Source: Syntrophomonadaceae bacterium (GTDB lineage Bacteria; Bacillota; Dethiobacteria; DTU022; UBA8154). Taken from it: a stretch of DNA of 47,233 nucleotides. The stretch is taken from assembly GCA_007135125.1 (NCBI GenBank), contig SLJK01000050.1, positions 1 through 47,233 of the forward strand, given 5' to 3'. Made by a program: the position numbers and the translations under genes. This document shows, piece by piece, positions 1 through 47,233 of the stretch; position 1 is the stretch's first letter, and the number at the start of each line of letters is the position of its first letter. Below the pieces are notes generated by a model. It was not told the origin of the DNA. It did not search any database and worked only from the letters and a program-made list of their open reading frames with translations.

Positions 1-2
1 CA

Positions 3-920
3 TCAAAGATTACTCCCGCCACCCTTGAGATGGTTGATATTGCCGGGCTTATAAAGGGAGCAAGCAAGGGAGAAGGTCTCGGAAACCGTTTTCTGGCCAG
101 CATACGTGAGATGGATGTGCTGTTGCATGTGATAAGAGGTTTTAACGCACCAGATGTTTCCCACCTTCCAGGGGAACCCGATCCGGCCAGAGATATTGAA
201 ATTGTGGAAACGGAGCTTATTTTAGCAGATCTGGCTACACTGGACAAGCGGAAAGAGAAGGCTTTGCGGGCCGTAAAGGGAGGGGGGGAGGCAGTCCGGA
301 AAGAGTTGAGCCTGCTGGAGAATTTGTACCGGCACCTTGATGCCGGTAACCCCGCAATTTCCTTTGCTGCCTCAGCGGAAGAGAAATGTGCTATTGCCAG
401 CTGGCAGCTTTTAACTTCTAAACCGGTTATTTATGTGTTTAATATGGGGGAAGAATATTTGCTGGAAGATAATTATCCCCTGGCCAGAGCAGCAAAAAAT
501 ATTGCCGAAAAAAGAAATTCCCCCCTTCTAACTATCTGTGCCGCGCTGGAAGCTGAATTGCTGGACCTTGACCCGGAAGAGAGGGAGGCATACCTGGTAG
601 AATATGGCTTGAAGGAGACAGGGCTGCATACCCTGGTGCAAACCGGTTATGAGCTGCTGGGGCTGGTTACATTTTTTACAATAAAAGGGGAAGAAGCCAG
701 GGCCTGGGCCGTTAAAAGTGGAACTCCTGCCGTTAAAGGGGCGGGTAAGGTTCACAGCGATATGGAAAGAGGCTTTATAGCTGCTGAAGTAATTTCCTGG
801 AAGGACTTGTTAGAAGCAGGTTCACTTGCAGCAGCGAAAGAAAAAGGAATATTGCGAGTGGAAGGCAAGGTGTACATAATCAAGGATGGTGATGTTATTC
901 TTTTCCGTTTTAAGGCATAA
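3..920 (+). CDS. ychF: Redox-regulated ATPase YchF (5' end outside window)
   Basis: Frame open from base 3 (SKITPATLEMVDIAGLIKGASKGEGLGNRFL), C-terminal TGS-type VHSDMERGFIAAEV...DGDVILFRF; usual neighbour of rpsF. Confidence 0.95.
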   Translation, partial: SKITPATLEMVDIAGLIKGASKGEGLGNRFLASIREMDVLLHVIRGFNAPDVSHLPGEPDPARDIEIVETELILADLATLDKRKEKALRAVKGGGEAVRKELSLLENLYRHLDAGNPAISFAASAEEKCAIASWQLLTSKPVIYVFNMGEEYLLEDNYPLARAAKNIAEKRNSPLLTICAALEAELLDLDPEEREAYLVEYGLKETGLHTLVQTGYELLGLVTFFTIKGEEARAWAVKSGTPAVKGAGKVHSDMERGFIAAEVISWKDLLEAGSLAAAKEKGILRVEGKVYIIKDGDVILFRFKA

Positions 921-962
921 ATATATTCAAAAGAGATAGAAAGACAAAAAGGAAGGTTCCTC

Positions 963-1988
963 ATGGCGGAGAAAAGCTTTTCCAATATGGCCAGAATACT
1001 GGCGCTGGTTGTTTTAATAATTGGCCTGGTCTGGTTTTTATATACTATTTCCTGGGTAATTCAACTGGTTGTAATAAGCCTCTTGATTGTATATGTTCTC
1101 TTTCCTATTGCGGAATTTTTGAAAGCACGGTTTCGATTTTCTCACTTTTTTGCCGTGGTAGCCACCTTTGCTTTTTTTGTAATGACTATTTTGTCACTTA
1201 TCGGATTGGTTATACCCATTTTGCAGAGAGAGATCGAAGATATCTTGAGCGATCTTCCATATTATGCGAACCAACTTCAATTTTACATGGCAGAGCTGGT
1301 AGAATACCTGGAAACTTTTAATTTGGGACCTGAGTTGCAGGAAGCTATCATGGGGTTGACCACCAATCTGCAGCCTATCATGGAAGAGGTGGCCACCATA
1401 AGCATCTCTGTGCTTTCCAGTCTCGTTGATATATTTTTTATTTTTTTTATCGTGTTTTACCTCCTCTATGATTTTCACAGTGTCCGCAGCGCCATAATAA
1501 ACATTGTTCCGCAAGCTTACCACGGCCATGCTGAGAAAATTATTAATATAATTGATCTTAATTTCGGCAGCTATATCAGGGGGAATATAGTTCGCTGTGC
1601 TATAGTAGGTCTGCTAACGGGTTCAGTTCTATATATAATCGGCATGCCCTATGCTCTGCTTTTGGGAATCCTGGCCGGTGTTTTGAATATTATATTGTAT
1701 ATTGGCCCTTATTTGGCTGCTATACCGGCGGTGATTTTTAGTATTTCTCCCCTTACACCTCCTCCTTTTGTTATTGTTGTCGCATATGTGGTAATTCAGG
1801 TAATTGATGGAGCGTTGCTGGCACCTTACCTGTTGGGGCGGGCCGTCAAGTTAAAACCTATTACTGTAATTGTGGGATTGTTGATAGGACAACAATTGGC
1901 CGGTTTTTTGGGCATGATACTGTCGACCCCTTTTGCCGGTATTGCCCGTGGTGTTATGATGTATATCCAGGAAGAAAACAAAAGCTGA
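963..1988 (+). CDS. AI-2E (PerM/UPF0118) family transporter
   Basis: 341 aa, multiple hydrophobic helices, family-like LNIILYIGPY, IQVIDG.LLAP.LLG, GFLGMILSTP. Confidence 0.85.
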   Translation: MAEKSFSNMARILALVVLIIGLVWFLYTISWVIQLVVISLLIVYVLFPIAEFLKARFRFSHFFAVVATFAFFVMTILSLIGLVIPILQREIEDILSDLPYYANQLQFYMAELVEYLETFNLGPELQEAIMGLTTNLQPIMEEVATISISVLSSLVDIFFIFFIVFYLLYDFHSVRSAIINIVPQAYHGHAEKIINIIDLNFGSYIRGNIVRCAIVGLLTGSVLYIIGMPYALLLGILAGVLNIILYIGPYLAAIPAVIFSISPLTPPPFVIVVAYVVIQVIDGALLAPYLLGRAVKLKPITVIVGLLIGQQLAGFLGMILSTPFAGIARGVMMYIQEENKS

Positions 1989-2008
1989 CAAGTGTTCAAT
2001 GTAAATGC

Positions 2009-2037
2009 TTGCTTTAAGAAACAGGTTGTGCTATGAT
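2009..2037 (+). promoter_or_regulatory. SigA-type promoter of rpsF-ssb-rpsR-rplI
   Basis: TTGCTT-17 nt-TATGAT with TG extension (TGcTATGAT). Confidence 0.7.
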
Positions 2038-2084
2038 CTGTTCTGCTTTGTTGCAAATATGTGATGTGGTTACAGAAAGCACAA

Positions 2085-2134
2085 TCCCTGCTCCTCTCCC
2101 AGAAGAGGGGCCGAATCAGTCCGAAGGGAGGTGA
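2085..2134 (+). promoter_or_regulatory. S6:S18 ribosomal-protein leader (cis-regulatory RNA)
   Basis: TCCCT (2085) can pair with AGGGA of the SD; inner hairpin CTCCTCT/AGAGGGG is followed by CCG, the architecture of the known S6:S18 autoregulatory leader; lies directly upstream of rpsF. Confidence 0.7.
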
Positions 2135-2140
2135 GAATAA

Positions 2141-2485
2141 ATGCAGTTTTACGAGATAATGTTTATTATCCAGCCTGAATTCGAAGGAGAAGAATTGGAG
2201 AACGCCGTTAGCAGTGTTGCTAATGTACTGGAGAATGAGGGGGCGGAGATCACTTCGATTAAGAAGGTTGGCAAGCGCAGGTTGGCTTATGAGATTAACG
2301 ATATCAAAGAAGGCTATTATATACTTGTATACGTCCAGTCAGGGAGTGATATTGTCCCCGCACTGGACCACTTTTTTAAGGTAAGTGAAGGATACTTGCG
2401 TTATATGGTTGTTCGGCTAAAGGAAGAGATGGCAGTACAGAGCGCGGAGCCTACGCAGAAGGAAGAAAGATTGGAAAGCGAATAA
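2141..2485 (+). CDS. rpsF: 30S ribosomal protein S6
   Basis: YEIMFII.P, GKRRLAYEI, EGYY motifs; SD GGGAGGTGA. Confidence 0.97.
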   Translation: MQFYEIMFIIQPEFEGEELENAVSSVANVLENEGAEITSIKKVGKRRLAYEINDIKEGYYILVYVQSGSDIVPALDHFFKVSEGYLRYMVVRLKEEMAVQSAEPTQKEERLESE

Positions 2486-2589
2486 ATAGTACGATTCTTT
2501 GATGCAGATAATCTATAAATCTACTATGCTTCCACAACTGACAGGTTTCACCCCTGGTTAAAAAATTATAAACGGAGGCGGTGGAGATT

Positions 2590-2997
2590 ATGTTAAATCA
2601 AGTAGTTCTGATCGGTAGGCTTGCACGAGACCCGGAGTTAAAGTATACAGCTGCGGAAGGAGTGCCTTTAGTTAACTTTACGATCGCTGTGGACAGATTT
2701 ACTCCTAACCAGGCTGGGGAAAAGGAAGCTGATTTTATTAGGATCCTGGCCTGGAGAAAACAAGCGGAAAACTGTGCAACATACCTGAGCAAAGGCAATA
2801 AAGTGGCTGTTGAAGGGCGTTTACAGGTTCGCAGCTACGACGATAAAGAGGGAGTCAGGCGCAGCATAGCTGAAGTGGTGGCCAGAAGAGTCGTTTTTCT
2901 GGAAAGTAGAAAGGATGCGGATCAGGGATCTAAGGATGATTATGATTCATTTAATAAAGAGGATGCAGAAGTAAGTGATGATGATGTCCCTTTTTAA
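2590..2997 (+). CDS. ssb: Single-stranded DNA-binding protein
   Basis: MLNQVVLIGRLARDPEL...VEGRLQ.RSY, acidic tail DDDVPF; ATG 2590 preferred over GTG 2581. Confidence 0.97.
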   Translation: MLNQVVLIGRLARDPELKYTAAEGVPLVNFTIAVDRFTPNQAGEKEADFIRILAWRKQAENCATYLSKGNKVAVEGRLQVRSYDDKEGVRRSIAEVVARRVVFLESRKDADQGSKDDYDSFNKEDAEVSDDDVPF

Positions 2998-3074
2998 ATA
3001 ATCAATAGCGGATAAATTAAGTAGAAATAGCCTTAAAGGATGTTGTTTCAACACGGCAAAGGAGGGCTGGATAT

Positions 3075-3302
3075 ATGCGCAGAGAAAAACGCAAAGGCAA
3101 AAAAAAGGTCTGTGCTTTTTGTGTGGATAAAGTTGAATATATAGATTATAAGCAGAATGAAAGGCTGCGTCGTTTTCTTACGGAGCGGGGCAAGATCCTC
3201 CCCAGGCGTATTTCGGGGAATTGCGCCAAGCATCAGCGACAGCTAACTACTGCTATTAAAAGAGCACGGCAGATGGCTTTGCTGCCCTATACCTCAGAAT
3301 AG
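3075..3302 (+). CDS. rpsR: 30S ribosomal protein S18 (Zn-binding form)
   Basis: CAFC...IDYK...[23 protein letters not shown]. Confidence 0.97.
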
Positions 3303-3333
3303 CAGTATTATTGACGGGAAGGAGCTGAGCATT

Positions 3334-3780
3334 ATGAAAGTTATATTAAATGAAAATATACCCAACCTGGGCGAGAAAGGGGAAATTAAGGATGTAGCTC
3401 CTGGCTATGCACGAAATTACCTTATTCCCAAAAAAATGGCCCTGGAGGTTACACCGGGAAGACTCAAGGATCTGCAGATGAAGGAAGAGCAAAATGCCAG
3501 GAAAGCTGCCAGAGAGATTGAGATGGCAAAAGAGCTGGGAGAAAAGATTGAAGGAAGAAGTTTTACAATGAAAGTCAAAGCTGGAGAGGAAGGGCGTCTT
3601 TTTGGCTCAGTTACCTCAGGTGACATTGCTGGAGCACTGGAAGTTGAGGGAATAAAGGTTGATAAGAAAAAAATTGCTCTGGATGATCCGATTAAAACTT
3701 TAGGCACTTTTGAACTTCAAGTGAAGCTTCATCCACAGGTTTCTGTCCCCATAACAGTGATAGTGGAAAGCACTTCATAA
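3334..3780 (+). CDS. rplI: 50S ribosomal protein L9
   Basis: MKVIL...GYARNYLIP, GRLFGSVT, IKTLG. Confidence 0.97.
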   Translation: MKVILNENIPNLGEKGEIKDVAPGYARNYLIPKKMALEVTPGRLKDLQMKEEQNARKAAREIEMAKELGEKIEGRSFTMKVKAGEEGRLFGSVTSGDIAGALEVEGIKVDKKKIALDDPIKTLGTFELQVKLHPQVSVPITVIVESTS

Positions 3781-3852
3781 AGTGCTTGATGATGAAGTTT
3801 GTAGCTCCCCCGCTTATAATGGGATTTTTGCTTGCTAAAGGGGAAGATGGTT

Positions 3853-5193
3853 ATGAAAGATTCTGCCGGGCGTCTGCCTCCTCAAAATATTGAAGCGGAG
3901 CAATCTGTCCTGGGCTCCATGCTTATCGACAAAGAGGCTATGGTTGAGGTCGCAGAGATGCTTGCAGGGGATGATTTTTATCGTGAGGCTCACCAGCATA
4001 TTTTCCATTCCATCCTGGCACTTGCCGATAAAGGTGAGCCAGTTGACCTGGTAACTATTTGTGAAGAAATGGAGAACAAGGATTTGCTGGATAAGGCAGG
4101 TGGAGCGGCATACCTGGCCTCGATAGCTAATGCCACACCTACCGCAGCTCACGCGTCGTACTATGCGGAAATAGTCAAAGAAAAATCGATCCTGCGCCGT
4201 CTTATTAACGCTGCTACGGAAATTGTTCGCAAAAGTTACGGGTATATTGAAAATATTGAAGAGTTTATCGATGAGACAGAGCAGCTTATTTTTGATGTGG
4301 CCCGCAGCAAGGAAACCCAGAGCTTTACCCACCTGCGGGAGGCTCTGGAGCAGACTTTCGAAAAATTAGAAAAGCTTTACGAGAGGAAAAGTGGGGTAAC
4401 CGGTCTTTCAACAGGGTTTACAGATTTAAACAACCTCACTTCTGGTTTCCAGGATTCGGATCTGATTATTGTTGCTGCTCGCCCCAGTATGGGTAAAACT
4501 ACGCTGGGGTTAAATATTGCCCATCATATTGCCCTGCAAGAGGAAGCACCGGTTGCTTTTTTTAGCCTGGAGATGTCCAGGGAGCAGCTGGCTCAGCGCC
4601 TGTTATGTTCAGCCGCCGAAATTGATGCTCAGCGACTGCGCAGGGGGTTTCTTTCGTCGGAAGATTGGCCGCGCCTGACCCAGGCTGTTGGACCTCTTTC
4701 CGAATCCCCCTTTTTTATTGATGATACAGCAGGCATTTCAGTGATGGAGATGAGGGCCAAGGCGAGGCGTTTAAAAATGGAAAAAGGTCTTTCAGCAGTT
4801 TTTGTCGACTACCTGCAGTTAATGCGAGGCCACGAGAGGCTGGAAAACCGGCAGCAGGAGATTTCTTCCATATCGCGTTCGTTGAAGGCATTGGCCAAAG
4901 AATTGAACTGCCCTGTTATTGCTCTTTCCCAGTTAAGCAGGGCGGTGGAACAACGTAATGATAAGCGGCCTATTTTGAGTGATCTTCTGGAATCGGGAGG
5001 CATTGAAGCTAATGCAGACCTGGTCCTATTTATTTATCGGGATGATTATTATAATCCGGAAACCGAGAAAAAACACATCACCGAGATAATAGTTTCCAAG
5101 CAGAGGAACGGCCCTACCGGGAAAATAGAACTTTATTTTATGGATCATTTCAACAAATTTGTCAACCTGGCCTCCCGGGAAGAAGCGGGATAA
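3853..5193 (+). CDS. dnaB: Replicative DNA helicase
   Basis: PPQNIEAEQSVLG, Walker A AARPSMGKT, FSLEM, DYLQL, LSQLSR, KQRNGPTG; start ATG 3853 (or 3847). Confidence 0.96.
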   Translation: MKDSAGRLPPQNIEAEQSVLGSMLIDKEAMVEVAEMLAGDDFYREAHQHIFHSILALADKGEPVDLVTICEEMENKDLLDKAGGAAYLASIANATPTAAHASYYAEIVKEKSILRRLINAATEIVRKSYGYIENIEEFIDETEQLIFDVARSKETQSFTHLREALEQTFEKLEKLYERKSGVTGLSTGFTDLNNLTSGFQDSDLIIVAARPSMGKTTLGLNIAHHIALQEEAPVAFFSLEMSREQLAQRLLCSAAEIDAQRLRRGFLSSEDWPRLTQAVGPLSESPFFIDDTAGISVMEMRAKARRLKMEKGLSAVFVDYLQLMRGHERLENRQQEISSISRSLKALAKELNCPVIALSQLSRAVEQRNDKRPILSDLLESGGIEANADLVLFIYRDDYYNPETEKKHITEIIVSKQRNGPTGKIELYFMDHFNKFVNLASREEAG

Positions 5194-5245
5194 GTAGCGG
5201 TATAGTTAACAAGCATGATCATTTTTGGTAAAGGTGGAAAAGGAT

Positions 5246-6628
5246 TTGAGTAAGGATTATGAAGTAATTATAATCGGTGCAGGACCGGCGGGTATATTTG
5301 CAGCCCTTTCCCTTGTGGAGAAGGGCTTAAATGTTCTTATCCTGGAAAAAGGCGCTCCTTTAGAAGAAAGAAGCTGCCCCAGGAAAGAGGGCTATTGTTC
5401 AAACTGCAGTTGTTGCGGAGTGCTGAACGGTTGGGGCGGAGCAGGTGCTTTTAGTGATGGCAAGCTAACTTTTTCACCTGAATTTGGGGGTAATCTCAAG
5501 CAATTTATTGATGATGAAAAGGAGCTTCAGGAACTTTTTCAGCAGGTAGATAAAATTTTTCTTGAACATGGCGCCCCTGCCGAAATATATGGAGCTGATG
5601 ATGCTGCAGTCCGAGAACTGCGCCGCCGTGCTTCAGCAGTGGATATAGAGTTTATTCCTGCTCCGATCAGGCACCTGGGCACGGAGAACTGTTACCGGGT
5701 TTTGCAGGACATCAGCACTACGCTGCAAAATAAATGCATCATAAGATTCCGTTCAATGGTGCAGCAGATCCTGGTGGAAAATGAAATGGTAACAGGTGTA
5801 AAGTTAGAAAGTGGGGAAATATTTTCCGCTCCCTGCGTTATCTGTGGGCCAGGAAGACAGGGAACTCCATGGTTTTTGCAGGAGTCGCAGCGTCTGGGGC
5901 TCACTATTCAAAATAACCCGGTGGATATCGGGGTAAGAGTGGAAATTCCAGCCTGGGTGATGGAAGATATTACTTCTAAGGTTTATGAATCAAAATTTCA
6001 CTATTATGCTCCTTTTTTCGATGACAAGGTCAGGACTTTTTGCATGAATCCTTACGGGCAGGTTGTTTTGGAGAACAGTGAAGGAGTAATTACAGTAAAC
6101 GGTCACAGCTACAGGGATAAGTTGCGGCACAGCGAAAATACCAATTTTGCCCTTTTGGTAAGCAAGAATTTTACAGAGCCTTTTAGAGAGCCAATCCGCT
6201 ATGGAAGATATATCGCCAGTTTGGCTAATATGCTGGGAGGGGGTGTGCTGGTTCAGAGACTGGGAGACCTTCTGGCTGGAAAACGTACTACCGGGGAGCG
6301 ACTCGCAAAAGGTATTGTGAAGCCAACCTTACAGGAGGCTACCCCCGGTGACCTCAGCCTGGTATTGCCGTACCGGTATCTTCGTTCTATTCTGGAGATG
6401 TTGGAAGCGCTGGACCGGTTGGCACCAGGCGTATATTCTCGCAACACTCTGCTATATGGAGTGGAAGTAAAATTTTATTCTCATCGCCTGGAATTAAGCA
6501 CCTCCCTGGAAACAGAGGTTGAAAACCTTTTTGCAGTAGGAGACGGCGCAGGTATAACCAGAGGGCTTGTTCAAGCTTCGGCTTCAGGCTTGTTGGCTGC
6601 AGGCGAGATTATCAGGCGCTTGCGATAA
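5246..6628 (+). CDS. FAD-dependent oxidoreductase/dehydrogenase with N-terminal Cys cluster
   Basis: GAGPAG Rossmann motif, CPx5CxxCxxC, GGAGAFSDGK, VRTFCMNP, GDGAGITRG; TTG 5246 chosen from SD spacing (ORF track 5225). Confidence 0.8.
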   Translation: MSKDYEVIIIGAGPAGIFAALSLVEKGLNVLILEKGAPLEERSCPRKEGYCSNCSCCGVLNGWGGAGAFSDGKLTFSPEFGGNLKQFIDDEKELQELFQQVDKIFLEHGAPAEIYGADDAAVRELRRRASAVDIEFIPAPIRHLGTENCYRVLQDISTTLQNKCIIRFRSMVQQILVENEMVTGVKLESGEIFSAPCVICGPGRQGTPWFLQESQRLGLTIQNNPVDIGVRVEIPAWVMEDITSKVYESKFHYYAPFFDDKVRTFCMNPYGQVVLENSEGVITVNGHSYRDKLRHSENTNFALLVSKNFTEPFREPIRYGRYIASLANMLGGGVLVQRLGDLLAGKRTTGERLAKGIVKPTLQEATPGDLSLVLPYRYLRSILEMLEALDRLAPGVYSRNTLLYGVEVKFYSHRLELSTSLETEVENLFAVGDGAGITRGLVQASASGLLAAGEIIRRLR

Positions 6629-6663
6629 AGTAGGTTAATAAAAAATCGAGGTGAAAGAAGCGG

Positions 6664-7941
6664 ATGGATTATGCAGCGGTAGCTGTTATAGGTACCCAGT
6701 GGGGAGATGAAGGAAAGGGCAAAATAGTAGATTACCTGGTGGAAAAAGCCGATGTGATTGTGCGCTACCAGGGTGGTCCAAATGCCGGCCATACTGTAGT
6801 GGTCGGAGAAGAAACTTATAAACTGCATCATCTGCCCTGTGGGGTAATTTCGGAAGGAAAAATTTCTATTCTGGGAAATGGTATGGTACTGGATGCTGTT
6901 ACCCTTTGCTCAGAATTGGAGGCCATGGAAGAGAAGCGAAGTATGCAGGAGCATCTTTTTATAAGCGATAGGGCACACCTTATAATGCCTTATCATAAAA
7001 GAATGGACGAGCTGGAAGAAGATTATAGAAAGGGAGCCAAAATCGGAACCACCATGAGGGGGGTTGGCCCAGCTTATGCCGATAAGGTTACACGTATGGG
7101 CCTGCGCTGTGGGGACCTTTTGGATGAGGATACTTTCAAGCAAAAGCTTGCGTTTATCTTGAAAAATAAAAACACAATCCTAGAAAAGATTTACGGAGTG
7201 GACGGTTTTTCACTGGAAGATTTTGAAGCGGAATTTTTTCCTTTTGCAAGACGTATTGTCCCTTTTATAACCGACACAACCGTTATGCTGGAGGAAGAAA
7301 TGGAAAAGGGTTCCAAAATTCTATTTGAAGGCGCTCAGGGAGCCATGCTTGATATAGATCACGGCACTTACCCCTATGTTACTTCTTCCAACCCGATAAC
7401 TGGAGGGATATGCATAGGTGCTGGAATCGCACCCCATAAAATTGGTCAAGTTGTAGGGGTGGCCAAGGCCTATAGCACCAGGGTCGGCAGTGGGCCGTTC
7501 CCAACCGAATTACTGGATGAGACAGGTGACAGTATACGCGAAAAGGGCAACGAGTACGGTACAACTACAGGACGCCCCAGAAGAATAGGTTGGTTAGATG
7601 GTGTTGCGTTACGCCATTCTTGTCGTCTTAACGGAACAACCTTTTTGGCGGTAACTTTGCTGGATGTACTTAGCGGGTTGGAAAAGGTTAAGATTGCCTA
7701 TGCCTATAATGTTGGTGAAGAGGTTGTCAATAATTTCCCGTCAGGTTTGCATATATTGGAAAAAAGTATTCCCCTTTACCAGGAATTTGAGGGGTGGGCG
7801 GAAGATATTTCTTCGGCCAGGTCCAAAACAGATCTTCCCCGGGCAGCTCAAGAATATTTGAGAGGTTTAGAAAGTATCACCGGGATAAAAGTGGGTATGG
7901 TTTCTGTAGGCCCTAGAAGGGATCAGACCATAATGATGTAA
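6664..7941 (+). CDS. purA: Adenylosuccinate synthetase
   Basis: QWGDEGKGK, GGPNAGHT, EGAQG, GTYPYVTSS, GTTTGRPRR. Confidence 0.98.
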   Translation: MDYAAVAVIGTQWGDEGKGKIVDYLVEKADVIVRYQGGPNAGHTVVVGEETYKLHHLPCGVISEGKISILGNGMVLDAVTLCSELEAMEEKRSMQEHLFISDRAHLIMPYHKRMDELEEDYRKGAKIGTTMRGVGPAYADKVTRMGLRCGDLLDEDTFKQKLAFILKNKNTILEKIYGVDGFSLEDFEAEFFPFARRIVPFITDTTVMLEEEMEKGSKILFEGAQGAMLDIDHGTYPYVTSSNPITGGICIGAGIAPHKIGQVVGVAKAYSTRVGSGPFPTELLDETGDSIREKGNEYGTTTGRPRRIGWLDGVALRHSCRLNGTTFLAVTLLDVLSGLEKVKIAYAYNVGEEVVNNFPSGLHILEKSIPLYQEFEGWAEDISSARSKTDLPRAAQEYLRGLESITGIKVGMVSVGPRRDQTIMM

Positions 7942-7998
7942 CTTGGTTATAAATACAAATAGGGCTTCCTGAACTGCCCACGAATTCCTATAAACACT

Positions 7999-8115
7999 AG
8001 CACGGGTACGCATCTCCATTTTGAAGTTCTGACAGGTGGAGCACATGGAACTACCTACAATCCCTTAGATTTCTTTGCACTTGACGAGAAAAAGGCTTAT
8101 GTAACCAGAAAATAA
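7999..8115 (+). pseudogene. C-terminal remnant of an M23 metallopeptidase gene
   Basis: Translates STGTHLHFEVLTGGAHGTTYNPLDFF...*, matching the M23 STGPHLHFEV...NP signature; in-frame TAG at 7960-7962 and no start codon. Confidence 0.7.
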
Positions 8116-8121
8116 AATTAA

Positions 8122-8138
8122 TGTAACATTCCTGTAAC
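8122..8138 (+). promoter_or_regulatory. WalR binding box
   Basis: TGTAAC-ATTCC-TGTAAC equals the TGTWAH-N5-TGTWAH consensus; a third TGTAAC at 8100-8105 is in 11-bp phase; lies just upstream of walR. Confidence 0.75.
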
Positions 8139-8158
8139 ATTTTGCCTGTATCATATTC

Positions 8159-8216
8159 TTAAGAGTTGACCCCCTCTTAATATATATTGTAAGTGGCCAG
8201 AAGGCCACTTTTTTTT
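8159..8216 (+). ncRNA. Candidate small RNA with C-rich loop
   Basis: Possible -10 TATCAT (8149-8154) after the WalR box; hairpin TTAAGAG/CTCTTAA with loop TTGACCCC, AT-rich linker, then intrinsic terminator; no ORF. Confidence 0.5.
8191..8216 (+). terminator. Intrinsic terminator
   Basis: AAGTGGCC-AGAA-GGCCACTT followed by T-run. Confidence 0.85.
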
Positions 8217-8248
8217 GTCCTTCTTTTTTTAGAATCTTTCGCCCTGTT

Positions 8249-8276
8249 GCAGGAGTTCGGCAGATATGGACGAAAT
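8249..8276 (+). promoter_or_regulatory. Possible SigH-type promoter for walR
   Basis: GCAGGAGTT-11 nt-GACGAAAT resembles RNAGGAWWW-(11-12)-RNNGAAT; lies downstream of the terminator. Confidence 0.35.
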
Positions 8277-8312
8277 AATTATGGTAAGTAACGAAGCAGG
8301 GGGCCGATTAAA

Positions 8313-8999
8313 CTGAAAGAGAAGATTCTGGTAGTAGATGATGAGAAGCCTATTGCAGAAATACTGGAATATAACTTAAAAGAAGAGGGATTTCTGGTTG
8401 TAATGGCTTATAATGGTGAAGAGGCTTTGCGCCTGGCCTTTGAAGAAAAGCCGGACCTGATCTTGTTGGATATAATGCTTCCTCTACTGGATGGTTTTAA
8501 TGTTTGCAAACGTATTAGAGAAAAGATGGATGTCCCCATAATTATGCTTACTGCCAAAGAAGCTGAAGTAGATAAAGTGCTTGGTTTGGAGCTGGGAGCT
8601 GATGATTACGTTACCAAGCCATTTAGCGCAAGAGAAATAATAGCCCGTATTAAAGCGACTTTGCGGCGCACGAAAATGCAGGACCGCGAATCAGAAATTT
8701 TAACTTGCGGTGAACTGGTACTGGATAGGGGTAGAATGGAGCTTTTTAAAGGTTCTGCGCAGATAGAGCTAACTTACAGGGAATTCACTCTCGTTGCTTT
8801 TTTGCTACAAAATGCTGGCTACGTTTTCAGCAGGGAAAAACTGCTGGAAGAAGTATGGGGCTATGATTACATTGGCGATTTGCGAACTGTGGATGTAACA
8901 GTGCGCAGGTTGCGTGAAAAGATTGAGGATGATCCGGGTAATCCGATATATATTTGTACCAGGCGTGGAGCCGGTTATTATCTGAGGAGGCCGTCCTGA
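8313..8999 (+). CDS. walR: WalR (YycF) response regulator, apparent CTG start
   Basis: Receiver N-terminus KEKILVVDDEKPIAEILEYNL lies upstream of the ORF-track ATG (8403); LLDIMLP, LGLELGADDYVTKPFS, RTVDVTVRRLREKIEDDP, TRRG.GY; followed by walK-yycH-yycI. Confidence 0.93.
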   Translation: MKEKILVVDDEKPIAEILEYNLKEEGFLVVMAYNGEEALRLAFEEKPDLILLDIMLPLLDGFNVCKRIREKMDVPIIMLTAKEAEVDKVLGLELGADDYVTKPFSAREIIARIKATLRRTKMQDRESEILTCGELVLDRGRMELFKGSAQIELTYREFTLVAFLLQNAGYVFSREKLLEEVWGYDYIGDLRTVDVTVRRLREKIEDDPGNPIYICTRRGAGYYLRRPS

Positions 9000-10831
9000 T
9001 GAGTGTCGGCATGCAGGGGAAAATTGTCCTGCTCTATTCTCTGCTGATTTTGTTTGCCATGCAAGTGAGCGGAGTTTATTTGGTTAATTCATTAGAAGAT
9101 TTTTACTTGCGCAACTATTCTTCTCAGCAGCTTTCTCAGGCAGAACTTATGGGAAGTTTCATGCGACGCTACCTGGCAGAGGGGGAAGAGCAGAAAGAAT
9201 ATATCTCCTCTCTTATTACTGAATTTGGTGGTGGTACTCCGGACACGGAAACGATAGTTTTGGACCGTTACGGTCGGCTGCTGGGAGGTGCGGAGCAGAG
9301 CTATCTGTCTTTACCGAGAGAACGTGTAATCCAGGATGATATTCTTCTGGCCCTGGCCGGGAATACGGTGGAGGCAATACGTGTTGAACCAGAAACGGGG
9401 ATGCGCAATTATTTTTTGGCCCTGCCTGTTAAAGATGGTTCAGCTGTGGAAGGCGTTATATTCGTGAGAGGATCCCTGGAAGATATTTACCTTAAACTTC
9501 ACGAGATTAAAATGATGCTTATTACCGGCTGGAGTATTGTGCTGGGGATTGCCATAGTGGTTAGTTTTATGTTGACAAGAACCATTACCAGGCCGATCCG
9601 GGAGGTGACTTCCAGGGCGGCGGCCATGGCCGATGGTGACTTCTCACAGCTGATAGAGGTGCGCTCCGAGGACGAAATCGGTGAACTGGGTGGGATGTTT
9701 AACTTTTTAACCTCTCAATTGCAGGACACCTTAAGTGCCATATCCGGGGAAAAGAATAAAGTGGAAGCCATCTTGAATTATATGACCGATGGCATAATTG
9801 CTTTTAATAACGAGAAAAAGGTTATCCACCTAAATCCGGCCGCAGAGACCGTGCTATCCTGGGTTGGTGTTTCCCCTGGCGAAGGTATGTCCGGGGAGAT
9901 GATTTTGGGTAATTTTTTTGATCGTGAGGAACTTGAGAAATTGCTAAGCAGCAGGGAACCTACTACCAGGGAAGTGCATCTGAAAGAGCCCTATGAAAAG
10001 ACGTTACAGATTCATTTCGCACCTTTTGAGGAAAAAGAACGGCAAAAAGGGATGCTGGTAGTTCTGCATGATTTTACCAGAGAAAGGGCTTATGCCCGTA
10101 TGCAAGAAGAGTTTGCAGCCAATGTTTCTCATGAGTTGCGAACACCCTTGACCACTATCAAAAACTATGTTGAAACTCTCTTAAATGGTGCACAGGATAA
10201 TGTAGAGGTAAGGGAACGTTTTTTGCATGTGGTGGACAACGAGACTGAACGAATGGTGAAATTGATTAAAGATCTTTTAATCCTTTCCCAGATTGATTAC
10301 CAGGAAGCAAGATGGTTGAAGGAAAATATCGATATTTCCGTGGTAGTAGAGGAAGTTATTGAGCAGGTAGAGATGGAAAGCAAAGCTAAAGAAATCGACC
10401 TTGCTGTCAAGATTCCCCACGAAAGAATAACTGTGTATCTTGATAAGGATAAGATAAGGCAGGTGCTGTTGAACCTGCTAAGCAATGCACTGAAGTTTAC
10501 CCCGTACGGCGGAAAAATCGAGATAAAAACCTTCCAGAAAGATGGTTACGTCCATATTTCCGTCTGCGATAACGGGGTAGGTATTCCCATTGATGAGAAG
10601 GAACGTGTTTTCGATCGTTTTTACCGGGTGGATAAGACCCGCTCCCGAGATTCCGGAGGTACAGGGTTGGGTCTTTCGATTGCCAAGCAGATTGTAGAGG
10701 CTCATGGGGGAAGCATATTTTTGGAGAGCAAACCTGGTGAGGGGACAGAGGTTACTTTTTCCCTGCCTCTTTTTATATCCAGAGACGATGAATCTTTAGC
10801 TACATCTTCATATATAGAAGTCCCGCCTTAA
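8999..10831 (+). CDS. walK: WalK (YycG) sensor histidine kinase
   Basis: Two TM helices, HAMP, PAS (YMTDGIIA, VVLHD), ANVSHELRTPLT, NLLSNALKFT, GGTGLGL; ATG 8999 overlaps the walR stop (TGATG), SD GAGGAGG. Confidence 0.93.
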   Translation: MSVGMQGKIVLLYSLLILFAMQVSGVYLVNSLEDFYLRNYSSQQLSQAELMGSFMRRYLAEGEEQKEYISSLITEFGGGTPDTETIVLDRYGRLLGGAEQSYLSLPRERVIQDDILLALAGNTVEAIRVEPETGMRNYFLALPVKDGSAVEGVIFVRGSLEDIYLKLHEIKMMLITGWSIVLGIAIVVSFMLTRTITRPIREVTSRAAAMADGDFSQLIEVRSEDEIGELGGMFNFLTSQLQDTLSAISGEKNKVEAILNYMTDGIIAFNNEKKVIHLNPAAETVLSWVGVSPGEGMSGEMILGNFFDREELEKLLSSREPTTREVHLKEPYEKTLQIHFAPFEEKERQKGMLVVLHDFTRERAYARMQEEFAANVSHELRTPLTTIKNYVETLLNGAQDNVEVRERFLHVVDNETERMVKLIKDLLILSQIDYQEARWLKENIDISVVVEEVIEQVEMESKAKEIDLAVKIPHERITVYLDKDKIRQVLLNLLSNALKFTPYGGKIEIKTFQKDGYVHISVCDNGVGIPIDEKERVFDRFYRVDKTRSRDSGGTGLGLSIAKQIVEAHGGSIFLESKPGEGTEVTFSLPLFISRDDESLATSSYIEVPP

Positions 10832-10853
10832 GTATTTCAGGGAGGTATGTTAT

Positions 10854-12446
10854 TTGTTAGAAAAGGCTAAAACCATTTTGCTGATATTCTTTATTGTTTC
10901 AAGCCTGGTGCTAACATACAGGCTGTGGTTCGGTGGCCCCCACCTGGAAGAAGTGATGCTTCCAAGCTACGAGTATGCTTTCTTTACACCTCCTCCGGAG
11001 CATTCAGAGGTTATCAAGCCTTCCAAGATACTTTACCGTGGAGGAGACGAAGAAGCTCTTTTGTATTACCGTGGTCAGGAAGGCTATGAAGATCTATGGG
11101 ATACTCTTTTAGATTATTTGAAAGACAGTATTCTTGCAAATGGCCTGCAAAATATAAGTGAGGAAGATAAAAACAACCTTATTGATGGGCTATCTACTCA
11201 CGTGCTGGTTTATTTAAACCCTTTTGTTCCGCTGGAGTTTCTGGCGCCTGAAAGGGTTTATGGGGATAACAGGGACACAGAGGTCAAAGAGATAGTTATG
11301 GTAGAAAATGATAGCTCCTGGTATATGTTTTTAAGAACAGAAAATGATAACCTTTTATCTACAGCCCTTCAGTTAGATAACGAGTTTAGAGAAACCGTTT
11401 CTTCCAAACAGGGGCATCTGTACATCCATCTGCCTGATTCCCTTTTTCTTGATATAGAGGGGGATTGTAAGAAGCAGTTGCGTGAACAGTTAGAAGATCA
11501 GCAGGATCAGGAAGAAGCGGAACCGGTGGAAGAGGGGGAAGATGAAGGAGACTCAGAAGAAACAAATAATGACTCCGCTATAGCTGAAGAGAATGAAGAA
11601 GAAAATAATGGTAATAACGGTGCAAAAGATGATGAAGTAAATGAGGCAAATGCGGAAAGTGAAGATGATGAATTGAAGGATGAAGTAGATGAAGTAGAGG
11701 ATGTCCAAGATGAAGAACCCCCTGCTGATTTATGGGAAATTAAGACAGAAGGAAATCTTTATCTTCCCGAAAAGGAGCTTTTGGGGGCGGAGGTAGCTTT
11801 GGAAAAGGAAGATATTCCCGTAGGGGAACTTGTCCAAGCTTTCTTTTTTGACCCCTCCATGGCCAGGCGTATTGAAGAAAGGGACGAGGCCATATTTTTT
11901 ACCGATGGCGAAAAAGGATTGCGCATCTATCCTACAGGACTTGTGGAATATGCTGCCCCTATGCTGGAACGTGGCCTCAGTACCATCTCTTACAGTACTG
12001 CCCTAAAAAAAGCAGCTGAAAGCCAGAGCTTGTATGGCGGTTGGCAGGAAGGAAGTTATCTGGTAGAGTCGCTGAGGACAGAAACTGGCTACAGGTTTAA
12101 ATGGAGCCCGGTCATCAAAGGTCTGCCTCTCGAAGGTGAAAATGCTGGTAGTGAGATGCTGGTCAATGAGCAAGGTATCCCTTATTACAGCAGAAATTTT
12201 TTTGTAGCTAACAATTACAGGGGAAGCATACCTTTTCGGCCTTATGCAGAAGCTCTCTGTGAAGCAATTATCCTTTATAGAGATGAACTTGAAGAGCGCA
12301 GGGCCACCCTTTTATTATTGAAACCTGTTATGTATATTTTAGGTGAAGGGGAAGAACAAAAGGGCGTCCCTGCCTGGAAGGTAATTTTTGAAGAAACGGG
12401 AGCAATATACTTGCATTGGAGAAGCCTTGAGGAGCTTCCCGGATAA
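10854..12446 (+). CDS. yycH: YycH/WalH-like regulator with acidic insertion
   Basis: N-terminal EKAKTILL..IVSSLVLTYRLW anchor typical of YycH; third gene of the wal operon; TTG with SD GGGAGGT. Confidence 0.75.
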   Translation: MLEKAKTILLIFFIVSSLVLTYRLWFGGPHLEEVMLPSYEYAFFTPPPEHSEVIKPSKILYRGGDEEALLYYRGQEGYEDLWDTLLDYLKDSILANGLQNISEEDKNNLIDGLSTHVLVYLNPFVPLEFLAPERVYGDNRDTEVKEIVMVENDSSWYMFLRTENDNLLSTALQLDNEFRETVSSKQGHLYIHLPDSLFLDIEGDCKKQLREQLEDQQDQEEAEPVEEGEDEGDSEETNNDSAIAEENEEENNGNNGAKDDEVNEANAESEDDELKDEVDEVEDVQDEEPPADLWEIKTEGNLYLPEKELLGAEVALEKEDIPVGELVQAFFFDPSMARRIEERDEAIFFTDGEKGLRIYPTGLVEYAAPMLERGLSTISYSTALKKAAESQSLYGGWQEGSYLVESLRTETGYRFKWSPVIKGLPLEGENAGSEMLVNEQGIPYYSRNFFVANNYRGSIPFRPYAEALCEAIILYRDELEERRATLLLLKPVMYILGEGEEQKGVPAWKVIFEETGAIYLHWRSLEELPG

Positions 12447-12488
12447 GGCCTCAAATACTATTCAGTTTATATTAATGGTGGTGAAATA

Positions 12489-13391
12489 ATGGATCTTTCC
12501 AGGGCCAAAACAGTCCTGATCTTTACCTTTTTGTTTTTAAATATCTTTCTTCTTTACCATATCCTGGAAGAGGAGGCAGGTACCTCTGACTTCTTTAGCC
12601 AGGAGGAACACGTTACCGGGCTGGAAGAGGCTTTGGAAGAAGCAGATCTGGTGCTGGATATAACCCTTCCTCGAGGGGGTATGAGGTGTGCTTATCTTGT
12701 AGTAGAACCGTGGAGAATAGAAGAGGAAATGCTTATTACTGAGCTTTGGAATGCTCTTGAAGACGAGGAGAGACCTTTCCCTGAAGTGGCAAAAAATATT
12801 GATAGTGCTCAGGGTGAAACCGATTCAGAAATAACAATATACCAATTTGGCAATTATGAGCTCGCTGTAAGCGAAGAGGGATCACTATCGTTTAAAAGGC
12901 TAAGCTTTCCGTCCTCCGGAGAAGAATATATGGAAACAGAAAATATTGAGGAAGATTATATGGAACTGGCCGGAGAGTTTATAGAACAGATCTCTTTTTT
13001 GCAAGGTTTTAGCCATGACTTCTACCAGCAAAGAGAGGGACAGGTAATTATTTATTATGCACAGGAGTTTGAAGGTTTTCCACTTTACACCGGATATCTG
13101 CAGCTATTTATGAGTAATGGCCATATCGAAGCATTTCACCTATATCGCTTGCAGCCCAGAGAGTTTGCACAGCAGACCAGAGAAATTATCCCTCCTTCTA
13201 CCGCGCTGCTTCGTTTTCTGGAGGAATATAGTGGCGGCTTTGCAGGAGCAGAGATTCTTGAATTTTCTTTGGGTTATTACAGCCAAAAATATGACGCTGA
13301 CAGGTGGGAAATTCCTCCTGCATGGAGGATTCGACTGAGTAATGACGAATTATATTATATTAACGCTTTTACCGGTTCTCTCGAACGTTAG
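12489..13391 (+). CDS. yycI: YycI/WalI-like regulator
   Basis: MDLSRAKTVLIFTFLFLNIFL N-terminus, LGYY...PAWRI...YYINAFTG C-terminus. Confidence 0.85.
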   Translation: MDLSRAKTVLIFTFLFLNIFLLYHILEEEAGTSDFFSQEEHVTGLEEALEEADLVLDITLPRGGMRCAYLVVEPWRIEEEMLITELWNALEDEERPFPEVAKNIDSAQGETDSEITIYQFGNYELAVSEEGSLSFKRLSFPSSGEEYMETENIEEDYMELAGEFIEQISFLQGFSHDFYQQREGQVIIYYAQEFEGFPLYTGYLQLFMSNGHIEAFHLYRLQPREFAQQTREIIPPSTALLRFLEEYSGGFAGAEILEFSLGYYSQKYDADRWEIPPAWRIRLSNDELYYINAFTGSLER

Positions 13392-13445
13392 TAAATAAGT
13401 GATAGAAATGCAACCTATTCCAAAGAGATTTAAGGAGGCACATAT

Positions 13446-14714
13446 TTGTCTGAGAAGCTATTGATTACCGGGAAACAAACGATCAAGGGCCGGGTAAAAG
13501 TTAACGGCGCCAAAAATGCAGCTGTTGCTATTTTGCCGGCAGCTTTACTAACTGAAGGCCAGGGGGTCATAAGTAACTTGCCCAGGATAACCGATATCCA
13601 CATGCTGGTAGAAATTCTATCTGCCCTGGGTGCTGATATCTCTTTCAATAAGGAAGGGAGCCTGGTAGTAAATTCTGCTGGAGTTAATAGGTTTGACCCT
13701 CCTCCTCAGTTGGTTAACAGGCTGAGAGCTTCTTATTACTTGATGGGTAGTTTACTAGGACGTTTCAAGCAAGTTGAAATTCCCATGCCCGGTGGTTGTG
13801 ACCTGGGACCGCGCCCTATCGATCAGCATATCAAGGGTTTTTCAGCACTGGGTGCACAGGTGGAAATGGAGCGAGGCATGGTCATACTTAAAGCCAAAAA
13901 ATTGACGGGGGCGCATATATATTTAGACGTAATTAGCGTGGGAGCGACGATAAACATAATGCTGGCCGCGGTTTTGGCAGAAGGGAAAACAGTTATCGAA
14001 AATGTGGCCAGGGAACCTGAAATTGTGGACGTGGCCAATTTTTTGAATGCCATGGGTGCACATGTTGTAGGTGCCGGAACCGATGTTATTAAGATCCAGG
14101 GTGTTAAGGAGCTGGGCGGGGTGGAGCATAATGTTATCCCTGACCGCATTGAAGCAGGTACCTTTATGATTGCTGCTGCTGCCACGGGAGGAGAAGCAGT
14201 AATTGAAGAGGTGATACCAAAACACCTGGATTCTATAATAGCAAAATTAAGGGAAGTGGGAAAGGAATTAGAGGTTGGGCCTGACTGGATCAAGGTTATG
14301 GCCAATAATCCCTTTTACCCCTTGGATCTTAAAACATTTCCTTATCCAGGATTTCCTACTGATCTGCAGCCCCCTGTTATGGTGCTGTTAACCATGGCTC
14401 CGGGGCTTAGTTTCATTACCGAGAATGTTTTTGAAAGGCGTTTCAGGCACGTGGATGAACTGTGTAAAATGGGAGCCAAGATTAAACTGGAAGGACGAAC
14501 TGCTATTATTGAGGGTGGGCACGAACTGACAGGTGCTTCTGTACAAGCCGGCGATCTCCGGGGAGGGGCAGCATTTATTATCGCCGGGCTTATCTCTGAA
14601 GGGGAAACTTATCTGGATGGCCTGGAGCATATAGATCGGGGGTATGAAAGAATAGAAGAGCGTTTTTCTGGGTTAGGGGTCAAGCTGCAACGAATTACTT
14701 CTGAAAAACCATGA
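13446..14714 (+). CDS. murA: UDP-N-acetylglucosamine 1-carboxyvinyltransferase
   Basis: GAKNAA, LRAS, PGGC.LG.RPID.H (catalytic Cys), PDRIEAGT, YPGFPTD.Q, DLRGGA, IDRGYE. Confidence 0.96.
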   Translation: MSEKLLITGKQTIKGRVKVNGAKNAAVAILPAALLTEGQGVISNLPRITDIHMLVEILSALGADISFNKEGSLVVNSAGVNRFDPPPQLVNRLRASYYLMGSLLGRFKQVEIPMPGGCDLGPRPIDQHIKGFSALGAQVEMERGMVILKAKKLTGAHIYLDVISVGATINIMLAAVLAEGKTVIENVAREPEIVDVANFLNAMGAHVVGAGTDVIKIQGVKELGGVEHNVIPDRIEAGTFMIAAAATGGEAVIEEVIPKHLDSIIAKLREVGKELEVGPDWIKVMANNPFYPLDLKTFPYPGFPTDLQPPVMVLLTMAPGLSFITENVFERRFRHVDELCKMGAKIKLEGRTAIIEGGHELTGASVQAGDLRGGAAFIIAGLISEGETYLDGLEHIDRGYERIEERFSGLGVKLQRITSEKP

Positions 14715-14723
14715 AATATGTGA

Positions 14724-14745
14724 AATTATTTCCCGGGAAATAATT
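14724..14745. repeat. Perfect 22-bp palindrome
   Basis: AATTATTTCCCGGGAAATAATT is its own reverse complement. Confidence 0.85.
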
Positions 14746-14757
14746 AATTTTCCGGGT

Positions 14758-14786
14758 TTGAGTTGTTTTTGTTAATGTGTTATATT
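14758..14786 (+). promoter_or_regulatory. SigA-type promoter of htrA
   Basis: TTGAGT-17 nt-TATATT with TG extension. Confidence 0.55.
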
Positions 14787-14859
14787 GTACCCATCCTTGT
14801 GTTGATCTGCATGTGCAAAGATTAATATTGGGAGGGCTTAGTTAAGCGGGGTGTAAAAG

Positions 14860-16035
14860 ATGGATTATCGCCATAACGATTTTGGAGGGCGGAGGAGAAA
14901 TACATCTTTTTGGAAAGGTTTATTTCTGGGTATTGCTGTGGGTAGTTTGCTGCTCGCTATTTTTTTCTTTTATTTTGCAGGCGTCATTATTTCGCAGGTT
15001 AACAGCAGTGAGGCCCAAGCACCTCCGGCTGTGGAAGAGAACACTGCCAACCGTGGAGAGGAGAGCCCGGATGTTCCCCTGGAGGCCAGGGAATACTACC
15101 TGGCTGTGGTGGAAGCTGCTGAGTCGGTTACACCTTCCGTGGTAGGAATAAGTAATTACGGTATGGTTTATGATTTTTGGGGTAGAGGTCAGGAGCAGGA
15201 GAGGGGAACCGGTTCCGGAGTTATCATTGATTCAAGTGGCTTGATTGTTACCAACTACCATGTGATCGAAGGAGCCGAAGAGCTTGTCGTGACCAAGGGC
15301 TCGGGCGAGGAATACCCTGCCGAAATTATCGGCTCTGATCCTCCAACAGATCTGGCTGTATTAAAAATTGATGAGGAAAATTTACCGGCAGCAGAATTGG
15401 ACGACTCTGATAACCTGCGCCCCGGGGAGCCTGCTATTGCAATTGGTAATCCGCTGGGGCTTGATTTTCAGCAAACCATTACCCAGGGGGTTATCAGTGC
15501 CAGCAACCGTTCTATTACTATCCAGGGTCAAAAGTTTACTTTTATCCAGACTGATGCTGCGATAAATGAGGGTAACAGCGGAGGCCCCCTGGTTAACATT
15601 TACGGTAAAGTTATCGGAATAAACACAGCCAAAATTGGGATGCCTGGGGTGGAAGGAATGGGGTTTGCCATTCCCAGCAATAAAGTACGCGAGGTTACCA
15701 CTGAGCTGATAGAAGAAGGAAGAGTAAGCAGACCTTGGATGGGGGTCAATATTACGGATATATCTCCCATGGACGCCCAACGCTTTGAGCTGGACATTGA
15801 AGAAGGTGTACTGGTAACAGAAGTTGTTCCTAACAGTCCTGCCCAAGCTGCCGGTATGCAGCCCTTGGACGTAATTGTGGCCATTAATGATAGGGAGATC
15901 AAAGAGGCCAGCGAACTGCAGCATACTATCTACGAGTACAGTATTGGACAGAACATAGAGGTGACCTTGCTGCGGGAAAGTGAAGAAATTGTATTGCCTG
16001 TAACTTTAGATGAAATGCCAGAGAATATTAATTAA
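14860..16035 (+). CDS. htrA: HtrA-family serine protease (TM + trypsin + PDZ)
   Basis: GTGSG, TNYHV, DLAV, TDAAINEGNSGGPL, C-terminal PDZ (SPAQAAG); YyxA-like position. Confidence 0.93.
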   Translation: MDYRHNDFGGRRRNTSFWKGLFLGIAVGSLLLAIFFFYFAGVIISQVNSSEAQAPPAVEENTANRGEESPDVPLEAREYYLAVVEAAESVTPSVVGISNYGMVYDFWGRGQEQERGTGSGVIIDSSGLIVTNYHVIEGAEELVVTKGSGEEYPAEIIGSDPPTDLAVLKIDEENLPAAELDDSDNLRPGEPAIAIGNPLGLDFQQTITQGVISASNRSITIQGQKFTFIQTDAAINEGNSGGPLVNIYGKVIGINTAKIGMPGVEGMGFAIPSNKVREVTTELIEEGRVSRPWMGVNITDISPMDAQRFELDIEEGVLVTEVVPNSPAQAAGMQPLDVIVAINDREIKEASELQHTIYEYSIGQNIEVTLLRESEEIVLPVTLDEMPENIN

Positions 16036-16058
16036 GAGTAAATTTGCGGTAAATCTGG

Positions 16059-16091
16059 CGGGGCAGGAATTCTTTTCCTGCCCCGGTTTTT
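16059..16091 (+). terminator. Intrinsic terminator after htrA
   Basis: CGGGGCAGGAA-TTCTT-TTCCTGCCCCG followed by GTTTTT. Confidence 0.75.
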
Positions 16092-16104
16092 GTGATAGGA
16101 AGGG

Positions 16105-17079
16105 ATGATTAAGGGCATGGCAGTAGTTTTTATATTTATCGATGGTATTGGCCTGGGCAGCGCTAGCAGCAGTAATCCGTTTTGCACGGCTGATACTCCA
16201 TTTTTTTCTAAAATACTGGAGGGAAACTCCCTCTGTATTGAGGCTGCCGATAAAGATTATCGGACCTTTTCCCTTTTGGCTTTGGATGCTACCCTGGGCG
16301 TGGAGGGTCTTCCGCAGAGTGCAACCGGACAAGCAACTCTTTTCACGGGGGAGAATGCCCCTTCCCTGTTGGGCTACCATCTACACGGCTTTCCTAACCG
16401 GGAGTTACAAGAGCTGTTGAAAGAAAAAGGCATGTTCAAGCGTTTGAGGGAACGTTTTTTGAATGCAACTTTTGCCAATGCGTTTAGGCCTTTTATTTTT
16501 GACGAACTTAAAGAGGGTTTTAAGGGGAGTTATTCTTGTTCTACCCTGGTCAATTATTATGCTGGCCTACCTTTCCGCAGCCTTCACGATTTGCAAGAGG
16601 GTCGCGCTGTATATATGGATATCACTAACAGGCTTCTGCCAGAAATGGGATTTGAAATAGCGGCTGTCACACCACAGCAGGCAGGTGAAAGATTGGCGAG
16701 TATATCTCGGGATTACCACCTGACCTTTTATGAACATTTTATAACTGATATTGCCGGGCACAAGGGTGTACCCGCTGAAGCAGAAGAAGCGGTAAAGACC
16801 CTGGATGCTTTCTTGGCGGCTGTTGCCGCCAGTATGGATCTGCAAAACGATACCCTGCTGATAACCAGTGACCATGGGAACTTGGAGAATACCAGGGACA
16901 GGGTGCATACTTATAATCCTGTCCCAGCCCTAATAGCAGGGAAGGACCGCAAGCGGGCAACGTTTTTTCTGGGGAAACAAAAAGATATTTGTGGGGTTTT
17001 CCCCGCTCTGCAAGATATATTATTAACGCTGAATAGCTCTCTAACAACTCCTGCCAGTTTTCACAATAGACAACCGTAA
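16105..17079 (+). CDS. Alkaline-phosphatase-superfamily metalloenzyme (iPGM/phosphopentomutase-like)
   Basis: Metal ligands IFIDGIG, LPQSATGQ, TDIAGH, TSDHGN, HTYNPVP. Confidence 0.8.
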   Translation: MIKGMAVVFIFIDGIGLGSASSSNPFCTADTPFFSKILEGNSLCIEAADKDYRTFSLLALDATLGVEGLPQSATGQATLFTGENAPSLLGYHLHGFPNRELQELLKEKGMFKRLRERFLNATFANAFRPFIFDELKEGFKGSYSCSTLVNYYAGLPFRSLHDLQEGRAVYMDITNRLLPEMGFEIAAVTPQQAGERLASISRDYHLTFYEHFITDIAGHKGVPAEAEEAVKTLDAFLAAVAASMDLQNDTLLITSDHGNLENTRDRVHTYNPVPALIAGKDRKRATFFLGKQKDICGVFPALQDILLTLNSSLTTPASFHNRQP

Positions 17080-17175
17080 AAGCTTTGTTTTGCCGGCAGG
17101 TGGATGCATATGGCAGGAAACCATATTTCAGGCCATTAACCCGTAATTTAGCACATTTCAGGCGAGGTGCCAACA

Positions 17176-17652
17176 ATAAATATACGTATTATAGTGATTG
17201 GAAAACTGAAGGAAAAGTTTTATCAAAAAGGTGTGGATCATTACCTGAAGAGGCTTTCACCCTATGCCAGGGTGAATATAATAGAAATTGCCGAAGCTCG
17301 GGAAAAGGGCAGGGGAGCTTCGGCAACCAGGCAAGTTTTATACGAAGAAGGTAGAGGTATTCAGAGGTGTCTTAGCAGTGATTCTTATCTGCTAGTACTT
17401 ACTCAGGAAGGAAAAGTCTTTACTTCTGCAGAACTGGCACTTCACCTGGAGATGCTGCTCATACAGGGAAAGAGCAAGATAGATATTGTGATTGGTGGGC
17501 CGCTGGGACTGTCTGAAGAGGTGAAAGAAAAGGGGGATTTACTTCTTTCTCTTTCGGAGCTGACCTTTCCCCATCGACTTGCCCGGCTTATTATTTTGGA
17601 ACAGCTCTACCGCTGTTTTAAGATCAACAAAAGTGAACCATATCATCGCTGA
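17176..17652 (+). CDS. rlmH: 23S rRNA pseudouridine-1915 N3-methyltransferase
   Basis: NIRII.IGKLKEK, IGGPLGL, LSLSELTFPH.L.RLI.LEQLYR, PYH; start ATA 17176 or GTG 17167 (see findings). Confidence 0.95.
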   Translation: MNIRIIVIGKLKEKFYQKGVDHYLKRLSPYARVNIIEIAEAREKGRGASATRQVLYEEGRGIQRCLSSDSYLLVLTQEGKVFTSAELALHLEMLLIQGKSKIDIVIGGPLGLSEEVKEKGDLLLSLSELTFPHRLARLIILEQLYRCFKINKSEPYHR

Positions 17653-17680
17653 AAAAATTAACTCCGATGAGGATTGCTCA

Positions 17681-18652
17681 TCAGGGCAAATTTCTGGGTA
17701 GTATTTCCATCTCAAGCAGGTCTTGTATTAGGCATTGCTCACTCCTATGTTCGCAAGGCTCCAGGCAATACAAGGGAGTAGACATGTATTTTTCCCCTCT
17801 GTCAGGGATAATGACCACAATTAGACCTTTGTCCAGGGTCTGGGCCAGTTGGACTGCTACGTGACAGGCAGCTCCTGCACTCATGCCAGCGAATATCCCT
17901 TCTTCCCTGGAAAGTCTCTTGGCCATGGCAAAGGCGTTATCATCGGAGATAAATACTTTTTCATCCAACAGCTCCGGATTATAAATTTGTGGGATAATAG
18001 CTTCGTCCATGTTTTTTAAACCCTGAATTTTATGGCATTTGTTAGGTTCAACACCTATTACCTTGATCCCAGGGTTATATTCTTTTAAACGTCTGGAGCA
18101 TCCCATCAGTGTTCCTGTGGTTCCCATGCCAGCCACAAAATGTGTTATTTCGCCTTCTGTCTGCCCCCATATCTCCGGGGCCGTAGTCTCGTAATGAGCC
18201 AGGCTGTTGGCGGGATTAGAAAACTGGTCCGGCATGTAGTAGCGGTTAGGGTATTTAGAGGCTATTTCCCTTGCTTTTTCAATGGCTCCGTCTGTTCCCT
18301 TTTCGCCTGGGGTAAGCAGGATTTCTGCTCCCATGGCTTCAATCATTTTGCGCCGTTCCTCACTCATCCACTCTGACATGGTTACCAACAGGCGGTATCC
18401 CTTCAAGGACGCTACCAGTGCTAAACCGATGCCGGTGTTCCCGCTGGTTGGTTCTACGATAATTTTATCTCTGGTTAGCGCCCCCGCTTTTTCGGCGTTG
18501 GTGATCATGTAATAGGCTATCCTGTCTTTTACACTTCCCCCAGGGTTGTAGCCTTCCAGTTTTACAGCCATTGTCACCTTCGGGTTGGGATTTATTCTTT
18601 TTATTTTTACCAGAGGTGTATTACCTATAGTTGACAGTAGATCCTCTTTCAT
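17681..18652 (-). CDS. PLP-dependent cysteine synthase family protein (CysM-like)
   Basis: IGNTPLV, NPGGSVKDR, PTSGNTG, GMGTTGT, EGIFAG.S.GA, PDRGEKY; SD GGGGAGGT. Confidence 0.9.
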   Translation of the reverse strand: MKEDLLSTIGNTPLVKIKRINPNPKVTMAVKLEGYNPGGSVKDRIAYYMITNAEKAGALTRDKIIVEPTSGNTGIGLALVASLKGYRLLVTMSEWMSEERRKMIEAMGAEILLTPGEKGTDGAIEKAREIASKYPNRYYMPDQFSNPANSLAHYETTAPEIWGQTEGEITHFVAGMGTTGTLMGCSRRLKEYNPGIKVIGVEPNKCHKIQGLKNMDEAIIPQIYNPELLDEKVFISDDNAFAMAKRLSREEGIFAGMSAGAACHVAVQLAQTLDKGLIVVIIPDRGEKYMSTPLYCLEPCEHRSEQCLIQDLLEMEILPRNLP

Positions 18653-18703
18653 TAGAGCAGGTCACCTCCCCCTTAAGTTGTTGTGGATTCTAATTATCAT
18701 TTA

Positions 18704-18712
18704 ATTATACCA
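18704..18712 (-). promoter_or_regulatory. Extended -10 for the cysteine synthase gene
   Basis: Minus strand reads TGGTATAAT about 50 nt upstream of the ATG. Confidence 0.5.
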
Positions 18713-18892
18713 TACTTTTTTGAGGGGGAAATCATTTTTCGCTACTAAAATGTGGGATTTTTCCTATGGCTGAAATAGCGACCCCGGAAAAGATAGCATG
18801 GCGTATTGTTTACAATTCTGATATAATAATCGAGAACAATTTTGGCAGGAAAGGGGGCAAGTCCTTTTTTATTTTTTAAGAAGGGCGCAGTT

Positions 18893-19510
18893 ATGATTTT
18901 AGAGAGATTGGAAGTCGGACCCTTTGGCACCAATTGTTACCTGGTGGCCTGTCCCGACACCAGGGAAGCAGTTATTATAGATCCCGGAGCTGAGGGAAAC
19001 TTGATTATCAGGCGGTGTCAGGATAAAGGTTTGCAGGTTAAGTGCATTATTAACACCCATGGTCATATTGATCACGTAGGCGCTAATGAGGATCTCAGAA
19101 GCCATTTTAAAGTGCCGGTGTTTGTGCATGAAGCAGATCTGGCCCTTTACCGCAGTCCCAAGGCGGGTATGGCCCTTGCTATGGGTAGCAAAGAGGTGAA
19201 GCCTCCCGGCAAAACTTTCCGAGAAGGTGACGTGCTTCACTTCAGCAGCCTAAATATTAGAGTTATGGAAACTCCTGGTCACACCCCTGGCGGAGTAACC
19301 CTGGATATAAATGGAACTTTATTTTCGGGTGACACTCTTTTCGCCGGATCCATAGGGAGAACGGATATGCCCGGGGGGTCATACCGCCAGATTATTGAAA
19401 GCATAAAGAAACGGATACTTCCTTATGCGGACGAGACCAGGGTTTTTCCCGGGCACGGACCTCCAACTACAGTAGGGGAAGAACGGAAGTTCAACCCTTT
19501 TTTAACTTAG
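18893..19510 (+). CDS. MBL-fold metallo-hydrolase (glyoxalase II/YqgX-like)
   Basis: THGHIDHVG, TPGHTPG, FSGDTLF.GSIGRTD, PGHG; ATG 18893. Confidence 0.9.
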   Translation: MILERLEVGPFGTNCYLVACPDTREAVIIDPGAEGNLIIRRCQDKGLQVKCIINTHGHIDHVGANEDLRSHFKVPVFVHEADLALYRSPKAGMALAMGSKEVKPPGKTFREGDVLHFSSLNIRVMETPGHTPGGVTLDINGTLFSGDTLFAGSIGRTDMPGGSYRQIIESIKKRILPYADETRVFPGHGPPTTVGEERKFNPFLT

Positions 19511-19568
19511 TACTGTGACCGTATTTATGTTATTAAGTACTTGGGTTTAGAAAGAAGGTGTCGGCAAG

Positions 19569-20027
19569 GTGAAGTTGAAACCGGAAAAGTTTATGATTGT
19601 TGCAGCCGCTGCTGAGGGAGAGCATTCCCTGACAGCTTTTGATTCAGCCCTTTTAAAGGCGGGGATAGGAAATATAAACCTGGTTAGACTTAGCAGTATT
19701 CTGCCTCCTGCTTGTATCGAAGAAAAAGAAGGTATAGATTTTCCACTGGGAGCCTTTGTTCCTACTGCTTATGGCACTATTTGCAGTGAAAAAGAAGGAG
19801 AACTTATCTCTGCAGCAGTAGGAATAGGCTTTTCTCCGGATAGTTTTGGCATTATTATGGAGCATGCTGGCACATGTACTGGGGACGAAGCCAGGGCAAA
19901 AGTAGAAATAATGATAAAAGAGGCTTTTAGCAACCGCGAATTGGAGTTAAAGGATATACGCATTGAAAGCACAGAACATCGAGTGCAAAAAAACGGTGCT
20001 GCTATTGCTGCAGTTGCTCTCTGGTAA
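19569..20027 (+). CDS. pdaD: Pyruvoyl-dependent arginine decarboxylase
   Basis: AFDSALLKAGIGNINLVRLSSILPP with the Ser-Ser autocleavage site; precedes speE-speB. Confidence 0.88.
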   Translation: MKLKPEKFMIVAAAAEGEHSLTAFDSALLKAGIGNINLVRLSSILPPACIEEKEGIDFPLGAFVPTAYGTICSEKEGELISAAVGIGFSPDSFGIIMEHAGTCTGDEARAKVEIMIKEAFSNRELELKDIRIESTEHRVQKNGAAIAAVALW

Positions 20028-20070
20028 TTATAAAAGAGGCGACATTTGAATAAAGGTTGGTGAAAGCATC

Positions 20071-20931
20071 TTGGAGATGGAATTGTGGTTTACGGAAAGG
20101 CAGACTACCAGCCTGGGGCTAAGCTTGAAAGTGAGAGAGACTTTGTACCGTGCCAGATCAGAATATCAGGAGATAGCAGTTCTGGATACGGAACAGTATG
20201 GCCGCATGCTGGTTTTAGATGGCATGGTGCAGACTACCGTTTCCGACGAATTCGTTTATCACGAGATGATTTCGCATGTCCCGATGAGGACTCACCCCCA
20301 TGCACAGGATATTCTGGTTATCGGTGGTGGGGATGGGGGTGTTGTACGGGAACTGTGCCGCTATCCTAACGTTACTTCCGTAACCCTGGTGGAAATAGAC
20401 GGTGATGTGGTGGAAGCCGCCAGACGCTTTTTGCCTGAGATCAGTCTTGCCCTGGATGATCCCAGGGTGGAGGTTAGGATTACTGACGGGATTAAGTTTG
20501 CCAGTTCGGTGGAGGATTCTTATGATATAATAATAATTGATTCCACAGAACCTATGGGTCCGGCTGAAGGACTTTTTAACGAGGGCTTTTACCGGGACAT
20601 CTTTAATGCGTTAAAAACTGACGGTCTTGTGGTTGCTCAGACGGAATCTCCTTTTGTTAATGCTTCTCTTATCAATAGAGTTTTTCGCTTTATCAACTCT
20701 ATTTTTCCTGTCTGCCACCTTTATCTTGCCCCTATCCCTACCTATCCCAGTGGTCTCTGGAGTTTTACCATGGGTTCCAAGCACTACAGCCCCCTGTCAC
20801 CGGCGAAAAATTTCCTCCCTAAAGGGATAAAATATTACACGCCAGATGTGCACTTCAGCTCTTTTTCTCTCCCTGTTTTTGTACAGGAACTGCTTTCACA
20901 CGCTTCTGAAAACACTGAGGGGGAGGACTGA
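20071..20931 (+). CDS. speE: Polyamine aminopropyltransferase
   Basis: LDG.VQ, YHEM, GGGDGG, VEID, DSTEP.GP, YPSG.W. Confidence 0.95.
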   Translation: MEMELWFTERQTTSLGLSLKVRETLYRARSEYQEIAVLDTEQYGRMLVLDGMVQTTVSDEFVYHEMISHVPMRTHPHAQDILVIGGGDGGVVRELCRYPNVTSVTLVEIDGDVVEAARRFLPEISLALDDPRVEVRITDGIKFASSVEDSYDIIIIDSTEPMGPAEGLFNEGFYRDIFNALKTDGLVVAQTESPFVNASLINRVFRFINSIFPVCHLYLAPIPTYPSGLWSFTMGSKHYSPLSPAKNFLPKGIKYYTPDVHFSSFSLPVFVQELLSHASENTEGED

Positions 20932-20935
20932 GGCT

Positions 20936-21805
20936 TTGAATTTATGGGGATTTCCTGCTGTCGAAAAAAAGGGAATTTTTATGGCCGCCCGCCAGGAGAT
21001 AACTGAAGAAGGGGGCGTTCTTCTGGGGGCTCCACTTGATGATACGGGCTCTTTCAGAACGGGTAGCCGCTTTGCGCCGGAACAGATCAGGTCTGTCTCC
21101 AGGGCACTTGAAGAATACAGTATGCGGCTTGGAAAAGATTTAAGGAATATACCCTTTTTTGATGTGGGCGACCTTCTGCTGACTCCAGGGAATACCCGCG
21201 GTGCTGTGGAAGTTGTTTCTCAAGCGGTAGCTTCGTTGTTAAAAGCCGGTCAAAAACCCTTTATAATGGGAGGAGAGCATACCGTAACTGTGCCTGCCGT
21301 AAGGGAGTGCCAAAATCATTACGGGCCGCTTGCCGTTTTATATTTCGATGCTCATGCTGACCTGCGTCCTTCCTATGGAGAGATGGAACTTTCTCATGCC
21401 TGCACTGCCTACCAGTTAAAGCAAATGCAAGGAGTATCTCTTTACCAGTTTGGGATCCGTTCTGCCGATGGCGATGAGCTTTCCTCGGCTGATGAAGGTT
21501 GTTTTTTCCCTTATAAAGTCATAGAACCCTTAGAGTCAATCCTTTCGACGCTAGCGGATAGTTACTTATATATAACTCTGGATATGGATGTTGTTGATCC
21601 TGCTTATGCTCCGGGGGTTTCTGTGCCTGAGCCCGGGGGTGTTTCCGCGGGGGAAATTTTAGAGGTTATTTCTCTTCTGGAGCGCTATAAGAAACAGATT
21701 GTCGGGATAGACCTGGTGGAGATTTGCCCCGCTTATGATTCTTCACAAATAACGGCCATGCTCGGAGCGAAAATTATTCGGGAAGCTCTGCTATCTTTTT
21801 TATAA
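20936..21805 (+). CDS. speB: Agmatinase / ureohydrolase
   Basis: GSRFAP, GGEH, DAHAD, SHA, DMDVVDP, PEPGG, DLVE; TTG 20936 with SD GGAGG. Confidence 0.9.
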   Translation: MNLWGFPAVEKKGIFMAARQEITEEGGVLLGAPLDDTGSFRTGSRFAPEQIRSVSRALEEYSMRLGKDLRNIPFFDVGDLLLTPGNTRGAVEVVSQAVASLLKAGQKPFIMGGEHTVTVPAVRECQNHYGPLAVLYFDAHADLRPSYGEMELSHACTAYQLKQMQGVSLYQFGIRSADGDELSSADEGCFFPYKVIEPLESILSTLADSYLYITLDMDVVDPAYAPGVSVPEPGGVSAGEILEVISLLERYKKQIVGIDLVEICPAYDSSQITAMLGAKIIREALLSFL

Positions 21806-21858
21806 GTCCCATTACATAAGTATTAAATATTTAAACAGTTTTTGCGGAGTAATCGTAA

Positions 21859-23544
<1,686 letters not shown>

Positions 23545-23664
23545 CCCTATACTAAGGAATAAGCAGGAATGACCTGTCAAAAGTAGAAGTAAGAGCTGAG
23601 TATTACGCTCAGCGATGTATCTAGTTGGTTCCTTCTCTTGTAAGAAGGGAGAGCAGCGATAGTT

Positions 23665-24309
23665 ATGAGGTTTTTTGGTAATATATATAGAGTAATCTTC
23701 AGTTATCATAAGGGTCTGGAGCACGTCGCTGAACAAAAAAATATATGGCAGGGACTTGGCATCTACCTGGCTGTGACCTTGCTGGCTTTATACTCCGCGA
23801 TAACTGTTTACCTTTCTGTTGGGGAAGAAATACTGCAGGTACCGGCCGAATTGTCGCATTTTCTTCCGCGGCATGTTTTTGACAGTGTGCTGCTGTTTCT
23901 TCCGGTCGCAGTATTGTTATTTCACCTGGTATTCGGTCCCCTTTATTTTCTTCTTTCCGTTGCGATTTTTCATTTTGTGGCCAATTTGCTTGGTGTTCGT
24001 GGAAATGTTTATGCTGTTGGAGCGGTTGTGGGGTATGCTTACCTTCCCTACCTTTTAGTAGCGCTGGGAGGACTGTTAAGCCACCTCGAACTGGTTAGTG
24101 TTACCCTGTATCTTTTTGTGGTTGCTTTTTTCTGGTCTACTTTTTTAAAAATCGCCGGCTTAAAGCAAGCATATGTTTTTACCTGGAGAAGGGCAGCGTT
24201 CGTTTTTTTTATGCCTCTAATAGCCCTTCTTTCAGCTACTATTCTATTTTTATTGCTTTCCATCGTCTTTTTGATTCCACCTATATTACACTTTTTGGAA
24301 AACTTATAA
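23665..24309 (+). CDS. Yip1-domain membrane protein
   Basis: About five TM helices with Yip1-like pattern (HFVANLLG.RG, GYAYLP, W...L.I.GL). Confidence 0.65.
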   Translation: MRFFGNIYRVIFSYHKGLEHVAEQKNIWQGLGIYLAVTLLALYSAITVYLSVGEEILQVPAELSHFLPRHVFDSVLLFLPVAVLLFHLVFGPLYFLLSVAIFHFVANLLGVRGNVYAVGAVVGYAYLPYLLVALGGLLSHLELVSVTLYLFVVAFFWSTFLKIAGLKQAYVFTWRRAAFVFFMPLIALLSATILFLLLSIVFLIPPILHFLENL

Positions 24310-24445
24310 AAACAGCTGTAATATAAATTGACTCGCAGGTGTTCAGCTTGCCTTTTAAGCCAAGATTCTACTGTGCAGGCAAATACCTTGTGAAGAATTT
24401 TGTGTTTTCCCCCCAATTTTAAGCTAATTGAAAGGATGAGTTGCG

Positions 24446-25135
24446 GTGAAATTTTTCTTGGATACGGCTAATCTTGAGGAAATCAAGGAAGCGTCTTCAC
24501 TAGGCGTGCTGCGTGGTGTTACCACAAATCCTTCTCTGGTCTCGAAGGAAAAAGTGGCTTTGGAGGAACAGGTTGAAAAGATCTGTGCCCTGGTGCAAGA
24601 TTATCCGGTCAGCGTTGAGGTTCTAAGCACTTCGGCCCGAGAAATGGTTGCAGAAGCCCGGCGCCTGGCAGGAATAGCTTCCAATATTGTAATAAAAATT
24701 CCCATCTGTATCGAAGGTTTAAAAGCGGTCTATGCTCTCACTAATGGCGAAAACAAAGTTCCTTGCAATGTAACGCTGGTTTTTTCATTTAACCAGGCTT
24801 TGCTGGCTGCCATCGCTGGCGCTGCTTATGTAAGCCCTTTCCTGGGGCGTATTGATGATATCGGAGGAGATGGCGTCGGTTTGGTAGAAGATATTGTGGC
24901 CATATTTGAAAAACAAAAGATGGATAAAACAGAGGTAATCGCGGCCAGTATTAGGCACCCTCGCCATGTGCACCAGGTAGCAGCGGCTGGAGCGCATATT
25001 GCAACCGTTCCTTTTTCAGTATTAAAACAGATGGCCGGCCATCCTCTAACCGATCTGGGAATAGAAAAGTTTGAAGCTGACTGGGCCCGGGCCCTGGAAG
25101 CCATGAATTCGTTGCCAGGTACTGAGCCTGGATAG
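24446..25135 (+). CDS. tal: Transaldolase (small MipB/TalC type, often annotated fsa)
   Basis: DTA, GVTTNPSL, VIKIP, NVTL.FS, ASIRHP; Glu in SVEV and Phe in SPFLGR are the transaldolase residues rather than the FSA ones (Gln/Tyr). Confidence 0.9.
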   Translation: MKFFLDTANLEEIKEASSLGVLRGVTTNPSLVSKEKVALEEQVEKICALVQDYPVSVEVLSTSAREMVAEARRLAGIASNIVIKIPICIEGLKAVYALTNGENKVPCNVTLVFSFNQALLAAIAGAAYVSPFLGRIDDIGGDGVGLVEDIVAIFEKQKMDKTEVIAASIRHPRHVHQVAAAGAHIATVPFSVLKQMAGHPLTDLGIEKFEADWARALEAMNSLPGTEPG

Positions 25136-25200
25136 TCACCTTCTCGTTTTGTATGCAAACCTTCTAAGAGATAGATTTTAATAAAAAGGGAGTTGTTGTT

Positions 25201-26184
25201 ATGGATCGCGAGCTGGCCCTGGAGTTTGTTAGAGTCACAGAGGCGGCGGCTTTGGCAACGGGCAGGCTCATGGGGCGAGGTGATAAGATCGCAGCGGATG
25301 ATGCTGCCGTTGAAGCTATGCGCAAAGCCTTTGATACTGTTTATATTGATGGTGTGGTAGTTATAGGTGAAGGTGAAATGGATGAAGCTCCTATGTTATA
25401 TATCGGGGAGAGAGTGGGGGCCAGGGTTGCGCCCCATGTAGATGTGGCAGTAGATCCCTTGGAAGGAACAAACCTGGTTTCCAAGGGTCTTCCCAATGCC
25501 TTGTCGGTTTTGGCTGTAGCTCCTCGAAATTGCATGCTTCATGCTCCAGATATATATATGGATAAGATAGCAGTAGGTCCCCGTGCAGCCGGGTGTATTG
25601 ATCTTGATGATTCTATCGAGGATAATTTAAGCAGGACGGCAAAATCTCTGGGGAAAAAACTTGAGGACATGGTGGCTATTATTCTTGATCGTCCCAGGCA
25701 CCAACAGACTATTGACGAATTGCGCCGCCTGGGTGCAAGGGTGAAACTTATCAGTGACGGTGACGTTTCTGCTGCTATCGCCACTTCTTTTGACTGGACG
25801 GGTGTGGATATTCTTTTTGGTATCGGCGGGGCTCCGGAGGGCGTGTTAGCAGCAGCGGCCTTAAAATGTCTCGGCGGTGAAATGCAGGGCAGACTTCTCC
25901 CCGAAAATCAAGAAGAAAAAAAAAGAGTTGTGGAGATGGGCTTACAAGATACGTTACAGCTATTAAAGATGGAAGATTTGATTGCGGGAGACGATGTTAT
26001 TTTTACTGCCACGGGTATTACGGACGGTGATTTTCTACAGGGTGTAAGGTATGCCGGAGATTGTGCTACCACCCATTCTGTTGTTATGCGAAGTATGACG
26101 GGTACAGTAAGGTTTGTCCAGGCTACACACAGGCTTGATAAAAAGCCTCATTTTGTAGCCAGAACCTGTAATGCCTCCACGTAA
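25201..26184 (+). CDS. glpX: Class II fructose-1,6-bisphosphatase
   Basis: [42 protein letters not shown]. Confidence 0.96.
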
Positions 26185-26213
26185 ATTAACATCATAATTA
26201 AGAAAGAGAGATA

Positions 26214-27467
26214 ATGGTTATGCAATTAAATGAACTGGAAACAATGAATCTGGAAGAATTACAACATCTGGCTAAAGAGTCAGAGATTAAAGGGGTCAGC
26301 GGACTAAAAAAGAAGGATCTGATTTTTGCCCTGCTAAGACAAAAAGCAGAAGCGGAGGGCCTGGCGTTTGCTCAGGGAGTTCTGGAGATCATGCCGGATG
26401 GTTTTGGTTTTTTGCGCAGGGTTAATTATCTTCCACACGAGGATGATATTTACATTTCTGCTTCTCAAATTAGGCGTTTTGAGTTGCGTACAGGAGACAT
26501 GGTTTCCGGAAAGGTAAGGCCCCCCAAGGAAAATGAACGTTACTTTGCCCTCCTGCATGTCGATGCTGTTAACGATCAGGATCCTGAAAAAGCTTCCAGC
26601 CGCCCGCATTTTGCTGAACTTATTCCTATCCACCCCCAGGAACAACTTGTACTGGAAAAGGAGCCGGATGATCTGGCTACCAGGATTATTGATCTTCTAA
26701 TACCCATTGGTAGAGGCCAGCGTGGCTTAATTGTCTCTCCTCCCAAGGCAGGTAAAACGGTTCTCCTGAAAAATATAGCCAACAGCCTTACCGAGAACTA
26801 TCCATCACTTATCCTCATTGTCCTGCTCATCGACGAGAGACCGGAAGAAGTGACTGATATGCGTCGTTCGGTTAACGGGGAAGTATTAAGCTCCACTTTT
26901 GATGAAAAACCGGAGAACCATGTTCGCTTGGCTGAACTAGTGATGGAGAGAGCCCAGCGTTTGGTAGAACACGGTTTAGACGTAGTTATACTTTTGGACA
27001 GTATCACCAGGCTTACCAGGGCTTACAACCTGGTTAACCCTCCCAGCGGGAGAACGCTTTCGGGGGGGATTGACCCTGCGGCCTTTCATAAGCCCAAGCG
27101 TTTCTTTGGAGCGGCCAGGAATATTGATGAAGGTGGAAGTCTGACTATGCTGGCCACAACCCTGGTAGAAACCGGCAGCCGTATGGATGATGTAATCTAC
27201 GAGGAATTCAAAGGTACAGGGAACATGGAGTTGCACCTGGATCGCAAGCTGGCTGAAAGACGATATTTCCCGGCCATTGATATTACCCGTTCCGGAACAA
27301 GACGAGAAGAGTTGTTGCTGGACAAGAATTCTTTGGAACTGATGTGGGCACTCAGACGTTCCATGGGGAATACTTCTTCTACAGAGTTCCTGGAGGCGCT
27401 CATGGAGCGCCTAAAAAAGACCAAGTCCAATGCTTCTTTTTTATCTAACCTCCATACCATGGCTTGA
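26214..27467 (+). CDS. rho: Transcription termination factor Rho
   Basis: [48 protein letters not shown]. Confidence 0.98.
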
Positions 27468-27541
27468 TTCTTGTGAGATTTACAGTCCCCGCTGAGCCTG
27501 GTGATACTAACTCTGTCAAGGTTAAATCGTAATTGATATCG

Positions 27542-27569
27542 CAGGGGTGTTGTCAAAACACCCTGTTTT
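27542..27569 (+). terminator. Probable terminator after rho, overlapping the rpmE promoter
   Basis: CAGGGGTGTT-GTCAA-AACACCCTG (one bulge) followed by TTTT. Confidence 0.5.
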
Positions 27570-27579
27570 GTGCTATTAT
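27550..27579 (+). promoter_or_regulatory. SigA-type promoter of rpmE
   Basis: TTGTCA-18 nt-TATTAT with TG extension. Confidence 0.55.
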
Positions 27580-27669
27580 AAGTCGTGTATATGCATGAAA
27601 TTAGCCAGTGTTGATCTGCCCGGGTTTTTATAGCAAGGGTAACACTTGAAGGGGAAGTGAGGTGTAGGC

Positions 27670-27873
27670 ATGAAAGAGGGCATTCATCCTCCTTATCAGA
27701 AAACAAAAATTACCTGTGCCTGTGGGACCAGCTATGAAGTTGGTTCAGCCAAGACAGATTTGAAAGTAGAAATCTGTTCCAACTGTCATCCGTTTTTTAC
27801 AGGTAAACAAAAGTTTGTGGATACGGGTGGACGTGTAGAGCGCTTTAAGCGCAAATATGGAATGGAAAAGTAG
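27670..27873 (+). CDS. rpmE: 50S ribosomal protein L31 (Zn-binding type A)
   Basis: [28 protein letters not shown]. Confidence 0.97.
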
Positions 27874-27875
27874 AG

Positions 27876-27908
27876 TGAAAAAACAGGGCCAGCAGCCCTG
27901 TTTTTTCA
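27876..27908 (+). terminator. Intrinsic (bidirectional) terminator after rpmE
   Basis: TGAAAAAACAGGGC-CAGCA-GCCCTGTTTTTTCA, perfect 14-bp stem. Confidence 0.85.
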
Positions 27909-27935
27909 GCCATAGGAAAGAAAGGTGCTGCTTCG

Positions 27936-28847
27936 GTGAGCGAAGAGAGGGTAAATATCGGCGGGCAAGCTGTAGTGGAGGGCGTGATGATGCGCAATAA
28001 GTCCGATGTGGCTATTGCGGTCCGGCGAAGCGAAGGTGATATAGCGCTTAAAAAGATAGATTTTGTATCTTTCAACGAACGCTATGCGTTTTTAAAATGG
28101 CCCCTGCTGCGTGGGATGGTAGCTTTTGTGGAAGCACTTGTGCTGGGTTTCCGTTCTCTTTCCATTTCTGCTGAGCAGGCCCTGGAAGAAGAGGAAGAAG
28201 AATTAAAAGGTTGGGAACTTCCGCTGACCATGGCTATCGCCCTGGCAGCGGGGATAGGGCTTTTTATTCTCCTTCCTACAGTACTTATGACATACCTTCG
28301 CCAGGGAGTTGATAATCCACTTCTTTTAAATTTGGGAGAAGGGATGCTAAGACTGCTAATTTTTTTAAGCTATATTTTTTTAATTTCGCGCTGGCAGGAG
28401 GTGGCGCGAGTTTTCCAGTACCACGGAGCTGAACATAAAGCTATTGCCTGTTATGAGGCCGGGCATCCGTTGACGGTGGATAATGCACGTCCTTTTAGCA
28501 CACTTCACCGGCGCTGCGGAACCAGTTTTCTGCTGATCGTGATGGTTACCAGTATTATTTTGTTCTCATTTTTTGGTTGGCCTGAACTATGGCAAAGGAT
28601 TCTTATCAGGCTTTCTCTTCTGCCTCTTGTAGCCGGGCTTTCCTATGAGAGTATACGTCTTGCCGGCCTGAAAGATAATCTATTTACCAGGATTATTTCC
28701 CAGCCCGGGCTTTGGCTGCAGCATTTAACAACCAAAAAGCCTGTAGATGAACAGGTAGAGGTAGCCATATGTGCTCTTAACGCGGTGATGCCTGATTCCC
28801 AAAACAAGGGTAGTATTATTATAGAAAAACAAGCAGAAGCCTTGTAA
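27936..28847 (+). CDS. DUF1385 (YqhQ-like) membrane protein
   Basis: [38 protein letters not shown]; usual position next to prfA/prmC. Confidence 0.9.
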
Positions 28848-28878
28848 ACAGCGTGTCTTGATGATGGAGGTTTTCATA

Positions 28879-29946
28879 ATGTGGGAAAAATTAAAAGCCC
28901 TGGAGGAACGTTATGCTCAGCTGGAAGAGCAGTTAAGTGATCCAGAAGTTATAAAAGACCAGCAGCGATGGCAAAAATATACGCGAGAACATGCGGAACT
29001 TTCGGATATCATAGAAGCATTCCGCCATTTGCAAAGGGTGGAAAAGGAGCTTTCTGAAGCCCAAGAGATGCTGAAAGAAAAGCAGGAAGAAGAGATGGCG
29101 CTTTTCTTAAAAGAAGAGCTGGCAAGCCTGGAAGAGGAGAAAGAAAAGCTGGAGGAACAGCTTAGATTGCTTTTACTCCCACGAGATCCCAATGATGAAA
29201 AAGATGTAATTGTGGAGCTTCGTGCAGGCACAGGTGGAGAAGAAGCCGGTCTTTTTGTTGGTGATCTGCTGCGGATGTATTCACGTTTTGCGGAGAAAAA
29301 AAATTGGAAAATGGAATTACTGAACTCCCATCCCACGGATATAGGTGGTTTTAAAGAAATAGTTTTTTCTGTAAGTGGTAAGGGTGCCTACAGCCAACTG
29401 AAGTTTGAAAGCGGTGTCCACCGGGTGCAAAGAATTCCCAGCACCGAATCCGGAGGACGTATTCATACTTCTGCAGCTACAGTGGCCGTTTTACCCGAAG
29501 CAGAAGAAGTGGACCTGGAGATAGACCCCCAGGATCTTCGGCTCGATACGTTCTGTTCCACCGGACCCGGGGGGCAAAGTGTCAATACAACTCAATCTGC
29601 GGTGCGTATAACGCATCTTCCCACCAATACCGTGGTAAGCTGTCAGGATGAAAAGTCGCAACACAAAAACCGTGACAAAGCCATGAGAGTTTTAAGAGCG
29701 CGGTTGTTGGACCAAATGTTAACAGAACAACAGCAGGAACAAGCCCAGGAAAGGCGAAGCCAGGTTGGAAGTGGGGACCGCAGCGAAAGGATACGTACCT
29801 ATAACTTTCCCCAGAATAGGGTAACGGATCACCGTATCGGGTTAACTTTGCATAAACTGGACCAAATTTTGGAGGGAGAACTCCAGGCCATTATTGATGC
29901 CCTGGTAGCTTATGAGAGAGCGGAGCAGCTTAAGGCGGCTCAGTAA
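28879..29946 (+). CDS. prfA: Peptide chain release factor 1
   Basis: [15 protein letters not shown] (PxT), [12 protein letters not shown]; ATG 28879 with SD GGAGG. Confidence 0.97.
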
Positions 29947-29997
29947 TTTCTTCAAAAGAAAGCATTATAAATATTCTGCAGGAAAGCACTGAAAAAC

Positions 29998-30888
29998 ATG
30001 ACACCAAAGCGCATAAAGCTTAGTATAAAAGAGGCCTTGTTAGAGGCCACTTCTTTTTTGAGACTCCGAGATGTGGATCATCCCCGTGGCGAGGCTGAAT
30101 TTATCCTGGCTTTTTCCCTTAAGCAGGATAGAATTTATCTTTACTCCAACAGTGAGAGAATGCTCTCCACGTCGCAGGTGGAAAACTTCAGAAATCTTGT
30201 CCAGCGCAGAGCTAAAGGTGAGCCTCTGGCCTATATAACAGGAAAAAAGGAATTTATGGGTCTCACTTTCCAGGTGAATGAAAATGTACTTATTCCGAGA
30301 CCGGAAACTGAACACCTGGTGGAGGCAGTACTTGAATGGCTGGACTTTTACTACCCGAAAAGTGCTACAGAAGGGGAAATCAGGATCCTGGACTTGGGAA
30401 CCGGGTGTGGCAATATTGCACTTTCTTTGGCTTATTACCGGAAGGATGTTTATATTATAGGAGTAGATATTGAGAGTGAAGCAATTCGGTTGGCCTGGAA
30501 GAATGCTTCTTCCCTGGAGATTGAGAAACGAGCAAAATTTATGCATGGTGACTATGCGGATGCACTTCCCACGGGCAGCAACTTTCAGGTGATTGTCTCC
30601 AATCCCCCCTATATTCAACGGGGTGAACTGCCTTTTTTGCCTCCGGAGATTAGGCACGAACCATTACGGGCTCTTGACGGAGGGCCGGATGGTTTAAGGG
30701 ATTATAAGACAATCATGCAGCTGGCCCATTCGCGCCTGTTAAAACCAGGACTTCTGGCCCTGGAGGTCGGAGAAGGACAGGGAAGAGCAATTTTAGAGCT
30801 GGGAGACAGATGGGGTTTTATAAGCGTGGGGATAAAAAAAGATTATGCAGAACACCAGCGTGTTTTTCTCTTTAGCAGTCCCACTTAA
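29998..30888 (+). CDS. prmC: Release factor glutamine methyltransferase
   Basis: [36 protein letters not shown]. Confidence 0.95.
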
Positions 30889-31298
30889 ATGTTTTTTCCG
30901 GTAGAGGTAATGGTAAGCCTGCCGTGCTTCACTCCTTTGACACTGATCAGGCGTTCGGCAATGCTGCGGACTTCTCCGGCGATTCCTTTTACCGCCAACA
31001 CTTCCAGGCAGTTATGGTGATCCAGGTGGAAGTGCATGGTGGAAAGGATCAGATGGTGATAGCCGTGTTGAAGCTCAATGAGTTGTTCGTTTAAACCCTT
31101 TACATGATGATCGTAGACGAGGGTTACTGTGCCAGCTACTTCTTCTTCTTTTTCCCATTCCAGTTCAACCAGCTGGTTTCGTATCAGATCGCGGATTGCT
31201 TCAGAGCGATTATTATACCCCTTAACCAAAATTAGCCTGTCAAATCTTTCCAGTAGATCTTCGTTGATGGAAACCCCGAAACGGATCAAGTCCGACAT
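30885..31298 (-). CDS. nikR: Nickel-responsive regulator NikR
   Basis: RFGVS ribbon, [17 protein letters not shown]...[11 protein letters not shown]; ATG 31298 with SD GAGGAGG. Confidence 0.95.
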
Positions 31299-31326
31299 AT
31301 TTTGCCTCCTCATTTTTATATTTCTC

Positions 31327-31335
31327 ATTATAGCA
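31327..31335 (-). promoter_or_regulatory. Extended -10 for nikR
   Basis: Minus strand TGCTATAAT; overlaps the ORF-track start, supporting the downstream ATG at 31298. Confidence 0.55.
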
Positions 31336-31423
31336 TATTAGTTCTTAAAGCAATCATACTATTTTTTGGTGACTTTTTTTGTGGCAGCAGCAGCAGGGAT
31401 TGCTTTCTTGCAGTGCAAAGGTA

Positions 31424-31432
31424 TGTTATAAT
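31424..31432 (+). promoter_or_regulatory. Extended -10 for fur
   Basis: TGTTATAAT about 80 nt upstream of the ATG; divergent from the nikR promoter. Confidence 0.5.
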
Positions 31433-31510
31433 ATTGAAAAAGTATTTTTAACCTGTATGTGATTTGTTTCACTATCAGTTGAACCCTTTTTTGATGGGTG
31501 GTGACCGGCA

Positions 31511-31957
31511 ATGGAGAAAAAAATACGCGAGTTGGAAAACCAGTTCAAAGAATACCGCATGACACCACAGCGAAGAATTGTTTTGGAGATATTACTGGAA
31601 AATATAGATAGACATCTTAGCGCGGAAGAAGTTTTTCAGATAAGCAGGGGGAAGGGTCTAGAAATTGGCATGGCTACCATTTATAGGACACTGGAACTGT
31701 TAGAAGATCTGGGCATATCACAAAAGTTAAATTTTGGAGACGGACGTGGCAGATACGAATTGGTTCAAAATAATTTAAGCGAACATCACCACCATCACCT
31801 GTTATGTCTTAATTGTGAACGTATTATTGAGGTTGAGGAAGATCTGCTGCACCAACTAGAAGAAGTGGTTAGAGAAAAACATAATTTTGAAGTCGTAAAT
31901 CACAACCTGCAATTTTTTGGATACTGCAGCTCTTGTCAGCAGAAGAGCCAGGAGTAA
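31511..31957 (+). CDS. fur: Fur-family metalloregulator
   Basis: TPQR, HLSAEE, ATIYRTL, HHHHHLLCLNC, GYCSSC; metal specificity not determinable. Confidence 0.9.
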   Translation: MEKKIRELENQFKEYRMTPQRRIVLEILLENIDRHLSAEEVFQISRGKGLEIGMATIYRTLELLEDLGISQKLNFGDGRGRYELVQNNLSEHHHHHLLCLNCERIIEVEEDLLHQLEEVVREKHNFEVVNHNLQFFGYCSSCQQKSQE

Positions 31958-32055
31958 CAAGAAGGAAAAGCGTATGCAAGTGATGGGGTTTTGGCAGTAG
32001 ATAATTATTCGTATGTTTCGGAAAATTAGGATAAATGTCTGAAAGGAGATGCGTG

Positions 32056-32844
32056 ATGGATTCTCTACATGAAAAGGAAAGGCACCTGGAGAGAAAACTG
32101 GAAGAAATGGAGGATGTGTTGGTTGCTTTTTCAGGTGGTGTAGATAGCACCTATCTTCTTTTCAAAACGAAGGAAAGGGCTAAGGGCAGAGTTGTTGCTG
32201 TTACTGCTATATCACCACTGCATCCCTTACAAGAAATAGAAGCAGCGAAAACCAGGGCAAAGGAAGTGGGCGTTGAACATATTCTCCTGGAGAGCAAAGA
32301 ATTGGAAAGCGTAGAGTTTAGGGCCAACCCTCCCCACAGGTGTTATCTTTGTCGCAGGATTGTTTACGGTGATTTTAAAGAACTGGGGGATAAAAAAGGG
32401 TTGCAGCATGTGCTGGTTGGCAATAATCGTGATGATGAGGAAAAGGCGCGACCGGGGATGAGGGCTGCCGTGGAGTATGATATACATTCCCCTCTTCAAG
32501 AAGCTGGATTAAGGAAGAACGACATCCGCCAGCTTTCAATGCAAGCAGGATTGTCAACACATGATAAACCTGCTTTGCCCTGCCTGGTTACACGTTTTCG
32601 TTATGGCGAGCAGCTTACCCTACCCAAGTTGGAGCAGGTAGAACGCTCTGAAGAGTACCTGCATTTATTGGGGTTCAAAAAACTGCGGGTGCGCTACCAT
32701 GGTGAAATTGCCAGGATTGAGCTGGAAAGTTCTATGATGGAAAAAGCGATAGAGATGAGAAAAGAAATTGGAACAGTGCTTCAAAAACTGGGTTTTACCT
32801 ATGTTACTCTTGATCTTACCTCTGACCTGACAGGGAAAGAATAA
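32056..32844 (+). CDS. larE: LarE-family ATP-dependent sulfur insertase (NPN cofactor)
   Basis: PP-loop VAFSGGVDS, NP..RCY.C, RPG, DKP..PCL.TR, RVR.HG..ARIE, GF.YVTLDL. Confidence 0.9.
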   Translation: MDSLHEKERHLERKLEEMEDVLVAFSGGVDSTYLLFKTKERAKGRVVAVTAISPLHPLQEIEAAKTRAKEVGVEHILLESKELESVEFRANPPHRCYLCRRIVYGDFKELGDKKGLQHVLVGNNRDDEEKARPGMRAAVEYDIHSPLQEAGLRKNDIRQLSMQAGLSTHDKPALPCLVTRFRYGEQLTLPKLEQVERSEEYLHLLGFKKLRVRYHGEIARIELESSMMEKAIEMRKEIGTVLQKLGFTYVTLDLTSDLTGKE

Positions 32845-32854
32845 CAGGGACTTC

Positions 32855-34075
32855 CTAAGATATCGAGCTTAACATCCTCCAAATGGAGCTGTAAACTCTT
32901 TTCAAGGGGATTCCCTCTTTTTTGGCGATTTGCAGGCAGTCGATATATTCAGGAGCAATATTGTGGTAAGGAGGCGCAGAACCTGCTATTTTTACTCTTA
33001 CTTTCCCCCAGGGGGTTTTAAGAACCTTTACCCTTCTGGGCAGCATTATTTTTTCGGCGCTGTAACGGCGGTAGCCCAGGGTTGTTGTTTCTTGCAGAAG
33101 GATAGCCCCCATTTCCCAGGCTTTGTGAGGGGAAGAAAGAATGGTCACTTTCACGGCGGGCCTGTTTTTTTTCATCTGTACTGGAGTAAAAAAAACATCC
33201 AGGGCTCCAGCTTCAAAAAGGCGCTCCATAAGGTAGTCATATATTTCCGGGTTAAGATCGTCGATGTTAGCCTCCAAGATTTCTACCTGTTCTGTCAATA
33301 AAGTGTTTTTAGCGGGCTGCATATTTTCCCGGGCCTGCTTTTCGAGAGTGTTGGTGGTAGTTTCACCAATAAAGGCCCTGAGCAGGTTGGGATATGAAAA
33401 ATTTTTTAGGCCGGCGCCATAGCCGGTTTTTTTTATGATAAGGGGGGGCAGCGGAGAAAAAGAGGAACAAAAAACACCCAGTATTGCTGCACCGGTGGGG
33501 GTGACGGTTTCTCCTTTAAAGGGGAGCCCGTGACACGGTATGCGGTGTTGACGTAGAATTTCCATTGTAGCAGGAGCCGGGAGGGGAATGGTACCATGAT
33601 CTGTCTTTATATATCCTTTTCCCAGAGGGAGTTCCGACCCCCATATTTCATCTATGTTTAGCATATTCAGGGCAATGGCGCTTCCCATAATGTCTACAAT
33701 GGAATCCACTGCGCCTATTTCATGGAAATGAACCTCTGCTTTGTTAACCCCGTGTATTTTTGCTTCTGCCTGTGCCAGGGTTTCAAAAATGAGCATTCCT
33801 GTATTTTTTATGGATGAGGAAAGAGAAGAAGAGCTTATTAGTTCTTTGACCTGTGCAAAATTGCGGAATGGTTGTTTTTCAAAAACCTCAACTTTGACCT
33901 GCAAGGCTCGCATTCCTTTTTTGCTGACCCGGCTTGTTTTAAAAGTGTATCCGCTGAGGGGAAGCAGTGACAGCTGTTCTTGGAAATCTTCCCGGGGAAT
34001 TCCGCAATCCAGTAAAGCCCCCAGAATCATGTCTCCGGCAGCTCCTGCAGAGCAATCCAGGTATAGTACCCGCAT
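32855..34075 (-). CDS. larC: Nickel insertion protein LarC
   Basis: G.AGDM.LGAL, AEAKIHG, HFHEIGAVDSIVD, TPTGAA, EANIDD, MKKNRP, ETTTLG.R. Confidence 0.92.
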   Translation of the reverse strand: MRVLYLDCSAGAAGDMILGALLDCGIPREDFQEQLSLLPLSGYTFKTSRVSKKGMRALQVKVEVFEKQPFRNFAQVKELISSSSLSSSIKNTGMLIFETLAQAEAKIHGVNKAEVHFHEIGAVDSIVDIMGSAIALNMLNIDEIWGSELPLGKGYIKTDHGTIPLPAPATMEILRQHRIPCHGLPFKGETVTPTGAAILGVFCSSFSPLPPLIIKKTGYGAGLKNFSYPNLLRAFIGETTTNTLEKQARENMQPAKNTLLTEQVEILEANIDDLNPEIYDYLMERLFEAGALDVFFTPVQMKKNRPAVKVTILSSPHKAWEMGAILLQETTTLGYRRYSAEKIMLPRRVKVLKTPWGKVRVKIAGSAPPYHNIAPEYIDCLQIAKKEGIPLKRVYSSIWRMLSSIS

Positions 34076-34096
34076 GTTCTTTAGTTCCTTTCCTTT

Positions 34097-34855
34097 TCAA
34101 TTAGTATGCTTGTCCCGGTTGATTAAAGAGGCCGAGTAACCTGCGCCGAAACCGTTATCTATATTGACTACGGATACCCCCGGTGCGCAGCTGTTCAGCA
34201 TGGTCAACAGGGAGGAAAGGCCTCCAAAGCTGGCTCCATAACCAACACTGGTTGGCACAGCTATTACAGGACAATCTACCAGGCCACCTACTACACTTGG
34301 CAGGGCACCATCCATGCCGGCTGTAACAATAATAACCCGGGCCTGGTGTAACCTGGTGTTATTGTCCAGCAGGCGGTGAAGACCGGCTACCCCGACATCA
34401 TAAAGTTTTTCTACTTTATTGCCCATTAATTCCGCGGTTATAAAGGCTTCTTCTGCTACGGCTTGATCAGAGGTCCCTGCTGAGATAACCAGAATACGAC
34501 CTTTCCCATACACATTATCATCGCGCTTTATAGAAATTGTTCGGGACAATTGATGGTAAATTGCTTCAGGGAAGAGTGATTGGATATCGGCAAATACTTC
34601 CGGCTCGGCCCTGGTGGCCAGGATATTGCCGGGAAAAGTTTTTAGGCACGCGATGATCTCCCGCACCTGTTGCGAGGTTTTTCCCTGGCAGAATACAACT
34701 TCCGGGAAGCCCTGTCGCAAGGGACGGTGATGATCTATTTTGGCAAATCCCAGATCTTCATAGGGAAAACACCGCAGTCGTTCCAGCGCTTCTTCAAGGG
34801 TCATCTTGCTTTGCTGCAATTCTTCCAGAATATGGCGAAGCGAATGGTGGTTCAA
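34097..34855 (-). CDS. larB: NPN cofactor carboxylase/hydrolase LarB
   Basis: DHHR..RQGFPEV, AGTSD, DVGVAGLHRL, AGMDGALPS, PTSVGYG, MLNSCAPG, VNIDNGFGA; TTG 34855 with SD GGGAGG. Confidence 0.93.
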   Translation of the reverse strand: MNHHSLRHILEELQQSKMTLEEALERLRCFPYEDLGFAKIDHHRPLRQGFPEVVFCQGKTSQQVREIIACLKTFPGNILATRAEPEVFADIQSLFPEAIYHQLSRTISIKRDDNVYGKGRILVISAGTSDQAVAEEAFITAELMGNKVEKLYDVGVAGLHRLLDNNTRLHQARVIIVTAGMDGALPSVVGGLVDCPVIAVPTSVGYGASFGGLSSLLTMLNSCAPGVSVVNIDNGFGAGYSASLINRDKHTN

Positions 34856-34900
34856 GGAGAAAACCTCCCGCAAAAGAGATGGTCAGCAAAAACTCTTCTT

Positions 34901-34909
34901 ATTATACCA
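34901..34909 (-). promoter_or_regulatory. Extended -10 for larBC
   Basis: Minus strand TGGTATAAT about 45 nt upstream of the larB start. Confidence 0.5.
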
Positions 34910-35096
34910 TTTACAGGGGTAATGATAAAGATATCAGTTTCTGAAAGGTATAATGGAAGGGGATGAGTTGTCATGGTGCATAGTCTAAGAAAGTGAGTAT
35001 ACAGGAGCTTTGCCAAAAGCGTTGTGTTATAATATTATATGCAGGTGTTGTTTGTGCTAAACCCAACCTGATAAACGGGTGGAGGTGTATCTTGTA

Positions 35097-36170
35097 GTGA
35101 ATTGGACCAGGGGGAAAAACACCTTACTGCTTGCTGCCCAGGAACACGATAATTGGGATAATGCCCTTTCCCTGGCAGCTTCTATTTTAAAAAGAGGCGG
35201 CCTGGTAGCTTTTCCTACAGAAACCGTTTATGGGTTGGGAGCTGATGCTTTGAATGAAACAGCGGTGCGGAAGATTTATGAGGTAAAAGGGCGTCCTCCA
35301 GATAACCCACTCATCGTGCACGTGGCCGCAGCAGAAATGATTGAACAACTGGCATTAACTATCCCGGAAGAAGTATACATACTCGGGGAAAAGTTTTGGC
35401 CAGGACCTTTGACCGTGGTGCTTCCCAAAAAAGCCCGGGTTCCTGATATTACTACCGGCGGGATATCCTCTGTTGCAGTGCGCTTTCCTGCTCATCCCCT
35501 TGCACAACGTTTGCTAAGCATTACCGGAATACCTCTGGCCGCTCCCAGTGCCAATATTTCAGGACGTCCCAGCCCTACTACTGCTGAACATGTTATGCAT
35601 GATTTGGCCGGCCGTATCGAGGCAGTACTTGACGGGGGAGATTGCGCTGTGGGTGTTGAATCAACAGTGCTCAGCCTACTCTCCGAGCCGCCGACAATTC
35701 TGCGTCCTGGAGGAATAACTCTGGAAATGCTGCAGGAGGCTTTGGGCAAGGAAATACTTGATTTAACTGTGGATAGCGCAGGAGAAACCTTTAAAAGCGT
35801 CCCGCTTTCTCCCGGTATGAAATACCGACATTACGCTACTAATGCACCTTTATACTTGGTCGAAGGGGAGGAAGAGGCAAGATGGAGGCAGATGACGGTT
35901 TTAGCAGAACATTTTAGCAAACTGGGTAGTCGAGTAGGACTGCTTATTTTCAAGGAAAGCGTGAATTCTTTGGAGGCTCCTTTTGTTGAAATACTGGGCT
36001 CCAGGCGGGAGCATTCAGAGGTGGCCAGGAGGCTTTTTGATGCTCTGCGAAAGCTGGATGCCATGGAGGTTGACGTAATTATTGCTGAAGGCTTGGAAGA
36101 TATTGATATGGGAAAAGCTGTTATGAATCGTCTTCGCAAGGCTTCCACATATATTTTAAAAGCGGAATAA
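35097..36170 (+). CDS. tsaC: L-threonylcarbamoyladenylate synthase (Sua5/TsaC2)
   Basis: FPTETVYGLG, KGRP.DNPLI.H, APSAN.SG.PS, GVEST, SPGMKY.HY, A.MNRL.KA; GTG 35097 after SD GGAGGTG. Confidence 0.95.
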   Translation: MNWTRGKNTLLLAAQEHDNWDNALSLAASILKRGGLVAFPTETVYGLGADALNETAVRKIYEVKGRPPDNPLIVHVAAAEMIEQLALTIPEEVYILGEKFWPGPLTVVLPKKARVPDITTGGISSVAVRFPAHPLAQRLLSITGIPLAAPSANISGRPSPTTAEHVMHDLAGRIEAVLDGGDCAVGVESTVLSLLSEPPTILRPGGITLEMLQEALGKEILDLTVDSAGETFKSVPLSPGMKYRHYATNAPLYLVEGEEEARWRQMTVLAEHFSKLGSRVGLLIFKESVNSLEAPFVEILGSRREHSEVARRLFDALRKLDAMEVDVIIAEGLEDIDMGKAVMNRLRKASTYILKAE

Positions 36171-36266
36171 GGCAATTATTATATCTTATTGCAGATTAAT
36201 AAAATAAGAAGGAAAAAACAGGGTATAAAGAGAAGAATAAAGTATTAAAGAAAAGGGGTTGAAGGC

Positions 36267-36707
36267 TTGAAAGTTGTTTTGGCAGCAGACCATGCCGGAT
36301 TATCTTTAAAAGAAGCCTTAATAAAACATCTTTCAGAGAAGAAGGTAGCCTATGAAGATTTTGGCACTTATACTGAAAAAGCGGTAGACTACCCTGATCT
36401 GGCCCATAAAGCAGCTCTTGCTGTAAAAAGAGGAGAGTTCCAAAAAGGTATTCTCATTTGCGGTACAGGAATAGGAATGGCAATAGCCGCAAATAAAGTG
36501 AGCGGTATCAGGGCCGCTCAGTGCGGCGATTGTTTTTCTGCTTATGCTGCCAGGGCTCATAATGATGCCCATATTCTGACCTTGGGGGGCAGGGTTATTG
36601 GTGAGGGGCTGGCCCTGGCTATTGTGGATTATTTTTTGGATACCCCTTTTGAAGGCGGAAGACATGTGGCCAGATTGGAGAAGATATCTTTACTGGAAGA
36701 AAAATAA
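36267..36707 (+). CDS. rpiB: Ribose-5-phosphate isomerase B
   Basis: DHAG, DYPD, CGTGIG, ANK..GIRA, HNDA, FEGGRH. Confidence 0.95.
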   Translation: MKVVLAADHAGLSLKEALIKHLSEKKVAYEDFGTYTEKAVDYPDLAHKAALAVKRGEFQKGILICGTGIGMAIAANKVSGIRAAQCGDCFSAYAARAHNDAHILTLGGRVIGEGLALAIVDYFLDTPFEGGRHVARLEKISLLEEK

Positions 36708-36761
36708 TTTACTCAGAAAGGGGGAAGGGCCTGGTCAGGATTTTTATGGCCAGGCACACAA

Positions 36762-38027
36762 ATGCCTGTAGAAGAAAACAGTAATAGCTTACAATTGTTT
36801 GATCCTCAGATTGCCAAAGCTATTGAAGATGAAAAACGCAGACAGCAGGATAAGCTGATATTGATCGCTTCCGAAAATTGTGTTAGCAATGCTGTTCTGC
36901 AAGCTCAGGGTTCTATCCTTACTAACAAATATGCGGAAGGTTATCCCGGTCAGAGGTATTATGGGGGATGTGAATACGTTGATACTATCGAGGAATTGGC
37001 CAGGATAAGAGCTACAGACCTTTTTGGGGTAGACCATGCCAATGTGCAGCCTCATGCAGGGGCCCTTGCAAATTTAGCTGTATACGTTGCAGTCCTGCAG
37101 ACCGGGGACTCGGTACTGGGCATGGATAGGGCACACGGAGGGCACTTAACCCATGGCAGCCCTGTCAATATTTCCGGGATGTATTATAATTTTTACAGCT
37201 ATGGTGTAGATCCGGATAGCGGTTATTTAGATATGGAAGAGGTAAGGCGGATGGCCAAAAAGGTTTCGCCGCGCCTTATCGTAGCCGGTGCCAGTGCTTA
37301 TTCACGCGAAATTGATTTTTCTGCTTTTCATGATATTGCTCGCGAGGTAGGAGCATATCTAATGGTTGATATGGCTCATATTGCCGGGTTGATAGCAGCC
37401 GGCCTGCATTCCAATCCCGCCCCTTTTGCCGATTTTATTACCAGCACCACTCATAAAACCCTTCGTGGACCAAGGGGAGGACTGATCCTGTGTCGTCAGC
37501 AATTTGCCCGTGCTATAGACAAAGCTGTTTTCCCGGGCATACAGGGAGGACCGCTTATGCATATAGTGGCGGCCAAAGCAGTTGCTTTCAAAGAAGCAGA
37601 TACTGAGGAATTTCGTCTTTACCAGGAACAGGTCCTCAAGAATTCCAGAGCACTGGCTAAAGAAATGATAGAAATGGGATTTGAACTGCTCACCGGAGGC
37701 ACTGATAATCACCTTATCCTGGTAGACCTGCGCAGTAAAAACATTAGTGGGCAGGAAGCTGAAAGCTTGCTGGATGAAGTAGGCATAACGGTAAACAAAA
37801 ATGCTGTACCATTTGATGAGGAAAGTGCCCTGGTTACCAGCGGGATTCGTTTGGGCACCCCCTCTGTGACCTCCCGGGGCATGAAGGAAAAAGAGATGGA
37901 AACTATTGCCCAGCTTATCAATGATACTTTGGAGTCCCGCCAGGATCCCCTGGCCATTTCTAAAATAAAGCGCACTGTACGGGAAATGTGTGCGGATCAT
38001 CCCCTCTATCAGGATATTATTTCTTAA
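36762..38027 (+). CDS. glyA: Serine hydroxymethyltransferase
   Basis: [48 protein letters not shown]. Confidence 0.98.
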
Positions 38028-38051
38028 TGTTTGTTAAGGAGAGAAAAGTGC

Positions 38052-38501
38052 TTGAGACCTTCCTGGGATAGTTATTTTTTAGAGATTTCCTCGGTTGTAG
38101 CCAATCGCTCTACCTGCCTGCGGAGAAAGGTGGGTGCTGTTTTGGTGAGGGATAAACGCTTGCTTACAACCGGATACAACGGGGCACCATCTTTTTTAAA
38201 GCACTGCCAGGAAATTGGATGTCTGCGCGAGGAGCAAAACATCCCTTCGGGGCAGCGCCATGAACTGTGTCGTGGGCTACACGCGGAGCAAAATGCTATT
38301 ATACAGGGAGCACTGCACGGGGTATCCATAAAAGGGGCCGATTTGTACTGCACTCATCATCCCTGCTCTTTATGTGCCAAAATGCTGGTTAACGCCGGCC
38401 TGGAAAAAGTTGTTTTAAAGGAAAGCTATCCTGACCATCTTGCTCAGGAAATATTTAAGGAAGCAGGGGTGCAGGTGATCAGCTTGCCAGGCTCAGTTTA
38501 A
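38052..38501 (+). CDS. dCMP deaminase / ComEB-like
   Basis: RPSWD.YF, RSTC.RR.VG, TGYNG, HAEQNA, PC.LC; TTG 38052 with SD AAGGAG. Confidence 0.9.
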
Positions 38502-38760
38502 ACAGCTTTTTTTGCTTCTGTAACCCCTTTTGCAGCGGTGAGTGGTCTGCTATTATCTAGGGGCTAAGCAGAAGAGACATCTCCGTTAGCGAAGCATCTG
38601 TCATTGCAGCCACCCGTGCTCTCATAAAAGATTTTAAGCTTTAAGCTTTAAAATTTAGTATTAATTTGAAGAATAAATTTTTGAGAAAAAAAGGATTTTG
38701 CAGAAGCCTATCGAAAAGTTAGCAAGGTGGCAAAGCAGTGATTTGCAAATGGGTGATCTC

Positions 38761-38970
38761 TTGAGTGTATTCAGGTGGAAAGATTTGCAATCCCTGGCAC
38801 TGGTAGGGCAACTGGGTCTGGTTATTATCGGCCCGGCACTGGTAGGTATTTGGCTGGGGAGCTTTCTGGCAAATTATGTAGGTCATGCGCTAGTTTTGGT
38901 GGTAGTAGGTATGCTGTTGGGGCTTATCGGCGGGGCCATGCGCGCTTATAAGATACTGATGAAGAAGTAA
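38761..38970 (+). CDS. AtpZ/AtpI-family small membrane protein
   Basis: Two TM helices (GQLG...G.WLG...G.LLG..GG), first gene of the atp operon; start uncertain (38698-38761). Confidence 0.7.
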   Translation: MSVFRWKDLQSLALVGQLGLVIIGPALVGIWLGSFLANYVGHALVLVVVGMLLGLIGGAMRAYKILMKK

Positions 38971-38987
38971 AGGGGCAGGGATTAGGA

Positions 38988-39377
38988 ATGGATGATTTTT
39001 ATGCCTTTAGGCTGCAGATGGCCAAGCAATTTTTGCTGCTTTACCTTTTGCTGGTCGCAGTGCCACTGTTTACCGGAAACTGGCCGGGGGCATATGGTTT
39101 AACTTTTGGCACTATAATGGCTCTTCTAAATTTTTTTTTGTTGGCCAGCACACTGGAAAAATCAATGAACATGGAGCCCCAAAAAGCCCGCTTTTATGTA
39201 ACATTCCAGTATCTTGTTAGGTACGGTGTGTTTTTTTTGGTAATACTAATAGCTATGATGCGCGCCGATATGCATTTTGCCTGGGCTGTTGCAGGTCTGC
39301 TGATTCCCAAAGCGGTGATACTGGTGGGGAATCTTTTTTCTTTCAGGAAACAGCAGCATGGCTCGAAGCAAGTATAA
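38988..39377 (+). CDS. atpI: ATP synthase protein I
   Basis: Four TM helices, G...G....LNF, Y.VRY; directly before atpB. Confidence 0.8.
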   Translation: MDDFYAFRLQMAKQFLLLYLLLVAVPLFTGNWPGAYGLTFGTIMALLNFFLLASTLEKSMNMEPQKARFYVTFQYLVRYGVFFLVILIAMMRADMHFAWAVAGLLIPKAVILVGNLFSFRKQQHGSKQV

Positions 39378-39432
39378 TATATGAAAGGGGGGAAGAAAAT
39401 CGGTTTAAACCCGTTTTAAACCGGGCGTAATT

Positions 39433-40089
39433 ATGGATGTAACAGATATTCAAATAAATACTTATATGACGTTAAACGATATGCCCTTTATTACGAATAC
39501 AGTTGTAATTACCTGGGGTATTGCTTTGCTTCTGTTTGCTCTTTCCATTCTCACCACCCGGAGAATGAAGGCTGTTCCCGGAACGCTGCAGCTTTTTATG
39601 GAACTGATCATTGAAGGTATTCACTGGTTGGTTGATAAAACCATGGGCAGCGATAAAAGAAATTTTGCCCCGTACATGCTGGCTCTTTCTCTCTATATGC
39701 TTATCGCAAATCTTACCGGACTGGTAGTGGTGAGGCAGCCTACTGCCGATCTTAATACTACTTTTGCCCTGGCTGCCATTACTTTTGTTATGGTTCATTT
39801 CAACGGGTTTAGAATGAAGAAGCTGCGCTATATCAAGGGCTTTTTTGAACCTTTGCCTTTTATGTTTCCGTTAAATATTATCAGTGAAATAGCCCTGCCT
39901 ATTTCACTGAGCTTCCGTCTTTTCGGTAATATGCTGGGAAGTTTGATTATCATGTTTATGCTTTACCATTTTGCTCCTCCCCTGGCACCTATCATTGGAC
40001 ATGCCTATTTTGACGTTTTTGCAGGTGTTATTCAAACTTTTATTTTTGTCATGTTAACAATGACTTTCGTAAGCCTGGCCATGGAATAA
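39433..40089 (+). CDS. atpB: ATP synthase Fo subunit a
   Basis: PTADLNTT, P.SLSFRLFGN (stator Arg), IQTFIF.MLT. Confidence 0.96.
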   Translation: MDVTDIQINTYMTLNDMPFITNTVVITWGIALLLFALSILTTRRMKAVPGTLQLFMELIIEGIHWLVDKTMGSDKRNFAPYMLALSLYMLIANLTGLVVVRQPTADLNTTFALAAITFVMVHFNGFRMKKLRYIKGFFEPLPFMFPLNIISEIALPISLSFRLFGNMLGSLIIMFMLYHFAPPLAPIIGHAYFDVFAGVIQTFIFVMLTMTFVSLAME

Positions 40090-40138
40090 GATTTTAATAG
40101 CAGCGTGTTTATGTAAATTAAGAAAGGGGGGAAAACGG

Positions 40139-40690
40139 TTGTATGTTTTACTGCAGTTTATCCTAGATTCAGGCTTTGACTGGTTGGCTGAACAGGACCC
40201 CATGGCTCTTCTTCTGGCATCTTCCGCATTGGCAGCAGGTATTGCCATGATAGGAAGAATCGGGACAGGTATTGGTCAGGGATATGCGGCGGGAAAGGGA
40301 GCAGAAGGTGCTGCGGTTAACCCTAAATCACTGCGGCAAACTACTTTCGTTATGCTTCTAAGCCAGGCTGTTACCGAAACATCGGGAATATTTTGCCTGG
40401 TAATAGCGCTGCTTCTGCTCTACGCTAATCCTTTGTTAGGCTCAGCCGGCACAGTTATTGTTTTGGTAGCTTCCACTCTGGCCGTGGGGCTCAGTATGAT
40501 CTCCGCCTTTGGTCCAGGTGTGGGCCAGGGCTACGCCGGGGGGCAGGCTGTGGAAGCAGTGTCCTATAGGCCCCGATTTTCCGGTCCAATTTTGCGTATT
40601 TTTCTGGTGGGCCAGGCTATCAGCCAGTCCAAGGTTGTTTATGCTTTGATTATTGCTTTAATTCTTCTTTACGCTAATCCGTTAATATAA
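40139..40690 (+). CDS. atpE1: Duplicated four-helix c subunit (c1-type, V-like)
   Basis: Two c-subunit hairpins: GIGQG...VTETS (E80) and GVGQG...ISQSK (Q163 in place of Glu); each ends LYANP. Confidence 0.9.
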   Translation: MYVLLQFILDSGFDWLAEQDPMALLLASSALAAGIAMIGRIGTGIGQGYAAGKGAEGAAVNPKSLRQTTFVMLLSQAVTETSGIFCLVIALLLLYANPLLGSAGTVIVLVASTLAVGLSMISAFGPGVGQGYAGGQAVEAVSYRPRFSGPILRIFLVGQAISQSKVVYALIIALILLYANPLI

Positions 40691-40987
<297 letters not shown>

Positions 40988-41076
40988 TTGCATTTTTTTT
41001 GTTAAACAGAAAAAACATAGGGAATTCTGTCTAACGGTTTTAGTACATCTAGTTTTACAGGGAAGGGGGGTTTGCA

Positions 41077-41610
41077 GTGGACAGTATTTTTTTCGCACAG
41101 GTTGCAAAAAGCACCATAGGTGGAGTGGTAACCATAGACTACACTATCCTGTGGCAGATTTTTAACATGTTTATTATTTACCTTTTAATACGGCGTTATC
41201 TTTATAAACCGCTGGTTGGTTTTGTAGAGAATAGAAAGAAGGGCATAGAAGACGATTTAAAATATGCAGAGCAAGAAAAGCAAGAAGCGCAAAAATTAAA
41301 AGAGGAGTACGAAAAAAGTATCAGGGCTGCAAATCAGGAGGCCAGGGAGATATTGAACAAGGCCACCAGGGAAAGCGAAGAAATAATTGCAGAAGGAAAG
41401 AGGCAGGCCAAGCAGCAGGCTGAAGATATGATAGCCCGTGCTCAAGAAGAGCTGGAGCTGAAAAAAGAAAAGATGTTTAAGGAGCTCAAGGATGAGGTTG
41501 CCTTTATTTCTGTGCGTATCGCTGAGCGAATTATTGAGACCAAGATTGATGCCGCTTCACAACGCCAGCTGGTTGAAAGGCACCTTAAAGAGGTGAAACG
41601 AGTCTCATGA
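41077..41610 (+). CDS. atpF: ATP synthase Fo subunit b
   Basis: One TM helix, LYKPL...ENR, long charged coiled coil. Confidence 0.93.
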   Translation: MDSIFFAQVAKSTIGGVVTIDYTILWQIFNMFIIYLLIRRYLYKPLVGFVENRKKGIEDDLKYAEQEKQEAQKLKEEYEKSIRAANQEAREILNKATRESEEIIAEGKRQAKQQAEDMIARAQEELELKKEKMFKELKDEVAFISVRIAERIIETKIDAASQRQLVERHLKEVKRVS

Positions 41611-42140
41611 CCCCCAAAGGTATAGCCCAAAGATATGCCCAGGCTCTTTTCTCCACCATGAAAAAGAAAGACGAAGTGGATACGGCGCTGGAAAATTATC
41701 GGACCCTTTTGTCTTTCCTGGAGGAAAACGAGGAGATAAAACAATTTTTATACCGTTTTCCGGTTAAGCGAGCTCTAAAAAAAGAAATAATTAGAAAGCT
41801 AAGTTCTGAATTCTCGACAGATTTTGCCCGCTTCCTTCTTCTGCTGGTGGAAAAGCATAGGTTTTATTTATTAGAGCTTATCTACCGGTTTTATCTGCAG
41901 ATGGTGAATGAAGATCAGGGGAAGGTTTTGGCTCATATTTCGACTCCGCTTCCCCTGGAGGAAGATCAGGCCGAAGAGATTGTTAGTATATTGGGGGAAA
42001 TGAGCGGTAAAGAAGTCCAGCTGGAAGAAGAAGTAAAAGAGGAGATCAAAGGAGGTTTTATTATTCGCCTGGGAGATCAACTCTTTGATGCCAGCGTAAC
42101 TACCCAGCTAGAAAGGTTGTATCGCGAACTTACTGCATGA
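41607..42140 (+). CDS. atpH: ATP synthase F1 delta
   Basis: AQRYAQALF, I.GGF..R.GD...DAS. Confidence 0.93.
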   Translation: MTPKGIAQRYAQALFSTMKKKDEVDTALENYRTLLSFLEENEEIKQFLYRFPVKRALKKEIIRKLSSEFSTDFARFLLLLVEKHRFYLLELIYRFYLQMVNEDQGKVLAHISTPLPLEEDQAEEIVSILGEMSGKEVQLEEEVKEEIKGGFIIRLGDQLFDASVTTQLERLYRELTA

Positions 42141-42190
42141 TATATCCATAGCCCTTGACTTTTTATTAAGATTAGAGGTGGTTCAAAAAA

Positions 42191-43732
42191 ATGAATGTAC
42201 GTCCGGATGAAATAAGTTCTTTACTGCAACAGCAGATTGAGGGTTTTGAAAAGAGCCTGGAGTTAGTGGATGTAGGAACTGTCATCTACATCGGTGATGG
42301 AGTGGCACGTATTTACGGGCTGGAGAAATGTATGGCCGGTGAGCTCCTGGAATTCCCCGGCGGGGTGATGGGAATGGCTCTTAACCTGGAAGTGGATAAC
42401 ATTGGCTGTGTGTTGCTGGGAGACTATAAAAAGGTTAAAGAAGGAGATATGGTTAAGAGGACCGGAAAAATTGCCCAGGTTCCTGCAGGAGAAGCCATGG
42501 TGGGCCGGGTTGTCAATGCCCTGGGTGAACCCATTGATGGCAAGGGACCTGTTAAAACAGAAGCGTTTCGCCCCATGGAGCGTATTGCGCCAGGGGTTAC
42601 TCACAGGCAACCGGTGAAAGAGCCGCTGCAGACCGGGCTCAAGGCTATTGATTCCATGATTCCCATCGGTCGCGGGCAAAGGGAGCTAATTATCGGGGAC
42701 CGTGGTACCGGCAAGACGGCAATTCCCCTGGACGCCATTATTAACCAGAAGGATACTGATGTTTACTGCATCTATGTAGCTATCGGACAAAAACGGTCCC
42801 GGGTAGCCGCCGTGGCACAGATACTGGAAGATCATGGTGCCATGGAGTATACCACCATTGTAGCTGCTACGGCCAGTGAACCGGCTCCACTATTATACAT
42901 TGCTCCCTATGCGGGCTGCGCTATAGGTGAAGAATTTATGGATAACGGCAAGCATGTGTTGGTAGTCTACGACGATCTTTCCAAGCATGCTATTGCTTAC
43001 AGAGAGCTTTCCTTGTTGCTTCGCCGTCCTCCAGGCCGGGAAGCTTATCCCGGGGATATTTTCTATCTTCATTCCCGGCTGCTGGAGAGAGCTGCCAAAT
43101 ACAGCGACGAACTGGGCGGCGGTTCACTCACGGCTCTTCCTATCATCGAAACCCAGGAGGGAGATGTCTCCGCTTATATTCCTACAAACGTTATTTCCAT
43201 TACCGACGGTCAGATTTACCTGGAAAGGGAACTGTTTTTTGCCGGTGTGCGCCCCGCGGTGAACGTGGGTCTTTCTGTATCCAGGGTTGGAGGAAATGCT
43301 CAGAACAAGGGGATGAAAAGAGTTGCCGGGCGGTTGCGGCTGGACCTGGCCCAGTTCAGGGAGCTGGAGTCTTTTGCCCAATTTGGGACCGAATTGGATA
43401 AGGCAACTCAGGCTCGTCTGCGGCGGGGAGAAAGATTGGTAGAGATTTTGAAGCAGGAACAGTATGTTCCTATTCCCGTGGAGAAGCAGATAATGATACT
43501 TTTTGCCGGGACCACCGGTCTTCTAGATGAGGTTCCTGTAGAAGAGATCAAACAATTTGAGCAGGAGATGTTTCGCTTCATGGACAATAATTACCCCCGC
43601 ATAGCCCAGACAATAAAAGAGACAGCAGACCTGACGGATGATATTGAATCTGAACTGCGCAGTGCCGTTGAAGAGTTCAAAAAATCGTTTCTGTCGCAAG
43701 CAGAATCCATGAAAGAACAGGCTACAGCATAG
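42191..43732 (+). CDS. atpA: ATP synthase F1 alpha
   Basis: [49 protein letters not shown]. Confidence 0.98.
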
Positions 43733-43770
43733 AGTTGTTTGACCAGGTCTTGCCAAAGGTGGGATAAGCA

Positions 43771-44703
43771 GTGCGTGGAACAAGAGAAATTAAGACGCGT
43801 ATAAAAAGCGTACAGAGCACCCAAAAAATTACCAGGGCCATGGAAATGGTGGCTGCAGCCAAGCTGCGGCGGGCTGAGGAAAGGGCAGAAGCCGCTCGTC
43901 CTTATGCCAGGAGTATTAAGAATTCCATTGCCCGCATTTTGGAGAATACTATAGGTATTGACAGTCCACTGATGGAAGCAAGAGATTCTACCAAAAAATG
44001 TCTTGTAGTTTACTCTTCCGACAGAGGGCTTTGTGGAAGTTACAATACCAATATTTTGCGTAGAGCTGTTTTGGAGGCAGAAAAATACCCAAAGGAGCAG
44101 GTATCCATTGTTGCTATCGGCCGCAAGGCCAGGGATTTTTTTAGGCGTAGAGAGTACAATATAATCAGGGAATTTCTTGATATTGAAGACCGCCCGGGGA
44201 TCGAGCGTACTCGGGAATTGGTTACTTACCTCCTGGAGCTTTTTAATGAAGGTGAAGCGGGTGAAATTTACCTGCTTTACAATGAATTCGTTAATGTAAT
44301 GATACACCATCCTCGTTGCTTACAACTATTACCTGTGGCAAGCGATGCAATAAAAATAGGAGAAGAAGAAAAAGCAGAAGTGGTGGAAGGAGAGCGGCAG
44401 ACAAAGGAGCAGCAGCAAAGAAATGAGGCAGCTGCAGAAGAGCTTATATATCAGTTTGAACCGGAGCCAGAAATTGTGCTGGAGGCTCTTCTTTCCCGTT
44501 TACTTAACAGCCTTGTTTTAACTGCTTTCCTGGAGGCCAAGGCTTCTGAGCTAGGTTCGCGGATGACTGCCATGAAAACTGCAACAGAGAATGCCAAGGA
44601 TATGATCGCCAGACTCACCCTGGAGTATAATAAAGCTCGTCAGGGTGCAATAACCCAGGAAATCCTGGAGATTGTCAATACATCTGAAGCGCTGTCCAAG
44701 TAA
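43771..44703 (+). CDS. atpG: ATP synthase F1 gamma
   Basis: KITRAMEMVAAAK, SDRGLCG..N, ASE...RM.AM..AT.NA, RQ..IT.EI.EI. Confidence 0.97.
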   Translation: MRGTREIKTRIKSVQSTQKITRAMEMVAAAKLRRAEERAEAARPYARSIKNSIARILENTIGIDSPLMEARDSTKKCLVVYSSDRGLCGSYNTNILRRAVLEAEKYPKEQVSIVAIGRKARDFFRRREYNIIREFLDIEDRPGIERTRELVTYLLELFNEGEAGEIYLLYNEFVNVMIHHPRCLQLLPVASDAIKIGEEEKAEVVEGERQTKEQQQRNEAAAEELIYQFEPEPEIVLEALLSRLLNSLVLTAFLEAKASELGSRMTAMKTATENAKDMIARLTLEYNKARQGAITQEILEIVNTSEALSK

Positions 44704-44741
44704 TCATGCTTAAGGCAGCGAGAAATTTAGGGAAGGTTTAG

Positions 44742-46157
<1,416 letters not shown>

Positions 46158-46181
46158 AAATAATGCAAGGGGAGAAATTTC

Positions 46182-46601
46182 ATGGGGACTGATGTTCTGC
46201 TTAGAATAGTCACTCCGGAACGTATTGTATACGAAGACAGGGTGGATATGGTTATTGCCAGAGGTCTCGAAGGAGATCTGGGAATTCTTTTCGACCACAA
46301 ACCCATGGTTACACCTTTAAAAATAGGTGTCTTGAAGATAAAGAAAGGCAAGAAGTTCCATCCTGTTGCTATCAGCGGTGGAGGAGTTTTGGAGATTAAA
46401 ACGGACCTTATTACAGTACTGGCTGATGCGGCGGAATTGCCGGAAGAGATTGACGTGGAAAGAGCCCGTGCTGCCAGGAAAAAGGCTGAAGATTTGTTAG
46501 CACGGGGAGAAGATAGTGATGTTGATTGGGCCAGGGCCCAGGCAGCACTTCGAAGATCCATGGCGCGTCTAACAACTGTGGAAGAATATTACAAACATTA
46601 A
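46182..46601 (+). CDS. atpC: ATP synthase F1 epsilon
   Basis: IVTPE, G.LGIL..H.P, IDVERA, ARA.AALRR...RL. Confidence 0.96.
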   Translation: MGTDVLLRIVTPERIVYEDRVDMVIARGLEGDLGILFDHKPMVTPLKIGVLKIKKGKKFHPVAISGGGVLEIKTDLITVLADAAELPEEIDVERARAARKKAEDLLARGEDSDVDWARAQAALRRSMARLTTVEEYYKH

Positions 46602-46673
46602 TGATGGTTTTTTATTGTTATACCAGCTGCTAGCAAAGTTAATACTTCCCGGTTTGTATCAGGTTATTAAATC

Positions 46674-46700
46674 AAAGGCAGGGAATCGATCCCTGCCTTT
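46674..46700 (+). terminator. Terminator hairpin after the atp operon
   Basis: AAAGGCAGGGA-ATCGA-TCCCTGCCTTT, 11-bp stem with a short T-tail. Confidence 0.7.
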
Positions 46701-46798
46701 CCGTATGCGTCCCGTGCCATGTGGTTAGAGTTGAAACGATTAAACACAGTGCTCTGCTCAAATATTGATTAGCTTCTTATCCTGGTTGCAGCGTTTAA

Positions 46799-46827
46799 TT
46801 GACACTTAGAAATGATCGTGGGATAAT
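46799..46827 (+). promoter_or_regulatory. SigA-type promoter
   Basis: TTGACA-17 nt-GATAAT with TG extension. Confidence 0.65.
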
Positions 46828-46888
46828 ATTTGCGTTGCTCTTTGTAAGCAGCAGATAGAAGCATATCTCCCCACAAAGGAGCTTAACC

Positions 46889-47113
46889 TTGGATCTTATT
46901 ATTACTCTCCTAATTGTTCTTCTGCTAATATTTTGGCCCAAGCTGGGAAAAATGCGCTATTATATTCTTCTTTTTGCGGGAGTTGCCTTTCTATTTTTTG
47001 CCTTGATTTTTGCTCCCATACTGCTTCTTACTCCCGTTTTTTATGTGGGGGTTTTTATTATTATCATACTTACTCTGTACAGGGGGATAATAAATAAAAG
47101 GAAAAATGATTAA
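46889..47113 (+). CDS. Hypothetical small membrane protein (74 aa)
   Basis: SD AAGGAG, TTG start, own promoter, 2-3 hydrophobic segments and a basic tail; no family recognised. Confidence 0.6.
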   Translation: MDLIITLLIVLLLIFWPKLGKMRYYILLFAGVAFLFFALIFAPILLLTPVFYVGVFIIIILTLYRGIINKRKND

Positions 47114-47233
47114 ATATTTTATTATCACAAACATGATCTGTAGCTGCATACATTTGCTGCGGTTTACTGCAGTTTTCTGCTGCTACCACCGGGCAAGGGC
47201 GTATGGAAAGGAATATCCCTGCCGATATTGAGC

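Follow-up and report, generated by a model that had tools for sequence, protein, structure and literature searches.

A predicted small RNA behind a WalR-type box in the purA-walR spacer and its family in the class Dethiobacteria

In the spacer between purA and walR, three TGTAAC half-sites, a possible -10 hexamer, a C-rich stretch and a strong terminator follow each other, which raises the question whether they form a gene of their own, which regulator would drive it and on which messengers it would act. Many Firmicutes cannot live without WalRK, the one two-component system of which this holds, and the reason for this essentiality is debated. The outputs known for it are genes for proteins, autolysins in most cases. 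The original prediction had seen in this spacer a candidate sRNA that would be induced by WalR~P and dampen the translation of walR. All sequence elements on which it was built (the half-sites, the box, TATCAT as -10, the letters of a hairpin and the terminator) are present where it had placed them in the window, i.e. the whole stretch of 47,233 nucleotides that was analysed; the features given below with window coordinates are on its + strand.

The walRK locus and the elements upstream of the unit

The response regulator gene walR, of the yycF type, occupies positions 8313..8999, with resp_reg_YycF as best NCBIfam match (327.6 bits, below the cut-off of 340). It has no common start codon; its start is probably the CTG at 8313, or else the ATT at 8307. 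The sensor histidine kinase gene walK follows at 8954..10831 and has HK_WalK as best NCBIfam match (533.2 bits, below the cut-off of 725). The two open reading frames 3' of walK gave no match in the NCBIfam scan. On the other side of the spacer lies the remnant of an M23 gene (7963..8115), about 50 codons from the C-terminus of a LysM-G5-M23 peptidase (...TGTHLHFEV...), which is without a start and is preceded by an in-frame stop. An intact M23 gene on the same strand stands in its place in 20 of 49 related loci.

The first promoter element is a distal TGTAAC half-site (8100..8105), which overlaps the final codons of the M23 remnant and lies 22 bp 5' of the first half-site of the box. The A-rich spacer CAGAAAATAAAATTAA (8106..8121) separates the two; in an alignment of 49 copies of the unit, 30-43 are A-rich at its columns -56 to -49, and a degenerate fourth half-site may be hidden in it in 11-bp phase. 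The box itself is the direct repeat TGTAAC-ATTCC-TGTAAC (8122..8138), of the WalR type TGTWAH-N5-TGTWAH, and occupies the place of a -35 hexamer. In the window the TGTAAC half-sites (8100-8105, 8122-8127 and 8133-8138) have the offsets 0, 22 and 33. Exactly 10 nt 3' of the box follows the -10 hexamer TATCAT (8149..8154); no -35-like hexamer was found 17 nt 5' of it.

This architecture is kept with little variation in 68 copies of the unit. The distal half-site is matched in at least five of six positions at the same place in 63 of them and has an offset of exactly 22 in 59, both halves of the box are complete (6/6) in 50, the remaining 18 being scored with at least one mismatch, and TGT is the best-kept portion of each half-site. 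The spacing between box and -10 is 10 nt in 67 copies, the sole exception being an error of the scoring script, and the seed described below begins 8-11 nt after the -10 in 66; TATAAT serves as -10 in 28. Matches to TGTWAH-N5-TGTWAH are rare by chance: the window has four against 0.20 expected, a number reached by none of 100 shuffles, two of the four being the box at 8122-8138 counted on both strands. The stricter form TGTAAY-N5-TGTAAY occurs only three times in the 2.0-Mb genome, twice at members of the small-RNA family.

Two further promoter-like motifs were considered. A sigma-70 promoter within the unit (TTAAGA-18-TATATT) was rejected, as it is unconserved and lies inside the RNA. Separate from the unit and 3' of its terminator, the motif GCAGGAGTT-11 nt-GACGAAATA (8249..8277) looks like a promoter of walRK and resembles a sigma-H promoter. 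Of 31 spacers linked to walR, 25 have it, one of them from a genome outside the class.

Anatomy and distribution of the predicted RNA

The predicted small RNA of about 53-58 nt is placed at 8161..8216; it would start 7 +/- 2 nt past the -10 and have its 3' end in the T run. The covariance model R1, applied to the window, hits 8162-8216 with 65.9 bits (E 1.3e-12), and the fold of 71 nt (-18.7 kcal/mol, z = -3.49) was equalled by none of 200 shuffles. The only metatranscriptome run found matches 49% of the words of 6000-12000 and is stored as contigs only (depth ~4-6); these cover 7400-8108 and 8407-8876, not 8109-8406.

Conservation sets in with the AG at 8164-8165 (A in 48 and G in 49 of 49 copies); the onset of invariance, just 5' of the seed, coincides with the predicted transcript start. 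The seed AG-UUGACCCCCUCUU-AA (8164..8180) is C-rich and resembles an anti-Shine-Dalgarno sequence. Its 13-nt core (8166-8178) is identical in each of the 30 loci to which the blastn matches of the family led and in 20 representatives from five further families, and 13 nt of the seed are invariant across eight families. The original prediction had shown the seed in the loop (TTGACCCC / UUGACCCC) of a hairpin at 8159..8180, with the arms TTAAGAG (8159-8165) and CTCTTAA (8174-8180); here 3-7 bp of it are possible, according to where the transcript actually begins. This loop did not hold up in the comparison: among 49 copies only the AG before UUGAC is conserved in the 5' arm, the other positions vary without compensation, and the seed is completely unpaired in 39 of 46 folded copies. 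Because the 5' arm is variable and does not extend past the predicted start, the seed would be a free 5' end in most copies.

The intrinsic terminator (8191..8218) consists of the stem AAGTGGCC/GGCCACTT with the loop AGAA (stem-loop 8191-8210) and a T run. Across 46 distinct rows of the alignment 92.9% of the stem cells pair and compensatory changes occur in seven of eight pairs (54 cells), a covariation score that was reached by none of 500 shuffles. Hairpin and T run are present in 46 of 47 full copies, with a mean of -14.0 kcal/mol. It is the first terminator 3' of purA and of the M23 remnant, and it must also end their transcripts. No alternative antiterminator fold was seen among the folds of the unit and its copies.

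A mini-ORF, TTG-ACC-CCC-TCT-TAA (MTPS-stop), was rejected, since copies that read CTCTTTTTATA or CTCTTTAAATA do not have its stop, and a comparison of the copies revealed no conserved reading frame in the unit. The original prediction had looked to Rfam and to an alignment of relatives for confirmation. Rfam placed the unit in no family, all six weak matches (E up to 10) being far below the gathering scores. The relatives did keep the arrangement of box, seed and terminator, together with the covarying terminator stem.

The stretch from box to terminator (~120 nt) was found by blastn at 71-82% identity in all 24 other genomes of the family, a conservation well beyond what chance would give. 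Model R1 matches 140 of 149 genomes of the class Dethiobacteria, representing 59 of 60 genera; among the 94 genomes of high quality it matches 91. A genome gives 1-5 matches, and 2-5 copies are frequent. The family was also seen beyond the class, in two genomes that were inspected. An exact-motif scan of 185,579 species genomes returned 46 stretches, many of them duplicates of loci already obtained from the class genomes. By this comparison the predicted small-RNA family extends over the whole class Dethiobacteria and to at least two of the genomes inspected beyond it. Conserved across the class is also the arrangement originally proposed: a discrete non-coding unit of ~55 nt with a WalR-type repeat promoter, a C-rich anti-SD-like seed and a terminator.

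The unit stands directly 5' of walR in 26-27 of 49 unique copies (26 by Pfam), a linkage that persists across families and also occurs in one inspected genome of another class. Many genomes have additional copies far from walR. In 20 copies from other contexts the downstream gene is convergent 13 times and on the same strand three times, and four loci contain none. Because copies stand in unrelated contexts with convergent neighbours, the unit is a gene and not merely a terminator or a walR leader. In the genome studied here a second copy lies on contig C24, and a paralogue on another contig (C118:3390-3451) has promoter and terminator alike and the seed UUUGACCUCCUUUU.

Regulator, targets and competing explanations

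We regard it as probable that 8161-8216 is a stand-alone gene for a trans-acting sRNA of ~55 nt which is activated by WalR~P and blocks several mRNAs with its anti-SD 5' end. Its promoter, without a -35, would use instead the TGTAAY-N5-TGTAAY repeat 10 nt 5' of the -10; two turns of the helix above it lies a third half-site. WalR~P, made from the adjoining walR, would bind these repeats and recruit RNA polymerase in the manner of CiaR and PhoB, whose promoters have this geometry. The RNA would start 1-4 nt 5' of the invariant UUGACCCCCUCUU, run through an AU-rich linker and end at the intrinsic terminator. Its C-rich 5' end, predicted to be single-stranded in most copies, is complementary to G-rich SD sequences such as AAGAGGGGG(UCAA), and by pairing with the initiation regions of several mRNAs the RNA would block the entry of ribosomes. 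The walR mRNA is a possible target in this genus, but probably not the conserved one.

WalR is named as the activator because of a box that agrees with the WalR consensus, a promoter geometry of the CiaR/PhoB type and a recognition helix without any difference from that of YycF. The B. subtilis WalR consensus is the direct repeat TGTWAH-N5-TGTWAH, and 8122-8138 of the window agrees with it at 17 of 17 positions. By our reading it also agrees at 16 of 17 positions with the S. aureus ChIP-seq motif TGTHH-N6-WGTNDD, as given in the available part of PMC10746227. The DNA-binding domain of WalR is nearest to the solved VicR, YycF and WalR domains, and in printed alignments its recognition helix, the stretch RTVDVTVRRLREKIED, has the same residues throughout as B. 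subtilis YycF (2d1v) and E. faecalis VicR (2hwv). From these features we infer that WalR activates the small-RNA promoter.

It is unlikely, in our judgement, that another regulator of the OmpR family binds the repeats or that WalR represses the unit, the RNA being real and not a WalR-induced output. The genome encodes six OmpR-type regulators, one of them about 5 kb from the copy on contig C24, and shifted by one base the half-sites read GTAACA, which is near the PhoP repeat, presumably TTAACA. Further, the box overlaps the place where RNA polymerase makes contact, as a repressor site would, and the motif did not recover the classical WalR regulon. Of 27 relaxed boxes in the genome 20 are intergenic, and no cell-wall genes were found behind boxes other than that of the unit, the five annotated genes being GroEL, TrkH, UbiD, a radical-SAM enzyme and one without family; a relaxed box precedes just one of 15 M23 genes (those with 162-430 nt of upstream sequence). 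Against another regulator speak, however, the identity of the WalR helix with that of YycF, the best-kept TGT in each half-site, as in the WalR consensus, and the persistent linkage to walR. The missing -35 and the fixed spacing of 10 nt are, moreover, those of activator-dependent promoters (PMC3091779, available part).

Distinctly unlikely is the circuit of the original prediction as the main job of the RNA, i.e. a negative feedback in which a C stretch in the hairpin loop of a WalR~P-induced RNA blocks the ribosome-binding site of walR. The pairing drawn by hand was reproduced: RNAduplex joins the seed with the walR ribosome-binding region AAGCAGGGGGCCGA (8294..8307) at -17.8 kcal/mol in a duplex of 14 pairs that is interrupted by a bulge and an interior mismatch, and the reversed seed reaches only -13.5 kcal/mol on this site (rank 339/2103). 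Compared by duplex energy with 2106 home-made translation starts of the genome, the walR site is well placed (rank 51/2107 with a seed of 24 nt and 32/2103 with one of 17 nt), but 31-50 other sites pair equally well or better. The proximity of the gene to walR in about half of its copies and the hairpin that can form here also fit a feedback; the extra copies remote from walR and the hairpin arm that is not kept do not.

The relatives give a similarly divided picture. Their 27 walR sites have a mean of -12.7 kcal/mol against -10.1 for the background of translation starts, and contain GGGGG in 10 of 27 cases against 9.6% of background sites, in a comparison where the kin are non-independent and the background comes from crude gene calls. 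Seven of these sites fall into the top 5% of the background and 14 into the top 25%, but seven, at -5.4 to -9.8 kcal/mol, are worse than the median. G126, which belongs to another family, has a walR site of -8.0 kcal/mol (75th percentile), and of three copies that are linked to walR in distant families one gives -9.2. The seed is the same in all these cases. Thus, the pairing on which a dampening of walR would depend is good in this genome, and many relatives have it only weakly or not at all; these sequences do not support walR feedback as a conserved function of the predicted RNA.

No shared theme was found among the top 21 predicted targets in the genome, whose functions are mixed: an alpha/beta hydrolase, two TraB paralogues, a methyltransferase, a GXGXG oxidoreductase, OpuAC, an IF-2B family protein, ribosomal S8, DivIC, a SurA-like protein, TusA, an amidohydrolase, an FAD flavoprotein, a CO-dehydrogenase flavoprotein, an FAA hydrolase, ATP synthase c, an arginase and four proteins without family. 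In a scan of two genomes (~1.8 Mb of G126, 669 reciprocal-best pairs), based on home-made gene calls and duplex energy only, one pair was in the joint top 5% with the seed and three with the reversed seed, where 1.7 were expected, so that no conserved target emerged. For the joint top 10% the numbers were 13 with the seed, 11 with the reversed-seed control and 6.7 expected.

This outcome would also suit an RNA that acts as a sponge or decoy, its invariant 5' end being made for a protein or for one fixed RNA and not for many ribosome-binding sites. The invariance of 13 nt across the class, which is stricter than in most sRNA seeds, may point to such a partner, and the seed of the paralogue C118:3390-3451 copies ACCUCCUUU, which we take to be the 3' end of 16S rRNA. 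We nevertheless hold a fixed partner to be very improbable: the scan was crude, no candidate partner was identified, and C-rich single-stranded seeds are an established anti-SD device of Gram-positive sRNAs (PMC4409812, available part).

That the unit is only the terminator of purA and M23 or an attenuator in the walR leader, the remainder being conserved promoter or spacer DNA without an RNA of its own, was the alternative offered with the original prediction and is hardly credible, for although the terminator is the first one after both genes and the unit precedes walR in about half of its copies, complete units stand in unrelated places before convergent genes, the invariant 13-mer between promoter and terminator would be needless for a terminator alone, walR has its own promoter-like motif downstream and no antiterminator fold was seen.

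A much wider proposal, in which WalRK would have an ancient post-transcriptional arm beyond one class, with WalR~P-driven 55-nt RNAs that mimic the 16S anti-SD end and throttle G-rich-SD mRNAs, in some lineages, and also here, including walR as a negative loop, seems rather doubtful to us.

Comparison with known systems

If the family is driven by WalR, then it is RNA genes that have the strongest consensus WalR boxes of these genomes, and a translational layer would be added to cell-wall homeostasis. The family was defined by comparison alone, i.e. by promoter, start, seed, terminator and the presence in 140 of 149 genomes. The papers seen in a literature search include some on RNAs that act on walR and none on an sRNA driven by WalR.

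The enterobacterial OmrA and OmrB are Hfq-dependent. They are activated by a response regulator and in turn exert feedback on its two-component system, EnvZ-OmpR (PMC5175337, available part), so that the circuit of the original prediction, which had known of no described circuit like it, has a counterpart in print. However, they are proteobacterial and unrelated in sequence, and here the feedback is only predicted and unconserved. Control of walR at the RNA level is likewise known: in S. aureus, walR is reportedly regulated by SprX (PMC10746227), and an antisense walR RNA has been published for E. faecalis (PMC13501541). In contrast to the RNA predicted here, neither is described as WalR-activated in the title or table entry concerned; their sequences are unrelated and one is cis-antisense.

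By analogy, the closest counterparts of the predicted small RNA are RoxS and the csRNAs. RoxS/RsaE of Bacillus and Staphylococcus is activated by ResD/SrrA, and according to the available part of PMC4409812 the C-rich regions of RoxS, which is activated by ResD, pair with G-rich SD sequences and block initiation, as we infer for the RNA of this locus. RoxS differs in that it is longer and has three to four C-rich regions, some in loops, and a ResD site near -65, whereas a single C-rich stretch is present here; the RsaE model of Rfam gives no match.

The likeness to the csRNAs of Streptococcus goes further. In the available part of PMC3091779, the CiaR-dependent csRNA promoters have the order repeat-N5-repeat, 10 bp, -10, and the anti-SD stretches lie in unpaired regions. 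The unit described here shares with them the hexamer direct repeat with a 5-nt gap, the 10 bp to the -10 and the lack of a -35. The csRNAs are also short (51-202 nt), end in a terminator and occur as several paralogues per genome, and their driver is the OmpR-family regulator of a cell-envelope two-component system (PMC3091779 and PMC4507080, available parts), as the driver here would be. The differences are clear as well. The repeat is TGTAAY in all 68 copies and TTTAAG in the csRNAs, the CiaR repeat (N)TTAAG-N5-TTTAAG being absent, and no csRNA is among the weak Rfam matches. There is one stem-loop and not two, with the seed at the 5' end and not between the stems; the RNA of the window is without the CAU anti-start codon, belongs to another clade and has one copy linked to the gene of the regulator. 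The search logic of the csRNA type, a regulator-specific promoter combined with a terminator, transfers to another regulator and another clade.

Layout and anatomy of the locus

On re-inspection of the sequence, the features and coordinates of the original prediction all proved correct. Behind the end of purA (7941) lies a start-less M23 peptidase gene remnant of about 50 codons (...TGTHLHFEV..., 7963-8115), preceded by an in-frame stop and directly adjoining purA in the window's genus. It is the C-terminal part of a LysM-G5-M23 peptidase gene which, intact, precedes 20 of 49 unique copies of the RNA gene at the same place. A distal half-site TGTAAC (8100) is followed by an A-rich spacer, the direct repeat TGTAAC-ATTCC-TGTAAC (8122-8138) and, 10 nt 3' of it, the -10 TATCAT (8149-8154). 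The predicted hairpin TTAAGAG-TTGACCCC-CTCTTAA (8159-8180) comes next, and an AU-rich linker leads to the terminator with its T run (8191-8210).

The walR ribosome-binding sequence AGGGGG is located at 8298-8303 and the start CTG at 8313; the closest matches of this regulator and the downstream kinase are YycF and WalK. An ATG, GTG or TTG start is missing (8307-8315), as in the same-genus genome G001. The CTG, 9 nt 3' of AGGGGG, aligns with GTG/ATG/TTG starts of relatives, and ATT at 8307 is an alternative. Two ORFs without NCBIfam match (10854-12446 and 12489-13391) follow walK where yycH/yycI would be expected, and murA (13446-14714) comes after them.

Of 68 copies, 50 have two perfect TGTWAH half-sites, and 18 were scored as carrying one or more mismatches. 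The gap between repeat and -10 is exactly 10 nt in 67 copies, the remaining one also having a 10-nt solution; the -10 is TATAAT in 28, in 59 a third half-site precedes the first by 22 bp, and no -35-like hexamer was found at this promoter. UUGAC begins 8-11 nt past the -10 end in 66 of the 68 copies. Invariance sets in with the AG directly before it (A in 48 of 49, G in 49 of 49) and further upstream variation is free, as expected if the transcript starts there. Hairpin and T run end 46 of 47 full copies (mean -14.0 kcal/mol), with predicted RNA lengths of about 48-71 nt (median near 58). Within the terminator stem 92.9% of cells pair (46 distinct rows) and two-sided changes occur in seven of eight pairs (54 cells); none of 500 shuffles reached this covariation score, and slid registers gave only 23-49% pairing.

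Phylogenetic range

The box-to-terminator arrangement, whose conservation in relatives had been proposed as a check, is kept across the class by blastn and by the covariance model R1, which covers the RNA part. With 7942-8330 as blastn query against 41 related genomes, about 8097-8217 (first half-site to terminator) was recovered in 24 of 24 other family genomes at 71-82% identity; genomes of other families also gave matches, often more than one each, and the same TTGACCCCC with its surroundings was present in 30 of 30 loci recovered through these matches. An exact-motif scan of one genome per species (185,579 species) yielded 46 stretches with mixed submitter labels (Dethiobacter, Dethiobacteria, Syntrophomonadaceae, Bacillota, some Desulfovibrionaceae), many being the same copies as loci from class genomes; unique copies number 49. 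R1 matches 140 of 149 class genomes (1-5 matches each); counted by genus the figure is 59 of 60, and among high-quality genomes it is 91 of 94. In an even phylum sample of 151 genomes 27 have a match at E <= 0.01, five of them in-class and the rest mostly weak. Two strong out-of-class copies were inspected and both have the same promoter and terminator; their seeds are UUAACCCCCUCUU and CUGACCCCCUCUU, the latter with walR next downstream. Judged from these sequences, the element represents a well-defined, class-wide family of putative sRNAs.

Regulator, seed and targets

The window repeat TGTAAC-N5-TGTAAC equals the B. subtilis WalR consensus. TGTWAH-N5-TGTWAH is counted four times in the window versus 0.20 expected, two counts being the direct repeat 8122-8138 on both strands, and of the strict form TGTAAY-N5-TGTAAY the 2.0-Mb genome has just three instances, two of them at members of the sRNA family. 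Relaxed matches at 14375-14391 (inside murA) and 22435-22451 (inside ORF 21922-23544) are probably due to chance. Because the regulator's stretch RTVDVTVRRLREKIED is identical to the solved DNA-binding domains of B. subtilis YycF and E. faecalis VicR, the window WalR is likely to have the same DNA specificity. With the S. aureus ChIP-seq WalR motif (PMC10746227) the repeat agrees, by our reading, at 16 of 17 positions. CiaR-activated csRNA promoters consist of a repeat, 10 bp and a -10 without -35 (PMC3091779), and this analogy in geometry argues for activation. Against WalR stand the six OmpR-type regulators encoded in the genome, the lack of cell-wall genes behind its other boxes and the near absence of boxes upstream of its M23 genes; we therefore only infer, with reasonable confidence, that WalR activates the RNA gene promoter.

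The original prediction had WalR dampen its own translation through this RNA. The seed duplex with 8294-8307 reaches -17.8 kcal/mol. Among translation starts this is rank 51 of 2107 if the seed is taken as 24 nt and rank 32 of 2103 if it is taken as 17 nt, versus -13.5 kcal/mol and rank 339 of 2103 for the reversed seed; given these ranks, the modelled pairing is real and fairly specific in the window organism. However, it is weak in many relatives although the seed is unchanged in all copies compared: walR sites of 27 relatives average -12.7 versus a background of -10.1 kcal/mol, seven of them being among the best 5% and 14 among the best 25%, while seven are worse than the median. In G126, a genome of another family, the site gives -8.0 kcal/mol (75th percentile), and three walR-linked copies in distant families give -9.2, -18.2 and -17.4 kcal/mol. 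Some lineages may use feedback on walR, but such feedback cannot account for the conservation.

The seed had also been placed in a hairpin loop. The 7-bp stem is indeed present in the window, but its 5' arm, at or before the predicted start, is not conserved. When 46 copies are folded from the conserved AG onward, 39 leave the 13-nt seed (8166-8178) entirely single-stranded, which points to a seed exposed at the 5' end, rather than in a loop, as the conserved design. In the window organism a stem of 3-7 bp is possible depending on the true start, with UUGACCCC then in the loop.

No target was identified: in the window genome the best sites are those of genes with varied functions, and a two-genome comparison was no better than the reversed-seed control. 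Both scans used home-made gene calls and duplex energies, which makes this negative result a weak one. Among the best predicted sites (-23.7 and -19.8 kcal/mol) are two TraB/PrgY-family paralogues of the window's own genome (G000:C52:9944-10249 and G000:C14:6142-7317) with near-identical start regions, AAGGGGGUUAACCG-UUG and AAGGGGGUAGACCG-UUG.

Genomic contexts and known systems

An OmpR-type regulator is next on the same strand in 26 of 49 unique copies by Pfam (27 by motif). Twenty copies lie in unrelated places, near MatE, PEPCK, CutA1, DUF554, PALP enzyme, baeRF-family, solute-binding protein and other genes, the downstream gene being convergent in 13, same-strand in 3 and absent within the locus in 4. 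Between terminator and walR, 25 of 31 walR-linked loci contain a separate promoter-like motif (RNAGGA-N3, 10-13 nt, N3-GAA(A/T); window 8249-8277), and walR is therefore independent of the upstream sRNA promoter. The motif resembles a sigma-H promoter; in the window it reads GCAGGAGTT-11 nt-GACGAAATA, and it is also kept in a genome of another class. A mere terminator or walR leader is very unlikely given the copies in unrelated contexts and this motif of walR's own; from its sequence contexts the element is to be regarded as a gene.

The window's genome has three family members (8162-8216; C24 14108-14172; C118 3390-3451, on contigs C24 and C118). The C118 member has the seed UUUGACCUCCUUUU, which includes ACCUCCUUU, the 3'-end motif of 16S rRNA. 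Its TGTAAT-N5-TGTAAC box is perfect and is accompanied by TATAAT and a terminator, and its neighbours are divergent and convergent. The C24 member, with standard seed and TGAAAT as first half-site, begins 2 nt after a bacterial eRF1-like (baeRF) family gene, an arrangement also seen in G001. In G126 (contig C10, L142 / L217) the RNA gene follows an M23 gene and walR starts some 1.07 kb beyond it; linkage is looser there, and the walR site is without seed pairing.

Our literature search found no WalR-driven sRNA in print. The original prediction knew of no comparable circuit; its type is nevertheless known from OmrA/B-OmpR (PMC5175337). RNA control of walR is reported for SprX in S. aureus (cited in PMC10746227) and an antisense walR RNA in E. 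faecalis (cited in PMC13501541). The family, probably under WalR, lies outside the csRNA and RoxS/RsaE families on account of its different repeat and the lack of any Rfam match. These are its closest known systems: with streptococcal csRNAs it has in common promoter logic, small size, an anti-SD stretch, paralogues and an envelope two-component system, and RoxS/RsaE, which combine response-regulator activation with C-rich anti-SD regions (PMC4409812), it resembles in its C-rich anti-SD region and, putatively, in its activation by a response regulator.
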